From: an uncultured virus (IMG/VR IMGVR_UViG_3300043105_000228)
Lineage: Duplodnaviria > Heunggongvirae > Uroviricota > Caudoviricetes
IMG/VR virus record: IMGVR_UViG_3300043105_000228
Strand: one strand, 5' to 3'
Length of the DNA stretch: 64,000 bases
Under the pieces are notes generated by a model. It was not told the origin of the DNA. It made no database searches and saw nothing but the letters and a program-made list of their open reading frames with translations. The position numbers and the translations under genes were made by a program. Below are positions 1-64,000 of the stretch, piece by piece. Position 1 is the stretch's first letter. Each line of letters starts with the position of its first letter.

Positions 1-2885
1 TCAGAATTATCTGACTCATCTTTATCTTCTGTATCATCTTTATTTTCATCTGACTTATCTTCTTCAGATTCGCTAGGTTCAGTATTATCATCAGTCTCAC
101 CCTCTTCAGTCTCTGAGTTATCAGATTCTTCAGGAGTAGTTGATGATTCCTCACCATTATTGCTCTCAGTAGTACCAGATTCATCTGTACCATTTTCTTT
201 CTCTGAATCAGTTTCACTAGAATCAGTTGGTGATTGGTCGTCATTATTGGTCTGCTCACCACTTTCATCTGGTTCAGTTGATGGGTTTTCTTCTGATTCG
301 TCCGTATTATTAGACTCGCCATCAGTATCATTCTTATCATCTTCACCTGATTCATTACCAGAAGTTTCGTCAGTCGTTTCGGTTGATTCACCGTCACCTG
401 ATGATGACCCTGTTTCACCAGATTCATCTCCTCCTTCAGTCTCTGAGTTATCAGATTCTTCAGGGTTACTTGGAGATTCTCCACCTTCACCAGATTCATC
501 TGTATTTGTACTTGGATTTTCTTCTCCAGATTCAGAACTCTCACTATTTTCATCAGTTTCAGATTCTTTATCTGAATCATCTTTTCCAGTTTCATCTGTT
601 GCATCGGTTTCTTCTTCACCTGTTCCATCGCCAGAATCTACATTTGGAGTGTTATTGCCTTCCTCTGTATTCTCACTTGGGGTTTCACCAGATGTTGATT
701 CACCATTCTCTTCGCCACCTTCAGTTCCAGAAGTTTCATCAGTATCACCAGTTGTTGGTGTTTCTGATTCACCCTCTCCACTTGATGGTTCTTTATCTTC
801 AGTATTATCAGTTTCTTCTCCTCCTTCAGGAGTATTGGTATTATCACCATTATCACCTGATTCTGGAGTATCTGTATCACTTGGCTCTTTCTCACCCTCT
901 TCAGTCTCTGATTTATCAGATTCATCAGGAGTAGTTTCTGAACCATCACCATCTCCATTTTCAGATGTATCACCGTCATCACCTTCATTACCTGATGGTG
1001 TTTCTGAGTTGTCTTCTCCATCTGTTGATGGTTCTTTATCTTCACCAGATTCAGTACCAGTATTATCTGTACCTTCACCAGTATCTGTATTTGTCTTATC
1101 ATCATCACCTGATGATTCTTTCTCATCTGTATCATTACCATCTTCACCTTCGGATTTACCAGTTTCATCAGTATCTTCACCTGTAGATGGTTGTTCGGTA
1201 TTTTCACCGTTATCGTCTTTATCTGATTCATCTCCACCTGATGGTGTTTCTGTATCAGTTCCCTTTTCTTCAGTATCTTTATTATTGTCTTCGCCTTCTC
1301 CAGTGGTATTATTATCTGAGTCACCAGATGGTGTTTCACCACCCTCTTCTGTATCAGATTTATTTGATTCTTGTCCCTGATTATCTAAATCACCTGATGA
1401 TGAATCTTTATCTTCATCACCCTTATCATCGGTACCTTTATCTATATTATCATCTGTAGAAGGCTCTCCGGAGTGAGACTCACTATCAGTGTCTTCACCC
1501 TCGGTGTCTTTGCTACCCGGCGTTGTAGATTCGCTATCAGAACTCTCACCTGTTGTGATATCACTAATCACATAGTCTGTATTAGTTGGAGGTTCATCAC
1601 CTGAGTTGTCAGGATATGGCATCTCATCAGGAATCTGCATCTTACCAAGTTTCTTAATCCAGATATCATCAGGTTTATCACCAGTTCCAGAGATGCTAGC
1701 ATCAATGTAATCAACTGTAGCAAGACCTTTCTCGATATCGTCGATATTTGTACGGTGGTCTGTTTCGGTAACTGTACCATCAGAAGCAACTCTACGAAGA
1801 ATTTCTTCCCATACTATGGTATTATCCCATTCATCACTATCTGGCTCGTAAACATCAATAACGATTCCACTAGCTGTTCCACTACCACCATTCAAAGCTT
1901 CTTTAGCACGTACCAATTCTTTCTCGAATTCTTCCTCACCCATTAAGAGTAAGATTGTAGAATCATCCAGATTAGGTAAAGCAAAATCTGGGTCTTTGGT
2001 ACACACAAATATTGACACATTGCAGCTAATAAATCCAAAATCTGGATTATCCTTCAATGCTTCATAAAGAGCTTTTCTAGTATCATCAGTTAAAAGTGCA
2101 AGTGCATCCTTAATCTTAGGAGTACTAATAGAATTAATCTTAATAGTTGCACGTACTACTCTTATTCTGTCATAGATATTAAGATAACTAAATGGGATAA
2201 ACGAAATCTCATTTGCTCTTACATATCCATTTGCTGTTATAGTATTTACAACAGCATCTGTGCTATCATACCAAGTAACGGTATAATTTACACAGACATT
2301 TGACATATCCCAACCGGGATACATATCAGTATTTGTATACATTGCTTTCTTAACTAATGCATCTTCATCAGTACCCTCATAATCAGAGTAGTAATTATCA
2401 TAAAGAGCTGTCAAATATGAAAGTAATGCACGGTCTCTTGGTCTCCCATATGCTTGGAAGAAGAATCCATTCGTCTCCTGAACAAAGCTATGCTCATCTG
2501 GGTGATTATTCTCAAGAATACCACCCTCGAGGAATGTACTACCTTCTGAATCATTGAATTTCCAATTGATAGTATCAATATTATACGACATAAAATATGC
2601 ATCTTTATAGTAGACGCATTTGTCAGACGTTGGTCTTACATATGTCTCTGTATTGGTCCTTATCAGCACATTTAGCTGGCGCATGTAATTATTAAGATGG
2701 AAATTTTCTTGTGACCAATAAACTAATTTACCATCTGTATTTCGCTTGTAAACAAGCTGACCAGTTCGTTTATCAAGCATAACCTCATCGTTTACTGCAT
2801 GCATATCTTCATGGTGTAAATAATCCAAGAATGATGCACCGAAACGCATATTGGGGGTATATACATTGACTGTATTGTTAGCCAT
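1..2885 (-). CDS. Large putative virion protein (>961 aa, runs off the left edge): folded N-terminal ~430 aa followed by a >500-aa acidic D/E/S/T/G/N low-complexity tail
   Basis: Not in the ORF track (no stop inside the window). ATG at 2885 (MANNTVNVYTPNMRFGASFLDY...) follows SD AAGGAAAGGAG and the stop of 2889..6401. I translated the N-terminal half and sampled the tail without finding a stop; the tail reads e.g. EEDKSDENKDDTEDKDESDNS. Confidence 0.85.
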   Translation of the reverse strand, partial: MANNTVNVYTPNMRFGASFLDYLHHEDMHAVNDEVMLDKRTGQLVYKRNTDGKLVYWSQENFHLNNYMRQLNVLIRTNTETYVRPTSDKCVYYKDAYFMSYNIDTINWKFNDSEGSTFLEGGILENNHPDEHSFVQETNGFFFQAYGRPRDRALLSYLTALYDNYYSDYEGTDEDALVKKAMYTNTDMYPGWDMSNVCVNYTVTWYDSTDAVVNTITANGYVRANEISFIPFSYLNIYDRIRVVRATIKINSISTPKIKDALALLTDDTRKALYEALKDNPDFGFISCNVSIFVCTKDPDFALPNLDDSTILLLMGEEEFEKELVRAKEALNGGSGTASGIVIDVYEPDSDEWDNTIVWEEILRRVASDGTVTETDHRTNIDDIEKGLATVDYIDASISGTGDKPDDIWIKKLGKMQIPDEMPYPDNSGDEPPTNTDYVISDITTGESSDSESTTPGSKDTEGEDTDSESHSGEPSTDDNIDKGTDDKGDEDKDSSSGDLDNQGQESNKSDTEEGGETPSGDSDNNTTGEGEDNNKDTEEKGTDTETPSGGDESDKDDNGENTEQPSTGEDTDETGKSEGEDGNDTDEKESSGDDDKTNTDTGEGTDNTGTESGEDKEPSTDGEDNSETPSGNEGDDGDTSENGDGDGSETTPDESDKSETEEGEKEPSDTDTPESGDNGDNTNTPEGGEETDNTEDKEPSSGEGESETPTTGDTDETSGTEGGEENGESTSGETPSENTEEGNNTPNVDSGDGTGEEETDATDETGKDDSDKESETDENSESSESGEENPSTNTDESGEGGESPSNPEESDNSETEGGDESGETGSSSGDGESTETTDETSGNESGEDDKNDTDGESNNTDESEENPSTEPDESGEQTNNDDQSPTDSSETDSEKENGTDESGTTESNNGEESSTTPEESDNSETEEGETDDNTEPSESEEDKSDENKDDTEDKDESDNS
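103..935. repeat. Dispersed ~30-nt intragenic repeat (CTTCAGTCTCTGAGTTATCAGATTCTTCAGG, encodes PEESDNSETE on the minus strand), 3 copies
   Basis: Near-identical copies at ~104-134, ~434-464 and ~899-929; a second shorter repeat GATGGTTCTTTATCTTC (EDKEPS) at ~784 and ~1027. Confidence 0.8.
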
Positions 2886-2888
2886 GCC

Positions 2889-5800
2889 TTATGTCTCCTT
2901 TCCTTGTATATTTACTATAACATCATCTGGAATAGTATAATCGTCTAATTCTAATGACGTATTGCCCAATAGGTATACATTCCAAGTATTCTTAGACTCT
3001 AATTCTTCCTCAGTTAAATCTTCATCTGATGATTCTTCATCACCTGAGATTTGTTTAGAGTAATAAGCATTATCTGGATTGAGCAATAATACATTGGTAC
3101 CAGAAGAAGTCGTTTGTACGAAATAGTCATATATAATAGGATATTTATTTTTAATCTCTTCAATAGAAAAATCCTCTCTATCAGCAGTAATAAAACGCGA
3201 TGGGATGAGTTTCCTATAGTAGAAGATTTCAAAGAAAATTGAGTAGATGTCGGCTGTCTTATCCCAAGACAACGGATCTTCGCATGTATCATTTGGGAGA
3301 ACTGGACCAGTAATATCATCAATCATATTCTGTCTAATATCTGCTGGTATAAATGGCTCCCTGATAAAATCTGAGAATGTGTAATAATTACTAAAATCAA
3401 TACCATAGTATTCCCAGTCTCTATCCTTCTCATATATCTCCAAATTGTATACAGAATGAAGACCAGCAAGTCTTACTTCCCAAGGAGATATAGGGAAAAT
3501 ATTTGTCTTATTTAATCTACGACCATTAAGATATACTTCATAATTCTTTAAGTCAAAAGGCTTATCGATATATCCTCTAAGATCAAGATAATATGACTCT
3601 AGCTTATCTACGTACATGATAAGCTGATTTCTAAATGGTGTTACATCAAATCCAAGTGTCTCACCCTTTTCTAGCTGTTGCAATAACTGCAAATCAAGTA
3701 CTCCACCAATGTAATCAGAAATCTCGTATTTATTCTTTGAGACTTGTCTACCATTAATGAATACTCTTGAATACTCATTAATCTCTTGATTATTTGGAGT
3801 TGATATCTCGACTGTAGGGTAATCCACTGTAGTCATTGTCCAACCACTAAATTCAGGTGATTTACTAATTGCAATTGTGATATTCTCACCATAAAGAGTC
3901 GTATCAAGCAAGGTGATTCTTACTTTAGTAATATCACTGTGAAGAACACCTTTATCTTCATCATCACCATCTAGCAAAGTGCTAACACCTTGTAACACTT
4001 CTGCGTATGTCTTAGGCTCATCTAGCTTAAGGATAGTAAGATGGTTATCTGTTAAATAACCGATATCCTCAATCAATTGATGATCAGATATCATGTCATT
4101 AAGTTTACCAGTATCAATATCTTTTGTAGGGTCAGGTTGACCTTCAAATGTATAATAATGACCATCAATGTCATAATACGGACCTTTGTTGGCTGTTCTT
4201 GAGCCACTTCTAGCACTGTAGAAAATTGATACTTGATTTCCGTCTACATAGTAATTATATCTATCAGATATAAACTCTACCCTGAATGCATCTTTATCTA
4301 TTCTATCATTAGTATCATCATCACCAATATAGTAATAGATATCACTTAATGTAGGTTTAATGAATTCCTTTGCAGGGAAAGACAATTCGATGCTTGGGTT
4401 CGATATATCAAATACACATGTAGTTTTAGCTTCGTATACGTGATATACCTCTATCTCGATATATGAATCCTCTGTAATATACTCTTCTGGAATATAGAAG
4501 ATATCCGAGTATTCGTAACTCAATCGGTCAAATACGCTGCAATTTAATCCGTCAACGAATATTCTTGCTGCTACTGGTGAATCAGGTTCTGCTCTCTTAA
4601 TAGGAAAAGCATAAAATCCTGCACCAAATTTTTTACCATCGGCTCTCTGAGTGCAATATCTTGCATTTAAGTCGATATCTTTAGCTGCGTATTCGTATTT
4701 AATAGCAACTTTATTCTGTTGCTTAACGTAGTCTTGCAGTATCTGCCAGTCGTCTTTTATAAATTCTTTCAGTTTAGTTATCTTATATTCTAGAGGATGC
4801 ATTTTATCTGCATATTTTCTGATATAATCCATCTCATCATAGAAGTAATCTACGATTCCATGGTTTACGATCATATCAAATACATAAGCAAATCTATCAT
4901 ATTCCTCTGGGATAATAAGTTCACTTGATTCGTAATCGTCAGTAAGATTATTGATAAACTGACTCTTACAATATTCAAAGTTGTACCCATTTGTCTCAAT
5001 GAGTTCATTGTAGAGAACTCCTGATAAATCATCTGGCACAGTCTTAGTATCTACCAACTTCTTTGTATGATATGCCGCTGCTAATCTGATAAGCGTATCT
5101 ATCTCAGTTTGTGTTGCAGTGGTTTTGCTACTCATTGCATAAGTAATGTCACCAAGGATTACTGTATTAACCACTCTCTCATAGTCCAAATGAGGAAATG
5201 TATACCTGAGGAAATGCTTCAAGAATGGATATAATTCCTTATATGATAAATCATATGGTGGAATATAGAAGTAATAAATCCTGTAATAGCTATTTGGCTC
5301 ACAATTATCAAACTGATACAAATTTGGATAGTAAACTTTCAAATTTGAATTTGGATAATGTGCTCCAGCTGGTGGTGTATAAAAATCATAATTAGTTGGC
5401 TGTGCTCTAAATATAAGGAAATTCTCTGTTGGTACAGGTAATGCATATGGTTTATTATCATTTTCATAGTCATTTATAGTAAACAACTCTGACGTATTCT
5501 CCCCATCAACAACCTTCGTCTTAATCATCTTACCCCATGCATATCCGTCATCTGCAAAGCTATCATACTTCTTTAGATAACGATAAAAATACAGACGAAT
5601 CATAACTTTGCCTGTATAATTATTAAGCATGGTTTTTGCATCAGAATCATAATGGATGTATACATCGCCATTATCATCGAAGGTTACTTCCTGTAAACCA
5701 GTTCCAAGTTTTTCGCCATCTTTGAATACAGCTGCAAAATATAATCCATCAGTTTTCTTTACAAAATTGAAATTTTGAAGATAAGACATCTTAATTCTAT

Positions 5801-6401
5801 CATATCCGGTATTTGAATAGGAGTTAACCTGTAACATACCCGTATTCGTATTTATATCGGTATAATTTGCATTATTAACAACTTGAACTGATTCCGTATG
5901 AGAGATAAACTCATACTCCCAATTCTCACTGTCAAATTTCTTGGTGTGAAGAAAATATCTATCAAAATTTGTATGGACTGTGATAAAATCATCAAAAATC
6001 TCAATTTCAAAATCTCGTAATACCTGTCCATCAAACATGATGATTGGTAAACGAGAAAATAGTGTATGATCTGAGATAATTGTGTCATATGATATTTTCG
6101 TACCATAATATTTAGATAGTCTAAATTTTTCCCTAGACTGAGTAGGAATAAGCTCAATAGGATAATTTACGCAAATGCGTTCTCTTTTATCCATATAGAA
6201 ATCGCCAAAATCACGTTCCTTGATTTTATTCCTTGTGGTGTAAAAGTATTCTTCATAACACGCCATATTACGCTGAAGTCGATACAGATATGAAAAAGAA
6301 TGGTCTAATGCCATTCTCAGTGACTTATCAGTGATATCAACATCAAATGTATTATTGGTTAAGGCGGTCTGTAAGAATTGCTGTGAATTTTTCACTACCA
6401 T
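2889..6401 (-). CDS. 1170-aa putative virion structural protein (Tyr-rich, beta-rich)
   Basis: Long ORF with SD AGGAGGAG, repeated VF(I/V/L)(N/D)G motifs typical of jumbo-phage structural proteins, late-type promoter upstream. Confidence 0.7.
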   Translation of the reverse strand: MVVKNSQQFLQTALTNNTFDVDITDKSLRMALDHSFSYLYRLQRNMACYEEYFYTTRNKIKERDFGDFYMDKRERICVNYPIELIPTQSREKFRLSKYYGTKISYDTIISDHTLFSRLPIIMFDGQVLRDFEIEIFDDFITVHTNFDRYFLHTKKFDSENWEYEFISHTESVQVVNNANYTDINTNTGMLQVNSYSNTGYDRIKMSYLQNFNFVKKTDGLYFAAVFKDGEKLGTGLQEVTFDDNGDVYIHYDSDAKTMLNNYTGKVMIRLYFYRYLKKYDSFADDGYAWGKMIKTKVVDGENTSELFTINDYENDNKPYALPVPTENFLIFRAQPTNYDFYTPPAGAHYPNSNLKVYYPNLYQFDNCEPNSYYRIYYFYIPPYDLSYKELYPFLKHFLRYTFPHLDYERVVNTVILGDITYAMSSKTTATQTEIDTLIRLAAAYHTKKLVDTKTVPDDLSGVLYNELIETNGYNFEYCKSQFINNLTDDYESSELIIPEEYDRFAYVFDMIVNHGIVDYFYDEMDYIRKYADKMHPLEYKITKLKEFIKDDWQILQDYVKQQNKVAIKYEYAAKDIDLNARYCTQRADGKKFGAGFYAFPIKRAEPDSPVAARIFVDGLNCSVFDRLSYEYSDIFYIPEEYITEDSYIEIEVYHVYEAKTTCVFDISNPSIELSFPAKEFIKPTLSDIYYYIGDDDTNDRIDKDAFRVEFISDRYNYYVDGNQVSIFYSARSGSRTANKGPYYDIDGHYYTFEGQPDPTKDIDTGKLNDMISDHQLIEDIGYLTDNHLTILKLDEPKTYAEVLQGVSTLLDGDDEDKGVLHSDITKVRITLLDTTLYGENITIAISKSPEFSGWTMTTVDYPTVEISTPNNQEINEYSRVFINGRQVSKNKYEISDYIGGVLDLQLLQQLEKGETLGFDVTPFRNQLIMYVDKLESYYLDLRGYIDKPFDLKNYEVYLNGRRLNKTNIFPISPWEVRLAGLHSVYNLEIYEKDRDWEYYGIDFSNYYTFSDFIREPFIPADIRQNMIDDITGPVLPNDTCEDPLSWDKTADIYSIFFEIFYYRKLIPSRFITADREDFSIEEIKNKYPIIYDYFVQTTSSGTNVLLLNPDNAYYSKQISGDEESSDEDLTEEELESKNTWNVYLLGNTSLELDDYTIPDDVIVNIQGKET

Positions 6402-6435
6402 AAAAATACTCCTCCTTTCCTTTTACTTTCAGTCT

Positions 6436-6491
6436 TAACACTCTGTTTTCAGTATATTTCCAAGGGAAAATACCCAGAAAACAACTAGATA
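6436..6491. promoter_or_regulatory. Divergent pair of late-type promoters AACA-N6-TA (minus 6447..6436; plus 6480..6491)
   Basis: AACA-GAGTGT-TA and AACA-ACTAGA-TA, each ~35 nt upstream of a start codon; same form as the AR9 late promoter consensus. Confidence 0.7.
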
Positions 6492-6525
6492 AGTCTATTA
6501 GCATATAGAAAGGAGATGAGATAGT

Positions 6526-7551
6526 ATGTATGACGATATCTTTAATGAGTTATTCATGGAAGATAACGATGAAATAGATGAATCTGCTGGAGATGATGTA
6601 TATGAAGAGTCAGGATTGTCTGATTCTATGATTTTCCAGAAGCTTAATGAAAGCTCATCTATAACATCTCGTATCGGTGAAATCATCAAGACAGGTGTTG
6701 TTGTAGAGAAGGAATATATCGAAGAGCAGTATTCACAAATAGCAAAAACTCATCTATCACCATTGGTAGATAAAGTTTTAGCAGCCTATGATGCAGGCGA
6801 TATCGTTCTTATATATAATAAGAAGGTACATCTCACGATTGCTTTACCATTTACTATCATGAAGATGGGTGGTAAGATGAAAGCCGTTATCTTTATTGCA
6901 GACTTTTCAGGTCTTAACAAAGAAGGTACTGCTTTAAATATTGAGATGAAAAAGCTGTATAACTTAATGGAAGCTGGATATGTTGCCCTTAAATATACAG
7001 CAAGACCAGAAGCATTTACAAGAAGTAGCACTATTGCTAAACTGACAGCTGAAATCTATGCAGAGATGGGATTAAGAATTCTCAATAGAGAATTTGCACT
7101 CTCATTGGAAAAAGATAGTCATGATATGATTAATTATGGCTTAGCACGTTTCTATCTGGAAAAGATATTCGGAATGACTTCTCCTGAGGTCATTCATTCT
7201 TATGCTGTTGGAATATGCAAGAGTCCTGATAATACAGCGATGACTTATGTTCAGGGACTGTACGATACTCATACCATTAATACGGTAGAAGAATTGATTG
7301 CATTCTTTGTTGAGTTATACCCAAAGATGGAGAAACTTACCTTCAGATATTATTTTGAAAGATGGGTTTCATCTTATGCAATAGGTGCAACATTAGCAAT
7401 TGATAATTTCACGTATCTTTATTACGTAATCACAAGCGTACTACTTGGTTCGTTTATGGTTAATAATACTGCATTAAATGACTTGGTAAAGAATGTAAAA
7501 GGAATGAAAAACTTTTACGGTGAAGTATCAAGAATAACAGGAGGTATCTAA
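6526..7551 (+). CDS. 341-aa hypothetical, probably head/virion protein with acidic N-terminal propeptide
   Basis: SD AAAGGAG; N-terminus rich in xxE-S motifs (IDESA, YEESG, LNESS). Confidence 0.7.
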   Translation: MYDDIFNELFMEDNDEIDESAGDDVYEESGLSDSMIFQKLNESSSITSRIGEIIKTGVVVEKEYIEEQYSQIAKTHLSPLVDKVLAAYDAGDIVLIYNKKVHLTIALPFTIMKMGGKMKAVIFIADFSGLNKEGTALNIEMKKLYNLMEAGYVALKYTARPEAFTRSSTIAKLTAEIYAEMGLRILNREFALSLEKDSHDMINYGLARFYLEKIFGMTSPEVIHSYAVGICKSPDNTAMTYVQGLYDTHTINTVEELIAFFVELYPKMEKLTFRYYFERWVSSYAIGATLAIDNFTYLYYVITSVLLGSFMVNNTALNDLVKNVKGMKNFYGEVSRITGGI

Positions 7552-7554
7552 TAA

Positions 7555-8502
7555 ATGAAATGTGAAACTGGTTTTGTGCTCGCTTATGATGAGAACCTCA
7601 AACGAATGATTCCTTTCTTCTTGAAGGTTCGTTCAAGCGACATAGTAAAAAATACGAGTGTTGATATTTACTCAGCACTTACCAATACATCAGGACGTTG
7701 GGACTTAACTCGACAAGAAAATGATGTAGATGGTGTCGTTTATGAGTTTACTGCCGATTGGGAAAGTGATACTGACCCTAATGGTGGTCTTACAGGCTCA
7801 AGAGTATGTAAGGGTTCATTAACCTATTACATGTATAATGATGGTAGATATGAGATACACGGGCATTTGAGAATGTGTCCTGTATCAACTGAAGAAGTTA
7901 CAAGTAATATGGACCATCATGTATATTCAGTATACTTACCGTTTGCCTTTACTGAAGAGCATCCAATGATAAGGGTTGGATGGGCATATGGTAATAGCTA
8001 CGAGTTAGCTATAGCATCTCAGGTTGATGATGCTAAGATTACTGACTTGATACTTAATTCTGGTAGTACTGACACGAATGAGTATCCATTCTTACTAAAA
8101 ATTAATGTATTCGATTCAGGTGCTGGAGCATCTGCACTCGATGCACTGAGAAAACTTGCTGACCCAGATTATAATGACTTGACAATTCATGATTATATTC
8201 AAAATGCATTCCCAGTACGAATTGATTATTGTGGATACTGGCGTGCACATGCAGCTGATGTCGATGATCCTACATCTTATGATGAGCAGTATTCTAAGGA
8301 TTATCTAACAGCATGTGATACGAATATGCTTACAAAGCCTAGTCTAATCTTAGGTGAAAATGTTGAATATCTGCCTATAGATACACCAGTACGTTGTAGC
8401 GGTTATTATACGCTTACGGGTGAAACAACATGGTTGTATGTAACACATGCAGCAACAAATATGTCAGGTTATATACCTCTTGGTGAAGTTAAGGTAAGTT
8501 AA
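7555..8502 (+). CDS. 315-aa putative virion protein with C-terminal SH3b-like domain
   Basis: C-terminal VRCSGYYT...TWLYV...SGYI resembles Firmicute SH3b cell-wall-binding domains. Confidence 0.55.
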   Translation: MKCETGFVLAYDENLKRMIPFFLKVRSSDIVKNTSVDIYSALTNTSGRWDLTRQENDVDGVVYEFTADWESDTDPNGGLTGSRVCKGSLTYYMYNDGRYEIHGHLRMCPVSTEEVTSNMDHHVYSVYLPFAFTEEHPMIRVGWAYGNSYELAIASQVDDAKITDLILNSGSTDTNEYPFLLKINVFDSGAGASALDALRKLADPDYNDLTIHDYIQNAFPVRIDYCGYWRAHAADVDDPTSYDEQYSKDYLTACDTNMLTKPSLILGENVEYLPIDTPVRCSGYYTLTGETTWLYVTHAATNMSGYIPLGEVKVS

Positions 8503-8510
8503 CAAAAGAG

Positions 8511-8547
8511 TATAGCTGGAGATTTTACCTTTTCTCCAGCTATTTTT
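8511..8547 (+). terminator. Intrinsic terminator
   Basis: ATAGCTGGAGA...TCTCCAGCTAT followed by a T-run. Confidence 0.75.
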
Positions 8548-8565
8548 ATTAGGAGGTAAGTTTTT

Positions 8566-9081
8566 ATGTTTTTAGATTTAGGAACCGTAGGTTCGAGAAA
8601 CAGCAGTGTTCAATACCGTAGTCGTAGCCTAAATGAAGCATCGGTCCAAATCCCACTTACACGAACTAAATACAATTCTTCTATGGGTAATCCATTTGGT
8701 AACATTGGAAAATCATTAACTGGTTCTCAGAGAAGAGATTTATGTAGGGTTGCAAAAGACCTGTATCTTCATCAGTTAAATGACATATTGGAAGCTGGAC
8801 TTGCAAAAGTTGATATGTCTGAATTCATGGGACATCCAAAATTTAATGGAGAGAATAAAAACTCTCTTAGCTTACTAAAAACATCTTTCAGTAGATGTGA
8901 CAAAGTAAGTAGAAATGGCGATGTTAGAGGAAATGTCGCTAGATTGACCTTCAGATTTGTAAATGATTACAAGAATATGGATGGTCAAGCAATCAAATTA
9001 AATGTACCAATAATGGTTAAATACAGAGACTCGATATCATGGGCGGTTCTAATGCCTAGTTTCGAAATCGGGGGTGAATAA
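8566..9081 (+). CDS. 171-aa hypothetical protein
   Basis: ORF with SD AGGAGG. Confidence 0.7.
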   Translation: MFLDLGTVGSRNSSVQYRSRSLNEASVQIPLTRTKYNSSMGNPFGNIGKSLTGSQRRDLCRVAKDLYLHQLNDILEAGLAKVDMSEFMGHPKFNGENKNSLSLLKTSFSRCDKVSRNGDVRGNVARLTFRFVNDYKNMDGQAIKLNVPIMVKYRDSISWAVLMPSFEIGGE

Positions 9082-9083
9082 AT

Positions 9084-9830
9084 ATGCGAGTTGATCGATT
9101 AATCAGACGATTAAAACGAGATATTGGTATATATGGTATTGCATTACCAATTGATAATGTGGATACTTTCATTACCGATATTTTGGAGGATACAACTATT
9201 CCCGTATTTTCTCTTTATGTACCAAGGTACGAAATCGTAGCTTGTGATGCAAGAGAATTTACAAGAGCAACAAACGATAGGAGTGAAGTATGTGATCTCT
9301 ATATTTTACCTGAGAGATTATTCCAAGGTAGAGAAGTTCTCTACGTAAGAAAAGTAGAATACATCTCACAGCTAGGAGATTACAGCACAAGATATCCATC
9401 TATTATTCATAATGGATACAGTGGATTTCCTATCAATAGCATGGAAAGTATAATGATGGCTAATGCCCAGAAACCTATTACAGATAATATGGTTAACCCA
9501 GTTACTTTTCATTATGAGTACCCACGAAAGCTTTATATTTATGATGATTTGGTCAGTACAAGCCTTAGAATAGAACTTGCATGTGAGCATGATACATCCA
9601 TGCAATCAATTACACCTACATCAGCAGAGTCATTTTACAAATTGGCTATTCTCGATGTAGAGGCTGGGCTGTACAATCAAATAAAGCCATATCTAGAGCA
9701 AGGTGGAGCATATGATAAAATAGAACTTAAAGTAGATGATTGGGCGGAAGCTTCAAAGAACCGCACAGATCTGCTTGACAGATGGGATGACTTATATGGA
9801 CTTGATCATGCTGGATTTGAATTCGGGTAA
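9084..9830 (+). CDS. Putative neck / head-tail connector protein (T4 gp13-like)
   Basis: N-terminal LIRRLKRDIG helix and C-terminal LAILDV...IELKVDDWAEA...LLDRW pattern reminiscent of myophage neck proteins; structural context. Confidence 0.45.
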   Translation: MRVDRLIRRLKRDIGIYGIALPIDNVDTFITDILEDTTIPVFSLYVPRYEIVACDAREFTRATNDRSEVCDLYILPERLFQGREVLYVRKVEYISQLGDYSTRYPSIIHNGYSGFPINSMESIMMANAQKPITDNMVNPVTFHYEYPRKLYIYDDLVSTSLRIELACEHDTSMQSITPTSAESFYKLAILDVEAGLYNQIKPYLEQGGAYDKIELKVDDWAEASKNRTDLLDRWDDLYGLDHAGFEFG

Positions 9831-9967
9831 TCGAGTTTATATATGGACACCCCATATCATAAGATGTGCTTTAGAATCCGAGTCTAATACTGATAATATA
9901 TCGGTATTAGACTTTTGGATTTACAAATGAATCTAGATATAATAAGAAACTAAGGAGGTGAATCGAG

Positions 9968-11290
9968 ATGGCGAGTTTTGTAAATGATCAATATCAGGTC
10001 CGACTTCACGATATTAGTGAAGAGGGTAATATGGTCGACATTATGCCTGTCAATACATCAGAAGATGTTTACATCAGAGGTGTAAGCGAAGAAGGTACGT
10101 TAACTTTACCCGGGGACTCAGATTATACAACTCTTACAGCAACCCTAAGTAACATACGAAAATGGCTATATAATTTATCATCTACAGCAAAAGAAGTACG
10201 TATTGTATCTGATAACAAAAAAGATGAGAGTCTTATAAATATACCCAGTACTGTTGTAACGACTGAGTTATCAAAAGAGATTGATGCTCTTAGTGATGAA
10301 GTCGATAGATACCATACTGAGTTAACAAATGCTGATAAGACTCATGCTGATACAAAAGCAACTGCTTCGACATATGCACATGTGAAGTTATCTGATGAGT
10401 ATAAAACCAAAGTCAATAACGGTGCCGCAGCTAATGCTATAGCACCATCACAAAATGCATTATATGATGGCTGGAAAGATTTAGAAGATAGAAAAGCACC
10501 TAATGTCCATAATGCAACTAATAAAGCTACGTATGGTGGTGCAACCTCTACGAACTATGGTCATGTAATAACGCAAGATGATTATACAAAAGATTCCTCT
10601 GATACTGCAATGGTTCCATCACAGCATGGAATGAAAGCTTTATATGATAAAACTACTGAATTGGTAGACGATGCTTGGACTGGTTCAGGTGGTATTAATA
10701 GCAAAGCACCTAAGTACCATGCAGATACAGAAACTACATATGGTGTAGGTACAACTACAAAATATGGACATCTCAAAATTTCAGATGCATATAATGAGGA
10801 TACTCAGGAAACATCTGGAAAGTCAGTCAATGGCGTAGCAGCATCAAGTTGGGCTGTAAAACGATGCTATGATGCAGCAATATCTGTAATGACAGGTAAG
10901 CTGAATGGACACATTGACGAGAAGGCAACATCTACGAAATTTTCGCATGTTGCTCTTACTGACGTATATACAGTTAATTCAGGTGCAGCAAACTCAGGTT
11001 ATGGAGCATCTTCAAAAGCACTGTATGATGCATATAATGCAGCTATATCAGCCCTAACAACCCATTCAAATGTAAAGTCAACAGCTTCTGTTTATGGTCA
11101 CGTAGCATTATCTGACACATATAACAGCAAAGTAGATGAAGGTGATGCAGCTAATGCATTAGGAGCTTCTCAGAATGCTCTGTTTAATGCATATGATGAG
11201 ATTGATACTAGGATGGGTACACAAATTAGAATCAACGATATACAACCTACTGAAACTGGTGTTGTATGGTTAAAAATAGATTCGAGATAA
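9968..11290 (+). CDS. Tail fibre-like protein with five (Y/F)(G/A/S)H(V/L)xLSD repeats
   Basis: Repeats YAHVKLSD, YGHVITQD, YGHLKISD, FSHVALTD, YGHVALSD, each followed by an A(P/A)SQ/K-ALY-type helix, characteristic of phage tail fibre repeats. Confidence 0.75.
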   Translation: MASFVNDQYQVRLHDISEEGNMVDIMPVNTSEDVYIRGVSEEGTLTLPGDSDYTTLTATLSNIRKWLYNLSSTAKEVRIVSDNKKDESLINIPSTVVTTELSKEIDALSDEVDRYHTELTNADKTHADTKATASTYAHVKLSDEYKTKVNNGAAANAIAPSQNALYDGWKDLEDRKAPNVHNATNKATYGGATSTNYGHVITQDDYTKDSSDTAMVPSQHGMKALYDKTTELVDDAWTGSGGINSKAPKYHADTETTYGVGTTTKYGHLKISDAYNEDTQETSGKSVNGVAASSWAVKRCYDAAISVMTGKLNGHIDEKATSTKFSHVALTDVYTVNSGAANSGYGASSKALYDAYNAAISALTTHSNVKSTASVYGHVALSDTYNSKVDEGDAANALGASQNALFNAYDEIDTRMGTQIRINDIQPTETGVVWLKIDSR

Positions 11291-11291
11291 G

Positions 11292-11331
11292 AAAAAAGAA
11301 GACTAGGTAAATTAATACCTAGTCTTCTTTA
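11292..11331. terminator. Bidirectional intrinsic terminator
   Basis: AAGAAGACTAGGTA/TACCTAGTCTTCTT between convergent genes. Confidence 0.8.
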
Positions 11332-11601
11332 TTATTCCATTGCGAGTTTCTTTGCAGTTGGTTTTATCCAACCAATACGTCTAAGCAGTTTTCCTAATGA
11401 TTCATTCCACTCACCTATTATAGGTTGTGAACCACGAACCATATTCATCTGACCATCGTCTTTGCACAGCACACATCTTTCACGTAAATATGTAGAACTC
11501 GGTGCTGTTTCAAATTCGAGTTTTAAGAAGTATCCTCTTTCGTTAAGAATCTTCTCATGAGAGCTCAACTTTGCTGTCTTTGTGGTATATCCTACTGTCA
11601 T
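11332..11601 (-). CDS. 89-aa hypothetical protein
   Basis: ORF with SD CAGGAG. Confidence 0.6.
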   Translation of the reverse strand: MTVGYTTKTAKLSSHEKILNERGYFLKLEFETAPSSTYLRERCVLCKDDGQMNMVRGSQPIIGEWNESLGKLLRRIGWIKPTAKKLAME

Positions 11602-11793
11602 TTCTACTCCTGTCTTGGTAGCCTTATATATAGAGGTGAATTTACTACCAACCCCTTTTTAGTATGTAATATATTCAGTTTTCCCCGATAGATTTATTCT
11701 TCAGGTTATTTAAATATTATATCACTCATAATTTTTAATATAACCAGTAAAAATGGAAGATGCATAAATAATATCTGCATCTTCCATTTGGTT

Positions 11794-12681
11794 CTATTTA
11801 TGGTTTGGCTTATTGCCGCCAACAAGTCTGTGTGCCATTGTTGAAACACCATTTGACTTTGACATCATGATCTTTCTCAAATACTTCTTTGCTCTCTTCA
11901 TAGCCTGAGCATGATATTTGCGTCTCCACTGAGCTCTGATCTTTCTTCTGATAGCATAAACCTTCATCATCTTAGCATAGTAAGAATCATGATGAAGTCT
12001 TGCTTCGATCTGAAGTGAAATCTCATACAACTGGCGAAGTCTAGCCTTCTTTGTCATCTTGTACTTTCTTCCTTCAGGTGCAAACTTTGCACTCTCTGTG
12101 AAGATACCGTCAAAATCGTCGTTAGATATAGCCTCTTCAAGATAAGCATCTGATATTAATCCCTCAGCAACTGCTGTATAGATGTCACCTGATTCTACAA
12201 AATCATCATACTCATCATCTGTGAGAGTATTCTCGATTAAATCAGGTGTAGCAATAGCCTCTAAAAGTCTATCACCCTGAGCATCTGCATCTGGAGTAAG
12301 TGGAGCAACGTCCTCACCGTCTTCTGTTCCGCACTCAGATTCACCGCACTCGTTGCCATTACCGCATTCCTCTTCATCATCTGGAACATCATCAAGATCG
12401 TCATCATCACCTATGCCGTCCATAGCACCAGCAGAAGCAGCTGCAGCTGCATTGTACTCGTTCTCAAGTTCAGAGAGATCATCATCGTCATCATCGTCAG
12501 GATCACCTGAATCTCCTGTTGTAATAGTTGAAAGCATTGCGTCTATATCATCATCGCCATCGCCTTCTTCATCAAAGTCAGGAACTTCCATCTTATCAAG
12601 ATCGCTTGTATCTAGGTCGAGATCGTCATCACCGCTTTCGCCGTATAGACTACCATAAATTTCGCGTTCTAAATCAGTCAT
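11794..12681 (-). CDS. 295-aa bipolar protein (very acidic N-terminal ~195 aa, very basic C-terminal ~100 aa); candidate internal head protein
   Basis: SD AAAGGAG, late promoter AACT-TGTGTA-TA at 12749..12738, many xxE-(S/A/G) motifs ending at FTESA just before the basic domain. Confidence 0.7.
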   Translation of the reverse strand: MTDLEREIYGSLYGESGDDDLDLDTSDLDKMEVPDFDEEGDGDDDIDAMLSTITTGDSGDPDDDDDDDLSELENEYNAAAAASAGAMDGIGDDDDLDDVPDDEEECGNGNECGESECGTEDGEDVAPLTPDADAQGDRLLEAIATPDLIENTLTDDEYDDFVESGDIYTAVAEGLISDAYLEEAISNDDFDGIFTESAKFAPEGRKYKMTKKARLRQLYEISLQIEARLHHDSYYAKMMKVYAIRRKIRAQWRRKYHAQAMKRAKKYLRKIMMSKSNGVSTMAHRLVGGNKPNHK

Positions 12682-12803
12682 AATTTAAAATCTCCTTTCT
12701 TATAAGTATGGCTTATTTGAATGTTACCAGCCATCTTTATACACAAGTTTTCTTTTTAAGCTTCTACCAAAGGAAAAAAGAACGGTTTCCCGTTCTTTTT
12801 ATT

Positions 12804-13055
12804 TTAGTCTTCATCCTCATCATCTTCATCATCCTTGCTATTTAAAGCTTGGGCTGTTGATGCGACTATACTAACCTTTGTTGTAAATTCTGGTACCACT
12901 CGATCAAAGTATTCACTCGCTAGCGACCCTACTTTAATTGCTGCAAATGCAGCGGCACTAAGTACTAGACCTGTCATTATAGGTTCAGGCTTAATGCCAG
13001 ATGGACCAATAAAGCTATTGAATCTTGGTGTGGGAGTTGGCTGAGCTTTCTTCAT
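12804..13055 (-). CDS. 83-aa small protein with hydrophobic segment and acidic tail
   Basis: ORF follows 13059..13262 and is followed by a terminator (12775-12800). Confidence 0.65.
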   Translation of the reverse strand: MKKAQPTPTPRFNSFIGPSGIKPEPIMTGLVLSAAAFAAIKVGSLASEYFDRVVPEFTTKVSIVASTAQALNSKDDEDDEDED

Positions 13056-13058
13056 ACT

Positions 13059-13262
13059 TTATTTCCCACCTTTCCACCATGATCTTGGAGCACTGGGTTC
13101 TGGTGCCTTTGGTCTTGCTAATATATCCTTTGCATCATCTGCAAATTTTTCTACATCACAGATTAATGCATTACCAGTTATGCATACAGCTTCAGCAGCC
13201 ATTAATGCAGCTCCTACAACAAAGATACCTTTTGCAACTTTTCCTATGCTTTCTTTCACCAT
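13059..13262 (-). CDS. 67-aa small membrane-associated protein
   Basis: SD AAGGAGG; hydrophobic GIFVVGAALMAAEAVCI. Confidence 0.65.
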   Translation of the reverse strand: MVKESIGKVAKGIFVVGAALMAAEAVCITGNALICDVEKFADDAKDILARPKAPEPSAPRSWWKGGK

Positions 13263-13311
13263 TATATTTTCCTCCTTATAACGATAATTCTTATAATATT
13301 ACTATTAGATA

Positions 13312-13656
13312 TTACATCATTATTTCTTCAGGCATTTTTACCTTAGGGAATATTTTTACCACTGGTGTACTTTCCTTTATTAATCTTTCTTCTCGTTCTT
13401 GCTTCATCTGATTAATATATGGAGCCCATTTCTCATCCAATTCATCATCTTGAATTTCATCTTCTAATGCTTCTGGGAATTCCATAGTAGCAAAGTTATA
13501 AAGATTTACAATATCTGTGGAGGTAACACCGAACTTTCCGTCGATTTTCCCTGTAGTTCTGCTAATCATATAACGTCTAATAGGGTCAAACTTTCTAAAT
13601 AGTTTCTGTATAGCAGGGGTTACCAGTGCTATTGAGTTTATGATATCTCCATCAAA
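13312..13656 (-). CDS. rpoC: RNA polymerase beta-prime N-terminal subunit, exon 2 (starts FDGDIINSIALVTP...)
   Basis: Frame open from TTT GAT GGA GAT at 13656 into the 13312..13569 ORF; completes the catalytic NADFDGD motif. Confidence 0.9.
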   Translation of the reverse strand, partial: FDGDIINSIALVTPAIQKLFRKFDPIRRYMISRTTGKIDGKFGVTSTDIVNLYNFATMEFPEALEDEIQDDELDEKWAPYINQMKQEREERLIKESTPVVKIFPKVKMPEEIMM

Positions 13657-14081
13657 TGATCGGACTTTTTTATCTAAGTAAATACCTAGACTAAAAGATC
13701 ATTCCAACCGGACTATCTCTTCACCCTTAGTAGTTATTCTAAGGAGTGTTGTGCGCTTCGGTCTTAACCCACAGATTAAAACCTACAATCATTTTACAAA
13801 TGACCTCAGTATTTATAGCAACTCATCAAATACTGATAAATAGTCTCTACACCTTCCCACCAATCTTACTTGATTGATTTCGCTTGGCACGGATATTCGT
13901 TGCTATCCATTTCTGGACCGTAACATCTCTTACGAAGCGTATTCGCGTAGTTTGCCTCTACCTTATTTAACTTCTACCGTTAGCATGCTATTCTCTGGGA
14001 ATAACACACACCGCTTGTTGGGCGTTCACACAATTCTACATGCATGTTACCATGCACTCGGACCTTGTTGGAGATTAGTTG
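13657..14081 (-). mobile_element. Group I self-splicing intron (IA-like, 425 nt, no homing endonuclease ORF)
   Basis: P7 elements GUAGAGACUA (13850..13841) and GAAGAGAUAGUCC (13722..13710); P3 UUGUGUG/CGCACAA; Q-like AUCCGUGCCAAGC; extra stems between P7 and P3; IGS AUCUCCAACAAG-GUCCG (14075..14059) pairs exon 1 CGGAU (U.G at the splice site) and exon 2 UUUGAUGGAGAU. Confidence 0.92.
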
Positions 14082-15344
14082 ATCCGCATTTAAACCTGTC
14101 AAAATAGTTTCTGGCAAAGACAGGGTTTCCTTTTTCTCAGGAGTCTTGATATAGGCTATCTTCATTCTAAGTAATGAATATAGATTAAGAGTCGGATTTC
14201 TGTTGATAAGAATCATTGGATTCTCCGTCTCTAGAATATAATTCATTATGTCATATACATGCTGATCAAACTTAAGTGAAGATTGCCAACGTGTATATGC
14301 TGCAGCTAATGAAATATCATCATTAGTCATCAAATGATAAATAATCCTGTACTTGTAAAGTACTCTAAACGCCTGATAAGGAAGTCCAACTTCGTTCATT
14401 CTTAAAGTTGGATCTGGAATAATAACCATTCGTGATGTATAATTTAATGCACCTGAAATAAGTTTATTCCTGATAAATCCTTCCTTCTTATTAATCTGCT
14501 CAAAGTTATAATCCCAGATACGATTTACTCGTTTCTGAATACTCTGTTGGATGAGAGGTTTCTCAATCTCTTCACAACTTCGTATTGACTCTGTTAGATT
14601 AAAGAGAGGATGGATGTCTTTCTCTATACCGTTGAAGTATAGGGTATCACTTGTTGCTGATATTGGACGGAGTGCAGTTGTATAGATAGGAATATGATGA
14701 ATGAAAGCCTTGTCCTTATTTGCTTTGCAGTATTCAATCTCATCAAATTTCTTTCTCTTCTTAGCAAAGTAATCTAAGACTTCATCATATTTCTCATAGA
14801 ATCCATCTATACCAATTAAGTCATATGGACTAATTGGGTCATAATCTACTCCTGCGATTGCTTCTCTACGCATACCGTCCTTGTCAACTCGTTCTATAGG
14901 AGATATCATTAAAGTAAATGCTTTCTCACCAAGTATCTTAGTAAACATCTTATACCAGTGAGGATTGATAACTACGTTATCACCGAGCATAAACCATCCT
15001 GTCATCTTGATATTAAGAGGTCTAGCCTCTACCTTAGTACCACAGAATGGACAGATTTCTCCTTCAAACTGTTGTCCTTTAAATTCTCCACACTTACAAC
15101 GGTGTCTCTCCATGAATGCTTGCTCATCTTCATAAGAGGTTCCAAAGAGTGGTGAGTTAGAACCAAATTGGGATTTTGTTATTTTACCCTCTAGGGTAAC
15201 AGCTGCAGACTGGGTTATAATAAACCCATCTCCTGTAGCTACTGAGTTATAAAACCAAGTATCCCAATTTAATCTTGGAAATATAACCTTTCTATTTTTT
15301 CGTTTCTTTCTTGAGGCTTTAAACCTCTTCTGCTTATCTGTCAT
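14082..15344 (-). CDS. rpoC: RNA polymerase beta-prime N-terminal subunit, exon 1 (spliced product ~535 aa; probably non-virion RNAP)
   Basis: Zn-finger CKCG...CPFC, KEGFIR..., YTSRMVI, LINRNPTL, GLNAD at the exon end; early-type motif TATATTAT upstream. Confidence 0.9.
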
Positions 15345-15375
15345 AAAATGACCCTCCTTTTACTACTGCGTATCT

Positions 15376-15383
15376 ATAATATA
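15376..15383 (-). promoter_or_regulatory. Putative early promoter motif TATATTAT (also 50779..50772, 60599..60592; variant ATATAATAT at 11722..11714, 29895..29887, 44592..44584, 57733..57725)
   Basis: Recurs upstream of non-structural genes, often directly after a terminator or stop codon; resembles phiKZ/AR9 early promoters. AT-rich, so chance matches are possible. Confidence 0.5.
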
Positions 15384-15387
15384 TAAA

Positions 15388-17988
15388 TTAATCCCAACTT
15401 ATCGGAATGGTGCTAGCTTCGAGATTATCAAGATTAATAACATCAGTCGGGTATTGATTAAACATCTGATTGTGTGTTATAAGGAATGCCTGATTGATAT
15501 TACTGATTGCTAATTGCTCTTCTAGTACGGGAATAGTCTTTTGCCTATTATCATCATCAAAGACACTATCTACTTCATCATATAAGGCTATATTATATTT
15601 CTCCATACACTGGGCTCTAAGTGCTGAACTTATTGCCATATTAAAGAAACTCTTTTCACCTTGTGATGCGAGAGAAGCATCTGATATCTCTACTCCATTT
15701 TTCACATAAGGGATTCTGAATGCATCTTCATTGATTTCAAATTTACACAAATAAATCGAACCATCATATACGATATCAAGTAATCTATTTGCGATATCAA
15801 CTGTATCTTGGAAATATACTTCCATATAGAATAATGGTAAACCATTTCTATTAGAAGTTGCATACTTAATATTTTCCACTAGACTTAATTTATCTGCATA
15901 TTTTTGTAAATCTTTGCTAAGTGTCTGGTATCTATCCAGAGCATTTTTAGTAGTAGTTAATTGGGTTTTTAACCTTTCACTTCTAGCTGATAATTCAGAT
16001 ATAGAAGCATTGCAGGTAGCTAATTTTGTATGTGCCTGTCTGTCCTTTATGGATTTCTCAGACAAATCAAATAGCTCTTTCTTTTTACCCTCGTATTCTT
16101 CTAGGGCTTCTTTCTTCTTAAGGAGACCATCAATCTTATCTGTAAGAGAAGCTAACTCTTCTTTCTTATCAGAAAGATTATCAATCATCTCTTCTTTATC
16201 ACTAGTAATATAAGCAAACTTCTTTTCATCTTCTTCGAGCTTTCTTTTAAAATAAGCTTCTTTAGAATTAGCCTCTAATTCATTTAGAAGAGCTTCTTGA
16301 ACCTTGCACTCATTTTCTAAATTATAATATCTTTCTCTATCTGCTGAGAAATTCATCCATTTATCAATAATGGTATTATCATAGATTGGTTCAAGATTTC
16401 CTATATGGGAGAACATCTCCTCTATTAAGAAGATATCTGACAATTCCCTAGGTAATTTACTAGCAATAGGTTTAAGTTTATTGGTAATATCATCCAAAAT
16501 ATCACTTAGACCATTATATACAGCTTTCATTGAAATATAGAAAGTTTCATCCTTTGGTTGATAATTTGCATTTACTGGGGTTGCATCTTTAATAGACATT
16601 AAATCATTATAAAGACTTCTATAAGGGCAACCTAAATCAGAGCAGTTATTATTAACCTTTCCGCTATATGTATCAATAAGCTTATCTAGAATAGACATTT
16701 TATCTGGTCTTTTCTCAGACTCTAACTTTATCATGCAAGACGTAATAAAATCTGGTATATTAGAAGAATTTTGTCTCCACATTTTAAGGACTTCATTTAC
16801 AGGTCCTTTTCCATACTCGTAGAGATTATTAAGAAGCATCTGAGTATTCTTTAAAAATACTACAAAATCACTTAATTCATCATGAGATAAATCAAAACGA
16901 GTTTCATCAAACCTAGTTTCATAAGCATCATTTCTCATTCCCCTAAGTTCAATAACATGCTTTCTCATACTTGTAAGATTTAAAGACTTTTCTTCTTTCT
17001 CTATCTCAAGTTTATCATCATCTATATCATTAAGAATTTCATCTTGTCTAGTTATTATCGTATCTAGCTTAAACTGTATTCCTTCTATATCAGCTGAGAG
17101 TTTTATTCTCTTTATATTTAGCTCATCAACTTCTTTAGATACATTATCACTAGTATCATCTTCTGATAAGTCATCAATGATTTTCTCATACTTATCAATT
17201 TTTGCAGATAATTTGGACATAGTGCGTTCACCATCGTCAGGGAAGTCAATTATTTCAATCTCATATAAAATTCGACTTCTCTCATCAGTAAATTTGCTAA
17301 GTTCAGAGTCAACTCTTAAGATATCTTCTTCAAGATAAGAAATTGCTCTCTCAGCTTCATCTACATCATTTATACCAGTCTTAGTAATCTCATCAGTTAT
17401 ATGACCAATTACTGCTGATAATTCAGAAGATTGCTTTGCTTTCTTTTTATAGTATTTAAGGTAAATATCAATCTCCTCAAGTAGTTTACCCATAAATACT
17501 TTTCTCTCTGTACTTTTTGCTTTAATGAGATTGGAGACATTATCTCCTATTCTTACTAGACGTAAATAGTCTGAGTCTATTCCGAGTAATTCATAGACTA
17601 GTTGCTCAAAACTTCTTACATTACCATTCTCATTAAGCTCTTTCCCATCTACTTTTAAGTAGCTCTTTGTAGTATAGGTGTCTTTCTGTGGAAGATAATG
17701 ATGCTCTATTTCGTACTCAGTACCACTATCCTCTACGAATACAATTCTCTTGTATCCTTTTTCACCATCAATAATTAATTTGACACCAGTTCTGTCATCA
17801 ATATTGCCTAGACCAGAAAATGGTGTCATATAACTCAAGAGGCTAGTTTTTCCTCTTCCGTTTTTACCAATTATAACACAGACCACATTAGTCTGCTTAG
17901 TGAAGTCAATATTTAACCTCGTAACTCCTAGACCTGTAAATAAATTGGCGAAATTTACAAGCTCTATTTCTTTAAGTTTGATTCCCAT
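15388..17988 (-). CDS. sbcC: SbcC/Rad50-like SMC-family ATPase
   Basis: Walker A GKNGRGKTS, long coiled coils, central CSDLGCPY hook-like motif, signature ASQGEK, Walker B IALYDEVD, H-loop LITHN. Start moved to the ATG at 17988 after SD GAAAGGA. Confidence 0.9.
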   Translation of the reverse strand: MGIKLKEIELVNFANLFTGLGVTRLNIDFTKQTNVVCVIIGKNGRGKTSLLSYMTPFSGLGNIDDRTGVKLIIDGEKGYKRIVFVEDSGTEYEIEHHYLPQKDTYTTKSYLKVDGKELNENGNVRSFEQLVYELLGIDSDYLRLVRIGDNVSNLIKAKSTERKVFMGKLLEEIDIYLKYYKKKAKQSSELSAVIGHITDEITKTGINDVDEAERAISYLEEDILRVDSELSKFTDERSRILYEIEIIDFPDDGERTMSKLSAKIDKYEKIIDDLSEDDTSDNVSKEVDELNIKRIKLSADIEGIQFKLDTIITRQDEILNDIDDDKLEIEKEEKSLNLTSMRKHVIELRGMRNDAYETRFDETRFDLSHDELSDFVVFLKNTQMLLNNLYEYGKGPVNEVLKMWRQNSSNIPDFITSCMIKLESEKRPDKMSILDKLIDTYSGKVNNNCSDLGCPYRSLYNDLMSIKDATPVNANYQPKDETFYISMKAVYNGLSDILDDITNKLKPIASKLPRELSDIFLIEEMFSHIGNLEPIYDNTIIDKWMNFSADRERYYNLENECKVQEALLNELEANSKEAYFKRKLEEDEKKFAYITSDKEEMIDNLSDKKEELASLTDKIDGLLKKKEALEEYEGKKKELFDLSEKSIKDRQAHTKLATCNASISELSARSERLKTQLTTTKNALDRYQTLSKDLQKYADKLSLVENIKYATSNRNGLPLFYMEVYFQDTVDIANRLLDIVYDGSIYLCKFEINEDAFRIPYVKNGVEISDASLASQGEKSFFNMAISSALRAQCMEKYNIALYDEVDSVFDDDNRQKTIPVLEEQLAISNINQAFLITHNQMFNQYPTDVINLDNLEASTIPISWD

Positions 17989-18070
17989 AAATAATTTCCT
18001 TTCAGTCATTTATGTTACAGAATGGTGTTTTGATTTTTCATAATCAATTACTTACTCTGAACAAATAAAT

Positions 18071-18358
18071 AGCGATGGATTGCAGCAAAACTCCTTTGAC
18101 GCGGAGAAAATTAGTAAGTTTGGTGCAATAGTTTGGAGGCGGTCCTTCCTCCAAATAGAGTAGTACGACTGTTTGTTTGTTAGCAATATCCTCCTGTGTA
18201 ATTCGATCACTGCCTTTGAATTACATAGAATAAATAATATATGTATTGGAAAATGTTTAGTTGATTATCAGTTTATCCTGTTTTTTAGTGTGTATTGCAT
18301 TCATCGCTTAAATAAGAACCACAGATGATATTTTGCCAGTCATCTGTGGTTCTATTTT
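18071..18358 (+). ncRNA. Candidate structured small RNA A (~240-285 nt)
   Basis: AACA-AATAAA-TA promoter (18060-18071); 5' AGCGAUG pairs with CAUCGCU (18302-18308); three internal hairpins, one with two G.U pairs favouring the plus strand; terminator 18315-18358; no credible ORF. Confidence 0.6.
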
Positions 18359-18359
18359 T
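18315..18359. terminator. Bidirectional terminator
   Basis: 14-bp stem AGAACCACAGATGA/TCATCTGTGGTTCT. Confidence 0.8.
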
Positions 18360-19668
18360 AATCAAGGTTGTTAATATTCTTTATTAAGTCATTTACATAT
18401 AAGGTATTTACTGTAACGATTACAGTATAAGTATCAAATCCCCATTCTGCATTATGGAACTGAACTACATTCTTAGAATAATCTATATCATAATCAGCTC
18501 CTTCAATAAGAAGAGTTCCCATCCTTCTAACCTTAATATCAAGGAAAATTCTCACTGAAATACCTTTTTGAATATGGTATGCAATCACTTCTCGTACTTT
18601 AGCTTGTACAAGATTGCTATAGTCCACAGTATCATTCTTCTTTTCTAGAATAAAACTGCAATGACCATAAACTTGCCATCCCGGAGCAAGATTTAAATCC
18701 TCTAATACGAATACATCAGCAAATGTAGGTATGAGGGTGGAATCTTCAGGGACAATTGTTGGCATGCTGGATAGCTTTTCTGACATTAGATAAAGTAATG
18801 CAGGAGACCAGAATTCCAATCTTAAACTAAAGCTGATAGTATAATTGGTCATAATGTGATTTACGTTATCACCAGTATTTCTATCAAGATTAGTAAGAGT
18901 AGCAATCATATTATCCTTATAATATCTATAGAATTCTTCTTTTCCTGTGCTACCAGTAAGCTTATAAGTTACAGGATAGCACGAATGAGCATTCATATAG
19001 TTAAGGAAATCAGTTACTGTATTATCATATTTATTATGAATTGGGATTCCTGATACGTCAGAAAGCATCTTCATTAAATCAATCGATAAATATGCTTCTA
19101 GCCATGTATTAATGTCAAAAGGTGTTTCCCAATCTAGCTGAGCCATAAGATAGTCCATATAGTTAAGCTGTTCCATCATTGTATTAAATGATAGAACGAC
19201 ATCAATATACATGCATCTTCTAGCCAGTGTATAATACATAGATACGCCTCTTTCACCATCATAAAAGAATGGTTGCAAATCTACAACACCATTAGTTCCT
19301 GTTGTATAAATTCCACCTCGTTTCTCTGTAATAAGAGTATGCTTTAAGAATGTATCTTCACCATATTCTATACGAGGACTAAAAATTATCATTGGTCGTT
19401 GTTTCTTTATATGCTGTTGTGGGGTTCTTACGAGCTGACTATGGGCTATTCTTGAACTTACATGAATAGTCTTAAACATGCTATCAGCTCTTCCATGGTC
19501 AAATATATTTAATATCCAATGCTGTGCTGTAGCTAATACGTTGCCATATGTATGGGCTGTACTTGAAAGAGCATTTACATATTTTGGAGATAATCGCTCA
19601 TAATGAGAAAATTCATTATCATTGGTTTGCTCGACTTCGTCAAAGCAACCGTCAAATAAATTAGGCAT
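18358..19668 (-). CDS. ~436-aa putative virion structural protein
   Basis: Start moved to the ATG at 19668 (MPNLFDG) after SD AAAGGAGG; no recognisable catalytic motif. Confidence 0.7.
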   Translation of the reverse strand: MPNLFDGCFDEVEQTNDNEFSHYERLSPKYVNALSSTAHTYGNVLATAQHWILNIFDHGRADSMFKTIHVSSRIAHSQLVRTPQQHIKKQRPMIIFSPRIEYGEDTFLKHTLITEKRGGIYTTGTNGVVDLQPFFYDGERGVSMYYTLARRCMYIDVVLSFNTMMEQLNYMDYLMAQLDWETPFDINTWLEAYLSIDLMKMLSDVSGIPIHNKYDNTVTDFLNYMNAHSCYPVTYKLTGSTGKEEFYRYYKDNMIATLTNLDRNTGDNVNHIMTNYTISFSLRLEFWSPALLYLMSEKLSSMPTIVPEDSTLIPTFADVFVLEDLNLAPGWQVYGHCSFILEKKNDTVDYSNLVQAKVREVIAYHIQKGISVRIFLDIKVRRMGTLLIEGADYDIDYSKNVVQFHNAEWGFDTYTVIVTVNTLYVNDLIKNINNLD

Positions 19669-19716
19669 CTTTAATTCCTCCTTTCGTTTAATAAGGTGTG
19701 CTTCAAATTTAGCCTT

Positions 19717-19872
19717 AAAAGACCACCTTGCCATTGTAAACAAGGTGGTCGGATTGAAGGTTTTCCATAAGTCCTACTAAAAATCCTATGTAGGTACTTC
19801 TAAATGAGTAATGATGAAAGTACTCATTTATAGATGAGAGAAGAGGGTAGGCGTGTACATACTTACCCTCTT
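19717..19872 (-). ncRNA. Candidate small RNA B (~156 nt)
   Basis: Promoter AACT-TAATGA-TA (19883..19872), three hairpins, terminator GACCACCTTG/CAAGGTGGTC-TTTT. Confidence 0.5.
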
Positions 19873-19906
19873 ATCATTAAGTTATAATGCAGATAAAAAA
19901 TAATCA

Positions 19907-20012
19907 GTAGAAAACCCCTTTGCTAATTAGGAAAAGCAAAGGGGTTCTACAATGGATCCATTAACGATATTAAATTGTAACCAGAGGATTTCCAAGGCAT
20001 AAGGGTTCCTCT
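19907..20012 (-). ncRNA. Candidate small RNA C (~105 nt)
   Basis: Promoter AACG-ATATTA-TA (20023..20012), 5' hairpin AGAGGA/TCCTCT, terminator AACCCCTTTGCT/AGCAAAGGGGTT-TT. Confidence 0.45.
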
Positions 20013-20032
20013 ATAATATCGTTTTAAGGGAT

Positions 20033-21643
20033 TTATTCTTCAACAGGTGCTTCTTCTGTTGTATCTTCTACAGCAGGAGTTTCTGTTATAGATACAATAC
20101 TAAATGGTGCAACTTCAACTTCTGGTTCCTCTTCTGAAACCTTTTCAGGAGAAACTGGTGTTATGTATGAAGCACTCTCAATCTTTGTACCTGTAGGGTC
20201 TGTCTGCACATATAAAATGTCAGGTGCCTCGTCTGTTTCAATTTCTGCAGCTTTAACTTCTGCAGCTTCTGCAGCACTAGTAGACTCAGCAATTAACGCA
20301 ACTTCAGTATTTACTTCAGCTGTTTTAGCTATATCTTCCTCAGCCTTCTCAATTGCTTCTTCCATCAGCTTTTTATCTTCTTTAGCCTGTTCTAATCCTT
20401 TGATGAATTCGACAAGTTCCTGATTAGACATAGCATCAATCTTGTCTATCTTCTCCTGAGTATCCATCTCTTCTGGATAATCTGTCTCGATTACCTTAAG
20501 ATACTTAGAACGCTTCATAGCTGAAATCTCGGCATCCTTCTTAATTCTGTATGGGTGGTTTGGCTGCAAAATATTCTCACTCTCAAATAACGCCCTATAA
20601 TCTGCAAAATTATCAAGGAAACCTTTCATAGAATCTATAAATGTCTGCCTTGTCTCGTCATCATAGAACTTGTTGTATACAAGGTTAATCATATTCCTGA
20701 ATACCTGTTTAATCTCATTTCTATTCTTGCTATCAGTATGACCTGTTGCTCTCATAACATAGAAGAGATAGAAGTTGTTGAATACGCTGTATTCCTCAGG
20801 AAGATAATTCTCCTCAAGATTAACAAGATGATTGAGAATGGATACATCGAGATGCCATGACTTGCATTTATCTCTAAATCTGTTAGTAACATAAGCTGAT
20901 ACTGAATTTGAGAAGAATGCATTAACAACTGCCTGTATCTCCTTATCACGAGTCTTTTCATCATTAATTCTATCATAGAGATAGTTAACAGTGAAACGCT
21001 CCTTGATAACTCTGATTTCTCTTTCTTTTCTTGCTATTGTAGATGGGAGACCGTTTGCTGATATAAGAGACTCGACATCTTTTTGTAGCTTCTCTATTCT
21101 AGCAACCTTCTCATCATCATATTCTTTACTTGTAAGTCTTTCTGCCTCAGATGTTCTGAGCTCTTCGTACTCTTTCTCAAGGCTCTCCATTTGCTCTCTG
21201 ACGTCAAGAATACTCTTCCAGTTCTCACAAGCCTTAAGAACAAATTCTGCTACCATCTTGCTCTGCTCATTTCCGGTCTCATCAGTTTCAAATTCCTCAA
21301 TATGAGAATCTGTAGCCGCTGTAGCAAATTTTGAATATAGCTGACCTAAGAATGTAATATAGTCTTCATCATTTATATCAGTATCTGTACTTGCTGATGC
21401 TAAATGATATGCCGTGAACTCCTTGTAAACTGATTCAAATGCCTCGATATCAATCTCTTTTTCTTTAAACCAGTCCATTGTCATATCCTGCTGGGTCTTT
21501 GACAACTCTATTGCAGTATCAAGTGTACTACGAACAGATGAAAGCCCATCATTTGGTCCCTTTTCAATATGCTCTGGAAGATGCTGTCTTAAGGGCATAT
21601 TTACTATGGTTTTCTTTTTCTTAGTCTTTTTTGATTTACTCAT
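20033..21643 (-). CDS. 536-aa hypothetical coiled-coil protein with acidic C-terminal tail
   Basis: Long ORF, SD AAGGAG. Confidence 0.75.
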   Translation of the reverse strand: MSKSKKTKKKKTIVNMPLRQHLPEHIEKGPNDGLSSVRSTLDTAIELSKTQQDMTMDWFKEKEIDIEAFESVYKEFTAYHLASASTDTDINDEDYITFLGQLYSKFATAATDSHIEEFETDETGNEQSKMVAEFVLKACENWKSILDVREQMESLEKEYEELRTSEAERLTSKEYDDEKVARIEKLQKDVESLISANGLPSTIARKEREIRVIKERFTVNYLYDRINDEKTRDKEIQAVVNAFFSNSVSAYVTNRFRDKCKSWHLDVSILNHLVNLEENYLPEEYSVFNNFYLFYVMRATGHTDSKNRNEIKQVFRNMINLVYNKFYDDETRQTFIDSMKGFLDNFADYRALFESENILQPNHPYRIKKDAEISAMKRSKYLKVIETDYPEEMDTQEKIDKIDAMSNQELVEFIKGLEQAKEDKKLMEEAIEKAEEDIAKTAEVNTEVALIAESTSAAEAAEVKAAEIETDEAPDILYVQTDPTGTKIESASYITPVSPEKVSEEEPEVEVAPFSIVSITETPAVEDTTEEAPVEE

Positions 21644-21661
21644 TTTTGATTCTCCTTAACT

Positions 21662-22645
21662 TTATAAACTTATTAATTTAGCCTTATCTATAAGAGTAAG
21701 TATCTGATTGTAAATATCATGATATGGTTTTGGCATTGCTTCAACACCAAGAACTGCTAGTGTATTTGGAGTAATATTAACCTTTACTGCTACATCCAAC
21801 TTGTAGTCATCTGGTAGCATGTATAATCTGGTAAGTATCATATCACCAGCATCCTCATCATCCTTCATAGGGAATTTTGCATAAGGATTAATAGCATCAT
21901 GTGCTGTAATAGTTACTGATGTAGGGCGAGCTAATTCCATCTCTATGTATTCTCTAAGGGTTACATTGCAGATGAATACTGCTGAATAGAATACTACTTT
22001 AAACTGACTTTCACCAGCATTTATTTTCTTAAAAGTAGCCATATCTTCTCTAAGTTTCTTTGTATCGGGTTCATCCATATCAAGTGTAACTACACTATTT
22101 GAAAGATACCTGAGTGCTGGAAGACCATTTGAAGACTCGAATCTTGTTTTATAGATAGGGTCACTCTTTACCATATCTCTTTCATCATTAATCATTGTAT
22201 AGATATCACTGTAGATAGAATTCATTAAATGATTAATGACTATATGATTACCATTAATAACGGTATCACCATTCTCATCAGTTGTATATACTTCTGATGG
22301 GTTTAAGCCTGTTAATGCAAATAAACTTGCACCTGTAAATACTCCTGTACACTCATAAAGAGTTTTACCAATTGGAGTGTAGTCGATTTTATCTAATGAT
22401 ACTAACTGTTGTAATCTACCTTCAAGAACCTCTGAGAGTTCATCATCAGTAATCTCTCTGATTCCCATAATTGCTAGATTAGTTGTACCAATCATTCCGA
22501 CTAATTTAAGAATTTCAAATGGATGTAACTCCATGTCAATTCTAATGCAACCAATAGCTGCACGTTTTTGAAGTTCTTGTGTAATGATGTTGTCATCCTT
22601 TGTAATTAAATTACTAGGAGTCATTGTAATATTTTCAAACTTCAT
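21662..22645 (-). CDS. 327-aa hypothetical protein
   Basis: Long ORF in a minus-strand operon. Confidence 0.7.
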   Translation of the reverse strand: MKFENITMTPSNLITKDDNIITQELQKRAAIGCIRIDMELHPFEILKLVGMIGTTNLAIMGIREITDDELSEVLEGRLQQLVSLDKIDYTPIGKTLYECTGVFTGASLFALTGLNPSEVYTTDENGDTVINGNHIVINHLMNSIYSDIYTMINDERDMVKSDPIYKTRFESSNGLPALRYLSNSVVTLDMDEPDTKKLREDMATFKKINAGESQFKVVFYSAVFICNVTLREYIEMELARPTSVTITAHDAINPYAKFPMKDDEDAGDMILTRLYMLPDDYKLDVAVKVNITPNTLAVLGVEAMPKPYHDIYNQILTLIDKAKLISL

Positions 22646-22654
22646 TCTGGTTAC

Positions 22655-22822
22655 CTACCTTTCTGTAATATTTCTTGAGCAATATACCATACCCTCATCA
22701 CTATCGTACGTCTTATGAGGGCATCCGTCACATTTTTTAAGAGGAAACTCCTCTGAAATCTGTTTAGTAGTATAATTCTGTAAGCAGTTATTATCTGCTG
22801 ATACATTAACTTGTTCTGCCAT
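22655..22822 (-). CDS. ~55-aa Cys-rich small protein (C...CxxC...C, possible metal binding)
   Basis: Start at the ATG 22822 after GTGGGGA; CDGCPH and YCSR motifs. Confidence 0.5.
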   Translation of the reverse strand: MAEQVNVSADNNCLQNYTTKQISEEFPLKKCDGCPHKTYDSDEGMVYCSRNITER

Positions 22823-22923
22823 TGAATTTATCCCCACTTTCATTATATTTTTACTGATATAAATTTGTAGCAATGATAATCAAATCGAACAAAGTAGTAA
22901 GATGAAGGAAAGGAGTGATTTAT

Positions 22924-23253
22924 ATGAAAAAAGCTATAGACTTCATTAAGCGTATCGAATGGGATAAAATTTCGGTTGCTACTTACGTAAGATATATTCT
23001 CATGATTATATCTGTAATCAACATTATCATTACAAGACTTGGATGCAATCCAATCGAGGTAAGTGAGACAGAATTATACCAGACAGTGTCTGATATCATT
23101 ACTGTAGTAGTATTGATTGTGAACACATGGTGCAACAACTCAGTTTCGCCTGAGGCAATCGCAGCAGATGCTGCACTGTTGGCTTCTAAGTGTTTAAACA
23201 ACGACGCTGCAACAGATACAGAATCAGAAGATACAACTGAATCTGACAAATAA
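22924..23253 (+). CDS. SPP1-family phage holin
   Basis: ATYVRYILMIISVIN...GCNPI...VSDIITVV...WCNNSVSPEA matches the two-helix SPP1 holin pattern (T.VR...N...P...W.NN); late promoter AACA-AAGTAG-TA at 22888-22899. Confidence 0.8.
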   Translation: MKKAIDFIKRIEWDKISVATYVRYILMIISVINIIITRLGCNPIEVSETELYQTVSDIITVVVLIVNTWCNNSVSPEAIAADAALLASKCLNNDAATDTESEDTTESDK

Positions 23254-23266
23254 ATCCCAAACGATA

Positions 23267-23308
23267 AAAAATCCCTGAGGTTATTATTTTAAACCTCAGG
23301 GATTTTTA
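23267..23308. terminator. Bidirectional terminator
   Basis: AAAAATCCCTGAGGTTT/AAACCTCAGGGATTTTT. Confidence 0.8.
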
Positions 23309-23317
23309 ATTCGTATT

Positions 23318-23584
23318 TTAATCAGATTCCAATCGTTTAACAGGATAAAGAACCATTAATCTGATAAATCCATTAGTATCAGGATCTTTCACAAGGTCAT
23401 ACTTGTGAACTGAATATTCTCTATCATTTATTATTATACGAGGGTCTGCTTTTATTTGAAGCTCAATAGAATCATTTCCACTATAGAAATTTTCCCATCT
23501 ATCTCTGTTCTTCATTATGAATTCTGAATTGCATACACAGTCAGTTTTCTCTGCCCATGTTAAGCAAAAACACATATTTTTCAT
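23318..23584 (-). CDS. 88-aa hypothetical, paralog of 23635..24006
   Basis: Shared RWE.F...SI.L.I...PRII..D.EY.V...KD.DT...RLM.LYPVK. Confidence 0.7.
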   Translation of the reverse strand: MKNMCFCLTWAEKTDCVCNSEFIMKNRDRWENFYSGNDSIELQIKADPRIIINDREYSVHKYDLVKDPDTNGFIRLMVLYPVKRLESD

Positions 23585-23634
23585 ACGTATTTTCTCCTTG
23601 CTTTAGTACATCAATATCTTATGAATATCTAGAT

Positions 23635-24006
23635 CTATACTGTAACACTACCAGTATTTGTTATGCTACCATTGCTTTCTACAGTTGCAGTACCTGTTAA
23701 TTCACCACTATTATCGATCTCTGTATCATCTTCAGTAGTTTCAACAACAGGTGTAGGCTTTTTCACTGGATAGAGGAACATCAAACGTGTAGTCTGAGTA
23801 TCACTATCCTTAATGAAGTACTGTCTCTGAACATCATATTCGATATCATCGACAATTATTCTTGGAGTACAGGTGATACCTAAATCAATTGAGCTCTCTT
23901 CAAAGCTGAAGCTTTCCCATCTTGATTTATTTGCTAATACAAATTCCCAGCCACCTTCTCCATTTCTGTATTCGTCCCATGTGGCTCTAAAAATTTTGCC
24001 TATCAT
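23635..24006 (-). CDS. 123-aa hypothetical, paralog of 23318..23584
   Basis: Same shared motif plus a T/E-rich tail. Confidence 0.7.
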   Translation of the reverse strand: MIGKIFRATWDEYRNGEGGWEFVLANKSRWESFSFEESSIDLGITCTPRIIVDDIEYDVQRQYFIKDSDTQTTRLMFLYPVKKPTPVVETTEDDTEIDNSGELTGTATVESNGSITNTGSVTV

Positions 24007-24024
24007 CTAGGATTCCCCTTTCTA

Positions 24025-25587
24025 TTATTCAGTTACTTCTTCTGAAGGCTCAGTTTCAGACTTTGGAGCACTATCTGTATCAGAATCAGAGTTAGGTTCC
24101 TCATCATCTGTTGAAGGCTCTTCTGTGTTATTCTGAGTTTCCTCTACATCACTAGGCTGCTCTGCATTATTCTCAGATGTCTCTTCTGTCTTAGGTTCAG
24201 AATCTTCATCAGATGATTCAGATGGTTCACCTGTTTCCTGCTGTTGCTCATTATCACTATTATCAGAAGGAGTTGTTGTAGACTCTGGATTCTCCTGAAC
24301 TGGATCTGTGGTCTCATCGGTTGTTGTACCAGCATCTTCCTTATTTTCATTTGATACTTCTGGCTGCTCAGTTTCATTAGAAGTTTCCTCCTTGTTATCA
24401 ACTGATGCTTCAGGTGTTTTCTCTTCCTCTTCACCATCTGTACTTGGTGTAACTGTCTCAGAAGGAGTAGAAGGAGTTACATCCTTATCATCTCCTGCTA
24501 ATTCGCTATCACTTGTACTTGGTTCTTCTGTTGATGTCTTCTCGTCATCAACATCTGTTTCAGGTGGAGTAACATCATTATCATCACCATTGATAACATC
24601 TGACGTTGTCTTATCATCAGATGGTATAGTTGGAGTACTAGAAGTTGCATTATCTATCTCTTCCTGATTTCCGTTAAGAATATCACTTATCTCATCACTT
24701 GATACAAGGATTGGAAGAAGTGACATGATAGAAAATCCAAGTGTAACTTTTACTGGTGCATATGAAATATTTGCAGAATATACAGCACCATCTATCAAAG
24801 CTGCAGTATCATAAATCACAATAACATCGGATGGAGATACAGATACATCCTGAGGGATGTAAGATACAGCTGCAACTGATGGATGAAGTGGTCTGATTCC
24901 AACAGCAGGGTCGCATGTATTTACAGTTCTCATTCCATATGGTAATCCCCATGCTCTATCTGCATCTGAACCGTATACGGTTATTGGTGCCTGATAGTCA
25001 AACTTACTTCCTCTAGAGTATGGTCTATGAAGTGGTTTAACTGACCATGCTTCCTCTTTTATAGCTGTTATCCAGATTCTCTGGATAGTAAATGTATATG
25101 ACTCTCTGCGATAAGGGTCATTGATTCCATATGGATGCCTTGTTGCATATCTCTGCTCAGCTGTAGTAGAAATCTCCATGCCAAGTCTAGCAACATACTC
25201 ATCTTCACTTGTAATTCCAAGTGGGAAGATGAATGATTTTGGTGATACATCCTTTATGAATGCACCATGGTCAACCATTGTAGCTGACATATTGTCGCGA
25301 AGTGTGTACTCTGCATAAAGTACAAAATGGTCTGAAAGCTTTGTAATTTCAGTTGTCTGTACTTCTTTAAGGAACTGCTTAAATGTATCAGCAAGCTCTT
25401 TATTTGTCTGAGTTTTCTTTGATAACTCACTTCCTTTATGTATATTAATAGCAAGTGACTTATCTTGTAATATTGGTGAGCAAGTAATGCTATCCTGCTC
25501 TTCACCAACTATCTGAGATGCCTGAGTTAATGATAACTTAGGGAGCTCATACGGAGTGTCATTTAAAATTGCATAATAACCTCTCAT
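24025..25587 (-). CDS. 520-aa protein with ~210-aa acidic low-complexity C-terminus
   Basis: Folded N-terminal ~305 aa, then E/D/S/T/P-rich tail; SD AAAGGAG overlaps the rusA end. Confidence 0.75.
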   Translation of the reverse strand: MRGYYAILNDTPYELPKLSLTQASQIVGEEQDSITCSPILQDKSLAINIHKGSELSKKTQTNKELADTFKQFLKEVQTTEITKLSDHFVLYAEYTLRDNMSATMVDHGAFIKDVSPKSFIFPLGITSEDEYVARLGMEISTTAEQRYATRHPYGINDPYRRESYTFTIQRIWITAIKEEAWSVKPLHRPYSRGSKFDYQAPITVYGSDADRAWGLPYGMRTVNTCDPAVGIRPLHPSVAAVSYIPQDVSVSPSDVIVIYDTAALIDGAVYSANISYAPVKVTLGFSIMSLLPILVSSDEISDILNGNQEEIDNATSSTPTIPSDDKTTSDVINGDDNDVTPPETDVDDEKTSTEEPSTSDSELAGDDKDVTPSTPSETVTPSTDGEEEEKTPEASVDNKEETSNETEQPEVSNENKEDAGTTTDETTDPVQENPESTTTPSDNSDNEQQQETGEPSESSDEDSEPKTEETSENNAEQPSDVEETQNNTEEPSTDDEEPNSDSDTDSAPKSETEPSEEVTE

Positions 25588-25593
25588 TAGTCA

Positions 25594-26193
25594 TTATTCT
25601 CCTTTCACTTTCTTTTTATTAAACTCCGAATCAAATTCTTCCATATAACTTATGGTGATTTCAACTCGTGGTTTTACTGAATAAAATTTTCTAGACGTTC
25701 CTTCAATAACATAAGCATCATCTTCTAGTATGGTACCTTGTATCATATCCGTATACGTCTTTACCAGATTATCAAAATCTGGTTTTACTAGTGGACGAAT
25801 ATAACCTAATTCTGCAATTATCATCTCATATCGTTTCATAGTAGATGGTATAGGCAGATATGAATTACAGCTTATCTTACAAGCTGTACAAATCTTAGGT
25901 TGTTCGTCTAATTCTTTATAGAACTCTTTAAAGAATTTCTTATTATCAGAAGCTCCTTTTACATAGAAGTGATTACCATGTCCTAAACGCGGTCTAGGAC
26001 TTCCTTTAGGTACGACATATATAGTGAAAGAAATTGACTTCCATTTTATTTTTCGTATCCTATCTATAGCAGCTCCTATATTTACTCCGACTCCTCTTTT
26101 ACCTACAGTATTTGCAAGTACGAAGTCTAATCGTTCTGATAAATCTTTTGGAATATCTCCATATTTTAGTTCATATTCGTCATTAAAAGCCAT
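25594..26193 (-). CDS. rusA: RusA-family Holliday junction resolvase
   Basis: PKGSPRPR, KPDFDNLVK...D, EDDAYV, KFYS.KPRVEITI. Confidence 0.85.
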   Translation of the reverse strand: MAFNDEYELKYGDIPKDLSERLDFVLANTVGKRGVGVNIGAAIDRIRKIKWKSISFTIYVVPKGSPRPRLGHGNHFYVKGASDNKKFFKEFYKELDEQPKICTACKISCNSYLPIPSTMKRYEMIIAELGYIRPLVKPDFDNLVKTYTDMIQGTILEDDAYVIEGTSRKFYSVKPRVEITISYMEEFDSEFNKKKVKGE

Positions 26194-26218
26194 ATTATTT
26201 TTGTCCTTTCAGTGTTAT

Positions 26219-27865
26219 TTATAGTCCAGTAAAACTAGCAATTGCACGGTTAAAGCTTTCAGTAACTTTACCCATTACATTGGATGGGATATCTGTAAAG
26301 CTTGTAGTAGCATTATTCCATAATACGGTTGCTTTAGTTGCAAGATTTGAATCAACTAAATCAAGTCCACAAGAAGTTGCTAAGAACTCCAGCAATGGGC
26401 TGTTATTTGCAAATGCCACAGTATCATTTGGTGGTGTTAATGCCACATCTGTATATAAATCGGCAATTGACATTCTTACAGTTATCTCCATTGGAGTTGT
26501 ATCAATATTAAAAGCATCTTCGTTACTTGCTCTTTCTATTGTAATATCCTGCACAATGCCCATATTACATGTCCACTCACCTCTCTTGTATACTTTAACA
26601 AGTGGCGGCGATGCATAAGCATTTGCAGATGTGCCTCTTGGATATGCTAGTGCAACACAATGAAGCATTGGGACAATGCAATCTACATAATTGGATACTC
26701 GGTTTCCATAAGGAGATTTGAAGTTAAATGTTAATTCATATGATTTACTATTTTGAGAGCCTGACCAGATGTCTGGCATCATAATATTCTCACCTTTTAG
26801 TACTGATTTACCTGCACTAAGAAGATTAGATAAAATTCCACTAAGACCATTTGCATTGGCATTCTCAGATACGCTACTGGTAATTAAGTCACTTAAATCA
26901 GTAATAGCTGATTCTCCTAAACTACCAAAGTCAGTAGTAGAAAGACCTGATGAATTAGCCATAAATGCAACCTCACGCATAGCACTTGAACCTGTGTCAA
27001 GCATCTGCTTAATAGAAGATTGCGAGGTGTTGTTATTTAAAGTCTCAGAGGATCTACTTGTATCCGCATCTACATAAAACTGAAGATAGTTAGTAGTACC
27101 AAGTAAGTTCTCAGCACTATCAAGTTCAGTATTAGTACGGAGTGCATTAGGGTCAGTTAAATCAACTTTACTTCCTGTAATAGATGATACGACTGCTAAT
27201 CCTACACTCTGTAATGTAGATCTATAGTTTTGATTATTCCATCTATAATTCTTCCAATCATATTTTAAGAAATTAACCGTTTCTCCATTTATCTGGTATC
27301 CTGTACCAGAAGATAATTCCAAGAATCCAGCTGCAGCTCTACATAAGTTATTAGCATACATAAAATATTTAGTGTACGCACTTTGAAATTCATATAGACG
27401 AATTTCATCTACACTAGTATTTTTAAGTGCAGTTTTTATTTCGCTAAATGAACCACTGGATGCAGCAAGAAGTGCATTTGTCCAACCTGTTTTATCTTTA
27501 ACACCGGGTAGATATCTAGGTTCACCCGGAATTATTGTAACGGTGGCTGAATCCATGATGATGTTATCAATAAATTTTCTACCAACTTTATTAGATACAC
27601 CAGCTGTGCGATGATCTGCAGATGATAGAAATTGATATGGTAACCCAAATAATTGCATACCAACATTAAGCGTTTCTCCACTATCACTACTACTTGCACC
27701 AAGTATATTATCAGCATCAACTGTCTTAGTAGTACTAACCGTTTTGGTAGTCGTAGAACTAGCAGCTTTAGCTATAACTGAGCGTGAATCCACAATATTA
27801 GTGGTCATGGTAGTTTCAGTAATGGTATTACTAGTGGTATCCAAATTACCTGAATAATTTGCCAT
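26219..27865 (-). CDS. Putative baseplate / tail-tube initiator protein (T4 gp48-like C-terminal domain)
   Basis: YELTFNFKSP...PPLVKV...IVQDITIER...PMEITVRMSIADL resembles tube-fold baseplate proteins; late promoter AACA-CAGCTT-TA at 27907..27896; start moved to 27865. Confidence 0.5.
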   Translation of the reverse strand: MANYSGNLDTTSNTITETTMTTNIVDSRSVIAKAASSTTTKTVSTTKTVDADNILGASSSDSGETLNVGMQLFGLPYQFLSSADHRTAGVSNKVGRKFIDNIIMDSATVTIIPGEPRYLPGVKDKTGWTNALLAASSGSFSEIKTALKNTSVDEIRLYEFQSAYTKYFMYANNLCRAAAGFLELSSGTGYQINGETVNFLKYDWKNYRWNNQNYRSTLQSVGLAVVSSITGSKVDLTDPNALRTNTELDSAENLLGTTNYLQFYVDADTSRSSETLNNNTSQSSIKQMLDTGSSAMREVAFMANSSGLSTTDFGSLGESAITDLSDLITSSVSENANANGLSGILSNLLSAGKSVLKGENIMMPDIWSGSQNSKSYELTFNFKSPYGNRVSNYVDCIVPMLHCVALAYPRGTSANAYASPPLVKVYKRGEWTCNMGIVQDITIERASNEDAFNIDTTPMEITVRMSIADLYTDVALTPPNDTVAFANNSPLLEFLATSCGLDLVDSNLATKATVLWNNATTSFTDIPSNVMGKVTESFNRAIASFTGL

Positions 27866-27962
27866 GATTAGCCCTCCTTTCTTATTTACTTGCTTTAAAG
27901 CTGTGTTTTTTGACAGTAAAAGAAGCAAGAAGTATTACTACCTCTTGCCTCTATATTAAATA

Positions 27963-29186
27963 TTAATAATTAAAAAGTCCAGCGTCTATTTTCTCTTGGA
28001 ATGCTGATGTACTTCCTAATCTTGTCTCTAATACCGGAATAATATGGTCATACATAATCTTGTACATTTCAGGATGCTCTGAGAAATACTCCTCAACCGT
28101 TCTAAGTGGGAACTTGTCTTCCTTATTATTGATGAAATACATTGCATTCTTATTTCCACCGATTAAACCGTTCTCTTTTGCAAACCTGATGTTAGTTCTG
28201 ATTGGACTAAGTCCTCTCTCCTTATCAAAAATTAACTCAATAATCTGACCGTTATTATTTGACCTAGCTTTAATGACTTTCATATTTATTAAGAAACCAT
28301 CAAAACCATCATCTTCCTTGTTATATTTCTCTGATCCTACAGCTACATTCTTGAATAGATAATGAGCAAGATATGGTGGTGTCTTTCCACCCGGCATTGC
28401 CTCGTTCTGGTCAAGATAAAGTAACTCTGAAGGACTAGGAATAAATCCCAACTGTGGATTTACTTTAATATGGTTAATAGATATTACCATAATATTTGCT
28501 GCTCTAAGATAAGGAAGTAAATCTGTATATAATCTTCCTATCTCAGCTGTAAGTCTCATTCTTTCTGTCTGAGAAGTAATCTCCTCAAGTTTCTTCCATT
28601 CCTTCTTATCATTCTCTGAATGCTCTACTGTAAGAGAAGGAATAGAGTCAATAAGTACAACAGTGGGCTGGCAAAGCACAATAGAATTTCCAAACTCATC
28701 TTTCTTTCCACTGTCATATTTATACTCGTCATAGTTATCCATCTTTTCTTTATAGATACCCATAATCATTTTCTTTATGTCTTCCATTGTAGAATTGGCT
28801 TGTTTTAAGACGTATTTATTTCGCATCTCGTCAATACCAAATCTAAGCATATTCTTTGCTCTGGTGATATTCATAGCCTGCTCCAAATCATAATGGAGAA
28901 TAAAAGAATGCTCATAAGGTCTGACTATCATTCCTGCTAAGAATAACATAATAGAAGTTTTAGCTGTACTAGATTTTCCGATATCAAGTACGTAACATCC
29001 ACCCTGCAAACCAAGTGCAGGATAACTATCAACGACAGAACCGTCGTCTCCATATACATTAACTCTATATCCCAAGCAATAATCAAGAACAGCTACTCCA
29101 GTTTTATAGGAGTCTGTCATTGCATTGGTTTTAAATAAATCACCAAATTTTTCATTGGATTGTAAATTTTGTAATAAATTACTCAT
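27963..29186 (-). CDS. uvsX: RecA/UvsX-like recombinase
   Basis: TG...LD..LG, Walker A GKSSTAKTS, Walker B VVLIDSIPSL, INHIK, MPGGK; start moved to 29186. Confidence 0.85.
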   Translation of the reverse strand: MSNLLQNLQSNEKFGDLFKTNAMTDSYKTGVAVLDYCLGYRVNVYGDDGSVVDSYPALGLQGGCYVLDIGKSSTAKTSIMLFLAGMIVRPYEHSFILHYDLEQAMNITRAKNMLRFGIDEMRNKYVLKQANSTMEDIKKMIMGIYKEKMDNYDEYKYDSGKKDEFGNSIVLCQPTVVLIDSIPSLTVEHSENDKKEWKKLEEITSQTERMRLTAEIGRLYTDLLPYLRAANIMVISINHIKVNPQLGFIPSPSELLYLDQNEAMPGGKTPPYLAHYLFKNVAVGSEKYNKEDDGFDGFLINMKVIKARSNNNGQIIELIFDKERGLSPIRTNIRFAKENGLIGGNKNAMYFINNKEDKFPLRTVEEYFSEHPEMYKIMYDHIIPVLETRLGSTSAFQEKIDAGLFNY

Positions 29187-29275
29187 GTTATTATCTCCCT
29201 TCTTTTGATTAGACAACTGTGATAGAAATGGTCAGAATGTATTTATTGGAATTTAGAGAAGAAAAAAGAAGGCTT

Positions 29276-29824
29276 TCACCTTCTTGACTTTGTGCTATAT
29301 TTAATTTTCCAGTTTTTGAGCCATACAGCAAGTTCCTTTCCATTAAGTCTCTCAATATCTGAATCATCTGATATAGCATCATCTATGCGTTTGTTGTACT
29401 CACAGCTTCCAATTTTGCATATTACTGGTCTGCAACGTTGTGTTTCATTTATGACTGTTTCAGTTGCCTTGCACATTTTATCATTTGACACTACCGTCCA
29501 CTTTCCAGTACTAATGATACTATCAATGTCATCCTGAGACTCGTAAACTAATTCTTCTATGTCTTGATATCTGATCAGCCTAGGATAAAAACTTCTACCA
29601 TCATTATAGTATACATATTTTGTGTGTTTCCATGCAAGTACAAATCCACGTATATAAAGCTCAGAATTTCCTTCTTCTTTTAGCTTTAGTACCTCTGATG
29701 CTAACCATGTATCCCAATCCTGAACTTTTAAGTTGATATGTCCGCGCTGAGGTATTCCTGAATTAATCCATCTATTAACGCCGCTTACAATATCATTTCT
29801 TTCTGCTTTAGTCATCTCTGTCAT
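29276..29824 (-). CDS. ~182-aa hypothetical protein
   Basis: ORF; start moved to the ATG after SD GGAG. Confidence 0.65.
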   Translation of the reverse strand: MTEMTKAERNDIVSGVNRWINSGIPQRGHINLKVQDWDTWLASEVLKLKEEGNSELYIRGFVLAWKHTKYVYYNDGRSFYPRLIRYQDIEELVYESQDDIDSIISTGKWTVVSNDKMCKATETVINETQRCRPVICKIGSCEYNKRIDDAISDDSDIERLNGKELAVWLKNWKIKYSTKSRR

Positions 29825-29942
29825 TTTATCTCCATTCTCCCATTTTATCGAGTTGGGTCTCAATCATTTTTATTTTTACTATTTAGATATTATATTAGCT
29901 AATATGCCAAATTTGATTTTGGAGAAGAAAAAAGAATTAGCC

Positions 29943-30290
29943 TTAAATGGCTAATTCTTTTTCGTATTTTGCTATCTCACTCTTTAGGAGATTGATATCT
30001 CCTTCAAGTGATTGTGCATATACTTTGTAGTTACAATTGTCAAAGTTCTCAAATGATTCTGGTAATGGCATGCAGTTATTTGTATCTATCATTGTATCTA
30101 TCTCGATACCTGCACGCTTTGCCTGTAAGTAATCATAATACTTTGCAAGATCATTTCTGTAATCATGCAATGCAACACACTGTGTGCGTAATGACTCTCT
30201 TCTAGAATCTTTGCTCTTTGTGTAATCACTTATAGCATATGCTACATAGCTAATTCCAAGTGCGACCATAACCTTATTCATTGTTGTCAT
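29943..30290 (-). CDS. 115-aa hypothetical with N-terminal hydrophobic segment
   Basis: SD AAAGAGG. Confidence 0.65.
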   Translation of the reverse strand: MTTMNKVMVALGISYVAYAISDYTKSKDSRRESLRTQCVALHDYRNDLAKYYDYLQAKRAGIEIDTMIDTNNCMPLPESFENFDNCNYKVYAQSLEGDINLLKSEIAKYEKELAI

Positions 30291-30342
30291 AATATACCTC
30301 TTTCTGCTTATCTTTCTGATAAGCTATAAATTTAATTTATTT

Positions 30343-30603
30343 TTAACTGGTTCTATATTCAATTTTCCTTAGTAGATGTATGCATTTCATCTCTAAGTTA
30401 ATCAAATAATATACCATTTTGAAAGAGGAATTTGACAATTTTGGCATTATCTATTTTCTAGATATTCCTTTTAATTCTTCATAATCATCTGCATTTATAA
30501 TTGTCCATTTATCATTAGATGAATTATTCCCTTTAATAATATTAACTTCATACCCTTCATCTTCAAATAATTTGGCTACTCTAGTTATGAATTCTTCATT
30601 CAT
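30343..30603 (-). pseudogene. Short ORF (50 aa) with in-frame continuation past a single TAG to 86 codons
   Basis: SD AGGAGG; MNEEFITRV...GISRK-TAG(30453..30451)-IMPKLSNSSFKMVYY...RTS-TAA. Confidence 0.35.
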
Positions 30604-30659
30604 TATTTTATCCTCCTATGTTAATTTCGATTTAAATGGGAAGGTCCAAGACCTTCCCA

Positions 30660-31082
30660 CTATTTACTATGTCTATGTAGAGCCCTATCCACGCATTTAT
30701 CCACGTATTCAAAAATCATTTCTTCTAATTCCTGCTCATCTTTAGTTTCTTTAATTTTACTCCTAAGCTCAGCACGTATAAAATTACGCTCGACCTCGTC
30801 ATTGGCATTATAATATGCATATGAATATTTGAGATCTACCAATACATTCGGGTATTGCTTTCTCCTTGGTACTTCCTTAGGTATTGGAATATCACCACCT
30901 GATGCTATTATATTTCCAATGATTTCTCTTAAACCCAATTGCACTGTATGATATATATCAGTACTTGTATTCGGTATATATGTGCTTATTGGTGGTTCAC
31001 AACATGCATCTATGCGTAATTTATCGTGACCCACATCTGTAACAGTATAGCTATAATGATAAATCATTGCATTTGGATTCAT
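30660..31082 (-). CDS. HicB-like protein (orphan), paralog 1
   Basis: beta-beta-beta-alpha layout ending GLREIIGNIIASGGDIPIP...VLVDL, like the HicB G..IPEP motif. Confidence 0.5.
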   Translation of the reverse strand: MNPNAMIYHYSYTVTDVGHDKLRIDACCEPPISTYIPNTSTDIYHTVQLGLREIIGNIIASGGDIPIPKEVPRRKQYPNVLVDLKYSYAYYNANDEVERNFIRAELRSKIKETKDEQELEEMIFEYVDKCVDRALHRHSK

Positions 31083-31090
31083 AACCCCTC

Positions 31091-31507
31091 CTAATGATTT
31101 TGCATATACCATTTAGCGTACTCAACCATCATGGTTAATAATTTTTGAGCACTTTCATTATCTTTAGCAAGTGCACCAATCTTTGCACGTAAGAAGTTCT
31201 CTCGTGCTTGCCCACTTACTGAAGTTCTATATGCATAAGAATCTTCTACATCTACTGTAATTGTTGCAGGTTGTCTACAATCATTTCGACTTAATTCAAT
31301 AGGTTCAGGTATAATGCCACCTGTCATGATTATATTGCCTAAAATTTCTCGTAGACCAGTTTCTGCACATGGTTCTATCATGCTTGGTTTCATGCATGGT
31401 ACATCTATGGATATTTCTGGATTGCATAAAAAGTGAATATGTCCAGTAGCAGGTTCTGTAAGATCAATAACGTAGTCATATGTAAATATCAATAGTTTAT
31501 CTTTCAT
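31091..31507 (-). CDS. HicB-like protein (orphan), paralog 2
   Basis: GLREILGNIIMTGGIIPEP...ITVDVEDSYAY; clear paralog of the adjacent gene. Confidence 0.5.
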   Translation of the reverse strand: MKDKLLIFTYDYVIDLTEPATGHIHFLCNPEISIDVPCMKPSMIEPCAETGLREILGNIIMTGGIIPEPIELSRNDCRQPATITVDVEDSYAYRTSVSGQARENFLRAKIGALAKDNESAQKLLTMMVEYAKWYMQNH

Positions 31508-31532
31508 TCTATCATCCCTCTCATTCTTTTAA

Positions 31533-32324
31533 TTAATGCTTATGCAACTTTCGCCATTCTTCATCCTTTTTATAATGCTCGTAGGCATGATCAATAACAT
31601 GAAAATATATGTCAAATAGATGCCAATCACGATATACATTATTCAGATTTATTTCTTCCATCATTCTGTTAATTTCATTCATGAAGAAATCATCATTTAG
31701 AATATCTGGTTCATTCATTACAAGCTCATAATACTTGTCAATATTTACACACGCTTCTTTTAATTCACGTATAGGATAAATATCAGATTCATCCCTTCCA
31801 ATGGGCTCGTATTCTTTACGATACTCTTCAAGTGCTGATTGGCAAGCAATACTAAGTCGCCACCATTTGAAATAGAATGTCCATTTCTCATAAGCATCTT
31901 TTGCTTTCTGATGCAGTCCTTTAACTACATCCTGATTAGTAAGATCTTCCGTACTACTATTAGTAATAACAAAATCTGGAAGATCTTCGGTTGGTACCTT
32001 TAACTCCCAAGGAACATCACATGAGGGACTAACCAAGCCGAATGTCTTTCCATCAACAATATTTGCATCAAATATTTTTTCTAGGTATAACCTATTTATC
32101 ACATACTGCCATGTCATCATATATTCTTTCTCGGTTATTAATCTCTTCTTAATTAAATTAGGATACAGTGAGTTGACCTGTGATAAAACATCATTTGGAT
32201 TAATATTCCACCACTTATCATATCGTAAATTTAGTTCAAAACCAGTGTTTATTATACTGAGCATATCACCAGTCTTGTTATATAAATCATTGATATCCCA
32301 TTTCTTTCTTACTTTACTTTCCAC
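31533..32324 (-). CDS. 263-aa hypothetical helical protein
   Basis: GTG start overlapping the upstream TAG, SD GGAGGAGG. Confidence 0.7.
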   Translation of the reverse strand: MESKVRKKWDINDLYNKTGDMLSIINTGFELNLRYDKWWNINPNDVLSQVNSLYPNLIKKRLITEKEYMMTWQYVINRLYLEKIFDANIVDGKTFGLVSPSCDVPWELKVPTEDLPDFVITNSSTEDLTNQDVVKGLHQKAKDAYEKWTFYFKWWRLSIACQSALEEYRKEYEPIGRDESDIYPIRELKEACVNIDKYYELVMNEPDILNDDFFMNEINRMMEEINLNNVYRDWHLFDIYFHVIDHAYEHYKKDEEWRKLHKH

Positions 32325-33061
32325 TAATTACCTCCTCCTCTAGCGGATGCTAATTTGTATATTGATTGCTCTATGCCCATTAAAAATGGTGCATAATTTG
32401 TTACTTCGTATTTCTTATTAAAGCAATTATCACTCATATATTCATTGAAGTAGTCAACTAATAAGGATAAGTGCGGCTGCATATCCTTTGAAGTAAATAC
32501 TATTTCTATTGCATTTGCAAAATTGATTATATCGTTAAGGACTGTACTTTTGTCGATACTGTAATTACTGTTGCTATTGATGATATTATTCGTCTGCATT
32601 TTTATACACCATAAATATACACTAGCATTATATTGCTTGGTGTAATTATCGAGTAAATCTATATGTGGATTTGCATTATCAACAGTAAGTGGGCTGCCCT
32701 CTTTTTCAAAAGGACTAAAATCAGGAATTTCAGATGGTACTGTAACATACTTAGGAAGAGTGCTACGGTCTTTCAGCAAATCTATAACTCCTATATTATT
32801 TACGAGTAAAGAAGTTTTTATGTATGTCTGTAAACACCACCAAAGATTAAATTTATTAAGCCACCTATAGCCGTCATCACTTTTAAAAATTCCATACATT
32901 ACGAAGTTCACATATATGTCAGGTGCTATATCTAATGCATCAGCATTTACTGCACTTGCAACTTGTTCTATATGGAATCTCATTAGTACATCATCATATA
33001 ACTTCGCCATCTCTAGGTATTTCTCTTTGAATAATTTGATATCAAGTAAATCGCTAACCAT
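32324..33061 (-). CDS. 245-aa hypothetical helical protein (possible distant paralog of 31533..32324)
   Basis: ORF with SD; shared VP(T/S)E..PDF segment. Confidence 0.7.
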   Translation of the reverse strand: MVSDLLDIKLFKEKYLEMAKLYDDVLMRFHIEQVASAVNADALDIAPDIYVNFVMYGIFKSDDGYRWLNKFNLWWCLQTYIKTSLLVNNIGVIDLLKDRSTLPKYVTVPSEIPDFSPFEKEGSPLTVDNANPHIDLLDNYTKQYNASVYLWCIKMQTNNIINSNSNYSIDKSTVLNDIINFANAIEIVFTSKDMQPHLSLLVDYFNEYMSDNCFNKKYEVTNYAPFLMGIEQSIYKLASARGGGN

Positions 33062-33089
33062 AAAATCTTTCCCTCCAGTTAAAATAAAA

Positions 33090-33344
33090 TTATTTAAGCA
33101 TGTCTTTAATTTCTTTATAGCTCATATGTATGTCAGATATTAAGCCAATAAGTTTAGTGTAATCATGCCAAGCAATAGCATCATTAAGCGTTGATTCGTA
33201 ATCATCTAGTAAAAGCATGATTTCATTAAAAAGCTTGATACTATCATTCGTATTCATCAGCACGAGAAGTGCTGACTTGTTGGCGAGACCTCGCATCTTT
33301 CCGCGTGTCTCTAACACCATAAAATCAAATTTACTTATTGACAA
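33090..33344 (-). CDS. 84-aa hypothetical protein
   Basis: ORF in the accessory operon. Confidence 0.55.
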   Translation of the reverse strand: MSISKFDFMVLETRGKMRGLANKSALLVLMNTNDSIKLFNEIMLLLDDYESTLNDAIAWHDYTKLIGLISDIHMSYKEIKDMLK

Positions 33345-33371
33345 ATCAAATCAGGTCCCTTCTAAATCATT

Positions 33372-33938
33372 TTATCTTGTGTCAGAAGTCGATTTAATGA
33401 TAACACCAAGTGCTTTTAATAACTTCTGGGTCTTCTTAATATTGCCCAAATATACTTGGGTTAAATGATCAAAATCGGAGTAGTCCATATCAGGGAAATA
33501 ATTACCCCAAAGATTCATCATATTTCTTTTATAATTCGCAAATTCAATTATCGACTCCATTGCCTCTCTGTTGCCTTTGAAAAAGACGTTGTTATAGTCT
33601 TTCTTACATGGAACTTCATCATCAAGTCTTAAATACATTACTGGATCTGTTGCATCTACACCATGAAGTTCCACAGTAATGTCATCCTCTAAAGTATTTC
33701 CATCTGCATTTTCGTCATCAATTAAGTATAACCAGCATAGTCTCTCTTCATCATCACCGACTATAACATCTAATGTGTATTTAACTAAGTCAGTAGTTAT
33801 CATAAAGACTATATCTTTAGTCATCTCAAGTGTGATAGATCTATCACAGATTGTCTCATTTGTATCGCTTTTACCAAACGATACCACACATACATCTTTT
33901 ATGTGGTCTAATAGGTTTCTGTAAGTAATTTTTTCCAT
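33372..33938 (-). CDS. 188-aa hypothetical protein
   Basis: SD GAAAGGA. Confidence 0.7.
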   Translation of the reverse strand: MEKITYRNLLDHIKDVCVVSFGKSDTNETICDRSITLEMTKDIVFMITTDLVKYTLDVIVGDDEERLCWLYLIDDENADGNTLEDDITVELHGVDATDPVMYLRLDDEVPCKKDYNNVFFKGNREAMESIIEFANYKRNMMNLWGNYFPDMDYSDFDHLTQVYLGNIKKTQKLLKALGVIIKSTSDTR

Positions 33939-34011
33939 TTTATTTTTGGATTCCTTTCATATAATTTAATAAAACGTCAAGGCAAAATTACAAATAAAAA
34001 AGAGCAGGTAG

Positions 34012-34272
34012 TCAACCTGCTCCAAGTAGTTGTTGTCTATAGCTCCTAGTCTCTTCGACCAATTTGCGGTAGCAATTTAATATACCAGCAGCATGTTCTT
34101 CTTGTGACCTAAAGCCAAAGACATCATGCATTACCTTTTCCTGCTTATCAAAAGGTAGTGATGACGCATGAGAATAAATTTCTGATACTAGCTGTTGAAA
34201 TTCAACCTGTAGATCAAATAGTTCGTTCTCACATAGTTGTACGTAGCTTCCACTAATAATAGAATCGTTCAT
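34012..34272 (-). CDS. 86-aa hypothetical protein
   Basis: SD AAAGGA. Confidence 0.6.
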   Translation of the reverse strand: MNDSIISGSYVQLCENELFDLQVEFQQLVSEIYSHASSLPFDKQEKVMHDVFGFRSQEEHAAGILNCYRKLVEETRSYRQQLLGAG

Positions 34273-34385
34273 AGGTTTCGCTTTCCTTTCTTTAATGAGA
34301 TTTTAGTATATTGATTATACGTTGCAAAAATATTACATAATTAAAATGGATAGAGAAAAAATTATTTCCCTCTATCCATTTATCT

Positions 34386-37300
34386 TTATTCGGCGTCGAT
34401 ATTCTTTGGAAGTTTAAGACCTTTGGTAACTAAGTCAGTCTTTAATCCCATTCCTAAGAAGTAAGTATCAACTGCATTTAAGGTAGCTTTATTAGATACA
34501 TCATCTGTAAGCTCACTTAAATTTACATATCCCTTTGTAGCGATAGCCTGTAGCATTTCTTTTTCAGCAGTAGAGTCATCAGCTCTAGGACCATTTAACT
34601 CTTTAAGAGTTTTCTCCATACCCATTGAAACAAGCATGCAGTTCTCAAGGTCAGACTCTCTACCATTTTTATCTTCTCCAGTAACCTGATTAGTAATACC
34701 AGCTCTTCTTGAAGTACCTGTTGACATTCCGTTTTTCTTCATAACGGTCTGCTGAGGTCTCTTAATATGGATATATCCTACTGGTACTCTATGAGGAGTT
34801 ACTATTGGAGCTTCATCTCCTATTCCCATTGTAAGATGTGGGAATGTTACGTATTCGTATAGCGGAATACCAAGTACCTTTGCTGCATCTTCTAGCTGTT
34901 CTACAGTAATATTTACCTCATAGTCAACCATTTCAAAGATTAGGTAATGGTCTTTATTCTCGAAGAACTCCTTCCAGAATGCTTTCCACTGATTTTCAGA
35001 CATTGGTTCGAACATGTCTTTGTATTTCTTAGTATTAGAACCCGTTGGGTCCATTGTATTAAATACACCATAGATTACTTTAAGCATCTGCTTTCTCTTT
35101 GTAGCATAATCTCCTTTCCCTACATACATGTCATAGAGTTTCCTCTTTAACTCGATAATAATCTTATTACCAAATATTGTAGGATAAACTGAACCAACCA
35201 TTCGAGCAAGAATTGAACTTGGAGATATTACTGTCTCTACATTCTCTTCTGGTCTAAATTCTGATTTAGGTTCATATCCAGCAGGAATAATTTCACCTGT
35301 CTCATTCTTAAGAGGTGAGAAGTTAGCTAACTTAGAACCAATCTCAAGTGGTTCTGAATGCTTAATATAGAACTCGATTAAGACTCCATCATTAACTTTC
35401 TCTCCACGGATTACTCCATAACGATTAGGTTTAGTTGTTTCTGCGGATTCAGTAAGCATTACTCCACATTTTACAATACCCGGAGTTTTGTCATACTTAT
35501 TAAGAAGCTTATTCTTTCTTTCGATTTTCTTATAGTAATCTCCTACTATCTTTTGTAAGGATGGAGATAATGCATCTAGTTCAGATGCAGAGTAAATCTT
35601 AATCTCCTCAATTTCGCCACTCTTATCAGACTTCTTAGCATTCTTGCTGTTTACAATAACAGCTTCCTTTAACTCTTCGTCATCCCCGAGTGCTGCAAGT
35701 AATTGGTTGATATCTCCTTCTTCAAAGGATTCATCAAATTCAATAAGAGGTTGTCCTACTGAAATATGGTCACCAACTTTAACCATGTTGAATACATTGG
35801 CATTTTTTCCTAGTACGCATTTTACTCTGAATACCATTTCTGTAGAGCACTTATCTGAAAGACTCTCACAGATGAAAGTTCCATCTTCGTATGTATTATA
35901 CAGAGAATAAAGAGCAACTTTAGCAAGAGCTCCTACACACATACGAGTTCCCTGTCCGGGTATCTTTTTAAAGAATTTATCATGCCATGCAAGCATTTCA
36001 TGAGCTTTGAATTTATCTCCTACCTTTAAATCAGTTATAAGGTGATTAGATATTTCAAATCCACCACCACCATTCTTAACGATATTCTTGCCAAGATTAA
36101 CAGCTCTATGGCTACCATCTTTATATTCGACTACCATTAATTGGGCTTTCTCATCATACTCTATTACAGTTCCATCTTGGTCTGCTTCTACTACATAATC
36201 AGATGATAGGTAATGAGCACAGGCTTCGTCTGAACCATTACTCATTAATACTGGAGAAGCATTAGCAACAGGAACTGATGCTCTTGATTGCTTTACAGAG
36301 TGACCAATACGAATAGGGTCATCTCTAGTAGCTCCAAGAGGAATAAGTAATTCTGCTGGTGAGAATAGATTTACATCCTTTAATTCATCGAGGTTATCAG
36401 TAGTTTTAATATATCCACGTACTGACTCGATATTTGGTTCCATACTAAGGGTTCTGTTAATACCAACCTGAGCATCTGGCGAGTTGCTTACACCAACAAC
36501 ACCTCTCATAGTATCATCATAACATCTCTTAGGAACCGTATATGAATGCTCTAGGTTTACACCACGCCATCCCTTTGTACTTACATTGTGAGTAGTCTCT
36601 AATTCAAGGAATGGATTAAGTGATGAAGTATCTTCAACAGTCTCAAGTGCAAGTAATTTCTTTATTACTGCATCCTGAGGAATAGATAACTTCTTCTTTC
36701 CACTAGAGTTTTTATATGGCACATATGCTTTCGCAATACAGTCATAAAGTATAGCAGGGATAATCTCTGCTGAACGAACTCTCTGTTGTGTAAGGTTAAG
36801 CTCGTTCGTATACTGGCTATCTGCCAATAGATTATTTCCATATATGAGCAATTCAACCAAATCAGTAGGAAGCTTCAAATCAAGAAGTAATTCTTTCTCA
36901 ATTGGTCCAATGGTAAACTCATATACGTTATTAAGTGCATTTAATATAGAGATTTTACCATATCTCTTCTGGACATATGGCATATATGCTGAAATACTAT
37001 TCATATCATATAGAGTGTGATTCTCTGTATCGAGAACTCTAAGTCCATTCATAAGAAGTTCTGATGGCACATCTCTCTTATATACAAGGAAGCAATCCTT
37101 AAACTTGATGAATGATTCATCTCGTGATAAGTCTGATTTTTTGAGTTCCTGAACCAATCTGTACTTAATTTTACCTTTCTCTAGTAAAGAAGATAATCCT
37201 TCCCAAATACAAATTAGGACACTAAGTGGAACCTCCTGTTTCATTGTAGTAATTCTTGTATGCATAAGTGATTTTGGAATCTTCATCTGAGATGCTTGGA

Positions 37301-39440
37301 ATTTCTTATTAGCATCTTCTGGCATAGCATCCAGAATAATATCAGATATCTTTCTTCCATCATCTGTAGTCTGTTTATCAATATCAACAAAGATTGGTTT
37401 CTTATGCTCAACACCAATAAACATGTGCTTTGCAGGAATATCTATCTTATGTGATTTAACATATTCCTCAGCAACTTTTTGATTGAAATAGATGATTACT
37501 CCATTATTGCTAAATTTAGTATATGATCTTGCAAAATCATCATATTCCAAAGTAGTAATATAGGATTTATTGTCACTAACTGATGAACCTTTCTCAAAAT
37601 ATGAAGAGTATTCTTCGCTCTTATCGAGAATTTTAGCAATTAAAGTTGTATCAGTAAGTGACTTACCACCTATTCTAGTCATAGTCATCTTGTTATAGTT
37701 AGAAACTACCATTACAGTATTCTCTGAAATCTTTACAAGTGGTAAGAAGAATAACTGGTTCTTTATAGTCTTTCTATTACCACCTAACCATAAGAAGTTC
37801 TTGTCATAGAATTTGGGTATATCAACCTTAATAGTATGACGAGTTCTCTGTTCATCTTCCAAATAAACTGTCCATGTCTCTTTTAGGTCTGTAACTGTTG
37901 AAGTATCTTCTACCTCAATATCTCTGATATACATCTTGATTGATTTATTATTGAGATTCTCAAATACGTCAACTATATCCTTTGTCATGCATTCATCGAC
38001 ATAGGTTTTATTGAAGTTGTTAAACTTCACTTGCTGTACGTTAGGATTTGCTGAATAAGTTGTCTTAGATACATCTGTAACAGGAATCTCTCTTTCCTTA
38101 GGATTAATCTTAGCAAGGTCATCAAGTGTCATATTCTTTACCTGAATCTTTCCTTGCTCTTCTCTAAGAAGTTCATCACGAGCACTTGACCTCTGTGATT
38201 TAGGAGTAGTATCCTTAGTAAGATTATTATAGATAACAGCTAATTCAGCAGCTTCTTCTTCCTCTGTCTTTTCAGCATTATCTCCCTTACTTTCAGCTTC
38301 TACCTCTTTCATAAGTTCTTCTTCATCATCAAGCTCTTTATTCTCTTCCTCTTCATCAAGTCCATCACCAATAGTAATATTCTTTACTTTGATTCTTGCT
38401 TTTGCAACTTCTTTATTGAATTCTTTTCCTTCACCTTTAGCCGTTGCTACTGATGCAAGGGAAGCCATTACAGTTTTAGCTGCTTTTCTATCAGCCATAA
38501 CCATTGCAGTTTCAATAAGCTTCTGACTAGGAGTAACCTTTTCAACCTCTACTTTACCAGTTGTTGCTACTCTCTCGACAGTATGAACTACTTCTTTTTC
38601 ACGAGCAGTATCAGTTGCTTCCTCATCACTATCAATGACGGTCTCAGACTTATCTTCTTTTTCTTCCTTTTCAGCTTCTTTCTCAGCTTCCTTTAACTCC
38701 CTATCATCAATAGGGTCAATAGTAGCTGCTCTATAAAGTTTCTTGAGCATTGGAAGATATCTCATGAAACTCTTCTCGTCGCATTCTTTAAAATTAACCT
38801 TTAAGACTCTCTCATTAGCAAAGATAAGAAAATCAATATCTAGTCCTTTTACTAAATCAAAATATCTGTAAAGGGTAATATATATTAAATACAACGGATT
38901 TTTTATTCTTTCTTTTATTGGTCCTGATGCAAGTAATGGATACATAGATGCATCTACTAGGACACATTTGTGATTTAGGTTACCATATTTATCTTCGAAT
39001 ATTGGTTTAAATATCTTCCAGAAATTAGCTATTTTTATCGGAGCTGACATTCTTGTAGAATAATCATTAAATACCTGCATATAAAAAGATAAATCATAAT
39101 AGCAACTTCTTGATTCTGCTGAATCTATCAATAATTTTCTTGGGTATGGTCTTACACCTTCTACCTTTTGAATCGATGGTTCAAGCTTATTTCTTACCTC
39201 GATTCTATTCCTGATAATCTTTCTCTTACCCACATAGAGATTATATCTGGGAGGATAAAAGTATCTAGGAATATAACCATTTGAATAGAAATTGACATGC
39301 TGGCTCATAAGTTCAATCGACTTATCAGTGCTAGGTGTCAATAAGAATACGAGGTTCCCCCTTCTAGGTGGAGTTCCTCTATCCAAGGCAACTCTACGAT
39401 TTAGAGTCGTCATATATGGTAAATTACTTGGATAGTACAT
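34386..39440 (-). CDS. rpoB: RNA polymerase beta subunit, unsplit, with ~480-aa N-terminal extension (probably virion RNAP)
   Basis: DIPKF...FLWLGGNRK..NQL, SPDAQVGINRTLS, LLIPLGATRDDPIR...KQ, YNTYEDG, IGSKLAN...KN, ISPSSILARM, GYIHIKRPQQ, GRESDLE; late promoter AACA-GACGGA-TA at 39482..39471. Confidence 0.92.
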   Translation of the reverse strand: MYYPSNLPYMTTLNRRVALDRGTPPRRGNLVFLLTPSTDKSIELMSQHVNFYSNGYIPRYFYPPRYNLYVGKRKIIRNRIEVRNKLEPSIQKVEGVRPYPRKLLIDSAESRSCYYDLSFYMQVFNDYSTRMSAPIKIANFWKIFKPIFEDKYGNLNHKCVLVDASMYPLLASGPIKERIKNPLYLIYITLYRYFDLVKGLDIDFLIFANERVLKVNFKECDEKSFMRYLPMLKKLYRAATIDPIDDRELKEAEKEAEKEEKEDKSETVIDSDEEATDTAREKEVVHTVERVATTGKVEVEKVTPSQKLIETAMVMADRKAAKTVMASLASVATAKGEGKEFNKEVAKARIKVKNITIGDGLDEEEENKELDDEEELMKEVEAESKGDNAEKTEEEEAAELAVIYNNLTKDTTPKSQRSSARDELLREEQGKIQVKNMTLDDLAKINPKEREIPVTDVSKTTYSANPNVQQVKFNNFNKTYVDECMTKDIVDVFENLNNKSIKMYIRDIEVEDTSTVTDLKETWTVYLEDEQRTRHTIKVDIPKFYDKNFLWLGGNRKTIKNQLFFLPLVKISENTVMVVSNYNKMTMTRIGGKSLTDTTLIAKILDKSEEYSSYFEKGSSVSDNKSYITTLEYDDFARSYTKFSNNGVIIYFNQKVAEEYVKSHKIDIPAKHMFIGVEHKKPIFVDIDKQTTDDGRKISDIILDAMPEDANKKFQASQMKIPKSLMHTRITTMKQEVPLSVLICIWEGLSSLLEKGKIKYRLVQELKKSDLSRDESFIKFKDCFLVYKRDVPSELLMNGLRVLDTENHTLYDMNSISAYMPYVQKRYGKISILNALNNVYEFTIGPIEKELLLDLKLPTDLVELLIYGNNLLADSQYTNELNLTQQRVRSAEIIPAILYDCIAKAYVPYKNSSGKKKLSIPQDAVIKKLLALETVEDTSSLNPFLELETTHNVSTKGWRGVNLEHSYTVPKRCYDDTMRGVVGVSNSPDAQVGINRTLSMEPNIESVRGYIKTTDNLDELKDVNLFSPAELLIPLGATRDDPIRIGHSVKQSRASVPVANASPVLMSNGSDEACAHYLSSDYVVEADQDGTVIEYDEKAQLMVVEYKDGSHRAVNLGKNIVKNGGGGFEISNHLITDLKVGDKFKAHEMLAWHDKFFKKIPGQGTRMCVGALAKVALYSLYNTYEDGTFICESLSDKCSTEMVFRVKCVLGKNANVFNMVKVGDHISVGQPLIEFDESFEEGDINQLLAALGDDEELKEAVIVNSKNAKKSDKSGEIEEIKIYSASELDALSPSLQKIVGDYYKKIERKNKLLNKYDKTPGIVKCGVMLTESAETTKPNRYGVIRGEKVNDGVLIEFYIKHSEPLEIGSKLANFSPLKNETGEIIPAGYEPKSEFRPEENVETVISPSSILARMVGSVYPTIFGNKIIIELKRKLYDMYVGKGDYATKRKQMLKVIYGVFNTMDPTGSNTKKYKDMFEPMSENQWKAFWKEFFENKDHYLIFEMVDYEVNITVEQLEDAAKVLGIPLYEYVTFPHLTMGIGDEAPIVTPHRVPVGYIHIKRPQQTVMKKNGMSTGTSRRAGITNQVTGEDKNGRESDLENCMLVSMGMEKTLKELNGPRADDSTAEKEMLQAIATKGYVNLSELTDDVSNKATLNAVDTYFLGMGLKTDLVTKGLKLPKNIDAE

Positions 39441-39551
39441 ATCTACCTTATCTCCTTTCTTTTATACCGTTATCCGTCTGTTTTTTGCATAGAGAATACA
39501 CTGGTTTAAAGCGTTATCGCTAATTTTTATTTTGTGAAGGGAGAATTTTGC

Positions 39552-40235
39552 ATGGGAAAAGAGAATACAAAAATTCAATATAAAGTAATTAAAGAAGTAC
39601 CTGAAGAGGTATACAGGGAATCCGTTGGAACTGATACTGAAAAGGTAGGACTAGTAAAAAGAATAGAAAGAATTGTAAGGTCATCAGGAGAATATCGTGA
39701 CTATACTTTCTTTCTTAGAAAAAATATGAATATGGATGCTTGTGCTTTCTTCAATAATGTAAGCAAATCCAACAGCTCTAAAGTAAGAGTTGAGATTCAC
39801 CATGCACCATTAACCTTATTTGATATTGCTTGGATTATATTGGAAAAGCATATTGAAGAAGGTGAAGAAATTGATGACTTGGTTATTGCAGAAGAAGTAG
39901 CAGAAGCTCACTATGATAATATGGTGGGATTAATCCCATTATCTAAAACTCTCCATGAATTAGCTCATGCTAAGGATGGAGAACCAATGGTTATTCCTCT
40001 TTATATGGTATACGGAAACTACATAGAATTCTTAAAGCAGTATAAACCATATTGGGAGAATAATGAAGTTATTAAAGCTAAATTAGATGCATTTACAAAG
40101 CAAACGGAAGCAATCAAGAATACTGATTTTGATATGTTACAGGAAGACTTCACATATCTAAAGGTAGACGGATTTGAAATTCCAGTAAGAATAGAAGATG
40201 TCGGAGAAGAAGTAGCTCAAGCATTATCTGCTTAA
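39552..40235 (+). CDS. HNH-like (beta-beta-alpha metal) nuclease-fold protein, paralog of 61860..62501
   Basis: C...EIHHAPLTLFDI...LIPLSKTLHELAH. Confidence 0.55.
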   Translation: MGKENTKIQYKVIKEVPEEVYRESVGTDTEKVGLVKRIERIVRSSGEYRDYTFFLRKNMNMDACAFFNNVSKSNSSKVRVEIHHAPLTLFDIAWIILEKHIEEGEEIDDLVIAEEVAEAHYDNMVGLIPLSKTLHELAHAKDGEPMVIPLYMVYGNYIEFLKQYKPYWENNEVIKAKLDAFTKQTEAIKNTDFDMLQEDFTYLKVDGFEIPVRIEDVGEEVAQALSA

Positions 40236-40417
40236 AAATCAACATATTTTTTGTTAATATAGTATTTAGGTGACTAAAGAATATAATACATACAAGAGGG
40301 ATAGGTATGCATGTATTTAAAGTCATCCGCTTTCTTTCATTTAGAAAAATAATGTGTTTATCGTAGGTATATCCATCACGCACTTCACTACTCAAAAATT
40401 GGTATTGGTTCACGTAT

Positions 40418-40462
40418 AAAAGAAGACTTAATCTACCCTCTTAGATTAAGTCTTCTTTTTTT
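40418..40462. terminator. Bidirectional terminator
   Basis: AAAAGAAGACTTAATCTA/TAGATTAAGTCTTCTTTT. Confidence 0.8.
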
Positions 40463-40469
40463 GGTTTGA

Positions 40470-42905
40470 TTACATCATCATTTCACCAGACTCGTCATCA
40501 TCACCAGTCTTAAGTCTATCATCAACATCAGCAAGTGCTGACTTCTCCCATAATTCTTGAACCTTATCAAAGTTAATACCATTAAGATGCATCTTAGCAA
40601 TATCAAGAGAGAATTGCTTCTTTCTCTTATCACTAACATCATCAGCATTCTCACCAGCAAATAGCTTAAGTAAGAATGATTCAAGCGTTTGATAGTTATT
40701 GATGAGCTCTTGGTTCATTATGTTGTTATTACCCTTAGGCTCAGGTAATACAAATGAAACTGTATTAATTACTTCATCTGGGACATTGGTAGAGAATTTC
40801 AACATCTTTCTATACCAATCAGTGTGCCCTTTGTTAAGGTTGATTTGATGTCTGGCAACTGCACCATTCATCTTGGTATTTGCTGTCTCAATAGACTTTG
40901 CAAAATCAGCCTCATTTAAGTAGTTCATAATAGCAGAAGGAACGTCTGTTGAAAGAATATAATTCGTTCTAATTCTCTCCATAAAAGGAGTATCAATATC
41001 AACCTGCTGACCTGAAATAATTTCAGTTTCAATAGGTTTCTCACCATTCTTTGTCATTGGTACAAATTCCTCTGATCCTGCACCAATTTTCTTTATTAAA
41101 TCAGCATGAGAATAGATATCATTAGGAGTAATCTTTCTCGCATTTTTTCTTCTGATTATATCCTGCACATCATTCCAAAGGTTCTTGTCGATACCTGAAC
41201 GACGTACATAGTTTACAACTTGGTCATTACTCTTTTGAAGTATTGTCATTACCTTGAATACAAAGAGTGACATGTACATATTTCCATAGAATAATGAGTT
41301 ATCAAGCATTGATGTTCCGTTTCCATCTGTATCTACATTAATCTTGTAAGCTGTAATGTATTCTACAGGAATAGCTTGGAAATGGATATTTGTATTAGAG
41401 ATATCATAGTATTCAAGAGCTGCTACAATCTGCTCCTTAAATGCCATATTATCTTTGATGAATGACTTATCAAATTTCTTTACAATGCGTCCTGCAATGT
41501 CATCAAGTAATCTATCCATTTTATTATTAGGATCTTTTGCCTTTACTTGACTGGTGTATGCAAGTATTGTAGATAATGGTGTTGCTGGTGTTGTCTGTAT
41601 ATAGACATACATCAGAGTTTTATTCATCATCTTAATAGGAATCATTCGTGTTGGAGGTATCATCTTTATGTAGCAGTCTTTGATATCTGCTTCGGTAATT
41701 TCTTCATCTGCACCTTTTGCATTCTGAATAAATCCATCTTCACTATCTCCACCACCAATTCCGCTATATCTTCTAAGAAAATAATCATCAGTATCAGTTT
41801 TCATCTGACCTGATTTCTCTTCCTCAAAGAATGTACCATCTTCAGTGATATAATCATTTGCAAAATCCTTATATGATTCGAATCCTTCTTCAAGGAATGG
41901 AATAGGAAAGTCATTTGTTGTTACAGTGATTCTATCTGTAAATAATGTCGTTAAATCATCTTTAAGAGTCTCCTCTGCTTTATCATGTAAATCGAGTACG
42001 TCATTGACAATTTCAAGTTCCTCCTCTAAGAAGAACTTGTCTTTTTTATTGTCATTATCATATTTGCTATGATAAGATGATTGATAAGCTTTCTTAATTG
42101 GCTCTGTTGTATCACCCTCTTCGTAAATAGGGTGGAATACTATATTTGGTAAATCTTGCTCGTCATCATCAGCTGCCTCAAAAAATTTAGCAACTGGCAT
42201 TCCTGAGACATTAGTACCAGTTTTATATCTCTTAATGAAATCATTAAAAAGATGATAGTATGGAACCGTATATACATAATACTCGCCATACCCCAAAGTA
42301 TTTGGTGTAATAAAATCCTTTATTTTAGCAAGGGTATCGAATTTCTTTTCCATTGCTTCAATAATAGGCAAATAGTTTTTCTCAGAATCTGAAAGAGTTG
42401 TATTCTCAAATACAATCTTTCTACTAATACTACCTGTTGTAGAGTCAGCAGAATTTATGGTATCAGCCATAATACCCTTAGCATGATTCAACTCTATGAG
42501 TTGCTTCGATAACTCTTCAGCCATAGACTGACGCATCATCTTATTCATGTTCATCTGGGTAAAGAAATCCTGAGGATTTGAACCTGTGTTATTTAATTGG
42601 AGGTCATTTATAATGTCACTACCAAGACCTGACCTCATGTCTCTGTCATCTTTATATAATTTACCCAAAAAAGAATTTAGTGAATTCTCACCATTATCTG
42701 TTATTTGGTTTATTTGCTTTTGGATTACAGAATTAAAACGGTCATTGATATCATCTACGGCATTTGAATTTCTGGACGAACCATATAGACTTATAGAAAG
42801 TTTATTAAGAAGGTCTGTTATTACAGAGCCTTTCTTTTCTTCAGCTGCCCCTTGCTTCTCCTGTCGCTCTTTATCATCTTCCGGAGTTTGATCTGTTCTA
42901 GCCAT
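40470..42905 (-). CDS. Portal protein (T4 gp20-like) with internal acidic insertion
   Basis: GTSMLDNSL...VVNYV...FVP...IETEIISGQ...TDVPSAIM parallels gp20 SYLHKA...RIFYI...WLPR..TEITTLPG...LNVP; late promoter AACA-TTACCC-TA at 42946..42935. Confidence 0.7.
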   Translation of the reverse strand: MARTDQTPEDDKERQEKQGAAEEKKGSVITDLLNKLSISLYGSSRNSNAVDDINDRFNSVIQKQINQITDNGENSLNSFLGKLYKDDRDMRSGLGSDIINDLQLNNTGSNPQDFFTQMNMNKMMRQSMAEELSKQLIELNHAKGIMADTINSADSTTGSISRKIVFENTTLSDSEKNYLPIIEAMEKKFDTLAKIKDFITPNTLGYGEYYVYTVPYYHLFNDFIKRYKTGTNVSGMPVAKFFEAADDDEQDLPNIVFHPIYEEGDTTEPIKKAYQSSYHSKYDNDNKKDKFFLEEELEIVNDVLDLHDKAEETLKDDLTTLFTDRITVTTNDFPIPFLEEGFESYKDFANDYITEDGTFFEEEKSGQMKTDTDDYFLRRYSGIGGGDSEDGFIQNAKGADEEITEADIKDCYIKMIPPTRMIPIKMMNKTLMYVYIQTTPATPLSTILAYTSQVKAKDPNNKMDRLLDDIAGRIVKKFDKSFIKDNMAFKEQIVAALEYYDISNTNIHFQAIPVEYITAYKINVDTDGNGTSMLDNSLFYGNMYMSLFVFKVMTILQKSNDQVVNYVRRSGIDKNLWNDVQDIIRRKNARKITPNDIYSHADLIKKIGAGSEEFVPMTKNGEKPIETEIISGQQVDIDTPFMERIRTNYILSTDVPSAIMNYLNEADFAKSIETANTKMNGAVARHQINLNKGHTDWYRKMLKFSTNVPDEVINTVSFVLPEPKGNNNIMNQELINNYQTLESFLLKLFAGENADDVSDKRKKQFSLDIAKMHLNGINFDKVQELWEKSALADVDDRLKTGDDDESGEMMM

Positions 42906-42985
42906 CTGTATCGCTCCTTTCTTATTTAATCAATTAGGGTAATGTTTTCCTGTATGCTCTTATAAATCTAAGCAATTACCTAGCG

Positions 42986-43732
42986 TTAGGACTTATAAGA
43001 GGCTGAGAATGTGTTAAAATGGAACATGAATTCTTTCGAATAGTCTGATATATTTACAAGAAGATTGCTATTCCTATCTTCAGGATCTTCATAGTTATAC
43101 CCATAGTCTTTAGGTACTAATATTGATGAGAGTTGTATCCTATCCATTTTATCAAGTAATTCGATTTTAGTTATATCAGAAAATACATAAGTGCTATCAG
43201 TTGGGACATCTTTAAGTACATCCTCTAGATCACCTGATACAAATTTGATATCTATATTAAACGAAAAGGTATCAGCTACATCTTTCTTGATACTCGGGTT
43301 ATCAAATGGATAATAAATATAAACCTTATTTGCAATAAGTGAATCTTTCCACATAAGTTTTCTCAATACCTCAACAAAGTTAAGCTCTGGAGATAATGTA
43401 ACTAATTCGGGTACATCTTTAAGTCCATTGTCAAGCACCATATCCAATTTATCATAATCAGGATTAACACCCTCTTTTACTAAATCATATAAAAAATTCT
43501 GGTTTCGTCTATTATAATAAAAATGTCCTAATCCTTCTTCAGTTAATCCTTCAATTTTGCTATAGTCAAAAATACTATTCTCAATATGTGGACTTTTCAT
43601 CAGAGCATTCAAAAAAGAAAAATATGGAGCTCTGATAATGTCTATATATTCAATGAATATACTCTTTGAATTTGTGAAGAGAAAGTCTTGACAAAACATC
43701 GTGACTCTATCTCCCTCTGGCGTAAGCATCAT
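42986..43732 (-). CDS. 248-aa hypothetical (possible degenerate HAD-like fold)
   Basis: IFIEYIDII...YVFSD pattern; SD AAAGGTAGG. Confidence 0.55.
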   Translation of the reverse strand: MMLTPEGDRVTMFCQDFLFTNSKSIFIEYIDIIRAPYFSFLNALMKSPHIENSIFDYSKIEGLTEEGLGHFYYNRRNQNFLYDLVKEGVNPDYDKLDMVLDNGLKDVPELVTLSPELNFVEVLRKLMWKDSLIANKVYIYYPFDNPSIKKDVADTFSFNIDIKFVSGDLEDVLKDVPTDSTYVFSDITKIELLDKMDRIQLSSILVPKDYGYNYEDPEDRNSNLLVNISDYSKEFMFHFNTFSASYKS

Positions 43733-43797
43733 AATTATTTACCTACCTTTCTCTTAAAAAAGGGATGAGAAATAATCTCATCCCTTTATTTTTGGGT

Positions 43798-44547
43798 TTA
43801 GCTAAATACTGCAAAACCGTCTGTTCCAGCATTTGTAGGAATATCATTTGGGTTAAATCCACCCATATCCATTGGTTGCTGATACTGGTTCTGATTCATG
43901 CCGTTATTAGAATTATTATGGCTATTGCTGAACTGCTCTGAACGCTTTCTTGCATGATCACCATAACGTGCTACATTAGCATGTGCTTTAAGTAATGTCA
44001 TAAACCATAAGAATTCACCTGAAGCATATCCCTCAGTATAATTTCCTGAAGTTGCACTCTTGCCTGTGATTGTATGAATGTTATCAAACTTGTAGCTCAA
44101 TGATAGATTGCTGCCATTTGGTCCAAGATTCTTTACAATCGTTACATAGACTGCATTTCTTCCATCTGTTGGATCTTTCTTGTACTCGATGAAGACTCCT
44201 GTGGTTGATTGCTGCTGTGTACCATTGTCTGTACTTGTTACATCAACACCTACGCACATTCCTTCACCCGGATCATCATTATTGATGATATGTGCTTCAA
44301 GCTCTTTCTTGTATGCAGCAATAAGAGCTTCAACCTTTGGATGTGATAATGCTGTTCTAACCTGATTATCTCGGTTATAAGCAGTACGTCCATTCTCGGT
44401 TCTACCGTTTGCTGGTGTCCATGATAGAGCCACCTTATCATTCCATGCTGTTATCTGTAAATAAGATAAGTCACCAAAGAATGTGTCAATATTTGTATTG
44501 ACTGATTGCCTGTCTGAGTTGCCTCTTTGAGTATTCTGAAAAAACAT
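43798..44547 (-). CDS. 249-aa hypothetical; candidate ssDNA-binding protein
   Basis: Beta-rich core, N/Q/G-rich linker, aromatic C-terminal tip (DGFAVFS), early-type motif upstream. Function is inferred only. Confidence 0.4.
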   Translation of the reverse strand: MFFQNTQRGNSDRQSVNTNIDTFFGDLSYLQITAWNDKVALSWTPANGRTENGRTAYNRDNQVRTALSHPKVEALIAAYKKELEAHIINNDDPGEGMCVGVDVTSTDNGTQQQSTTGVFIEYKKDPTDGRNAVYVTIVKNLGPNGSNLSLSYKFDNIHTITGKSATSGNYTEGYASGEFLWFMTLLKAHANVARYGDHARKRSEQFSNSHNNSNNGMNQNQYQQPMDMGGFNPNDIPTNAGTDGFAVFS

Positions 44548-44591
44548 GATCTAGTCCTCCTATTATTTTATTTTTACCTATAAATATTATA

Positions 44592-45389
44592 TCAGTTTTC
44601 TTCTTCTTCATTTTTGGGTTCGACTACTTTTTCTTTACGATACTTCTTCGTAAATTTAGCAATCAGTTCTGTTTCGAGCTCTATTAATGTGGGCTCAGGA
44701 AGCATTGTCCTATAATTGTCAACGAAGTTACCAGTCACCTCGTCATTATCATATTTCTCAATGATAAATTCTCTCTCAAGGTCATATTCTTTAGACCTGC
44801 AGAGGGTAAAAAAGTCGTCTACAAAAATATTCTCATCATGTAGAGCGATATCAATAACCTTTGACATCCAAGTACAAATCTTAATTATACTTGGATCGTC
44901 AACAACTTCTTCCATTCTCTTACTGCTAACAGTCTTTATCTCAGGAAGAACCTCAACAATTGCGTCTAAATGCTCCTTTATGTAGTGATATACATAGTTG
45001 AACATGTTTTGGTTTATATTAATGATGAAGAATCTATAGAGATAGTGTATAATCTGCTCTTGATCTTCTTCACCCATATCTTCTAAGTCTACTATTCCAA
45101 TATTTAATTTTTCTTTCAGTGTACGTTCCATAAATGAGATGAAATTCGTATGCATATTCTTAACTTCTGCTGTTTCACTCTCATTAAAATCATCAGAAAT
45201 TTCAGTTAATGTAAGTCTATAACGTTGTATGAATTGGGATACAAAATCTACTTTTGCGTATCCGATTGGATTCTTGAACTGGTTTTCGATTGACTCTTTG
45301 ATGAGTTGTAATGAAGTGTCAGTGAGGGTGGTTTCATCTTCTCCCTCTACTGGTTCATAATCGAAATAATCAAATTTCGTTAAATTCAT
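44592..45389 (-). CDS. 265-aa hypothetical acidic helical protein
   Basis: Late-type motif AACG-ATTAGA-TA at 45434..45423. Confidence 0.7.
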   Translation of the reverse strand: MNLTKFDYFDYEPVEGEDETTLTDTSLQLIKESIENQFKNPIGYAKVDFVSQFIQRYRLTLTEISDDFNESETAEVKNMHTNFISFMERTLKEKLNIGIVDLEDMGEEDQEQIIHYLYRFFIININQNMFNYVYHYIKEHLDAIVEVLPEIKTVSSKRMEEVVDDPSIIKICTWMSKVIDIALHDENIFVDDFFTLCRSKEYDLEREFIIEKYDNDEVTGNFVDNYRTMLPEPTLIELETELIAKFTKKYRKEKVVEPKNEEEEN

Positions 45390-45441
45390 AACTGAGCTTC
45401 CTATCCTTTCATTTTATTTGAATATCTAATCGTTTTCTCGA

Positions 45442-46011
45442 TTATTGGTATTTAGTTTCTGAACCACCAAAAGAAATGGATTTCATTGTATTCTTTGGTT
45501 TAGCCGTTATTGTAGCACTAACTGTTGCTTCAACTGGCGGTATTCCTGTATTGAATCTAGCATCAGGAAGCTTAGGTTCATTATCAACTTTCTTAATTAT
45601 TCTTGGTTGTGGTATAACCCCGTTATTAAACTCAGGCATATCTGGCATTGGTGACGGTATTGGTGCCTTGATTACTTCGCCTTGCTGTTCCATCTTCTTA
45701 GGAGCAGGTTTCTTGCATCCAATACATGGTCTTTCCATGTTACATTCCATTTCGCACTTGATTTTACTGTCAATAGGGATTCCACATCTTAAATCAAACA
45801 TCTTGATGTTATCTCGCATTCCAATTGTATATATTGGAATTGCTGATGTATCTAAAGCAAAATTGTCAACATGACCGCAGTTACAACAAATAAGGCTGTA
45901 ACCAATTATCTCATTATTTGCTTTAGAATGTATTTCTGCTATTTTCTTTAATCTAGAACCACAAAAATTACATTGAGTCTTTGTAATTCTATCTTCATCC
46001 ATTTTTACCAT
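45442..46011 (-). CDS. 189-aa Zn-ribbon protein
   Basis: CNFCG...CCNCG plus further Cys; Pro-rich tail; promoter AACT-TAGTGG-TA at 46050..46039. Confidence 0.7.
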   Translation of the reverse strand: MVKMDEDRITKTQCNFCGSRLKKIAEIHSKANNEIIGYSLICCNCGHVDNFALDTSAIPIYTIGMRDNIKMFDLRCGIPIDSKIKCEMECNMERPCIGCKKPAPKKMEQQGEVIKAPIPSPMPDMPEFNNGVIPQPRIIKKVDNEPKLPDARFNTGIPPVEATVSATITAKPKNTMKSISFGGSETKYQ

Positions 46012-46075
46012 AATCTGTAACCCCCTCTTTTATATTTTTACCACTAAGTTTTCTAGGATTTCAATAATTACGCAT

Positions 46076-46185
46076 AAAAAGATAGGTCTAGCGTACCAGC
46101 TGTCTAGACCTACCTTCTTTATCTTAACCGGAATATCACTTCCGGAGTGTAATGTATAGACTTTGGTTCCCCTCACCAAAGTCTT
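46076..46185 (-). ncRNA. Candidate small RNA D (~110 nt)
   Basis: Promoter AACT-CTTAAA-TA (46196..46185); hairpins AGACTTTGGT/ACCAAAGTCT and CCGGAA/TTCCGG; terminator with G.U pair and U5 on the minus strand. Confidence 0.55.
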
Positions 46186-46215
46186 ATTTAAGAGTTCAAG
46201 ACAAATAGTACCAAT

Positions 46216-46884
46216 TTAGCTAAAATCAGAATTACCGACCATATCTAATTTTATCTCAGTATTACTAATAGTTATCAAATATGCATGATTTGATATTAAT
46301 ATGGAGATATGATTAATATCATATAGGTCACGTTCAGCAGATGTTATTACTGATATTGGAGTATCATAGTATAAAACTGCTAATATTGATTTATCTCGTC
46401 CCTGATCTATATCTTTATATGCTGATGCAAATTCTGATAATTGATTAAGGGTTACATCTTGTAAAGTATTGCCTGCAATCTTTCTTCCGAATAAAAAAGA
46501 CTTTTCGAAATTAGCAGATACTTTATTCACTGTAATCATTTTATCTTGACTAAATCCTGAGATAATATTTAAGACATTAACACTTTTACTGATGATAAGT
46601 CTGCTTATAAATGTAGGTATGCTTTTTATCTCTGCACTACCTGATGGATTATTCTTAAATATAGCACAAGCATAACCTTCATATGTAAAATGGTTAACTG
46701 GATATTTATCAATGTAATCATCAAGAGTATAAATATCAAATGTAAATTTCCCATACCATGAAGATAGCTCTTTCTCGCAACTTTCAATATTTGGATAATC
46801 CAACATAACATACGCAGCAAGTGGTGCACTTTTATTACTGAATGCTGATCCTAATCTAGTTACTGCAACATATACATTTTTCAT
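46216..46884 (-). CDS. 222-aa hypothetical protein
   Basis: SD GAGGAG. Confidence 0.7.
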   Translation of the reverse strand: MKNVYVAVTRLGSAFSNKSAPLAAYVMLDYPNIESCEKELSSWYGKFTFDIYTLDDYIDKYPVNHFTYEGYACAIFKNNPSGSAEIKSIPTFISRLIISKSVNVLNIISGFSQDKMITVNKVSANFEKSFLFGRKIAGNTLQDVTLNQLSEFASAYKDIDQGRDKSILAVLYYDTPISVITSAERDLYDINHISILISNHAYLITISNTEIKLDMVGNSDFS

Positions 46885-46960
46885 TCTACTTCTCTCCTCT
46901 CTAATTTGTATACAAAAAATAAACCCTCTATATTTCTATAGAGGGTTTTTCTTAAGTTTA

Positions 46961-48982
46961 TTAATCTTCGTCAACACCTTGTAGTGCTTTGACAGGCTCC
47001 ATTGAAATCTCTTCTTCAAAGAATGAATCTATAAATGAAGTTGAGTTTCTTGTTTCTAGGTCATAACGTAGGAGTTGTCGCATGAGTTGCTCGTAAATCA
47101 TTCCTAATGTAGGTGATGCATTCTCCTCAATGCATTTACCGAGTGAATAGAAATGACAAGCTGGACGTTTACGACCAGCAAAGTTTGGTCTCATTTTAAC
47201 ATTACCCGGTTGCCTACATATTCTGTTAAGGATGATTTCACAAGCGGTTATATTGAGCTTAAGCCCAGCCTCTACGAATAAGTCGAAGATCTTCTGGGCA
47301 ATAGTTTCGATTTCATCATCTGGAAGTCCCTTATTTTCCAAATCAATCAAACTCATTATCTCCCTGAATGGCTTCGTAGCATCATTATTCTCAATACTAA
47401 TTTCGAATAATGGGCATTCTTCGGGCAAATCTTTGAATGATACCTGCCCCTTAACAAGTATTTCGTTTAGCTCCGTCCTTATGAAAATCTTTTTGTTACT
47501 CTCTGAATATATTTCGTCATCTTCTCCAGTCTTGTTATTATGAATAATAAATCTACCAGTATCAATATAGGTATTATACGTGGTTTCATTATCAAATTCG
47601 TCGATTTTGAAAATATCTTCAGGATCAATGATTATATCATAATCTTTACCCTTGGCTAACATCTCATCTTTGAGATAGATTTCGTCTCCTTGTAGGTCAA
47701 AATACTTATCAAATGCATCTGACCACTTTATTACCTCAGGTATAGGATGGATAAGATGCTTTGTTGACAAAGCATTTTGCTCGATACTCTTTGAGTATTC
47801 TTCTGTAATGAATGTCGCAAAGCCTTCTGCGATATCCCAGTTCAAATTAATAATTTCACCTGCACAAGTTGCACAGATTTCGTTCTCTCCACAACAGCAT
47901 GTAATGGCTGATCTTATAGGAACTACATGTCCTATTAGTCTTGTGTCTTTCTTAGTAATCATATGGAGGTCGTCACCTTCCACCATATATTTACCTACTA
48001 CTCTATCAAGATGCTTTGATGTCTTTATGTCGTAATAAACTGGATGTCTACTACCACAATCTAATTTTGTCGTAGATACTTCAAGAGTACGACAAATGAT
48101 GTTTAATCCCTTGATAAAGTAACCGATTATTCCTGTATCCTTATTATTTACGACCATAGGAATACGTGATGCCAATGCGTCAATGTATTTATCTGATGGA
48201 TCTTTAAGAGCACCCATGATAAGACCATTGTTAATTGGCTTTGCAATAACATCACCCGCAATTGTAGGTCGAAGTGATACAGTACAAAGTAATTCTCGAA
48301 GCTGTTTAATCTTTAGTGGATTTCCACCTTCAATTATCTGGTGGAATGGATTTGATTTGTCTGCTCTAATTCTAGCAAGCAATTCTTTTTCAATTCTTAC
48401 ATTTTCAGCTTCTATTTCATCTGGTTGCATGTTGCTGTAATCTTTAGGCTGCAACAAGTCACCGTAATTATCGTACATGTAGAATATGGTTGCATCTGAA
48501 AAATGCAATCCCATAATTAATCCAAAGTAAACACTAATCGATGATAAATCATGCACAATATCAGCAGCGTATTGCTCAACTTTTCGCATCTCTACTGAAT
48601 TTTCAATCAGTGGGTCAAGAGATATATCGAAAATTTTATCGTTGATATTTTTAATATCTTCTTCGTGCAGTATCGAATTTTCATCAAAGGCGTGTATCCC
48701 CGGTAATTCTACCATTGTAAACCAAAGGTAGACATTATATAGAAAACGACGCAGTTCAAGCTCGTGAGTTTTCTTATCCGCCTTATAGAACTTAAATTTT
48801 ACTTTTGTTGTTACCATTTTCCCGCTGTGGAATACCCCTATTACCAAACGAGTCATCTCATCTTTAAAACTTTGATATCTGTCTTTTGTGTGCGCATATT
48901 CTTCAATTACGTAAAGAGGTTTAATTCTTTTGTGAAATTCTTCTTCAGTAAAACGCGCAGATTCTGTGTAAATATCAAACAC
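46961..48982 (-). CDS. rpoC: RNA polymerase beta-prime C-terminal subunit (probably non-virion RNAP)
   Basis: DCGS, IRSAITC...ICATCAG Zn site, trigger-loop-like EQNALSTKH, bridge-helix-like TGIIGYF; size like phiKZ gp74. Confidence 0.85.
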   Translation of the reverse strand: MFDIYTESARFTEEEFHKRIKPLYVIEEYAHTKDRYQSFKDEMTRLVIGVFHSGKMVTTKVKFKFYKADKKTHELELRRFLYNVYLWFTMVELPGIHAFDENSILHEEDIKNINDKIFDISLDPLIENSVEMRKVEQYAADIVHDLSSISVYFGLIMGLHFSDATIFYMYDNYGDLLQPKDYSNMQPDEIEAENVRIEKELLARIRADKSNPFHQIIEGGNPLKIKQLRELLCTVSLRPTIAGDVIAKPINNGLIMGALKDPSDKYIDALASRIPMVVNNKDTGIIGYFIKGLNIICRTLEVSTTKLDCGSRHPVYYDIKTSKHLDRVVGKYMVEGDDLHMITKKDTRLIGHVVPIRSAITCCCGENEICATCAGEIINLNWDIAEGFATFITEEYSKSIEQNALSTKHLIHPIPEVIKWSDAFDKYFDLQGDEIYLKDEMLAKGKDYDIIIDPEDIFKIDEFDNETTYNTYIDTGRFIIHNNKTGEDDEIYSESNKKIFIRTELNEILVKGQVSFKDLPEECPLFEISIENNDATKPFREIMSLIDLENKGLPDDEIETIAQKIFDLFVEAGLKLNITACEIILNRICRQPGNVKMRPNFAGRKRPACHFYSLGKCIEENASPTLGMIYEQLMRQLLRYDLETRNSTSFIDSFFEEEISMEPVKALQGVDED

Positions 48983-49049
48983 CTCTTACACCTCCTGTTA
49001 AAAAATAGGGATGATGGATTTCACCATCCCTATTCCGTTTTAGTCTAGT

Positions 49050-49943
49050 CTAAATAACACGCATTCCGTTGCCTTCGTCACCATTCAGTATTCTTGTCAT
49101 TTCTCCATTAAATGAAGTTAACAAGGTTGGTTCTGTTGTAGAGAATGTTAATCTCTTTAAGCATGAATGCTTGCCTTCAGTTAGACTTGCAGCCCACTTA
49201 TGTGCAGCTACATATGGATCACGGAAGAATTCTTTCCATAGAGGAACATGTGCTGAACCTACACCAAAGTTATCAAAGATTGATACTACGTCTGTTGTGA
49301 ATGCCTTTGTCCAATCATCAATTGCCTCGTCTGAAGACTTCTTAGCCTTCTTAAGTGACTTAGATGATACATTTGACACTGTGATTAGGACATCAAACAA
49401 ACTTGGAGTTGTCACCTCATTCTTCTTTACATTCTCATGGAACATAAGAAGATTTGGTATTCTGATAACAAACATGTTTCCGCCGTCGTCATCGTTAGCC
49501 CATTCCTTTAACTTCTTCCATGTCTTCTTTGGTAGCTCATCAATAACCAATGCAATATTGGTATTTCTCGATAATGCTCTTATAACTGCATCCAGTCTTT
49601 CATCCTCGAAGATATCATCTGCTGAGTCTCTAAGTAGTGGGACGACTAATGTCTGCTTTACGCCCTGTGATTTAAATCCGAGCTCATACAGACTATAGAT
49701 GCTATCTGTGTAGCATGTTGTGATTGCCAAATATGGCAAATCTGGCTGATTCTCTGCTGACTCTGTTACTGAAACTGGTATCATTGCATTTATACTGCAA
49801 GATGTAGTCTTTTCAACTGAATCATCAATAGCCTCTGCCAATGTCTTTGGTTCTGTCCAACCTATTGGCTGAACATTGATTTTCTTTTTGTTGTCATCCA
49901 ATGCATTAGTGAATGACTTGTCTTTGTCTTTTTTCTTTCCCAT
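49050..49943 (-). CDS. Degenerate microbial-type PARG (DUF2263/TIGR02452-like) macrodomain protein
   Basis: ALSRNT, IRIPNLLMFH...PSLFDVLIT and FFRDPYVAA...LKRLTFS align by eye to the family (LCR.S, IYSP.V.VFR...P...DVIT, FRNDP..VA...FK.IVFA), but GGG..QEE is absent. Confidence 0.45.
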   Translation of the reverse strand: MGKKKDKDKSFTNALDDNKKKINVQPIGWTEPKTLAEAIDDSVEKTTSCSINAMIPVSVTESAENQPDLPYLAITTCYTDSIYSLYELGFKSQGVKQTLVVPLLRDSADDIFEDERLDAVIRALSRNTNIALVIDELPKKTWKKLKEWANDDDGGNMFVIRIPNLLMFHENVKKNEVTTPSLFDVLITVSNVSSKSLKKAKKSSDEAIDDWTKAFTTDVVSIFDNFGVGSAHVPLWKEFFRDPYVAAHKWAASLTEGKHSCLKRLTFSTTEPTLLTSFNGEMTRILNGDEGNGMRVI

Positions 49944-49996
49944 TTTTTAAAAATCCTCCTATTTTAGGTTATATTTCCGTTGCTTGGTAAATAAAA

Positions 49997-50476
49997 TTAT
50001 AAAACCGTATCACCAAACAACATCATGAATACCATGAAACTATCAAATGATATATATTCATTTTTGTTTTTGACTGCACACTCGTGCATAAACAAAACGG
50101 CATCCATGATTTCTTCTTCAAAAGCATTCATAAAAGTGCTTCTAGAGAACTCGTTTAAAGTATCAAACATCTTGTCACACGTTTCTTCAATCTTCATATT
50201 TTCATATGTTGTAGTGACAAAAGATAGCATCTTTTCGCCATCTACATCCCTTCCGAGATAATTAGCGAAAAGATGCTTATTGGAATTATCATTGCAGAAT
50301 TTCTTATAAGAGAAATCATCTGCACTATTCCTAATTTTAATTTTCTTTTCTTTTAATGAAAACCTTGTTGGCTTTCTGGTACTCATGAAATCTTTTGCAA
50401 GACTTTCATTTTCTGTCCAAGCATATAAATCTTTTTCTCGATTATCATAGATTAAGTATACTTTCTTTTTTACCAT
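49997..50476 (-). CDS. 159-aa hypothetical protein
   Basis: ORF coupled to the upstream gene; VYLIY...LYAWT..E.LA..F resembles the N-terminus of 59665..60108. Confidence 0.65.
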   Translation of the reverse strand: MVKKKVYLIYDNREKDLYAWTENESLAKDFMSTRKPTRFSLKEKKIKIRNSADDFSYKKFCNDNSNKHLFANYLGRDVDGEKMLSFVTTTYENMKIEETCDKMFDTLNEFSRSTFMNAFEEEIMDAVLFMHECAVKNKNEYISFDSFMVFMMLFGDTVL

Positions 50477-50736
50477 TTAGGTGCACCACCATCTCTAGCT
50501 TCTCTTTCGATTGTATCTTTAAATACTTCTACCATTGATGGTTTCAATATACCTTCGGTTTCACCTTTTCGTAATTTCTTAATCACTTTATCAAGCTTCT
50601 TCATACACTTCTTATATCGCTTCTCAGATATACCCTCAACTACTACACATATTTGATGTGCTCGGATATAATACTCTAATGAATCTGCGATATAGTTTAA
50701 TGCTTGCTGACTAAGCTCGCCTTCTTCTTTTGCCAT
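50470..50736 (-). CDS. ~88-aa hypothetical protein
   Basis: SD AAAGGAGG, early-type motif upstream. Confidence 0.65.
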   Translation of the reverse strand: MAKEEGELSQQALNYIADSLEYYIRAHQICVVVEGISEKRYKKCMKKLDKVIKKLRKGETEGILKPSMVEVFKDTIEREARDGGAPKW

Positions 50737-50783
50737 GTTGTAAACCTCCTTTCTTACCACTGGTCAATTTGATAATATATCAG

Positions 50784-51236
50784 TTAGTCAAAAAAGGAAT
50801 TTGACCTAAGCTCGTTTAGTCGTTCCTGTCTCTTATTATCAAGAGCTTTCATGAATGCATTATAATGATGATTGAAATTCGATGTCATCCTGATGTATAA
50901 AAGCTGAGCTTTATCATCAAGACTATTCCTAGACTCGATAACATGTATCACGAAATCATAGGTATCAGTATAATTTTCAATCATAATTTTTACGCATCTA
51001 TTGAATTTATCATCATCACCTATAAGGTCAATTGCTGATAATAAATCTTTTTGTAGTCTATCCGACTTATCATAGAAGTCAGTTAGTGCGTCAGCAAATT
51101 GCTTAATATTTTTACTCTTTGCAACAGTATCTGGAACTGTAAATGCAATACCATATTTAGCATCTGACTTACGCTTTATCATATTCGCTTTATGCGAATT
51201 CTTTTCAGTTGCTTCGGTCCTCTGGGTTTCTTCCAT
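50784..51236 (-). CDS. ~150-aa helical hypothetical (tandem paralog 3)
   Basis: Shares the I..F...(L/V)..(F/Y)Y...L pattern with the two neighbours. Confidence 0.6.
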   Translation of the reverse strand: MEETQRTEATEKNSHKANMIKRKSDAKYGIAFTVPDTVAKSKNIKQFADALTDFYDKSDRLQKDLLSAIDLIGDDDKFNRCVKIMIENYTDTYDFVIHVIESRNSLDDKAQLLYIRMTSNFNHHYNAFMKALDNKRQERLNELRSNSFFD

Positions 51237-51246
51237 ATTCAATTCC

Positions 51247-51669
51247 TTAATCATCAATAGTAATGCCAGACAATTCTTTGGCATTAGCGTTAATAAAGCA
51301 TTTTACTGTAATTTTGAGCTCGCCGTATTTAATATTACCAACACGGAGTTTCTCATCAATGTCGTCATGTTTCTGGATAAGATTAATCAAGTAAGTATAT
51401 GAGTCGTTATATGCTCCAATGAAGTTGTTAACCTTTCGTGCTCTTTCAGCAGTATCTATATTGTGAATCATTATATCAAGTATATCCTGAATCTTGCAAT
51501 AAAGCTCATAATACTTATTTACCATTGATGAAAATTCAAGTACTTTGTCATTCATCAATAAGCATTTTTCTTTGCTCCCAGCAATTGCCCATTTCGCACC
51601 AGATATTAATGCATCTGCGTGCAGTTTTTGAAATTCTTCTGGATTATATATGTCAGTCAATTGTAACAC
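51247..51669 (-). CDS. 140-aa helical hypothetical (tandem paralog 2)
   Basis: ALI.G.K..I...ND.V..F...V..YY.L...I...LD. Confidence 0.6.
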   Translation of the reverse strand: MLQLTDIYNPEEFQKLHADALISGAKWAIAGSKEKCLLMNDKVLEFSSMVNKYYELYCKIQDILDIMIHNIDTAERARKVNNFIGAYNDSYTYLINLIQKHDDIDEKLRVGNIKYGELKITVKCFINANAKELSGITIDD

Positions 51670-52075
51670 CCGCTTTCTGTTCAGTTAGGAATTCAATATC
51701 CTTTAAATAAGCTTCATAAATTGCAACTAAATCTTTGAAATCTTGGGTAAGAATATTAGTCCTATATAATAATGACCCTTGAGTTTCAACATCTTTCCTG
51801 AACTTAGCACGTTCAGTAGCATATGTAGTTAGCATCTGATCGATTATCTTAGCATGTGCAGCATCTGTGCATATTGCAATATCGTCATCCAGTTGTCCAT
51901 TGATGACTTCAAATAAATCATAATATGCAGTAACTGCATCTATGTATGCTTTAATCTGATCATTTTCTACTTTATATGCTGGTAAGATTTCGATAATTTT
52001 AGCTTTAGTACCCACAATAAGTGCTTGCTGGCGTATTCCTTCACGCTCTTCGTGATCCATAAACATAAAATCCAC
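51653..52075 (-). CDS. 140-aa helical hypothetical (tandem paralog 1)
   Basis: ALIVGTK...NDQIKAYIDAVTAYYDLFEVINGQLD; ends GVTID versus GITIDD in paralog 2. Confidence 0.6.
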   Translation of the reverse strand: MDFMFMDHEEREGIRQQALIVGTKAKIIEILPAYKVENDQIKAYIDAVTAYYDLFEVINGQLDDDIAICTDAAHAKIIDQMLTTYATERAKFRKDVETQGSLLYRTNILTQDFKDLVAIYEAYLKDIEFLTEQKAGVTID

Positions 52076-52132
52076 CCTTCCATTATTTTATTTGGTAATA
52101 AAAAGTATCTCATAAATTAAAAAAATTCCCTT

Positions 52133-52389
52133 AAAAGGAGAGCCGCTACATTACGGCTCTCCTATACAATAAGGATTCTTAAGGATTTGGGTTTAATATG
52201 TCATCCAAAAACGTTGCTGTTCGCCCGCATATTGCTTGGGTTCTGCACCGTGATGTTAAGGCACCATCAACGGGGAGAGTGTCGATATAAGGTGCCAAAA
52301 CATCAAGATGATATGCTTTATGGCGAATAATAAGCTAAGTACCATCCTTAGCTTTGGAGGAAGTGTGTGGACTCACACTTTTGTCCTCT
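52133..52389 (-). ncRNA. Candidate multi-branched structured RNA E (~257 nt)
   Basis: Promoter AACT-TTATGA-TA (52400..52389); nested stems UUCGCC/GGCGAA, GCAUAU/AUAUGC, UGAUGUU/AACAUCA, GGCACC/GGUGCC, AUCGAC/GUUGAU (G.U on minus); terminator GGAGAGCCG/CGGCUCUCC-UUUU. Confidence 0.65.
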
Positions 52390-52412
52390 ATCATAAAGTT
52401 TGTGGATTGGTT

Positions 52413-53093
52413 TTAAACTTTGGACTGTAATACTTTATCAATCTCTTCCCAATTATCCTCAACCTTAATGTCGTCAAAGATAATAGGTATCTTTTCCTGA
52501 AATTCTTTCAAGAGAGGAACCATTATCTGCCTCATCTGAGGATGTGCTGCTGGAGCCGTTCTTAAATCAAGAATATGTCGCCATTCTCTGAAATTAGCTG
52601 TAACACATATCTCTGTCTTTGTACTATTTGGAAGAACGTCTCTAGCTATCTGGGCTTTTACACCAGCGTTAATCATCGCAAAATAACGCTTTTCAGCATA
52701 AGCCATCGCTTTCTTCCACTCTTTAAAAGCTACTGGATCCATCTCTACAGCATGTGCTGGTGACACAAATGTAATTGACTCACCAAATTTCTCACTTGAA
52801 TAGTTGCAGTATCTAGTAGATTCCTGAGCAAAGTTAGCCAATCTATGTCTAACTATCTCATGTGATACTCCTCTATCTGTGATAAACTTCACTGAAATAT
52901 AGCACATCTCTAGCATGGCTTCGTGATTCTTTGTTAATAGCATCTTTATTAACTTCTTAGCACTCTCGCCATCTTCTGTGATTTTATCTTCAGACTTATA
53001 GCAAACTCTTGCTATCTTTTCGATATGTTTAAGCATATCTATTGGGTGTGATAAATCAGTTAATATTTCATAACTAGGTTCAATGATTATCAT
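52413..53093 (-). CDS. thyX: Flavin-dependent thymidylate synthase
   Basis: HEAMLE, RGVSHEIVRHR, QESTRY, ARDVLP, NFREWRH, AHPQMR. Confidence 0.95.
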   Translation of the reverse strand: MIIIEPSYEILTDLSHPIDMLKHIEKIARVCYKSEDKITEDGESAKKLIKMLLTKNHEAMLEMCYISVKFITDRGVSHEIVRHRLANFAQESTRYCNYSSEKFGESITFVSPAHAVEMDPVAFKEWKKAMAYAEKRYFAMINAGVKAQIARDVLPNSTKTEICVTANFREWRHILDLRTAPAAHPQMRQIMVPLLKEFQEKIPIIFDDIKVEDNWEEIDKVLQSKV

Positions 53094-53107
53094 TTAAAAT
53101 CCTCCTA

Positions 53108-53491
53108 TTAAAAATTAATTTCGTCAAATCTAAGGTGTACTGTCTGATATACATCTGTAAATTCGCCTATGTTACAATCAAATACTTTATCGCCAGTAAG
53201 AACTCTTGTTGCTATTGCTTTTAACACAGGAATATTGGTATTTCTGGTAAGGTCTTCAATGAGCCAATCAGGAGTGTGTATATCTAGAATAATAAACTTG
53301 CAATTATTCTCTGATACGGCTTTGACAATATCGTGATATGAGTGTACCTCATATAGTCTGATATGACTTATGAGAAATTTACCTCCGCAATGCTTTCGTA
53401 AATCTTCTCGTTGATCATATCTAATATCTACATCAGATACCCATAATACTCGTGTAACATCGTCATTTTGACTTTGTTCAATATTGCTCAT
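53108..53491 (-). CDS. 127-aa hypothetical alpha/beta protein
   Basis: SD AAAGGGGG. Confidence 0.65.
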   Translation of the reverse strand: MSNIEQSQNDDVTRVLWVSDVDIRYDQREDLRKHCGGKFLISHIRLYEVHSYHDIVKAVSENNCKFIILDIHTPDWLIEDLTRNTNIPVLKAIATRVLTGDKVFDCNIGEFTDVYQTVHLRFDEINF

Positions 53492-53609
53492 GATCGTGCG
53501 TCCCCCTTTCCTTTAAAGGAAAGTGCTTTTTAAATTCCTGCATCAAAAATATAGAAAAAAGAATTGGATGAATTAACATCCAATTCCTTTCTTTTTAATG
53601 CACACCGAA

Positions 53610-54113
53610 CTATCGGTTTACCTGCCAAGAAGCATAAGCAGATGATTTTACCTTATCTTTCTTATTGCCTTTCTTCTTCTTTACAGATTCTTCCTTTTCT
53701 GCAACCTTTCTAAGATTCTTGTACACCTTGCCAAATCCATCCAATCTGAGATTGAATTCTGCAACTTCCTGAACGGTCTTCTTATCCGCATTAGTTGCTG
53801 CTGCCATCATCTTAGCCTGACTTGCTACCATCTTAATTGGATTATATGCCTTGTCGTATGCTTGATCGTCGTAGAACTGATTAGCAAACTTCTCCTTACA
53901 AATCTGGCACTGACACTCTTTACCGTGAACATCAATCTTAGCTTTAACTTTGTTACCCTTCTTATTTAACATATGGTGAGGGCAAATACTTCTCAAAGCT
54001 TTTGTCTCTTTCTTGGAATTCCCTTTCAGTCTTCCCTTCTTGTCAACATGCTGTGTGACAACCTTTACGGTATCAACACCAGTTAAATCGTAGATATCTC
54101 TCTTCTGTCCCAT
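53610..54113 (-). CDS. 167-aa basic protein with CPH...CxxC putative Zn site
   Basis: SD AGGAGG; terminator downstream. Confidence 0.7.
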   Translation of the reverse strand: MGQKRDIYDLTGVDTVKVVTQHVDKKGRLKGNSKKETKALRSICPHHMLNKKGNKVKAKIDVHGKECQCQICKEKFANQFYDDQAYDKAYNPIKMVASQAKMMAAATNADKKTVQEVAEFNLRLDGFGKVYKNLRKVAEKEESVKKKKGNKKDKVKSSAYASWQVNR

Positions 54114-54200
54114 TTTAATTCCTCCTATTTATTTTATTTTCAATTAAACGTGGGTACGTCTTTTATGTGTCAGTTAAATTATATATAACTAATCACAACA

Positions 54201-55358
54201 TTAAAATTTGTTGGTTATAAATGGAAATACTTTTCCTTCTTTAGTAATTCTATTGACATATCTGATATGTGCACTCTTCCTGAACTCTAATGGAAGCAAT
54301 GCACTATCATGCATCAATATTGTAAGTGCACGCACTGGTACACCAAATCGCCATACAAAAGTATCCTGCCAGAAATCTGTAAGTCTGCTTGTATATTCGC
54401 CAGCCATATAATTCTGAGCTGCAGGAATCTTTACTATGTTGATATCATGTCTAGGCATGTTCATCGGAACATCACCATTTACAAAATCCCACTTGCCGTC
54501 CTTATCAACTACCTCGTAAGTATTGATATTTGCACCATATCCTTTTAGATGTGGATAATTCTCAAGAGCTGCTTTTACCATCTCTTTTGCATTGTCTAAA
54601 TCCTTTGTGCAAAGGACGATATTAGAAGGAGCAAATCCTGACTTCTTTGGCATTACTGGATAAATCACATTGCCATGCTCCATCTTCTTAAATGTAGCAG
54701 TAGACTTTGGAGAATTGATTCCTGATGTTATTGATAATTCTGACTTAGATGCAGGAATCTCAATTCTTATATACTGCTTACTGCTAAGCTCAATACCCTC
54801 AATTGTAATATATGAAGTTGATGAATACAGGGCTGCTACAAATCCGTTTATTCCGCCGCGATACCAACTATCAATAACTGTAGTTGCACCATATACCTTT
54901 AATGGAATAAATACTCGTGGATTAAAGTCCACAAAAATAATACTCTGTATACCCTGTACATCATATGGTGTTGTTGATCCAAGTACTAGTCTATTTGTAT
55001 CAGCTATTATCATACCAGCATTGCTCTGATCAGTAATAACTTCAAACTCTCTAGCACCATCTATTGTGATATCTGCAGACAATCTTGATACTCCAAGGTT
55101 ATCCGAAATCTCATTGCTGATATAGCTGTTATCCTCGCATTTTGCTACGTGTATCTTTTCTGGCATTGCCTGTTGCTCGCCTTCTAGATTAAATCGTAAA
55201 TATCTACCATTCTTTGTAGAATACCTACCTTTTCCAAGTGATGTAAATATCTCACTTTCATCGATGTTTCCGCCTAGCTGTGAATCCTGTAAATCATCTT
55301 TTGTACCTATAAAGACAAAATCAACGTATAGGCGTCCTGTTTCACTCGTTTTTTCCAT
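54201..55358 (-). CDS. 385-aa hypothetical protein
   Basis: SD AAAGGAG. Confidence 0.75.
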   Translation of the reverse strand: MEKTSETGRLYVDFVFIGTKDDLQDSQLGGNIDESEIFTSLGKGRYSTKNGRYLRFNLEGEQQAMPEKIHVAKCEDNSYISNEISDNLGVSRLSADITIDGAREFEVITDQSNAGMIIADTNRLVLGSTTPYDVQGIQSIIFVDFNPRVFIPLKVYGATTVIDSWYRGGINGFVAALYSSTSYITIEGIELSSKQYIRIEIPASKSELSITSGINSPKSTATFKKMEHGNVIYPVMPKKSGFAPSNIVLCTKDLDNAKEMVKAALENYPHLKGYGANINTYEVVDKDGKWDFVNGDVPMNMPRHDINIVKIPAAQNYMAGEYTSRLTDFWQDTFVWRFGVPVRALTILMHDSALLPLEFRKSAHIRYVNRITKEGKVFPFITNKF

Positions 55359-55436
55359 TTTAAAAATTCTCCTTTCAGTTAAGTAATGGGCTGAGTTATA
55401 ATACTTTCTCAGCCCATTTTATTTTCTATAGCCATA

Positions 55437-56414
55437 TTAGAGATATTTCTTATTCTCATCATTAGCCTGAATGAGCTCGTTTACACACCTAACAATCTTA
55501 GGGTAATCACTCTCAGGAAGTGATGACAAGTAATATCTTCTGTTGCTATCTTTACCCTGTCCATCATCGCGTCTTCTTACACGGATATAGTTCTCCAGAA
55601 TCTCACGGATCTCAGATTTACTCATATTCTCCATTGTTAAGAATACCCATGATGTGATGTCGTTAAACAACTTCTTCTGAAGTTCGTTAAACGACTTGTA
55701 GCGGTCTTTTCTTTCCTGCAATGCATATCCAATGACATACTTATAGTCTCCCTCATCAAAAAGGAATTCTATTGTCGTATCGAATGGAACTGCAAGCTCT
55801 GCACCATAGTGATAAAGTACATCAAATACTCCTCTCACTCTGCTATAGCCGCCATACTTAGCCGAATCCTTTGTAGGCATATTGGCTAATAAATCGAACG
55901 CAACGTTCTCTGGGATATTGCGTTTCTTTGCCTTCTTCATTCTCTTCTTAAGAATTACATTGGCAAGCTCGTACAACTCTGTTGGCTCTTCGTACTGATT
56001 CTCTTCTTCAGTAGCATGCTCTGCATTGTACTTCTGAATATCTGAGATAATCTCGAATAATATAATCGGGAAATACTCAATATTCTCTATTTCTTCAACC
56101 CCGAACTTATCAATGAATTTTGTTAAATACTTGATGAAATCAGGACCGAGTTCACCTGCGAATTTATCATAGCAGGCATTCTTTGTATCAGCTATCTGCT
56201 GAACGTTGGTTTTGTGACCATTCTTTAATAACCAGTCAATCGTAACTGGAAGTATTGCAATCAGACTATCGAAGTAATCCTTCTTCAATGCCTTCTTACT
56301 GTCAAAGTAGTCACCGTACTCTTTTTTGTGCTTCTTTAATGAGGCACTGGCAAATTCCTTTACTTCTGATGGAATATTGCCACCATTGTTGTTACCGTTG
56401 TGTCTTCTTGACAT
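55437..56414 (-). CDS. 325-aa hypothetical helical protein downstream of the tubulin gene
   Basis: SD AGGAGG; terminator at 55386-55418. Confidence 0.75.
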   Translation of the reverse strand: MSRRHNGNNNGGNIPSEVKEFASASLKKHKKEYGDYFDSKKALKKDYFDSLIAILPVTIDWLLKNGHKTNVQQIADTKNACYDKFAGELGPDFIKYLTKFIDKFGVEEIENIEYFPIILFEIISDIQKYNAEHATEEENQYEEPTELYELANVILKKRMKKAKKRNIPENVAFDLLANMPTKDSAKYGGYSRVRGVFDVLYHYGAELAVPFDTTIEFLFDEGDYKYVIGYALQERKDRYKSFNELQKKLFNDITSWVFLTMENMSKSEIREILENYIRVRRRDDGQGKDSNRRYYLSSLPESDYPKIVRCVNELIQANDENKKYL

Positions 56415-56523
56415 CTTTAATTCCTCCTATTTTTTATTTATGCCTGTAAATATTGCATCATTAACAGAACAAAGCATTTTACCTTTGTCCAAGATAATGC
56501 CTTGTTCTGCTACTTTTAAATAT

Positions 56524-57675
56524 TTACTTGAATTCGTCGAAGATAGCACGAAGATTAACTTCACCTGATGCATTTGCCTCTGATGGTGCTTTTCTTGATG
56601 AATTCATTCTCTCTAATTCATCTTTTGTTACTGCAACTTCAGATGCCTCTGTTGCATTCTTCTTAGCTTCTACTTCGTCTACTCTGTCACGAATCTTGTC
56701 AACCCTGTCACTTATCTTTGAAAGACCTGTGAGAATAAGGATGACATTATTCTGAAGTGTCTTCTCAGCATTAACTGCTGTATGAAGGAACTCCTCTGAT
56801 GGCTCACCGATGAATGCTCTTACCTTATTAATCTGAGAATCAAATTTCTCATTTAACTTAGCTGAGAGATTTGTGATGAGACCTGTCTGATATACAACCC
56901 CATCACGCTGCAACTCGGCATGTGCTGAAGACTTAATCTTGTCGATAAGTAAATCTTCAATATCTACCTCGTCAACGTCCTTCTCTTTAATATCGAGAAG
57001 TGGTGCAATAAACAACCTACCGGGTGTTGAGAGCAGCGTCTTCATATCCTTCTCGTCAATAGAATCATATGGAGTAGGATTGTTGTACCAGCACTGGATA
57101 ACTCTGATGCATTCAACTATCTCATCATTAACTGTCTCGAGAATCTTGTAAGCTGTCATCTTTGCAAAGTTGTTATTGTCAAAGATCATGTATGTTGGAT
57201 CTTCCAAAACATCATACAGCTCATGAATGTAACCGAGAGTATTTACCTGTGTTGTATATCCCTCTGTGAGCTTAGGCATAACACCTGTTAAGATAACATT
57301 GAGCTCCATACCGTCTGGAGTGCTAAATGACTTCTTGACGATCTTGCTCATAAGTGGTGCGATTCCTGAACCAGAACCTCCACCCATTGATGAAACGATA
57401 ACGATTACTTCTTTATTAGACATGAACTCTGCAAACTCATTATCTCTCATTAAATCCATTATAGATGCCTCGAGGAATTTCTTTGCGGTTTCTCTATTCT
57501 TACCGCTACCTTCTGTGTCACCTACACATTTCTTTGGAATATCTGATGGGAGTGTAGACAAATCTGTCTCAGATGTATTAATAGCAAATACATCACAACC
57601 TGTCAACTTTTCATGGCATAAACTTGCCACCTGATTTCCACAATTTCCTATTCCGATTACTCCTACATTTAACAT
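56524..57675 (-). CDS. Tubulin/FtsZ-family GTPase (PhuZ/TubZ-like)
   Basis: GIGNCGNQV, AINTSETDL, GSGKNR, signature GGGSGSG, T7-like IDEKD. Confidence 0.9.
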   Translation of the reverse strand: MLNVGVIGIGNCGNQVASLCHEKLTGCDVFAINTSETDLSTLPSDIPKKCVGDTEGSGKNRETAKKFLEASIMDLMRDNEFAEFMSNKEVIVIVSSMGGGSGSGIAPLMSKIVKKSFSTPDGMELNVILTGVMPKLTEGYTTQVNTLGYIHELYDVLEDPTYMIFDNNNFAKMTAYKILETVNDEIVECIRVIQCWYNNPTPYDSIDEKDMKTLLSTPGRLFIAPLLDIKEKDVDEVDIEDLLIDKIKSSAHAELQRDGVVYQTGLITNLSAKLNEKFDSQINKVRAFIGEPSEEFLHTAVNAEKTLQNNVILILTGLSKISDRVDKIRDRVDEVEAKKNATEASEVAVTKDELERMNSSRKAPSEANASGEVNLRAIFDEFK

Positions 57676-57779
57676 GAAATGTACCTCCTTGTATATAAAT
57701 AATTTTGTTGGTTTAACCGTATTGATATTATATAACCTACTTGGCTTTTTATCTGATGGTTAAACCATAAATGCAAATT

Positions 57780-57882
57780 AAAAGGCAAGGGTAAAAGATG
57801 TAAATCTCTTGCCCTTGCAGATACGGAATTTAAACAGAGAGGTGATAACCACAAACGACCAGAAACATTTGAGGTTTCCACT
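57780..57882 (-). ncRNA. Candidate small RNA F (~103 nt)
   Basis: Promoter AACA-TTTTTA-TA (57893..57882) directly after a terminator; own terminator GCAAGGG.../...CCCUUGC-CUUUU; contains UCACCUCU. Confidence 0.45.
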
Positions 57883-57958
57883 ATAAAAATGTTGGGTTGA
57901 AAGAGCAGAGATTAGAATAAATTCTAATCTCTGCATAAATCTCCCGTTAACGAAATCT

Positions 57959-58429
57959 CTATTTAATACAAATTATCGCTGTTTTAGCGTCATAAAGTTT
58001 CTTAGCAAAAGTATATATTGGTGTAGCTTCAGCTGATGGTATATCAAAAGCCTCTGGAGTTTTTCCAGAATAGCATCTAAAGCTTTGTCCATTATAAGTC
58101 TTTTCCTTAATCATAATATACTTTGAATTCGTTACCTGATAAACCTGAATAGCAATTCCTTCAATGTATTCTAGGTTATTCTGCAAATTCACAGAATCCA
58201 TATAATTCCTAAAAATGCATACGGTATAATTATCATACTTCCGTTTTGTAGTATGAAGCTGATAGCATACCACAGTATATTCACCTTTTTCAATATGGTG
58301 CTTTTGTATTTTATCGAGTAGTTTTTTCGTTTCAGATACACTAGTATTTGCACGCTCTTTATCATCTAATGATAGATAATAAACGAACGCATATCTACTA
58401 ACTTCCGTCATTAATTCCTGATAGGTCAT
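57959..58429 (-). CDS. 156-aa hypothetical protein
   Basis: SD AGAGGTG; terminator 57904-57933. Confidence 0.65.
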   Translation of the reverse strand: MTYQELMTEVSRYAFVYYLSLDDKERANTSVSETKKLLDKIQKHHIEKGEYTVVCYQLHTTKRKYDNYTVCIFRNYMDSVNLQNNLEYIEGIAIQVYQVTNSKYIMIKEKTYNGQSFRCYSGKTPEAFDIPSAEATPIYTFAKKLYDAKTAIICIK

Positions 58430-58451
58430 GGGAATTTCACCTCTGCTTTCT

Positions 58452-58898
58452 CTAAAAATGCGTAATTACTGAGCTCTGGATGATTTCGTTGGAATCTAGC
58501 ATTTCTCTAATCTTTGGTTCATCACACCAGCATCCATTTAAATCAAAATAGTACTCTATGCGATAATTAAGTCTAGATATTAATATACTTTCATTAAACC
58601 TCTTATAGAAAAGTCTAAAATACCAACCATTTCCAATTGTAAATACTTCCAAAGCAACCAGTTCTTTTTGCCATTTTGGTATATCAATCATTGCTTTTTC
58701 TATCGTCTTGTATATATGGATAAAACACCCAACGGGTTTATACTTATCTAGTCGTATATCTTTCTCATATTTCGTTAGTATGACCATTGTAAATTCTGAT
58801 TTTTTGCATTTTAAGCATTCTTCATAAACTTCTCTTAATGTAATTATAGGATCATTATGAATAGATTCACTATTGATACGATATACCATAACTTTCAA
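58452..58898 (-). CDS. 148-aa hypothetical protein
   Basis: TTG start, SD GGGGTG. Confidence 0.6.
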   Translation of the reverse strand: MKVMVYRINSESIHNDPIITLREVYEECLKCKKSEFTMVILTKYEKDIRLDKYKPVGCFIHIYKTIEKAMIDIPKWQKELVALEVFTIGNGWYFRLFYKRFNESILISRLNYRIEYYFDLNGCWCDEPKIREMLDSNEIIQSSVITHF

Positions 58899-58964
58899 TC
58901 ACCCCGTATTTGATTTTAAAAAAGATGGATAAGCAAAAACGCTTATCCATCACCATTGACTTTA

Positions 58965-59507
58965 TTAGCCTTTCTTCTTCCTTGTCTTCAGATAATCTGG
59001 AGCTGGAGATGAAGCTGTAAGCACCTTGTAAGGCTTGGTTGTTGTCTCCCATACACCCATATCTTCACCTGTCTTAGGATTTCTAACATGAGACTCCTTA
59101 ACAGTCTTATCTTTCTGAGCAAGTGCAATGCTGCCACGGAAGTCCTCTTTAGGTAAGAACTCGAATCTGTTGTGAGCATCAATATACTCATAGATAGATG
59201 TAGCAATGAGCTCATAAAGTCCATCAACGTTATCAATCTCAAATGATGGATCCATAACTGCCTGTGCATCTGCCTTATCTACGCCTGCTTTCTCAAGCTG
59301 CTTCTTCAAGAACTTACGGAACTCCTTAGCTATGAATACGTCCTTTACCTCAACGAGTTCCTTATTCTTTGTAACTGCAACCTTTGTAGCAAACTCTGTA
59401 TCGTTTACCAATGCTGATAAAAGCTCGTTAAAATTTTTCTTGCTAAATCTAGCTGTTCCTTTTTCTGGTGTAATAGCCTCAAGTGTTTCTTTTACTGATT
59501 TTGACAT
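58965..59507 (-). CDS. HU/IHF-like DNA-binding protein
   Basis: Arm motif VRNPKTGE preceded by the F.F-G-I strand pattern. Confidence 0.65.
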   Translation of the reverse strand: MSKSVKETLEAITPEKGTARFSKKNFNELLSALVNDTEFATKVAVTKNKELVEVKDVFIAKEFRKFLKKQLEKAGVDKADAQAVMDPSFEIDNVDGLYELIATSIYEYIDAHNRFEFLPKEDFRGSIALAQKDKTVKESHVRNPKTGEDMGVWETTTKPYKVLTASSPAPDYLKTRKKKG

Positions 59508-59664
59508 TTGAAAGTCCTCCTATTCTTTTTTCGGTTTTTCTTTGCATCTCGTTTTGCCACCTTTTCAAAGAAAAGTGCGAGATCAAAGTTTTCAGGGTTA
59601 TACTTTACTTTCGCCATAAGTATCACTCCTTTACTTATTAAGGGGTTCCTCTTGTAATTTATTA

Positions 59665-60108
59665 CTAATAGAAAAACCCCGATGAGTAACGCCACTCATT
59701 AATATTATTTCTTATCTCTTCTAAAATTTCAATAGAAGGAATAGAAACGTCTGCGTCATATGCAGAATACAGCATTGCTAATGCTCCATGCAAATATGAC
59801 TTCTCTTTTTTCGTTACACTTGACTTCATCAGCAGATGTTCTACCTCATTTATCATTCCAGATATTTCATTATTAGCATATCCATATGAATAAGCTAGTT
59901 CATATCTCTCTGGAACATAGATATTTCCTGCTTGTACCAACATATTCTCTTTATCTTTTGTAAACTGGTTTTCTTTATCAGTCTTTAAGATAAGTCCTGT
60001 TGATAATTGATTCGACGCCAAATATAACTCCATGAATCTCTCCACGATTTTCTTTTTGTGGTGAAATGCCACCATCTTGTTATCGATGATGGCGATGTAA
60101 TACTTCAT
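59665..60108 (-). CDS. 147-aa hypothetical protein
   Basis: SD AGGTAGGTG. Confidence 0.65.
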   Translation of the reverse strand: MKYYIAIIDNKMVAFHHKKKIVERFMELYLASNQLSTGLILKTDKENQFTKDKENMLVQAGNIYVPERYELAYSYGYANNEISGMINEVEHLLMKSSVTKKEKSYLHGALAMLYSAYDADVSIPSIEILEEIRNNINEWRYSSGFFY

Positions 60109-60117
60109 AAAATGTCA

Positions 60118-60555
60118 TCACCTACCTACTGTTGATACGTTATGAGCTAACCCATAAACTGTATTCATCTTCTGCAAAGTAGCAGGCTTGATTTGATATT
60201 TTATGCTGTCTATTGATAATATTGCTACTATCAATGACATTACTAGTTTGGCTATTATTGCACATATTGGCAATAAATCATCCAAAGCATCAATTACTCT
60301 GTCAAAGAAATTAGTACCCTCCATTTCATAAATCAATCTACGTCTAATTTCCTTTTCAGATTCTGCTGTTGAATAGAATCCGCCTCCTTTCTTTAAATTT
60401 CGTTTTGCCTTCTTTTTAGCTTTCCGTTCTTCCCGCTTGAGGTCTGCCTGCATAAATTGGATTTCCTCAATTATGCTGAGATATTTTCTATCAAGGCTCT
60501 CATCTATCTCAGCGAGAAATTCTTCGGGATGAGCCTTTTTCTTTTTCTTGCTCAC
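60118..60555 (-). CDS. 145-aa hypothetical with hydrophobic C-terminal helix
   Basis: SD AAAGGAGG; early-type motif upstream. Confidence 0.7.
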   Translation of the reverse strand: MSKKKKKAHPEEFLAEIDESLDRKYLSIIEEIQFMQADLKREERKAKKKAKRNLKKGGGFYSTAESEKEIRRRLIYEMEGTNFFDRVIDALDDLLPICAIIAKLVMSLIVAILSIDSIKYQIKPATLQKMNTVYGLAHNVSTVGR

Positions 60556-60676
60556 TTCTTTTTCTCCCTCCTTTCGAATTTCTACAAAGTGATAATATAT
60601 TAATAAAGTAAATATTGCCTTATGAAATACAGGGTTTAAAAAGAGTACAGATGAAAATACATCTGTACTCTTATTT

Positions 60677-61165
60677 TTATCCTTGATTTGCTACATTACG
60701 TTCTGCAATTTCTCTATTCAATTGCTTTACCATAGCGATAAGCTCTGTAGTAGCTGTATTCACAATATACTTCTCAATGTATTCTGAATTTACAATCATA
60801 TTGCTTGGATTAGCAAATAATTCAGCTTTAAGAGAATTATGTATTGTGGTCGATATCTCTACGATATCTTTATCGAGTTTTCTTAAAATTTCATATGGTT
60901 GATTTAGTGATAGGTGTGTTGACCTTATCTGAAGTATCTCAACCTTTATCATGCTGTCAATTATCAGAAGTAAATTGGTTGTATCAACAATTTTCTCATT
61001 GAGTGAACCATTCTTAACAGCATCAGTATGAGCATTGATATTTTTGGTCTTAGCACGAATAAAATCTAGTAACGTGTTAAGTACCATAAGCAAATAAATA
61101 ATTGCTACGAAAACACCAACGACTATTCCTATGATTTTTAGGACATAGAGTACATTAGCTACCAA
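60677..61165 (-). CDS. 162-aa membrane-anchored hypothetical protein
   Basis: N-terminal TM IIGIVVGVFVAIIYLLMVL. Confidence 0.65.
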   Translation of the reverse strand: MVANVLYVLKIIGIVVGVFVAIIYLLMVLNTLLDFIRAKTKNINAHTDAVKNGSLNEKIVDTTNLLLIIDSMIKVEILQIRSTHLSLNQPYEILRKLDKDIVEISTTIHNSLKAELFANPSNMIVNSEYIEKYIVNTATTELIAMVKQLNREIAERNVANQG

Positions 61166-61863
61166 TGTATTTCGCCTTCTTTCTTTTTAGTTTTGGTTTC
61201 CTCAGATAGCATAGGTCTGATGATATCTAAGATATCTTTCGTAATTGCTTTTCTTGTCTGGTCTCCATTAATCTTATAAATCTTAAATCCGCGAGATTTT
61301 AGGTAGTTTGCAGCATAGTCATATCCTTCTCTTGAATATGATAGATGCTTTTCATCTTCATAAATGTCCTTGTGTTCTTCTCCCAGAGAGTTTATTCTCT
61401 TGCTTATCCTCCTAACAGAAGTATCAATCCAAAAGATTGCATCTGGTTGTAATATTTTAATTGTATCAATATTCTTCTCATAGATATAATTAGCAATATC
61501 ATGAGGATTCTTTGGATTATCACCTAAACGATTATCCGCATATGCAATCGACATAGATGACATAAAGTTACGTGACTGGATTATATTTATATTACCCTGA
61601 AGCTTTGGTAATGTACATCTCTTCGTCTGCTCATATCTATCAGCTGCAATAAGTAAATTGCTAAGAGCAATATCACACCATCTTTCACCACTGTAGTAAT
61701 GCTCACGTAGTAGCTGACCGATTGGTGAATTATGTGTAGGCTCATTCTGCATAGATATGTTGTAGCCTTCTTTGCGTAGTGCTTCTGTAATTAATTCCTG
61801 TTGCGTACTTTTACCACATCCATTTGTACCTTCTAGCACAAAAAACTTGCCATTTTTAATCAT
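61159..61863 (-). CDS. tmk: Thymidylate (dTMP) kinase
   Basis: FFVLEGTNGCGKSTQ, EPT, AADR, PDAIFWID, INGDQ. Confidence 0.9.
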   Translation of the reverse strand: MIKNGKFFVLEGTNGCGKSTQQELITEALRKEGYNISMQNEPTHNSPIGQLLREHYYSGERWCDIALSNLLIAADRYEQTKRCTLPKLQGNINIIQSRNFMSSMSIAYADNRLGDNPKNPHDIANYIYEKNIDTIKILQPDAIFWIDTSVRRISKRINSLGEEHKDIYEDEKHLSYSREGYDYAANYLKSRGFKIYKINGDQTRKAITKDILDIIRPMLSEETKTKKKEGEIHW

Positions 61864-62501
61864 TCTTCAATTCCACCTTTTTCAAAAATCTTTTCGTTTA
61901 GCTTAAGTATCTCATATGTAGTAGAATCTCTCATCATTGATTCATCTACATATCGGTTGTACTTTTCTTTTAATTCATCGTTAAGCTTATATTTCTTTAG
62001 AAATCTAGGTAAATTACCCCATGCTTGTTGCATATTTAGCCATATTTCTCTTGATGTAACTTCCTGATGAACTGTGGTTGAGAGCATTACTACCTGAATA
62101 TTATTCTTCCAGTGCTCATCTAGTACTTGCTTAGCTATTCTAAAGGTACTTATCTTCCATCCTTTCTCTATATAATAATCCGTGATTATCTCGCAGATAT
62201 CATAAAGAGTAAAGATCGGTCCATGATGCATCTCAATGGTAACCTTTTCATCTGATAGTTTTGATAGAACTTGGCAGTGATTTAACTTAACTTTTGTCTT
62301 TAGATAATTTATATATGCCGAATACCTTTTATTGGTTCTAACTAGTCTTTCGCAGTCCTTAAGAAATTTAGTCTTAGATTCTGCACTAGAGAAAAACTCT
62401 GGGCTCTTATAAAATTCAAGCAAATATTCTGACGAGTCTGAGTCAACTTTGGTATTTCCATTATCATTTAAATAAACGATATTTGGTAAAGTCTTTGCCA
62501 T
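61860..62501 (-). CDS. HNH-like nuclease-fold protein, paralog of 39552..40235
   Basis: ERLVR...Y..YI..L...C...IEMHHGPIFTLYDI...IA..V...H..N....LSTTVHQ. Confidence 0.55.
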   Translation of the reverse strand: MAKTLPNIVYLNDNGNTKVDSDSSEYLLEFYKSPEFFSSAESKTKFLKDCERLVRTNKRYSAYINYLKTKVKLNHCQVLSKLSDEKVTIEMHHGPIFTLYDICEIITDYYIEKGWKISTFRIAKQVLDEHWKNNIQVVMLSTTVHQEVTSREIWLNMQQAWGNLPRFLKKYKLNDELKEKYNRYVDESMMRDSTTYEILKLNEKIFEKGGIEE

Positions 62502-62617
62502 GTCTTTTCCTCCTTTATCTTTCATACTTAAAATCTTAGTTTTCGCTATAGTTTACACAGCAAAGACATTCAATTAAGGATTTTTCCTCAATTTAACAGG
62601 AAAGGAGAACGGTTATC

Positions 62618-64000
62618 ATGGCGAAAGATTCAACTAGGTTAATAGACCCAGTTGCTCGACTTTATACAGATATAATTACGATTTTAAATTCATTGGAAAT
62701 CAAATATCCAAATAAAGCAGAAGAAGCTGAGGATATTACATCTAAAGCCGCTGGTACTAGATATATGCTTGCATATTATATGAAGGATACATTTTATCTT
62801 TATGATGATTATTCACGTGAAGATTATATTAATCTTGGTATTGAAGATGAAGATGAGATAGCAATGTATTTAAAGGACAGAACACTTGTACCACAGGTTA
62901 AACGAGATGCTCTACTTGCAATAAGAAGAGCTCGTGAACTAGATGAATATGTAGAGCTAAATAATTATTATCGAATGCTGTATGGTCTTCCTGACTTAGA
63001 TGATACTGAGTTCTATTATGTAACTGAAGAATTATCTAAGCAATTAAATATTCCTACTGATATGCCTGTCCATGAAATACAGGACCAACTTGGTAGCTAC
63101 TATATAAGTCAGCTCCAATATGTAGGATACATAGATGAACTCTATGAAAAACACCAGAAAGACTATCTAAAGCATTTAGGTACAAATCGAATACCAATAG
63201 AAACTTCTCGAAATGGAAGTAGCTTCTCAATACTTTCAGTAAATCAAAGTGATGTGCTAGAAAGTACATATCGAGAGTTTGTAAGATGCTACGAATCTGC
63301 ACGAAATTACTTTATGTCAGTAATTTATGTCTATGAATATAGAGACCTCATTCCTTATTATGATAATTTCATTGCACTTTGCATATTTGTAATGGCAATA
63401 CAACAGGTGTCAATGAGAGGCATAAGGAATGCTACTGATAGAGAGTTTTATGATGAGTACATGGTAAGATTACTTCATGAAACTTATGGTGTGCCTTTCT
63501 ACAATAGTGCGGATACAGCCACAAAGAAACTTATAGTTCAGAATATGAACTTGCTCGTCCAGAATAAAGCAACCAATAAGGTATTCTTAGATATTGCTTC
63601 TATTCTTGGATTTAACGAGATTACAATTTACCAGTATTATCTGGTAAAAGAACAGCAGTTTGGAAGTGATGGTCGACCTGTAATCAAAAAGAAAAATAAG
63701 GTTGATAGCTTAACAGGAAAAACTACTGAGGTGTATGATACTGAGAACATGTTCGATGTACATTTCCAGAAAGTAGATATTACTGAAAGCAATATAAAAG
63801 ATTCACTAACCAATAGCCTTAATCGAGTAGACTATTATGATGTCATATATTATGACCCTATGTGGTGGGAAGATGATGAACTTAATAGTGAGATTTGGGA
63901 TACTGCTTATAATTACATGGAGACGAAATACTTTGGTGTTACTATTCCATACAGAATGACTGAGTTGCTTCTTCAATCAAATATTCTTTTGAGAATGATT
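62618..64000 (+). CDS. Large virion structural protein, probably baseplate wedge-like (>461 aa, runs off the right edge)
   Basis: Not in the ORF track (no stop in the window). SD AAAGGAG, ATG 62618 (MAKDSTRLIDPVARLY...); YVELNNYYRMLYGLP and NLLVQNKATNKV motifs of jumbo-phage structural proteins. Confidence 0.7.
   Translation, partial: MAKDSTRLIDPVARLYTDIITILNSLEIKYPNKAEEAEDITSKAAGTRYMLAYYMKDTFYLYDDYSREDYINLGIEDEDEIAMYLKDRTLVPQVKRDALLAIRRARELDEYVELNNYYRMLYGLPDLDDTEFYYVTEELSKQLNIPTDMPVHEIQDQLGSYYISQLQYVGYIDELYEKHQKDYLKHLGTNRIPIETSRNGSSFSILSVNQSDVLESTYREFVRCYESARNYFMSVIYVYEYRDLIPYYDNFIALCIFVMAIQQVSMRGIRNATDREFYDEYMVRLLHETYGVPFYNSADTATKKLIVQNMNLLVQNKATNKVFLDIASILGFNEITIYQYYLVKEQQFGSDGRPVIKKKNKVDSLTGKTTEVYDTENMFDVHFQKVDITESNIKDSLTNSLNRVDYYDVIYYDPMWWEDDELNSEIWDTAYNYMETKYFGVTIPYRMTELLLQSNILLRMI

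Follow-up and report, generated by a model that had tools for sequence, protein, structure and literature searches.

A terminal G is regarded as indispensable for the second step of group I splicing, an assumption built into intron finders and shared by annotators. An intron found in an RNA polymerase gene of an uncultured tailed phage (IMG/VR record IMGVR_UViG_3300043105_000228), within a stretch of 64,000 nucleotides hereafter called the window, appears to end in A. The locus raises the question of whether this A is the true last base of the intron (omega) and, if so, how the exons may be joined after it.

The interrupted gene

The minus-strand ORF 15344..13980 (454 codons) encodes the N-terminal part of the beta-prime subunit of a multisubunit RNA polymerase. 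Homology to other beta-prime proteins stops at ...GLNAD, beyond which the ORF continues into unrelated sequence. The catalytic motif is divided, as NAD closes exon 1 and FDGD opens exon 2. The locus is organized as follows.

14082..15344, minus strand: exon 1, N-terminal part of the RNA polymerase beta-prime gene (from the ORF list, Pfam, homologs and tblastn)
13657..14081, minus strand: group I intron, 425 nt, without homing-endonuclease ORF (weak Rfam match, homologs interrupted at the same codon, covariation)
13657, minus strand: omega position, A (register set by P9.0 before it and by exon 2 and P10 after it)
13312..13656, minus strand: exon 2, FDGDIINS... to the stop, 114 aa (identity to intronless homologs)

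Exon 1 scores 33.5 bits against Pfam PF00623 (Rpb1 domain 2; cutoff 25.3). The best cultured relatives detected by tblastn are the beta-prime genes of jumbo phages phiR1-37, LPJP1, BpSp, Staphylococcus phage PB50 and the phiKZ group, all less than 30% identical. The PB50 homolog is annotated as a "non-viral" (non-virion) polymerase subunit and, going by the annotation of the relatives, the window gene probably belongs to the non-virion RNA polymerase enzyme of a jumbo phage. The intron is absent from the NAD|FDGD codon in phiR1-37, LPJP1 and BpSp, and blastn against cultured phages gave no match for either the gene or the intron.

The motif was read in 40 proteins fetched from a set of 165 homologs. 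A continuous [NH]AD[FY]DGD is present in 26; 11, the window's own protein included, read past NAD into non-homologous tails, and the remaining 3 diverge before NAD. Exon 2 is open over 114 codons, without stop or frameshift. It matches the C-terminus of the intronless homolog P0002 at 68% identity over 96 aa, and P0008 at 60% identity over 116 aa, the latter alignment reaching the last residue. Exon 2 being intact and conserved, the gene is very probably spliced, and gene callers truncate an essential polymerase subunit at the intron.

The 3' splice site

On the minus strand exon 1 ends in ...GGU UUA AAU GCG GAU (U at 14082), the intron starts at C14081 and ends in ...GUCCGAUCA, its last base being A13657 (T on the plus strand, in one assembly), and exon 2 opens with UUU GAU GGA GAU from 13656. 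NADFDGD is restored by one pair of cuts only, U14082|U13656. The junction cannot slide in either direction, because the base after the 5' cut is C and exon 2 opens with U, and the base before the 5' cut is U and the intron closes with A13657. The intron thus lacks the terminal omega-G of group I introns, and boundary rules requiring a final G would misplace its 3' splice site. The initial annotation had placed the splice site after A13657 because of the unique NADFDGD junction and of the register of P9.0 and P10, and the placement is borne out by the analysis.

Splicing might occur at a G nonetheless, G13661 being the obvious choice, to give a protein lacking the canonical motif or made in two pieces. 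G13661 is located 4 nt upstream of the A, and could be preceded by a short P9.0 made of a GGA/UCC pairing. Yet a cut after G13661, the nearest upstream G, yields GAU AUC AUU UGA, hence NAD-I-I-stop, the same stop pointed out in the initial annotation. No G in reach preserves D-F-D-G-D, exon 2 features no start codon near FDGD, G13661 is buried within the 7-bp P9.0, and P10 adjoins position 13656. The use of a G is extremely improbable on these grounds.

The A might alternatively be a consensus or assembly error, minus-strand 13657 being truly G in an ordinary omega-G intron, as a single transition changes G to A. A search of sequencing runs singled out three freshwater DNA runs sharing 5-10% of sampled words with the stretch, in which 151-216-nt pieces of relatives were found, none across base 13657 and none with joints; no RNA run matching the stretch was found. 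Reads from these runs leave room for an error; the related introns described below speak against it.

Folding of the intron

The elements recognized in the intron are listed in 5' to 3' order of their first strand; an alternative hairpin closes the list.

14059..14086, minus strand: P1, CGGAU (14086..14082) with GUCCG (14063..14059); all 5 pairs formed in each of the 8 sequences
14064..14075, minus strand: internal guide strand of P10, AUCUCCAACAAG; pairs with exon 2 13656..13645
14027..14033, minus strand: P3 5' strand, UUGUGUG, partner CGCACAA at 13755..13749; 7 pairs, covariation
13841..13847, minus strand: P7 5' strand, GAGACUA; G13845 is the G of the G-binding pair, A13846 is bulged; Rfam alignment and covariation alignment
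13760..13835, minus strand: three extra hairpins between P7 and the P3 3' strand; covariation for the last hairpin, sequence and fold
13725..13744, minus strand: P8 hairpin, CCUUAG...CUAAGG; sequence, and Rfam alignment placing P8 there
13710..13722, minus strand: J8/7 and P7 3' strand, GAAGAGAUAGUCC; C13711 is the C of the G-binding pair; core-motif match and conservation
13703..13709, minus strand: P9.0 5' strand, GGUUGGA; pairs with 13664..13658
13673..13690, minus strand: P9 hairpin, UCUAG GUAUUUAC UUAGA; predicted in the 3'-end fold and in the precursor fold
13658..13664, minus strand: P9.0 3' strand, UCCGAUC, including G13661; sequence
13655..13703, minus strand: alternative hairpin, AAUGAUC (13703..13697) with GAUCAUU (13661..13655), across the 3' splice site; fold

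Rfam gave no match to the whole window at gathering thresholds, and no intron match in E-value mode. A local search of 751 bases revealed a weak match to Intron_gpI (RF00028; 16.9 bits, E 0.096), which misses the gathering threshold of 50 bits; the alignment matches GAGACUA and GAAGAGAUAGUC to P7 and J8/7 of the model, with a poor fit over P4-P6 and with the extra hairpins counted as insertions. Within the window GAAGAKATAGTCC has an exact match at 13710..13722 alone, and is conserved in all related introns. A second candidate for the core motif (33806..33818) lies within an ORF and is not an intron.

The fold was evaluated in an alignment of eight introns. In the structure proposed here (P1, P2, P3, P7, P8, P9.0 and P10) 86.2% of cells are paired, against 34-43% in slid controls, in which the 3' partners were shifted 1-3 columns; covariation scores are 0.362 for the structure and at most 0.107 for the controls. 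RNAalifold, run on an alignment of eight sequences, recovered P1, P2, P3, elements of P4-P6 and the conserved extra hairpin, with a compensatory change in 40 of 71 predicted pairs. The P8 hairpin is poorly aligned by MAFFT.

The U14082.G14063 wobble of P1, located at the 5' splice site, is U.G in all eight aligned introns, and one compensatory GC/CG pair is found in the helix. P3 is 100% paired, with compensatory changes in 4 of 7 pairs. P7 is formed by GAGACUA (13847..13841) and UAGUCC (13715..13710) and is 95.8% paired; the G-binding pair G13845-C13711, regarded from the start as canonical, is GC in 8 of 8 introns. Extra P7.1/P7.2 hairpins between P7 and the P3 3' strand define the phage-type subgroup IA. 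Three hairpins lie in this part of the window intron, at 13835..13804, 13803..13789 and 13783..13760; the third is conserved with covariation (alignment columns 571-594), the other two are drawn from the sequence and the precursor fold.

The 3' splice site is flanked by two helices, and both were found as described in the initial annotation. P9.0 is 7 bp long, with 5 Watson-Crick and 2 G.U pairs. Each of the three pairs adjoining omega is formed in all eight introns and shows compensatory changes; together they fix omega to a single alignment column, which has G in six introns and A in two, the window and L001. On the other side, the L1 loop contains the internal guide sequence, which directly adjoins the P1 strand GUCCG (14063..14059). 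The guide AUCUCCAACAAG (14075..14064) and exon 2 UUUGAUGGAGAU (13656..13645) pair at 11 of 12 positions (10 Watson-Crick pairs, one G.U, one A.A), the five proximal P10 pairs being formed in 6-8 of the 8 aligned sequences.

The alternative hairpin across the 3' splice site, also known from the initial annotation, competes with P9.0 and counts against the reading of a working intron favored below. When the 3' end is folded in isolation, the 7-bp hairpin is part of the minimum-energy structure (-19.2 kcal/mol, z -1.59, not significant); the fold of a 455-nt precursor features the pairing of the guide with exon 2 in its place.

Terminal A in related introns

Related introns were searched in IMG/VR. 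A single-protein query returned none; an alignment-based scan returned 78 loci, of which 32 have an unbroken motif and 12 an intron exactly at NAD|FDGD. Further introns came from pattern scans. Out of 23 metagenome pattern matches 11 were dropped as false positives located inside continuous ORFs (L091, L093, L094, L095, L096, L097, L099, L102, L107, L109 and L110), and L079 was excluded, the intron residing at a different site. Two more loci, L128 and L147, have an intron starting at the NAD site; their 3' ends were not found, and they are uncounted. A 3'-end pattern scan of genome contigs gave no matches.

The 3' end at the NAD|FDGD codon could be read in the window and in 25 loci, and four of these 26 introns end in A (window, L001, L003 and L101). 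When near-identical copies are collapsed, 18 lineages are left, 3 ending in A (window, L001/L003, L101) and 15 in G (the L002 group, L004, L016, L017/L104, L021, L025/L089, L029, L059, L060/L108, L070, L088, L090, L092, L105 and L106; the 3' side alone was seen in L090 and L105). A terminal A is also compatible with mobility, as a GIY-YIG endonuclease gene resides in the L101 intron.

The G-ending sisters (L002, L106, L004, L029, L017, L025, L060 and others) share with the window the insertion site, the P1 design and the P9.0 register, in addition to the core blocks GUGAAC..AACAA..GGUGU, GCUAACGGUA, UAGAGACUA and GAAGAKAUAGUCC. They differ in that several contain an ORF for an endonuclease and reach about 1.1-1.3 kb, the window intron being 425 nt and ORF-less. 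Changes in the core tracking the terminal A were looked for by eye at J8/7 (GAG/GAU variant), at the bases after P7 and in the P7 pocket, and none was found.

Scanning for the P3-P5 core identified related introns in a second gene. The tblastn matches of this gene are in Staphylococcus phage Madawaska and relatives, where the product is termed "viral (virion) RNA polymerase beta-prime subunit". In this virion-RNAP beta-prime paralog the L112 group, five contigs from separate samples identical over 495 nt, has the 5' cut after GACUU and the intron 3' end ...CAAAUAA. The last base is A under either possible junction, and no junction keeping D-x-D-G-D ends in G. The L125 group, in the same paralog, is G-ending.

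These data bear on the hypothesis of a sequence error at 13657. The terminal A is found in three other lineages, and is reproduced both in the two contigs L001 and L003, from different samples, and in the five contigs of the L112 group. The same trait occurring in other lineages and contigs, the A of the window needs no error to be explained, and an error is very improbable. On this evidence the omega-A of this phage intron is a genuine observation, a rare variant of a known element.

Predicted strength of P10 and P9.0

P10 energies were predicted for 21 introns by pairing the loop that precedes the P1 3' strand with the initial 18 bases of exon 2 and taking the best duplex. A-ending introns have values of -18.2 (L112), -12.1 (window), -11.5 (L001) and -7.8 kcal/mol (L101), and rank 1, 2, 3 and 6 of 21; values for G-ending introns range from -0.8 to -9.0 kcal/mol (-8.6 in L060, -9.0 in L021). 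At face value, counting rank subsets, the one-sided chance of such ranks is 4 in 5985. The window duplex is equalled by 1% of shuffled loops. Because the introns are not independent of one another, and a longer guide loop generally yields a lower energy, the association of strong P10 with terminal A is a lead, not a proof.

Judged by eye, P9.0 comprises 7 bp in the window, 6 bp in L001 and 3 bp in L101; its length does not consistently track the terminal A. The initial annotation had suggested that unusually long P10 and P9.0 helices compensate for the A. The P10 part of this suggestion holds as a correlation in a small set of related introns; the P9.0 part holds for the window and L001, and fails in L101.

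The window intron is small, ORF-less and easily synthesized, and combines a canonical G pocket with an A end. Together with close G-ending sisters and with A-ending relatives having long P10 helices, it provides a natural series for gauging the extent to which P9.0 and P10 substitute for omega-G binding.

Origin of the terminal A

Trees of the intron and of the flanking protein were compared. In the intron-sequence tree 10 of 16 inner branches are open, and a single origin of the A is not rejected (AU p 0.31). In the flanking-protein tree a clade made of the three A-ending loci is rejected (AU p 2e-20), as is a clade of the window and L001 (p 0.007), and L001 has the G-ending group L106/L002 as its sister (support 100/97). 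The host-gene tree need not equal the history of the introns, some of which are mobile. Intron cores are only 64-66% identical. Either the A arose several times, or it was kept across diverged introns; from the sequences compared, both histories argue that the A is tolerated in working genes.

Probable splicing of an A-ending intron

The window intron is probably a working phage intron of the subgroup IA kind, ligation occurring after A13657 and P9.0 and P10 compensating for the weak binding of the A. The first step would be ordinary, a GTP held in the canonical P7 site attacking after U14082 of the P1 U.G pair. The second step would take place after A13657, not after G. We infer that the 3' splice site is held mainly by two helices, the 7-bp P9.0 before the A and the P10 of 12 positions after it, the latter formed by the guide sequence and the invariant FDGD codons; the two would make up for the weak binding of the A in the G pocket. 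Exon ligation would still occur, probably at a lower rate than in the G-ending sisters. Splicing itself, its rate and the compensation mechanism are all deduced from sequence comparison.

In classical Tetrahymena and phage mutants a terminal A combined with an unchanged G-binding pair strongly impairs ligation in vitro, which counts against this mechanism. Since a poor substrate is what such mutants predict, the gene might be decaying, the change of G to A having killed ligation so that this copy of the polymerase is no longer expressed whole. Against decay, the second exon is intact over its 114 codons, its identity to intact homologs being 60-68% and extending to the last residue, the core helices of the intron are intact and exhibit compensatory changes, the subunit bears the catalytic Mg-binding motif, and independent A-ending lineages retain open second exons. 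The death of the gene is accordingly judged very improbable, and a functional intron ligated after A13657 is the favored reading.

A broader proposition is that, at the extremely conserved DFDGD codons of viral RNA polymerase genes, the guide can evolve a very long and reliable pairing with exon 2. In this intron family P10 and P9.0, not the docking of a terminal G, would then define the 3' site, and the G, being dispensable, would have been repeatedly replaced by A, in at least three to four lineages, ligation proceeding with an unaltered G pocket. This extension is tentative, and may well prove wrong.

Known introns with and without terminal G

A single peculiar mitochondrial intron is the one published natural exception found to the terminal-G rule. 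The initial annotation had stated that omega-A is known from organellar introns, and the statement matches the hexacoral mitochondrial intron ND5-717 of sea anemones and mushroom corals, which ends in A and the exons of which are ligated perfectly in vivo (PMC8146996 sections 3.2, 3.4; PMC6545197 section 8). Splicing of coral ND5-717 is less efficient than that of the G-ending intron of the same genome, more than 70% of the transcripts being unspliced, and the intron forms no circles (PMC6545197 section 8). Like the window intron, ND5-717 is a natural group I intron having A, not G, as last base. Unlike it, ND5-717 is mitochondrial, vertically inherited and giant, has genes inside P8 and is possibly back-spliced. 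The two are unrelated in sequence, and it is the coral intron of which the splicing has been measured. The cited sections do not mention a link with P10 length.

The coral data lend some weight to the idea that the A is adaptive. Slow or factor-dependent ligation would time or switch the production of the polymerase subunit; in a variant of this idea, the A would block G-dependent circularization or reverse splicing. The A might even be favored by preventing these reactions, or by slowing ligation. The inefficient splicing of ND5-717 and its lack of circles (PMC6545197 section 8) fit, as do the recurrence and persistence of the A across diverged lineages and the presence in the window of a hairpin competing for the 3' splice site. 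However, most sister phages (15 of 18 lineages) have G at this codon, so that a timer does not seem to be generally required, and neutral drift allowed by a strong P10 explains the same pattern. A selected role of the A is unlikely, and slow or factor-dependent ligation acting as a timer or switch of late transcription, as proposed in the initial annotation, is speculation. Tolerance of the A by an intron with a strong P10 is preferred.

The association of P10 with omega-A fits the observation that P9.0 and P10 strongly raise the affinity of the Tetrahymena ribozyme for the guanosine substrate (PMC2588497 section 16). Counting against the use of A, every alternative 3' splice site ended in G in a 2026 study of a library of IStron group I introns (PMC13521648 section 18). 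A 2025 database paper describes the end of the intron as "most frequently, the terminal G" (PMC11835236 appendix). No published report of omega-A in phage introns was found, and the Greek letter being unsearchable, this is weak evidence of absence; as far as the literature search could find, omega-A is new for phages.

The phage T4 introns td, nrdB and sunY (subgroup IA2) are self-splicing and end in G, and td, nrdB and sunY each reside in an essential gene. They have extra hairpins between P7 and P3, and P9.0 and P10 help to choose the 3' splice site. By this description they resemble the window intron in being phage-borne, in interrupting an essential gene, in having hairpins predicted between P7 and P3 and in the part ascribed to P9.0 and P10, and differ from it in the G end.

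Tetrahymena introns ending in A have reportedly been engineered by Michel et al. in 1989, the P7 G-C pair being changed to suit adenosine-like ligands; engineered omega-A Tetrahymena introns are also said to have been made by Been and Perrotta in 1991. These constructs share the terminal A with the window intron. The P7 G-C pair is altered in them and unchanged in the window, so the specificity-switch mechanism does not apply to the latter.

The phiKZ-type introns (PMC11620839) are like the window intron in that they belong to group I and interrupt the catalytic region of jumbo-phage RNAP beta-prime genes. Unlike the window intron, they carry HNH endonucleases, and reside in a different phage lineage, the proteins of which are less than 30% identical to that of the window gene.

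Sequence variation within the NAD-site intron

A contig from a freshwater DNA sequencing run matches the window at 13702..13813. It is closely related to the intron core, with two differences and three small indels over 112 nt; just 3' of 13702 the two sequences are wholly divergent. The P9/P9.0 end of the intron is much faster-evolving than the core.

Pattern scans for the intron 3' end also gave matches in loci L091, L093, L095-L097, L099, L102, L107, L109 and L110, for which the intron reading was rejected, the match lying inside a continuous ORF (...EDIVR.LTRRKLTFDGDVLNA...). The gene in question is protein-coding and unrelated, and the pattern matches it by chance; the contigs are large, one exceeding 1 Mb.

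Introns in the paralogous and in the same polymerase gene

The virion-type paralog of the RNAP beta-prime gene carries a related group I intron (L112, about 1543-1967), inserted at ...MGAD-F|DGD. Its last base is A, as in the window intron, and its P10, at a predicted -18.2 kcal/mol, is the strongest among all introns compared. The intron is identical in sequence in five IMG/VR contigs (L112, L114, L118, L121 and L123).

Further introns lie near the NAD motif. In two loci with an intron at the NAD site, L101 (A-ending) and L017 (G-ending), another group I intron (core GAAGAUAUAGUCU...) lies upstream of it in the same gene; L079 has an intron at a neighbouring site:

L101, about 1-95: second intron, 3' end about 38 codons upstream of the NAD-site intron
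L017, shortly before the NAD codon (observed in L117): second intron, 3' end about 8 codons upstream of the NAD-site intron
L079, about 1500-1566 (-): intron of the same kind, 3' end directly before AAU GCA GAU UUC GAC

The second introns thus delimit very short exons within the polymerase gene. The L079 insertion site is 9 nt upstream of that of the window, so that adjacent sites within the motif are in use.

Coding sequences within and next to the intron

L101, 462-1325: GIY-YIG endonuclease of 288 aa (Pfam PF01541, E 9.5e-13), encoded by the A-ending intron, its reading frame passing through the P7 5' strand
Window, 13980..14081 (-): 34 intron codons (QLISNKVRVHGNMHVELCERPTSGVCYSQRIAC) added to exon 1 by gene callers
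Window, 15388..18009 (-): ORF of 873 aa immediately upstream of the polymerase gene

Tails resembling the intron-derived tail of the window (...CERLTSGV...) are found in read-through homologs, and recur because they are translated from the conserved P2-P4 core. The 873-aa ORF features by eye a Walker-A-like GKNGRGKTS at its start and abundant long charged, coil-like stretches, and looks like a putative SMC/Rad50-type ATPase.
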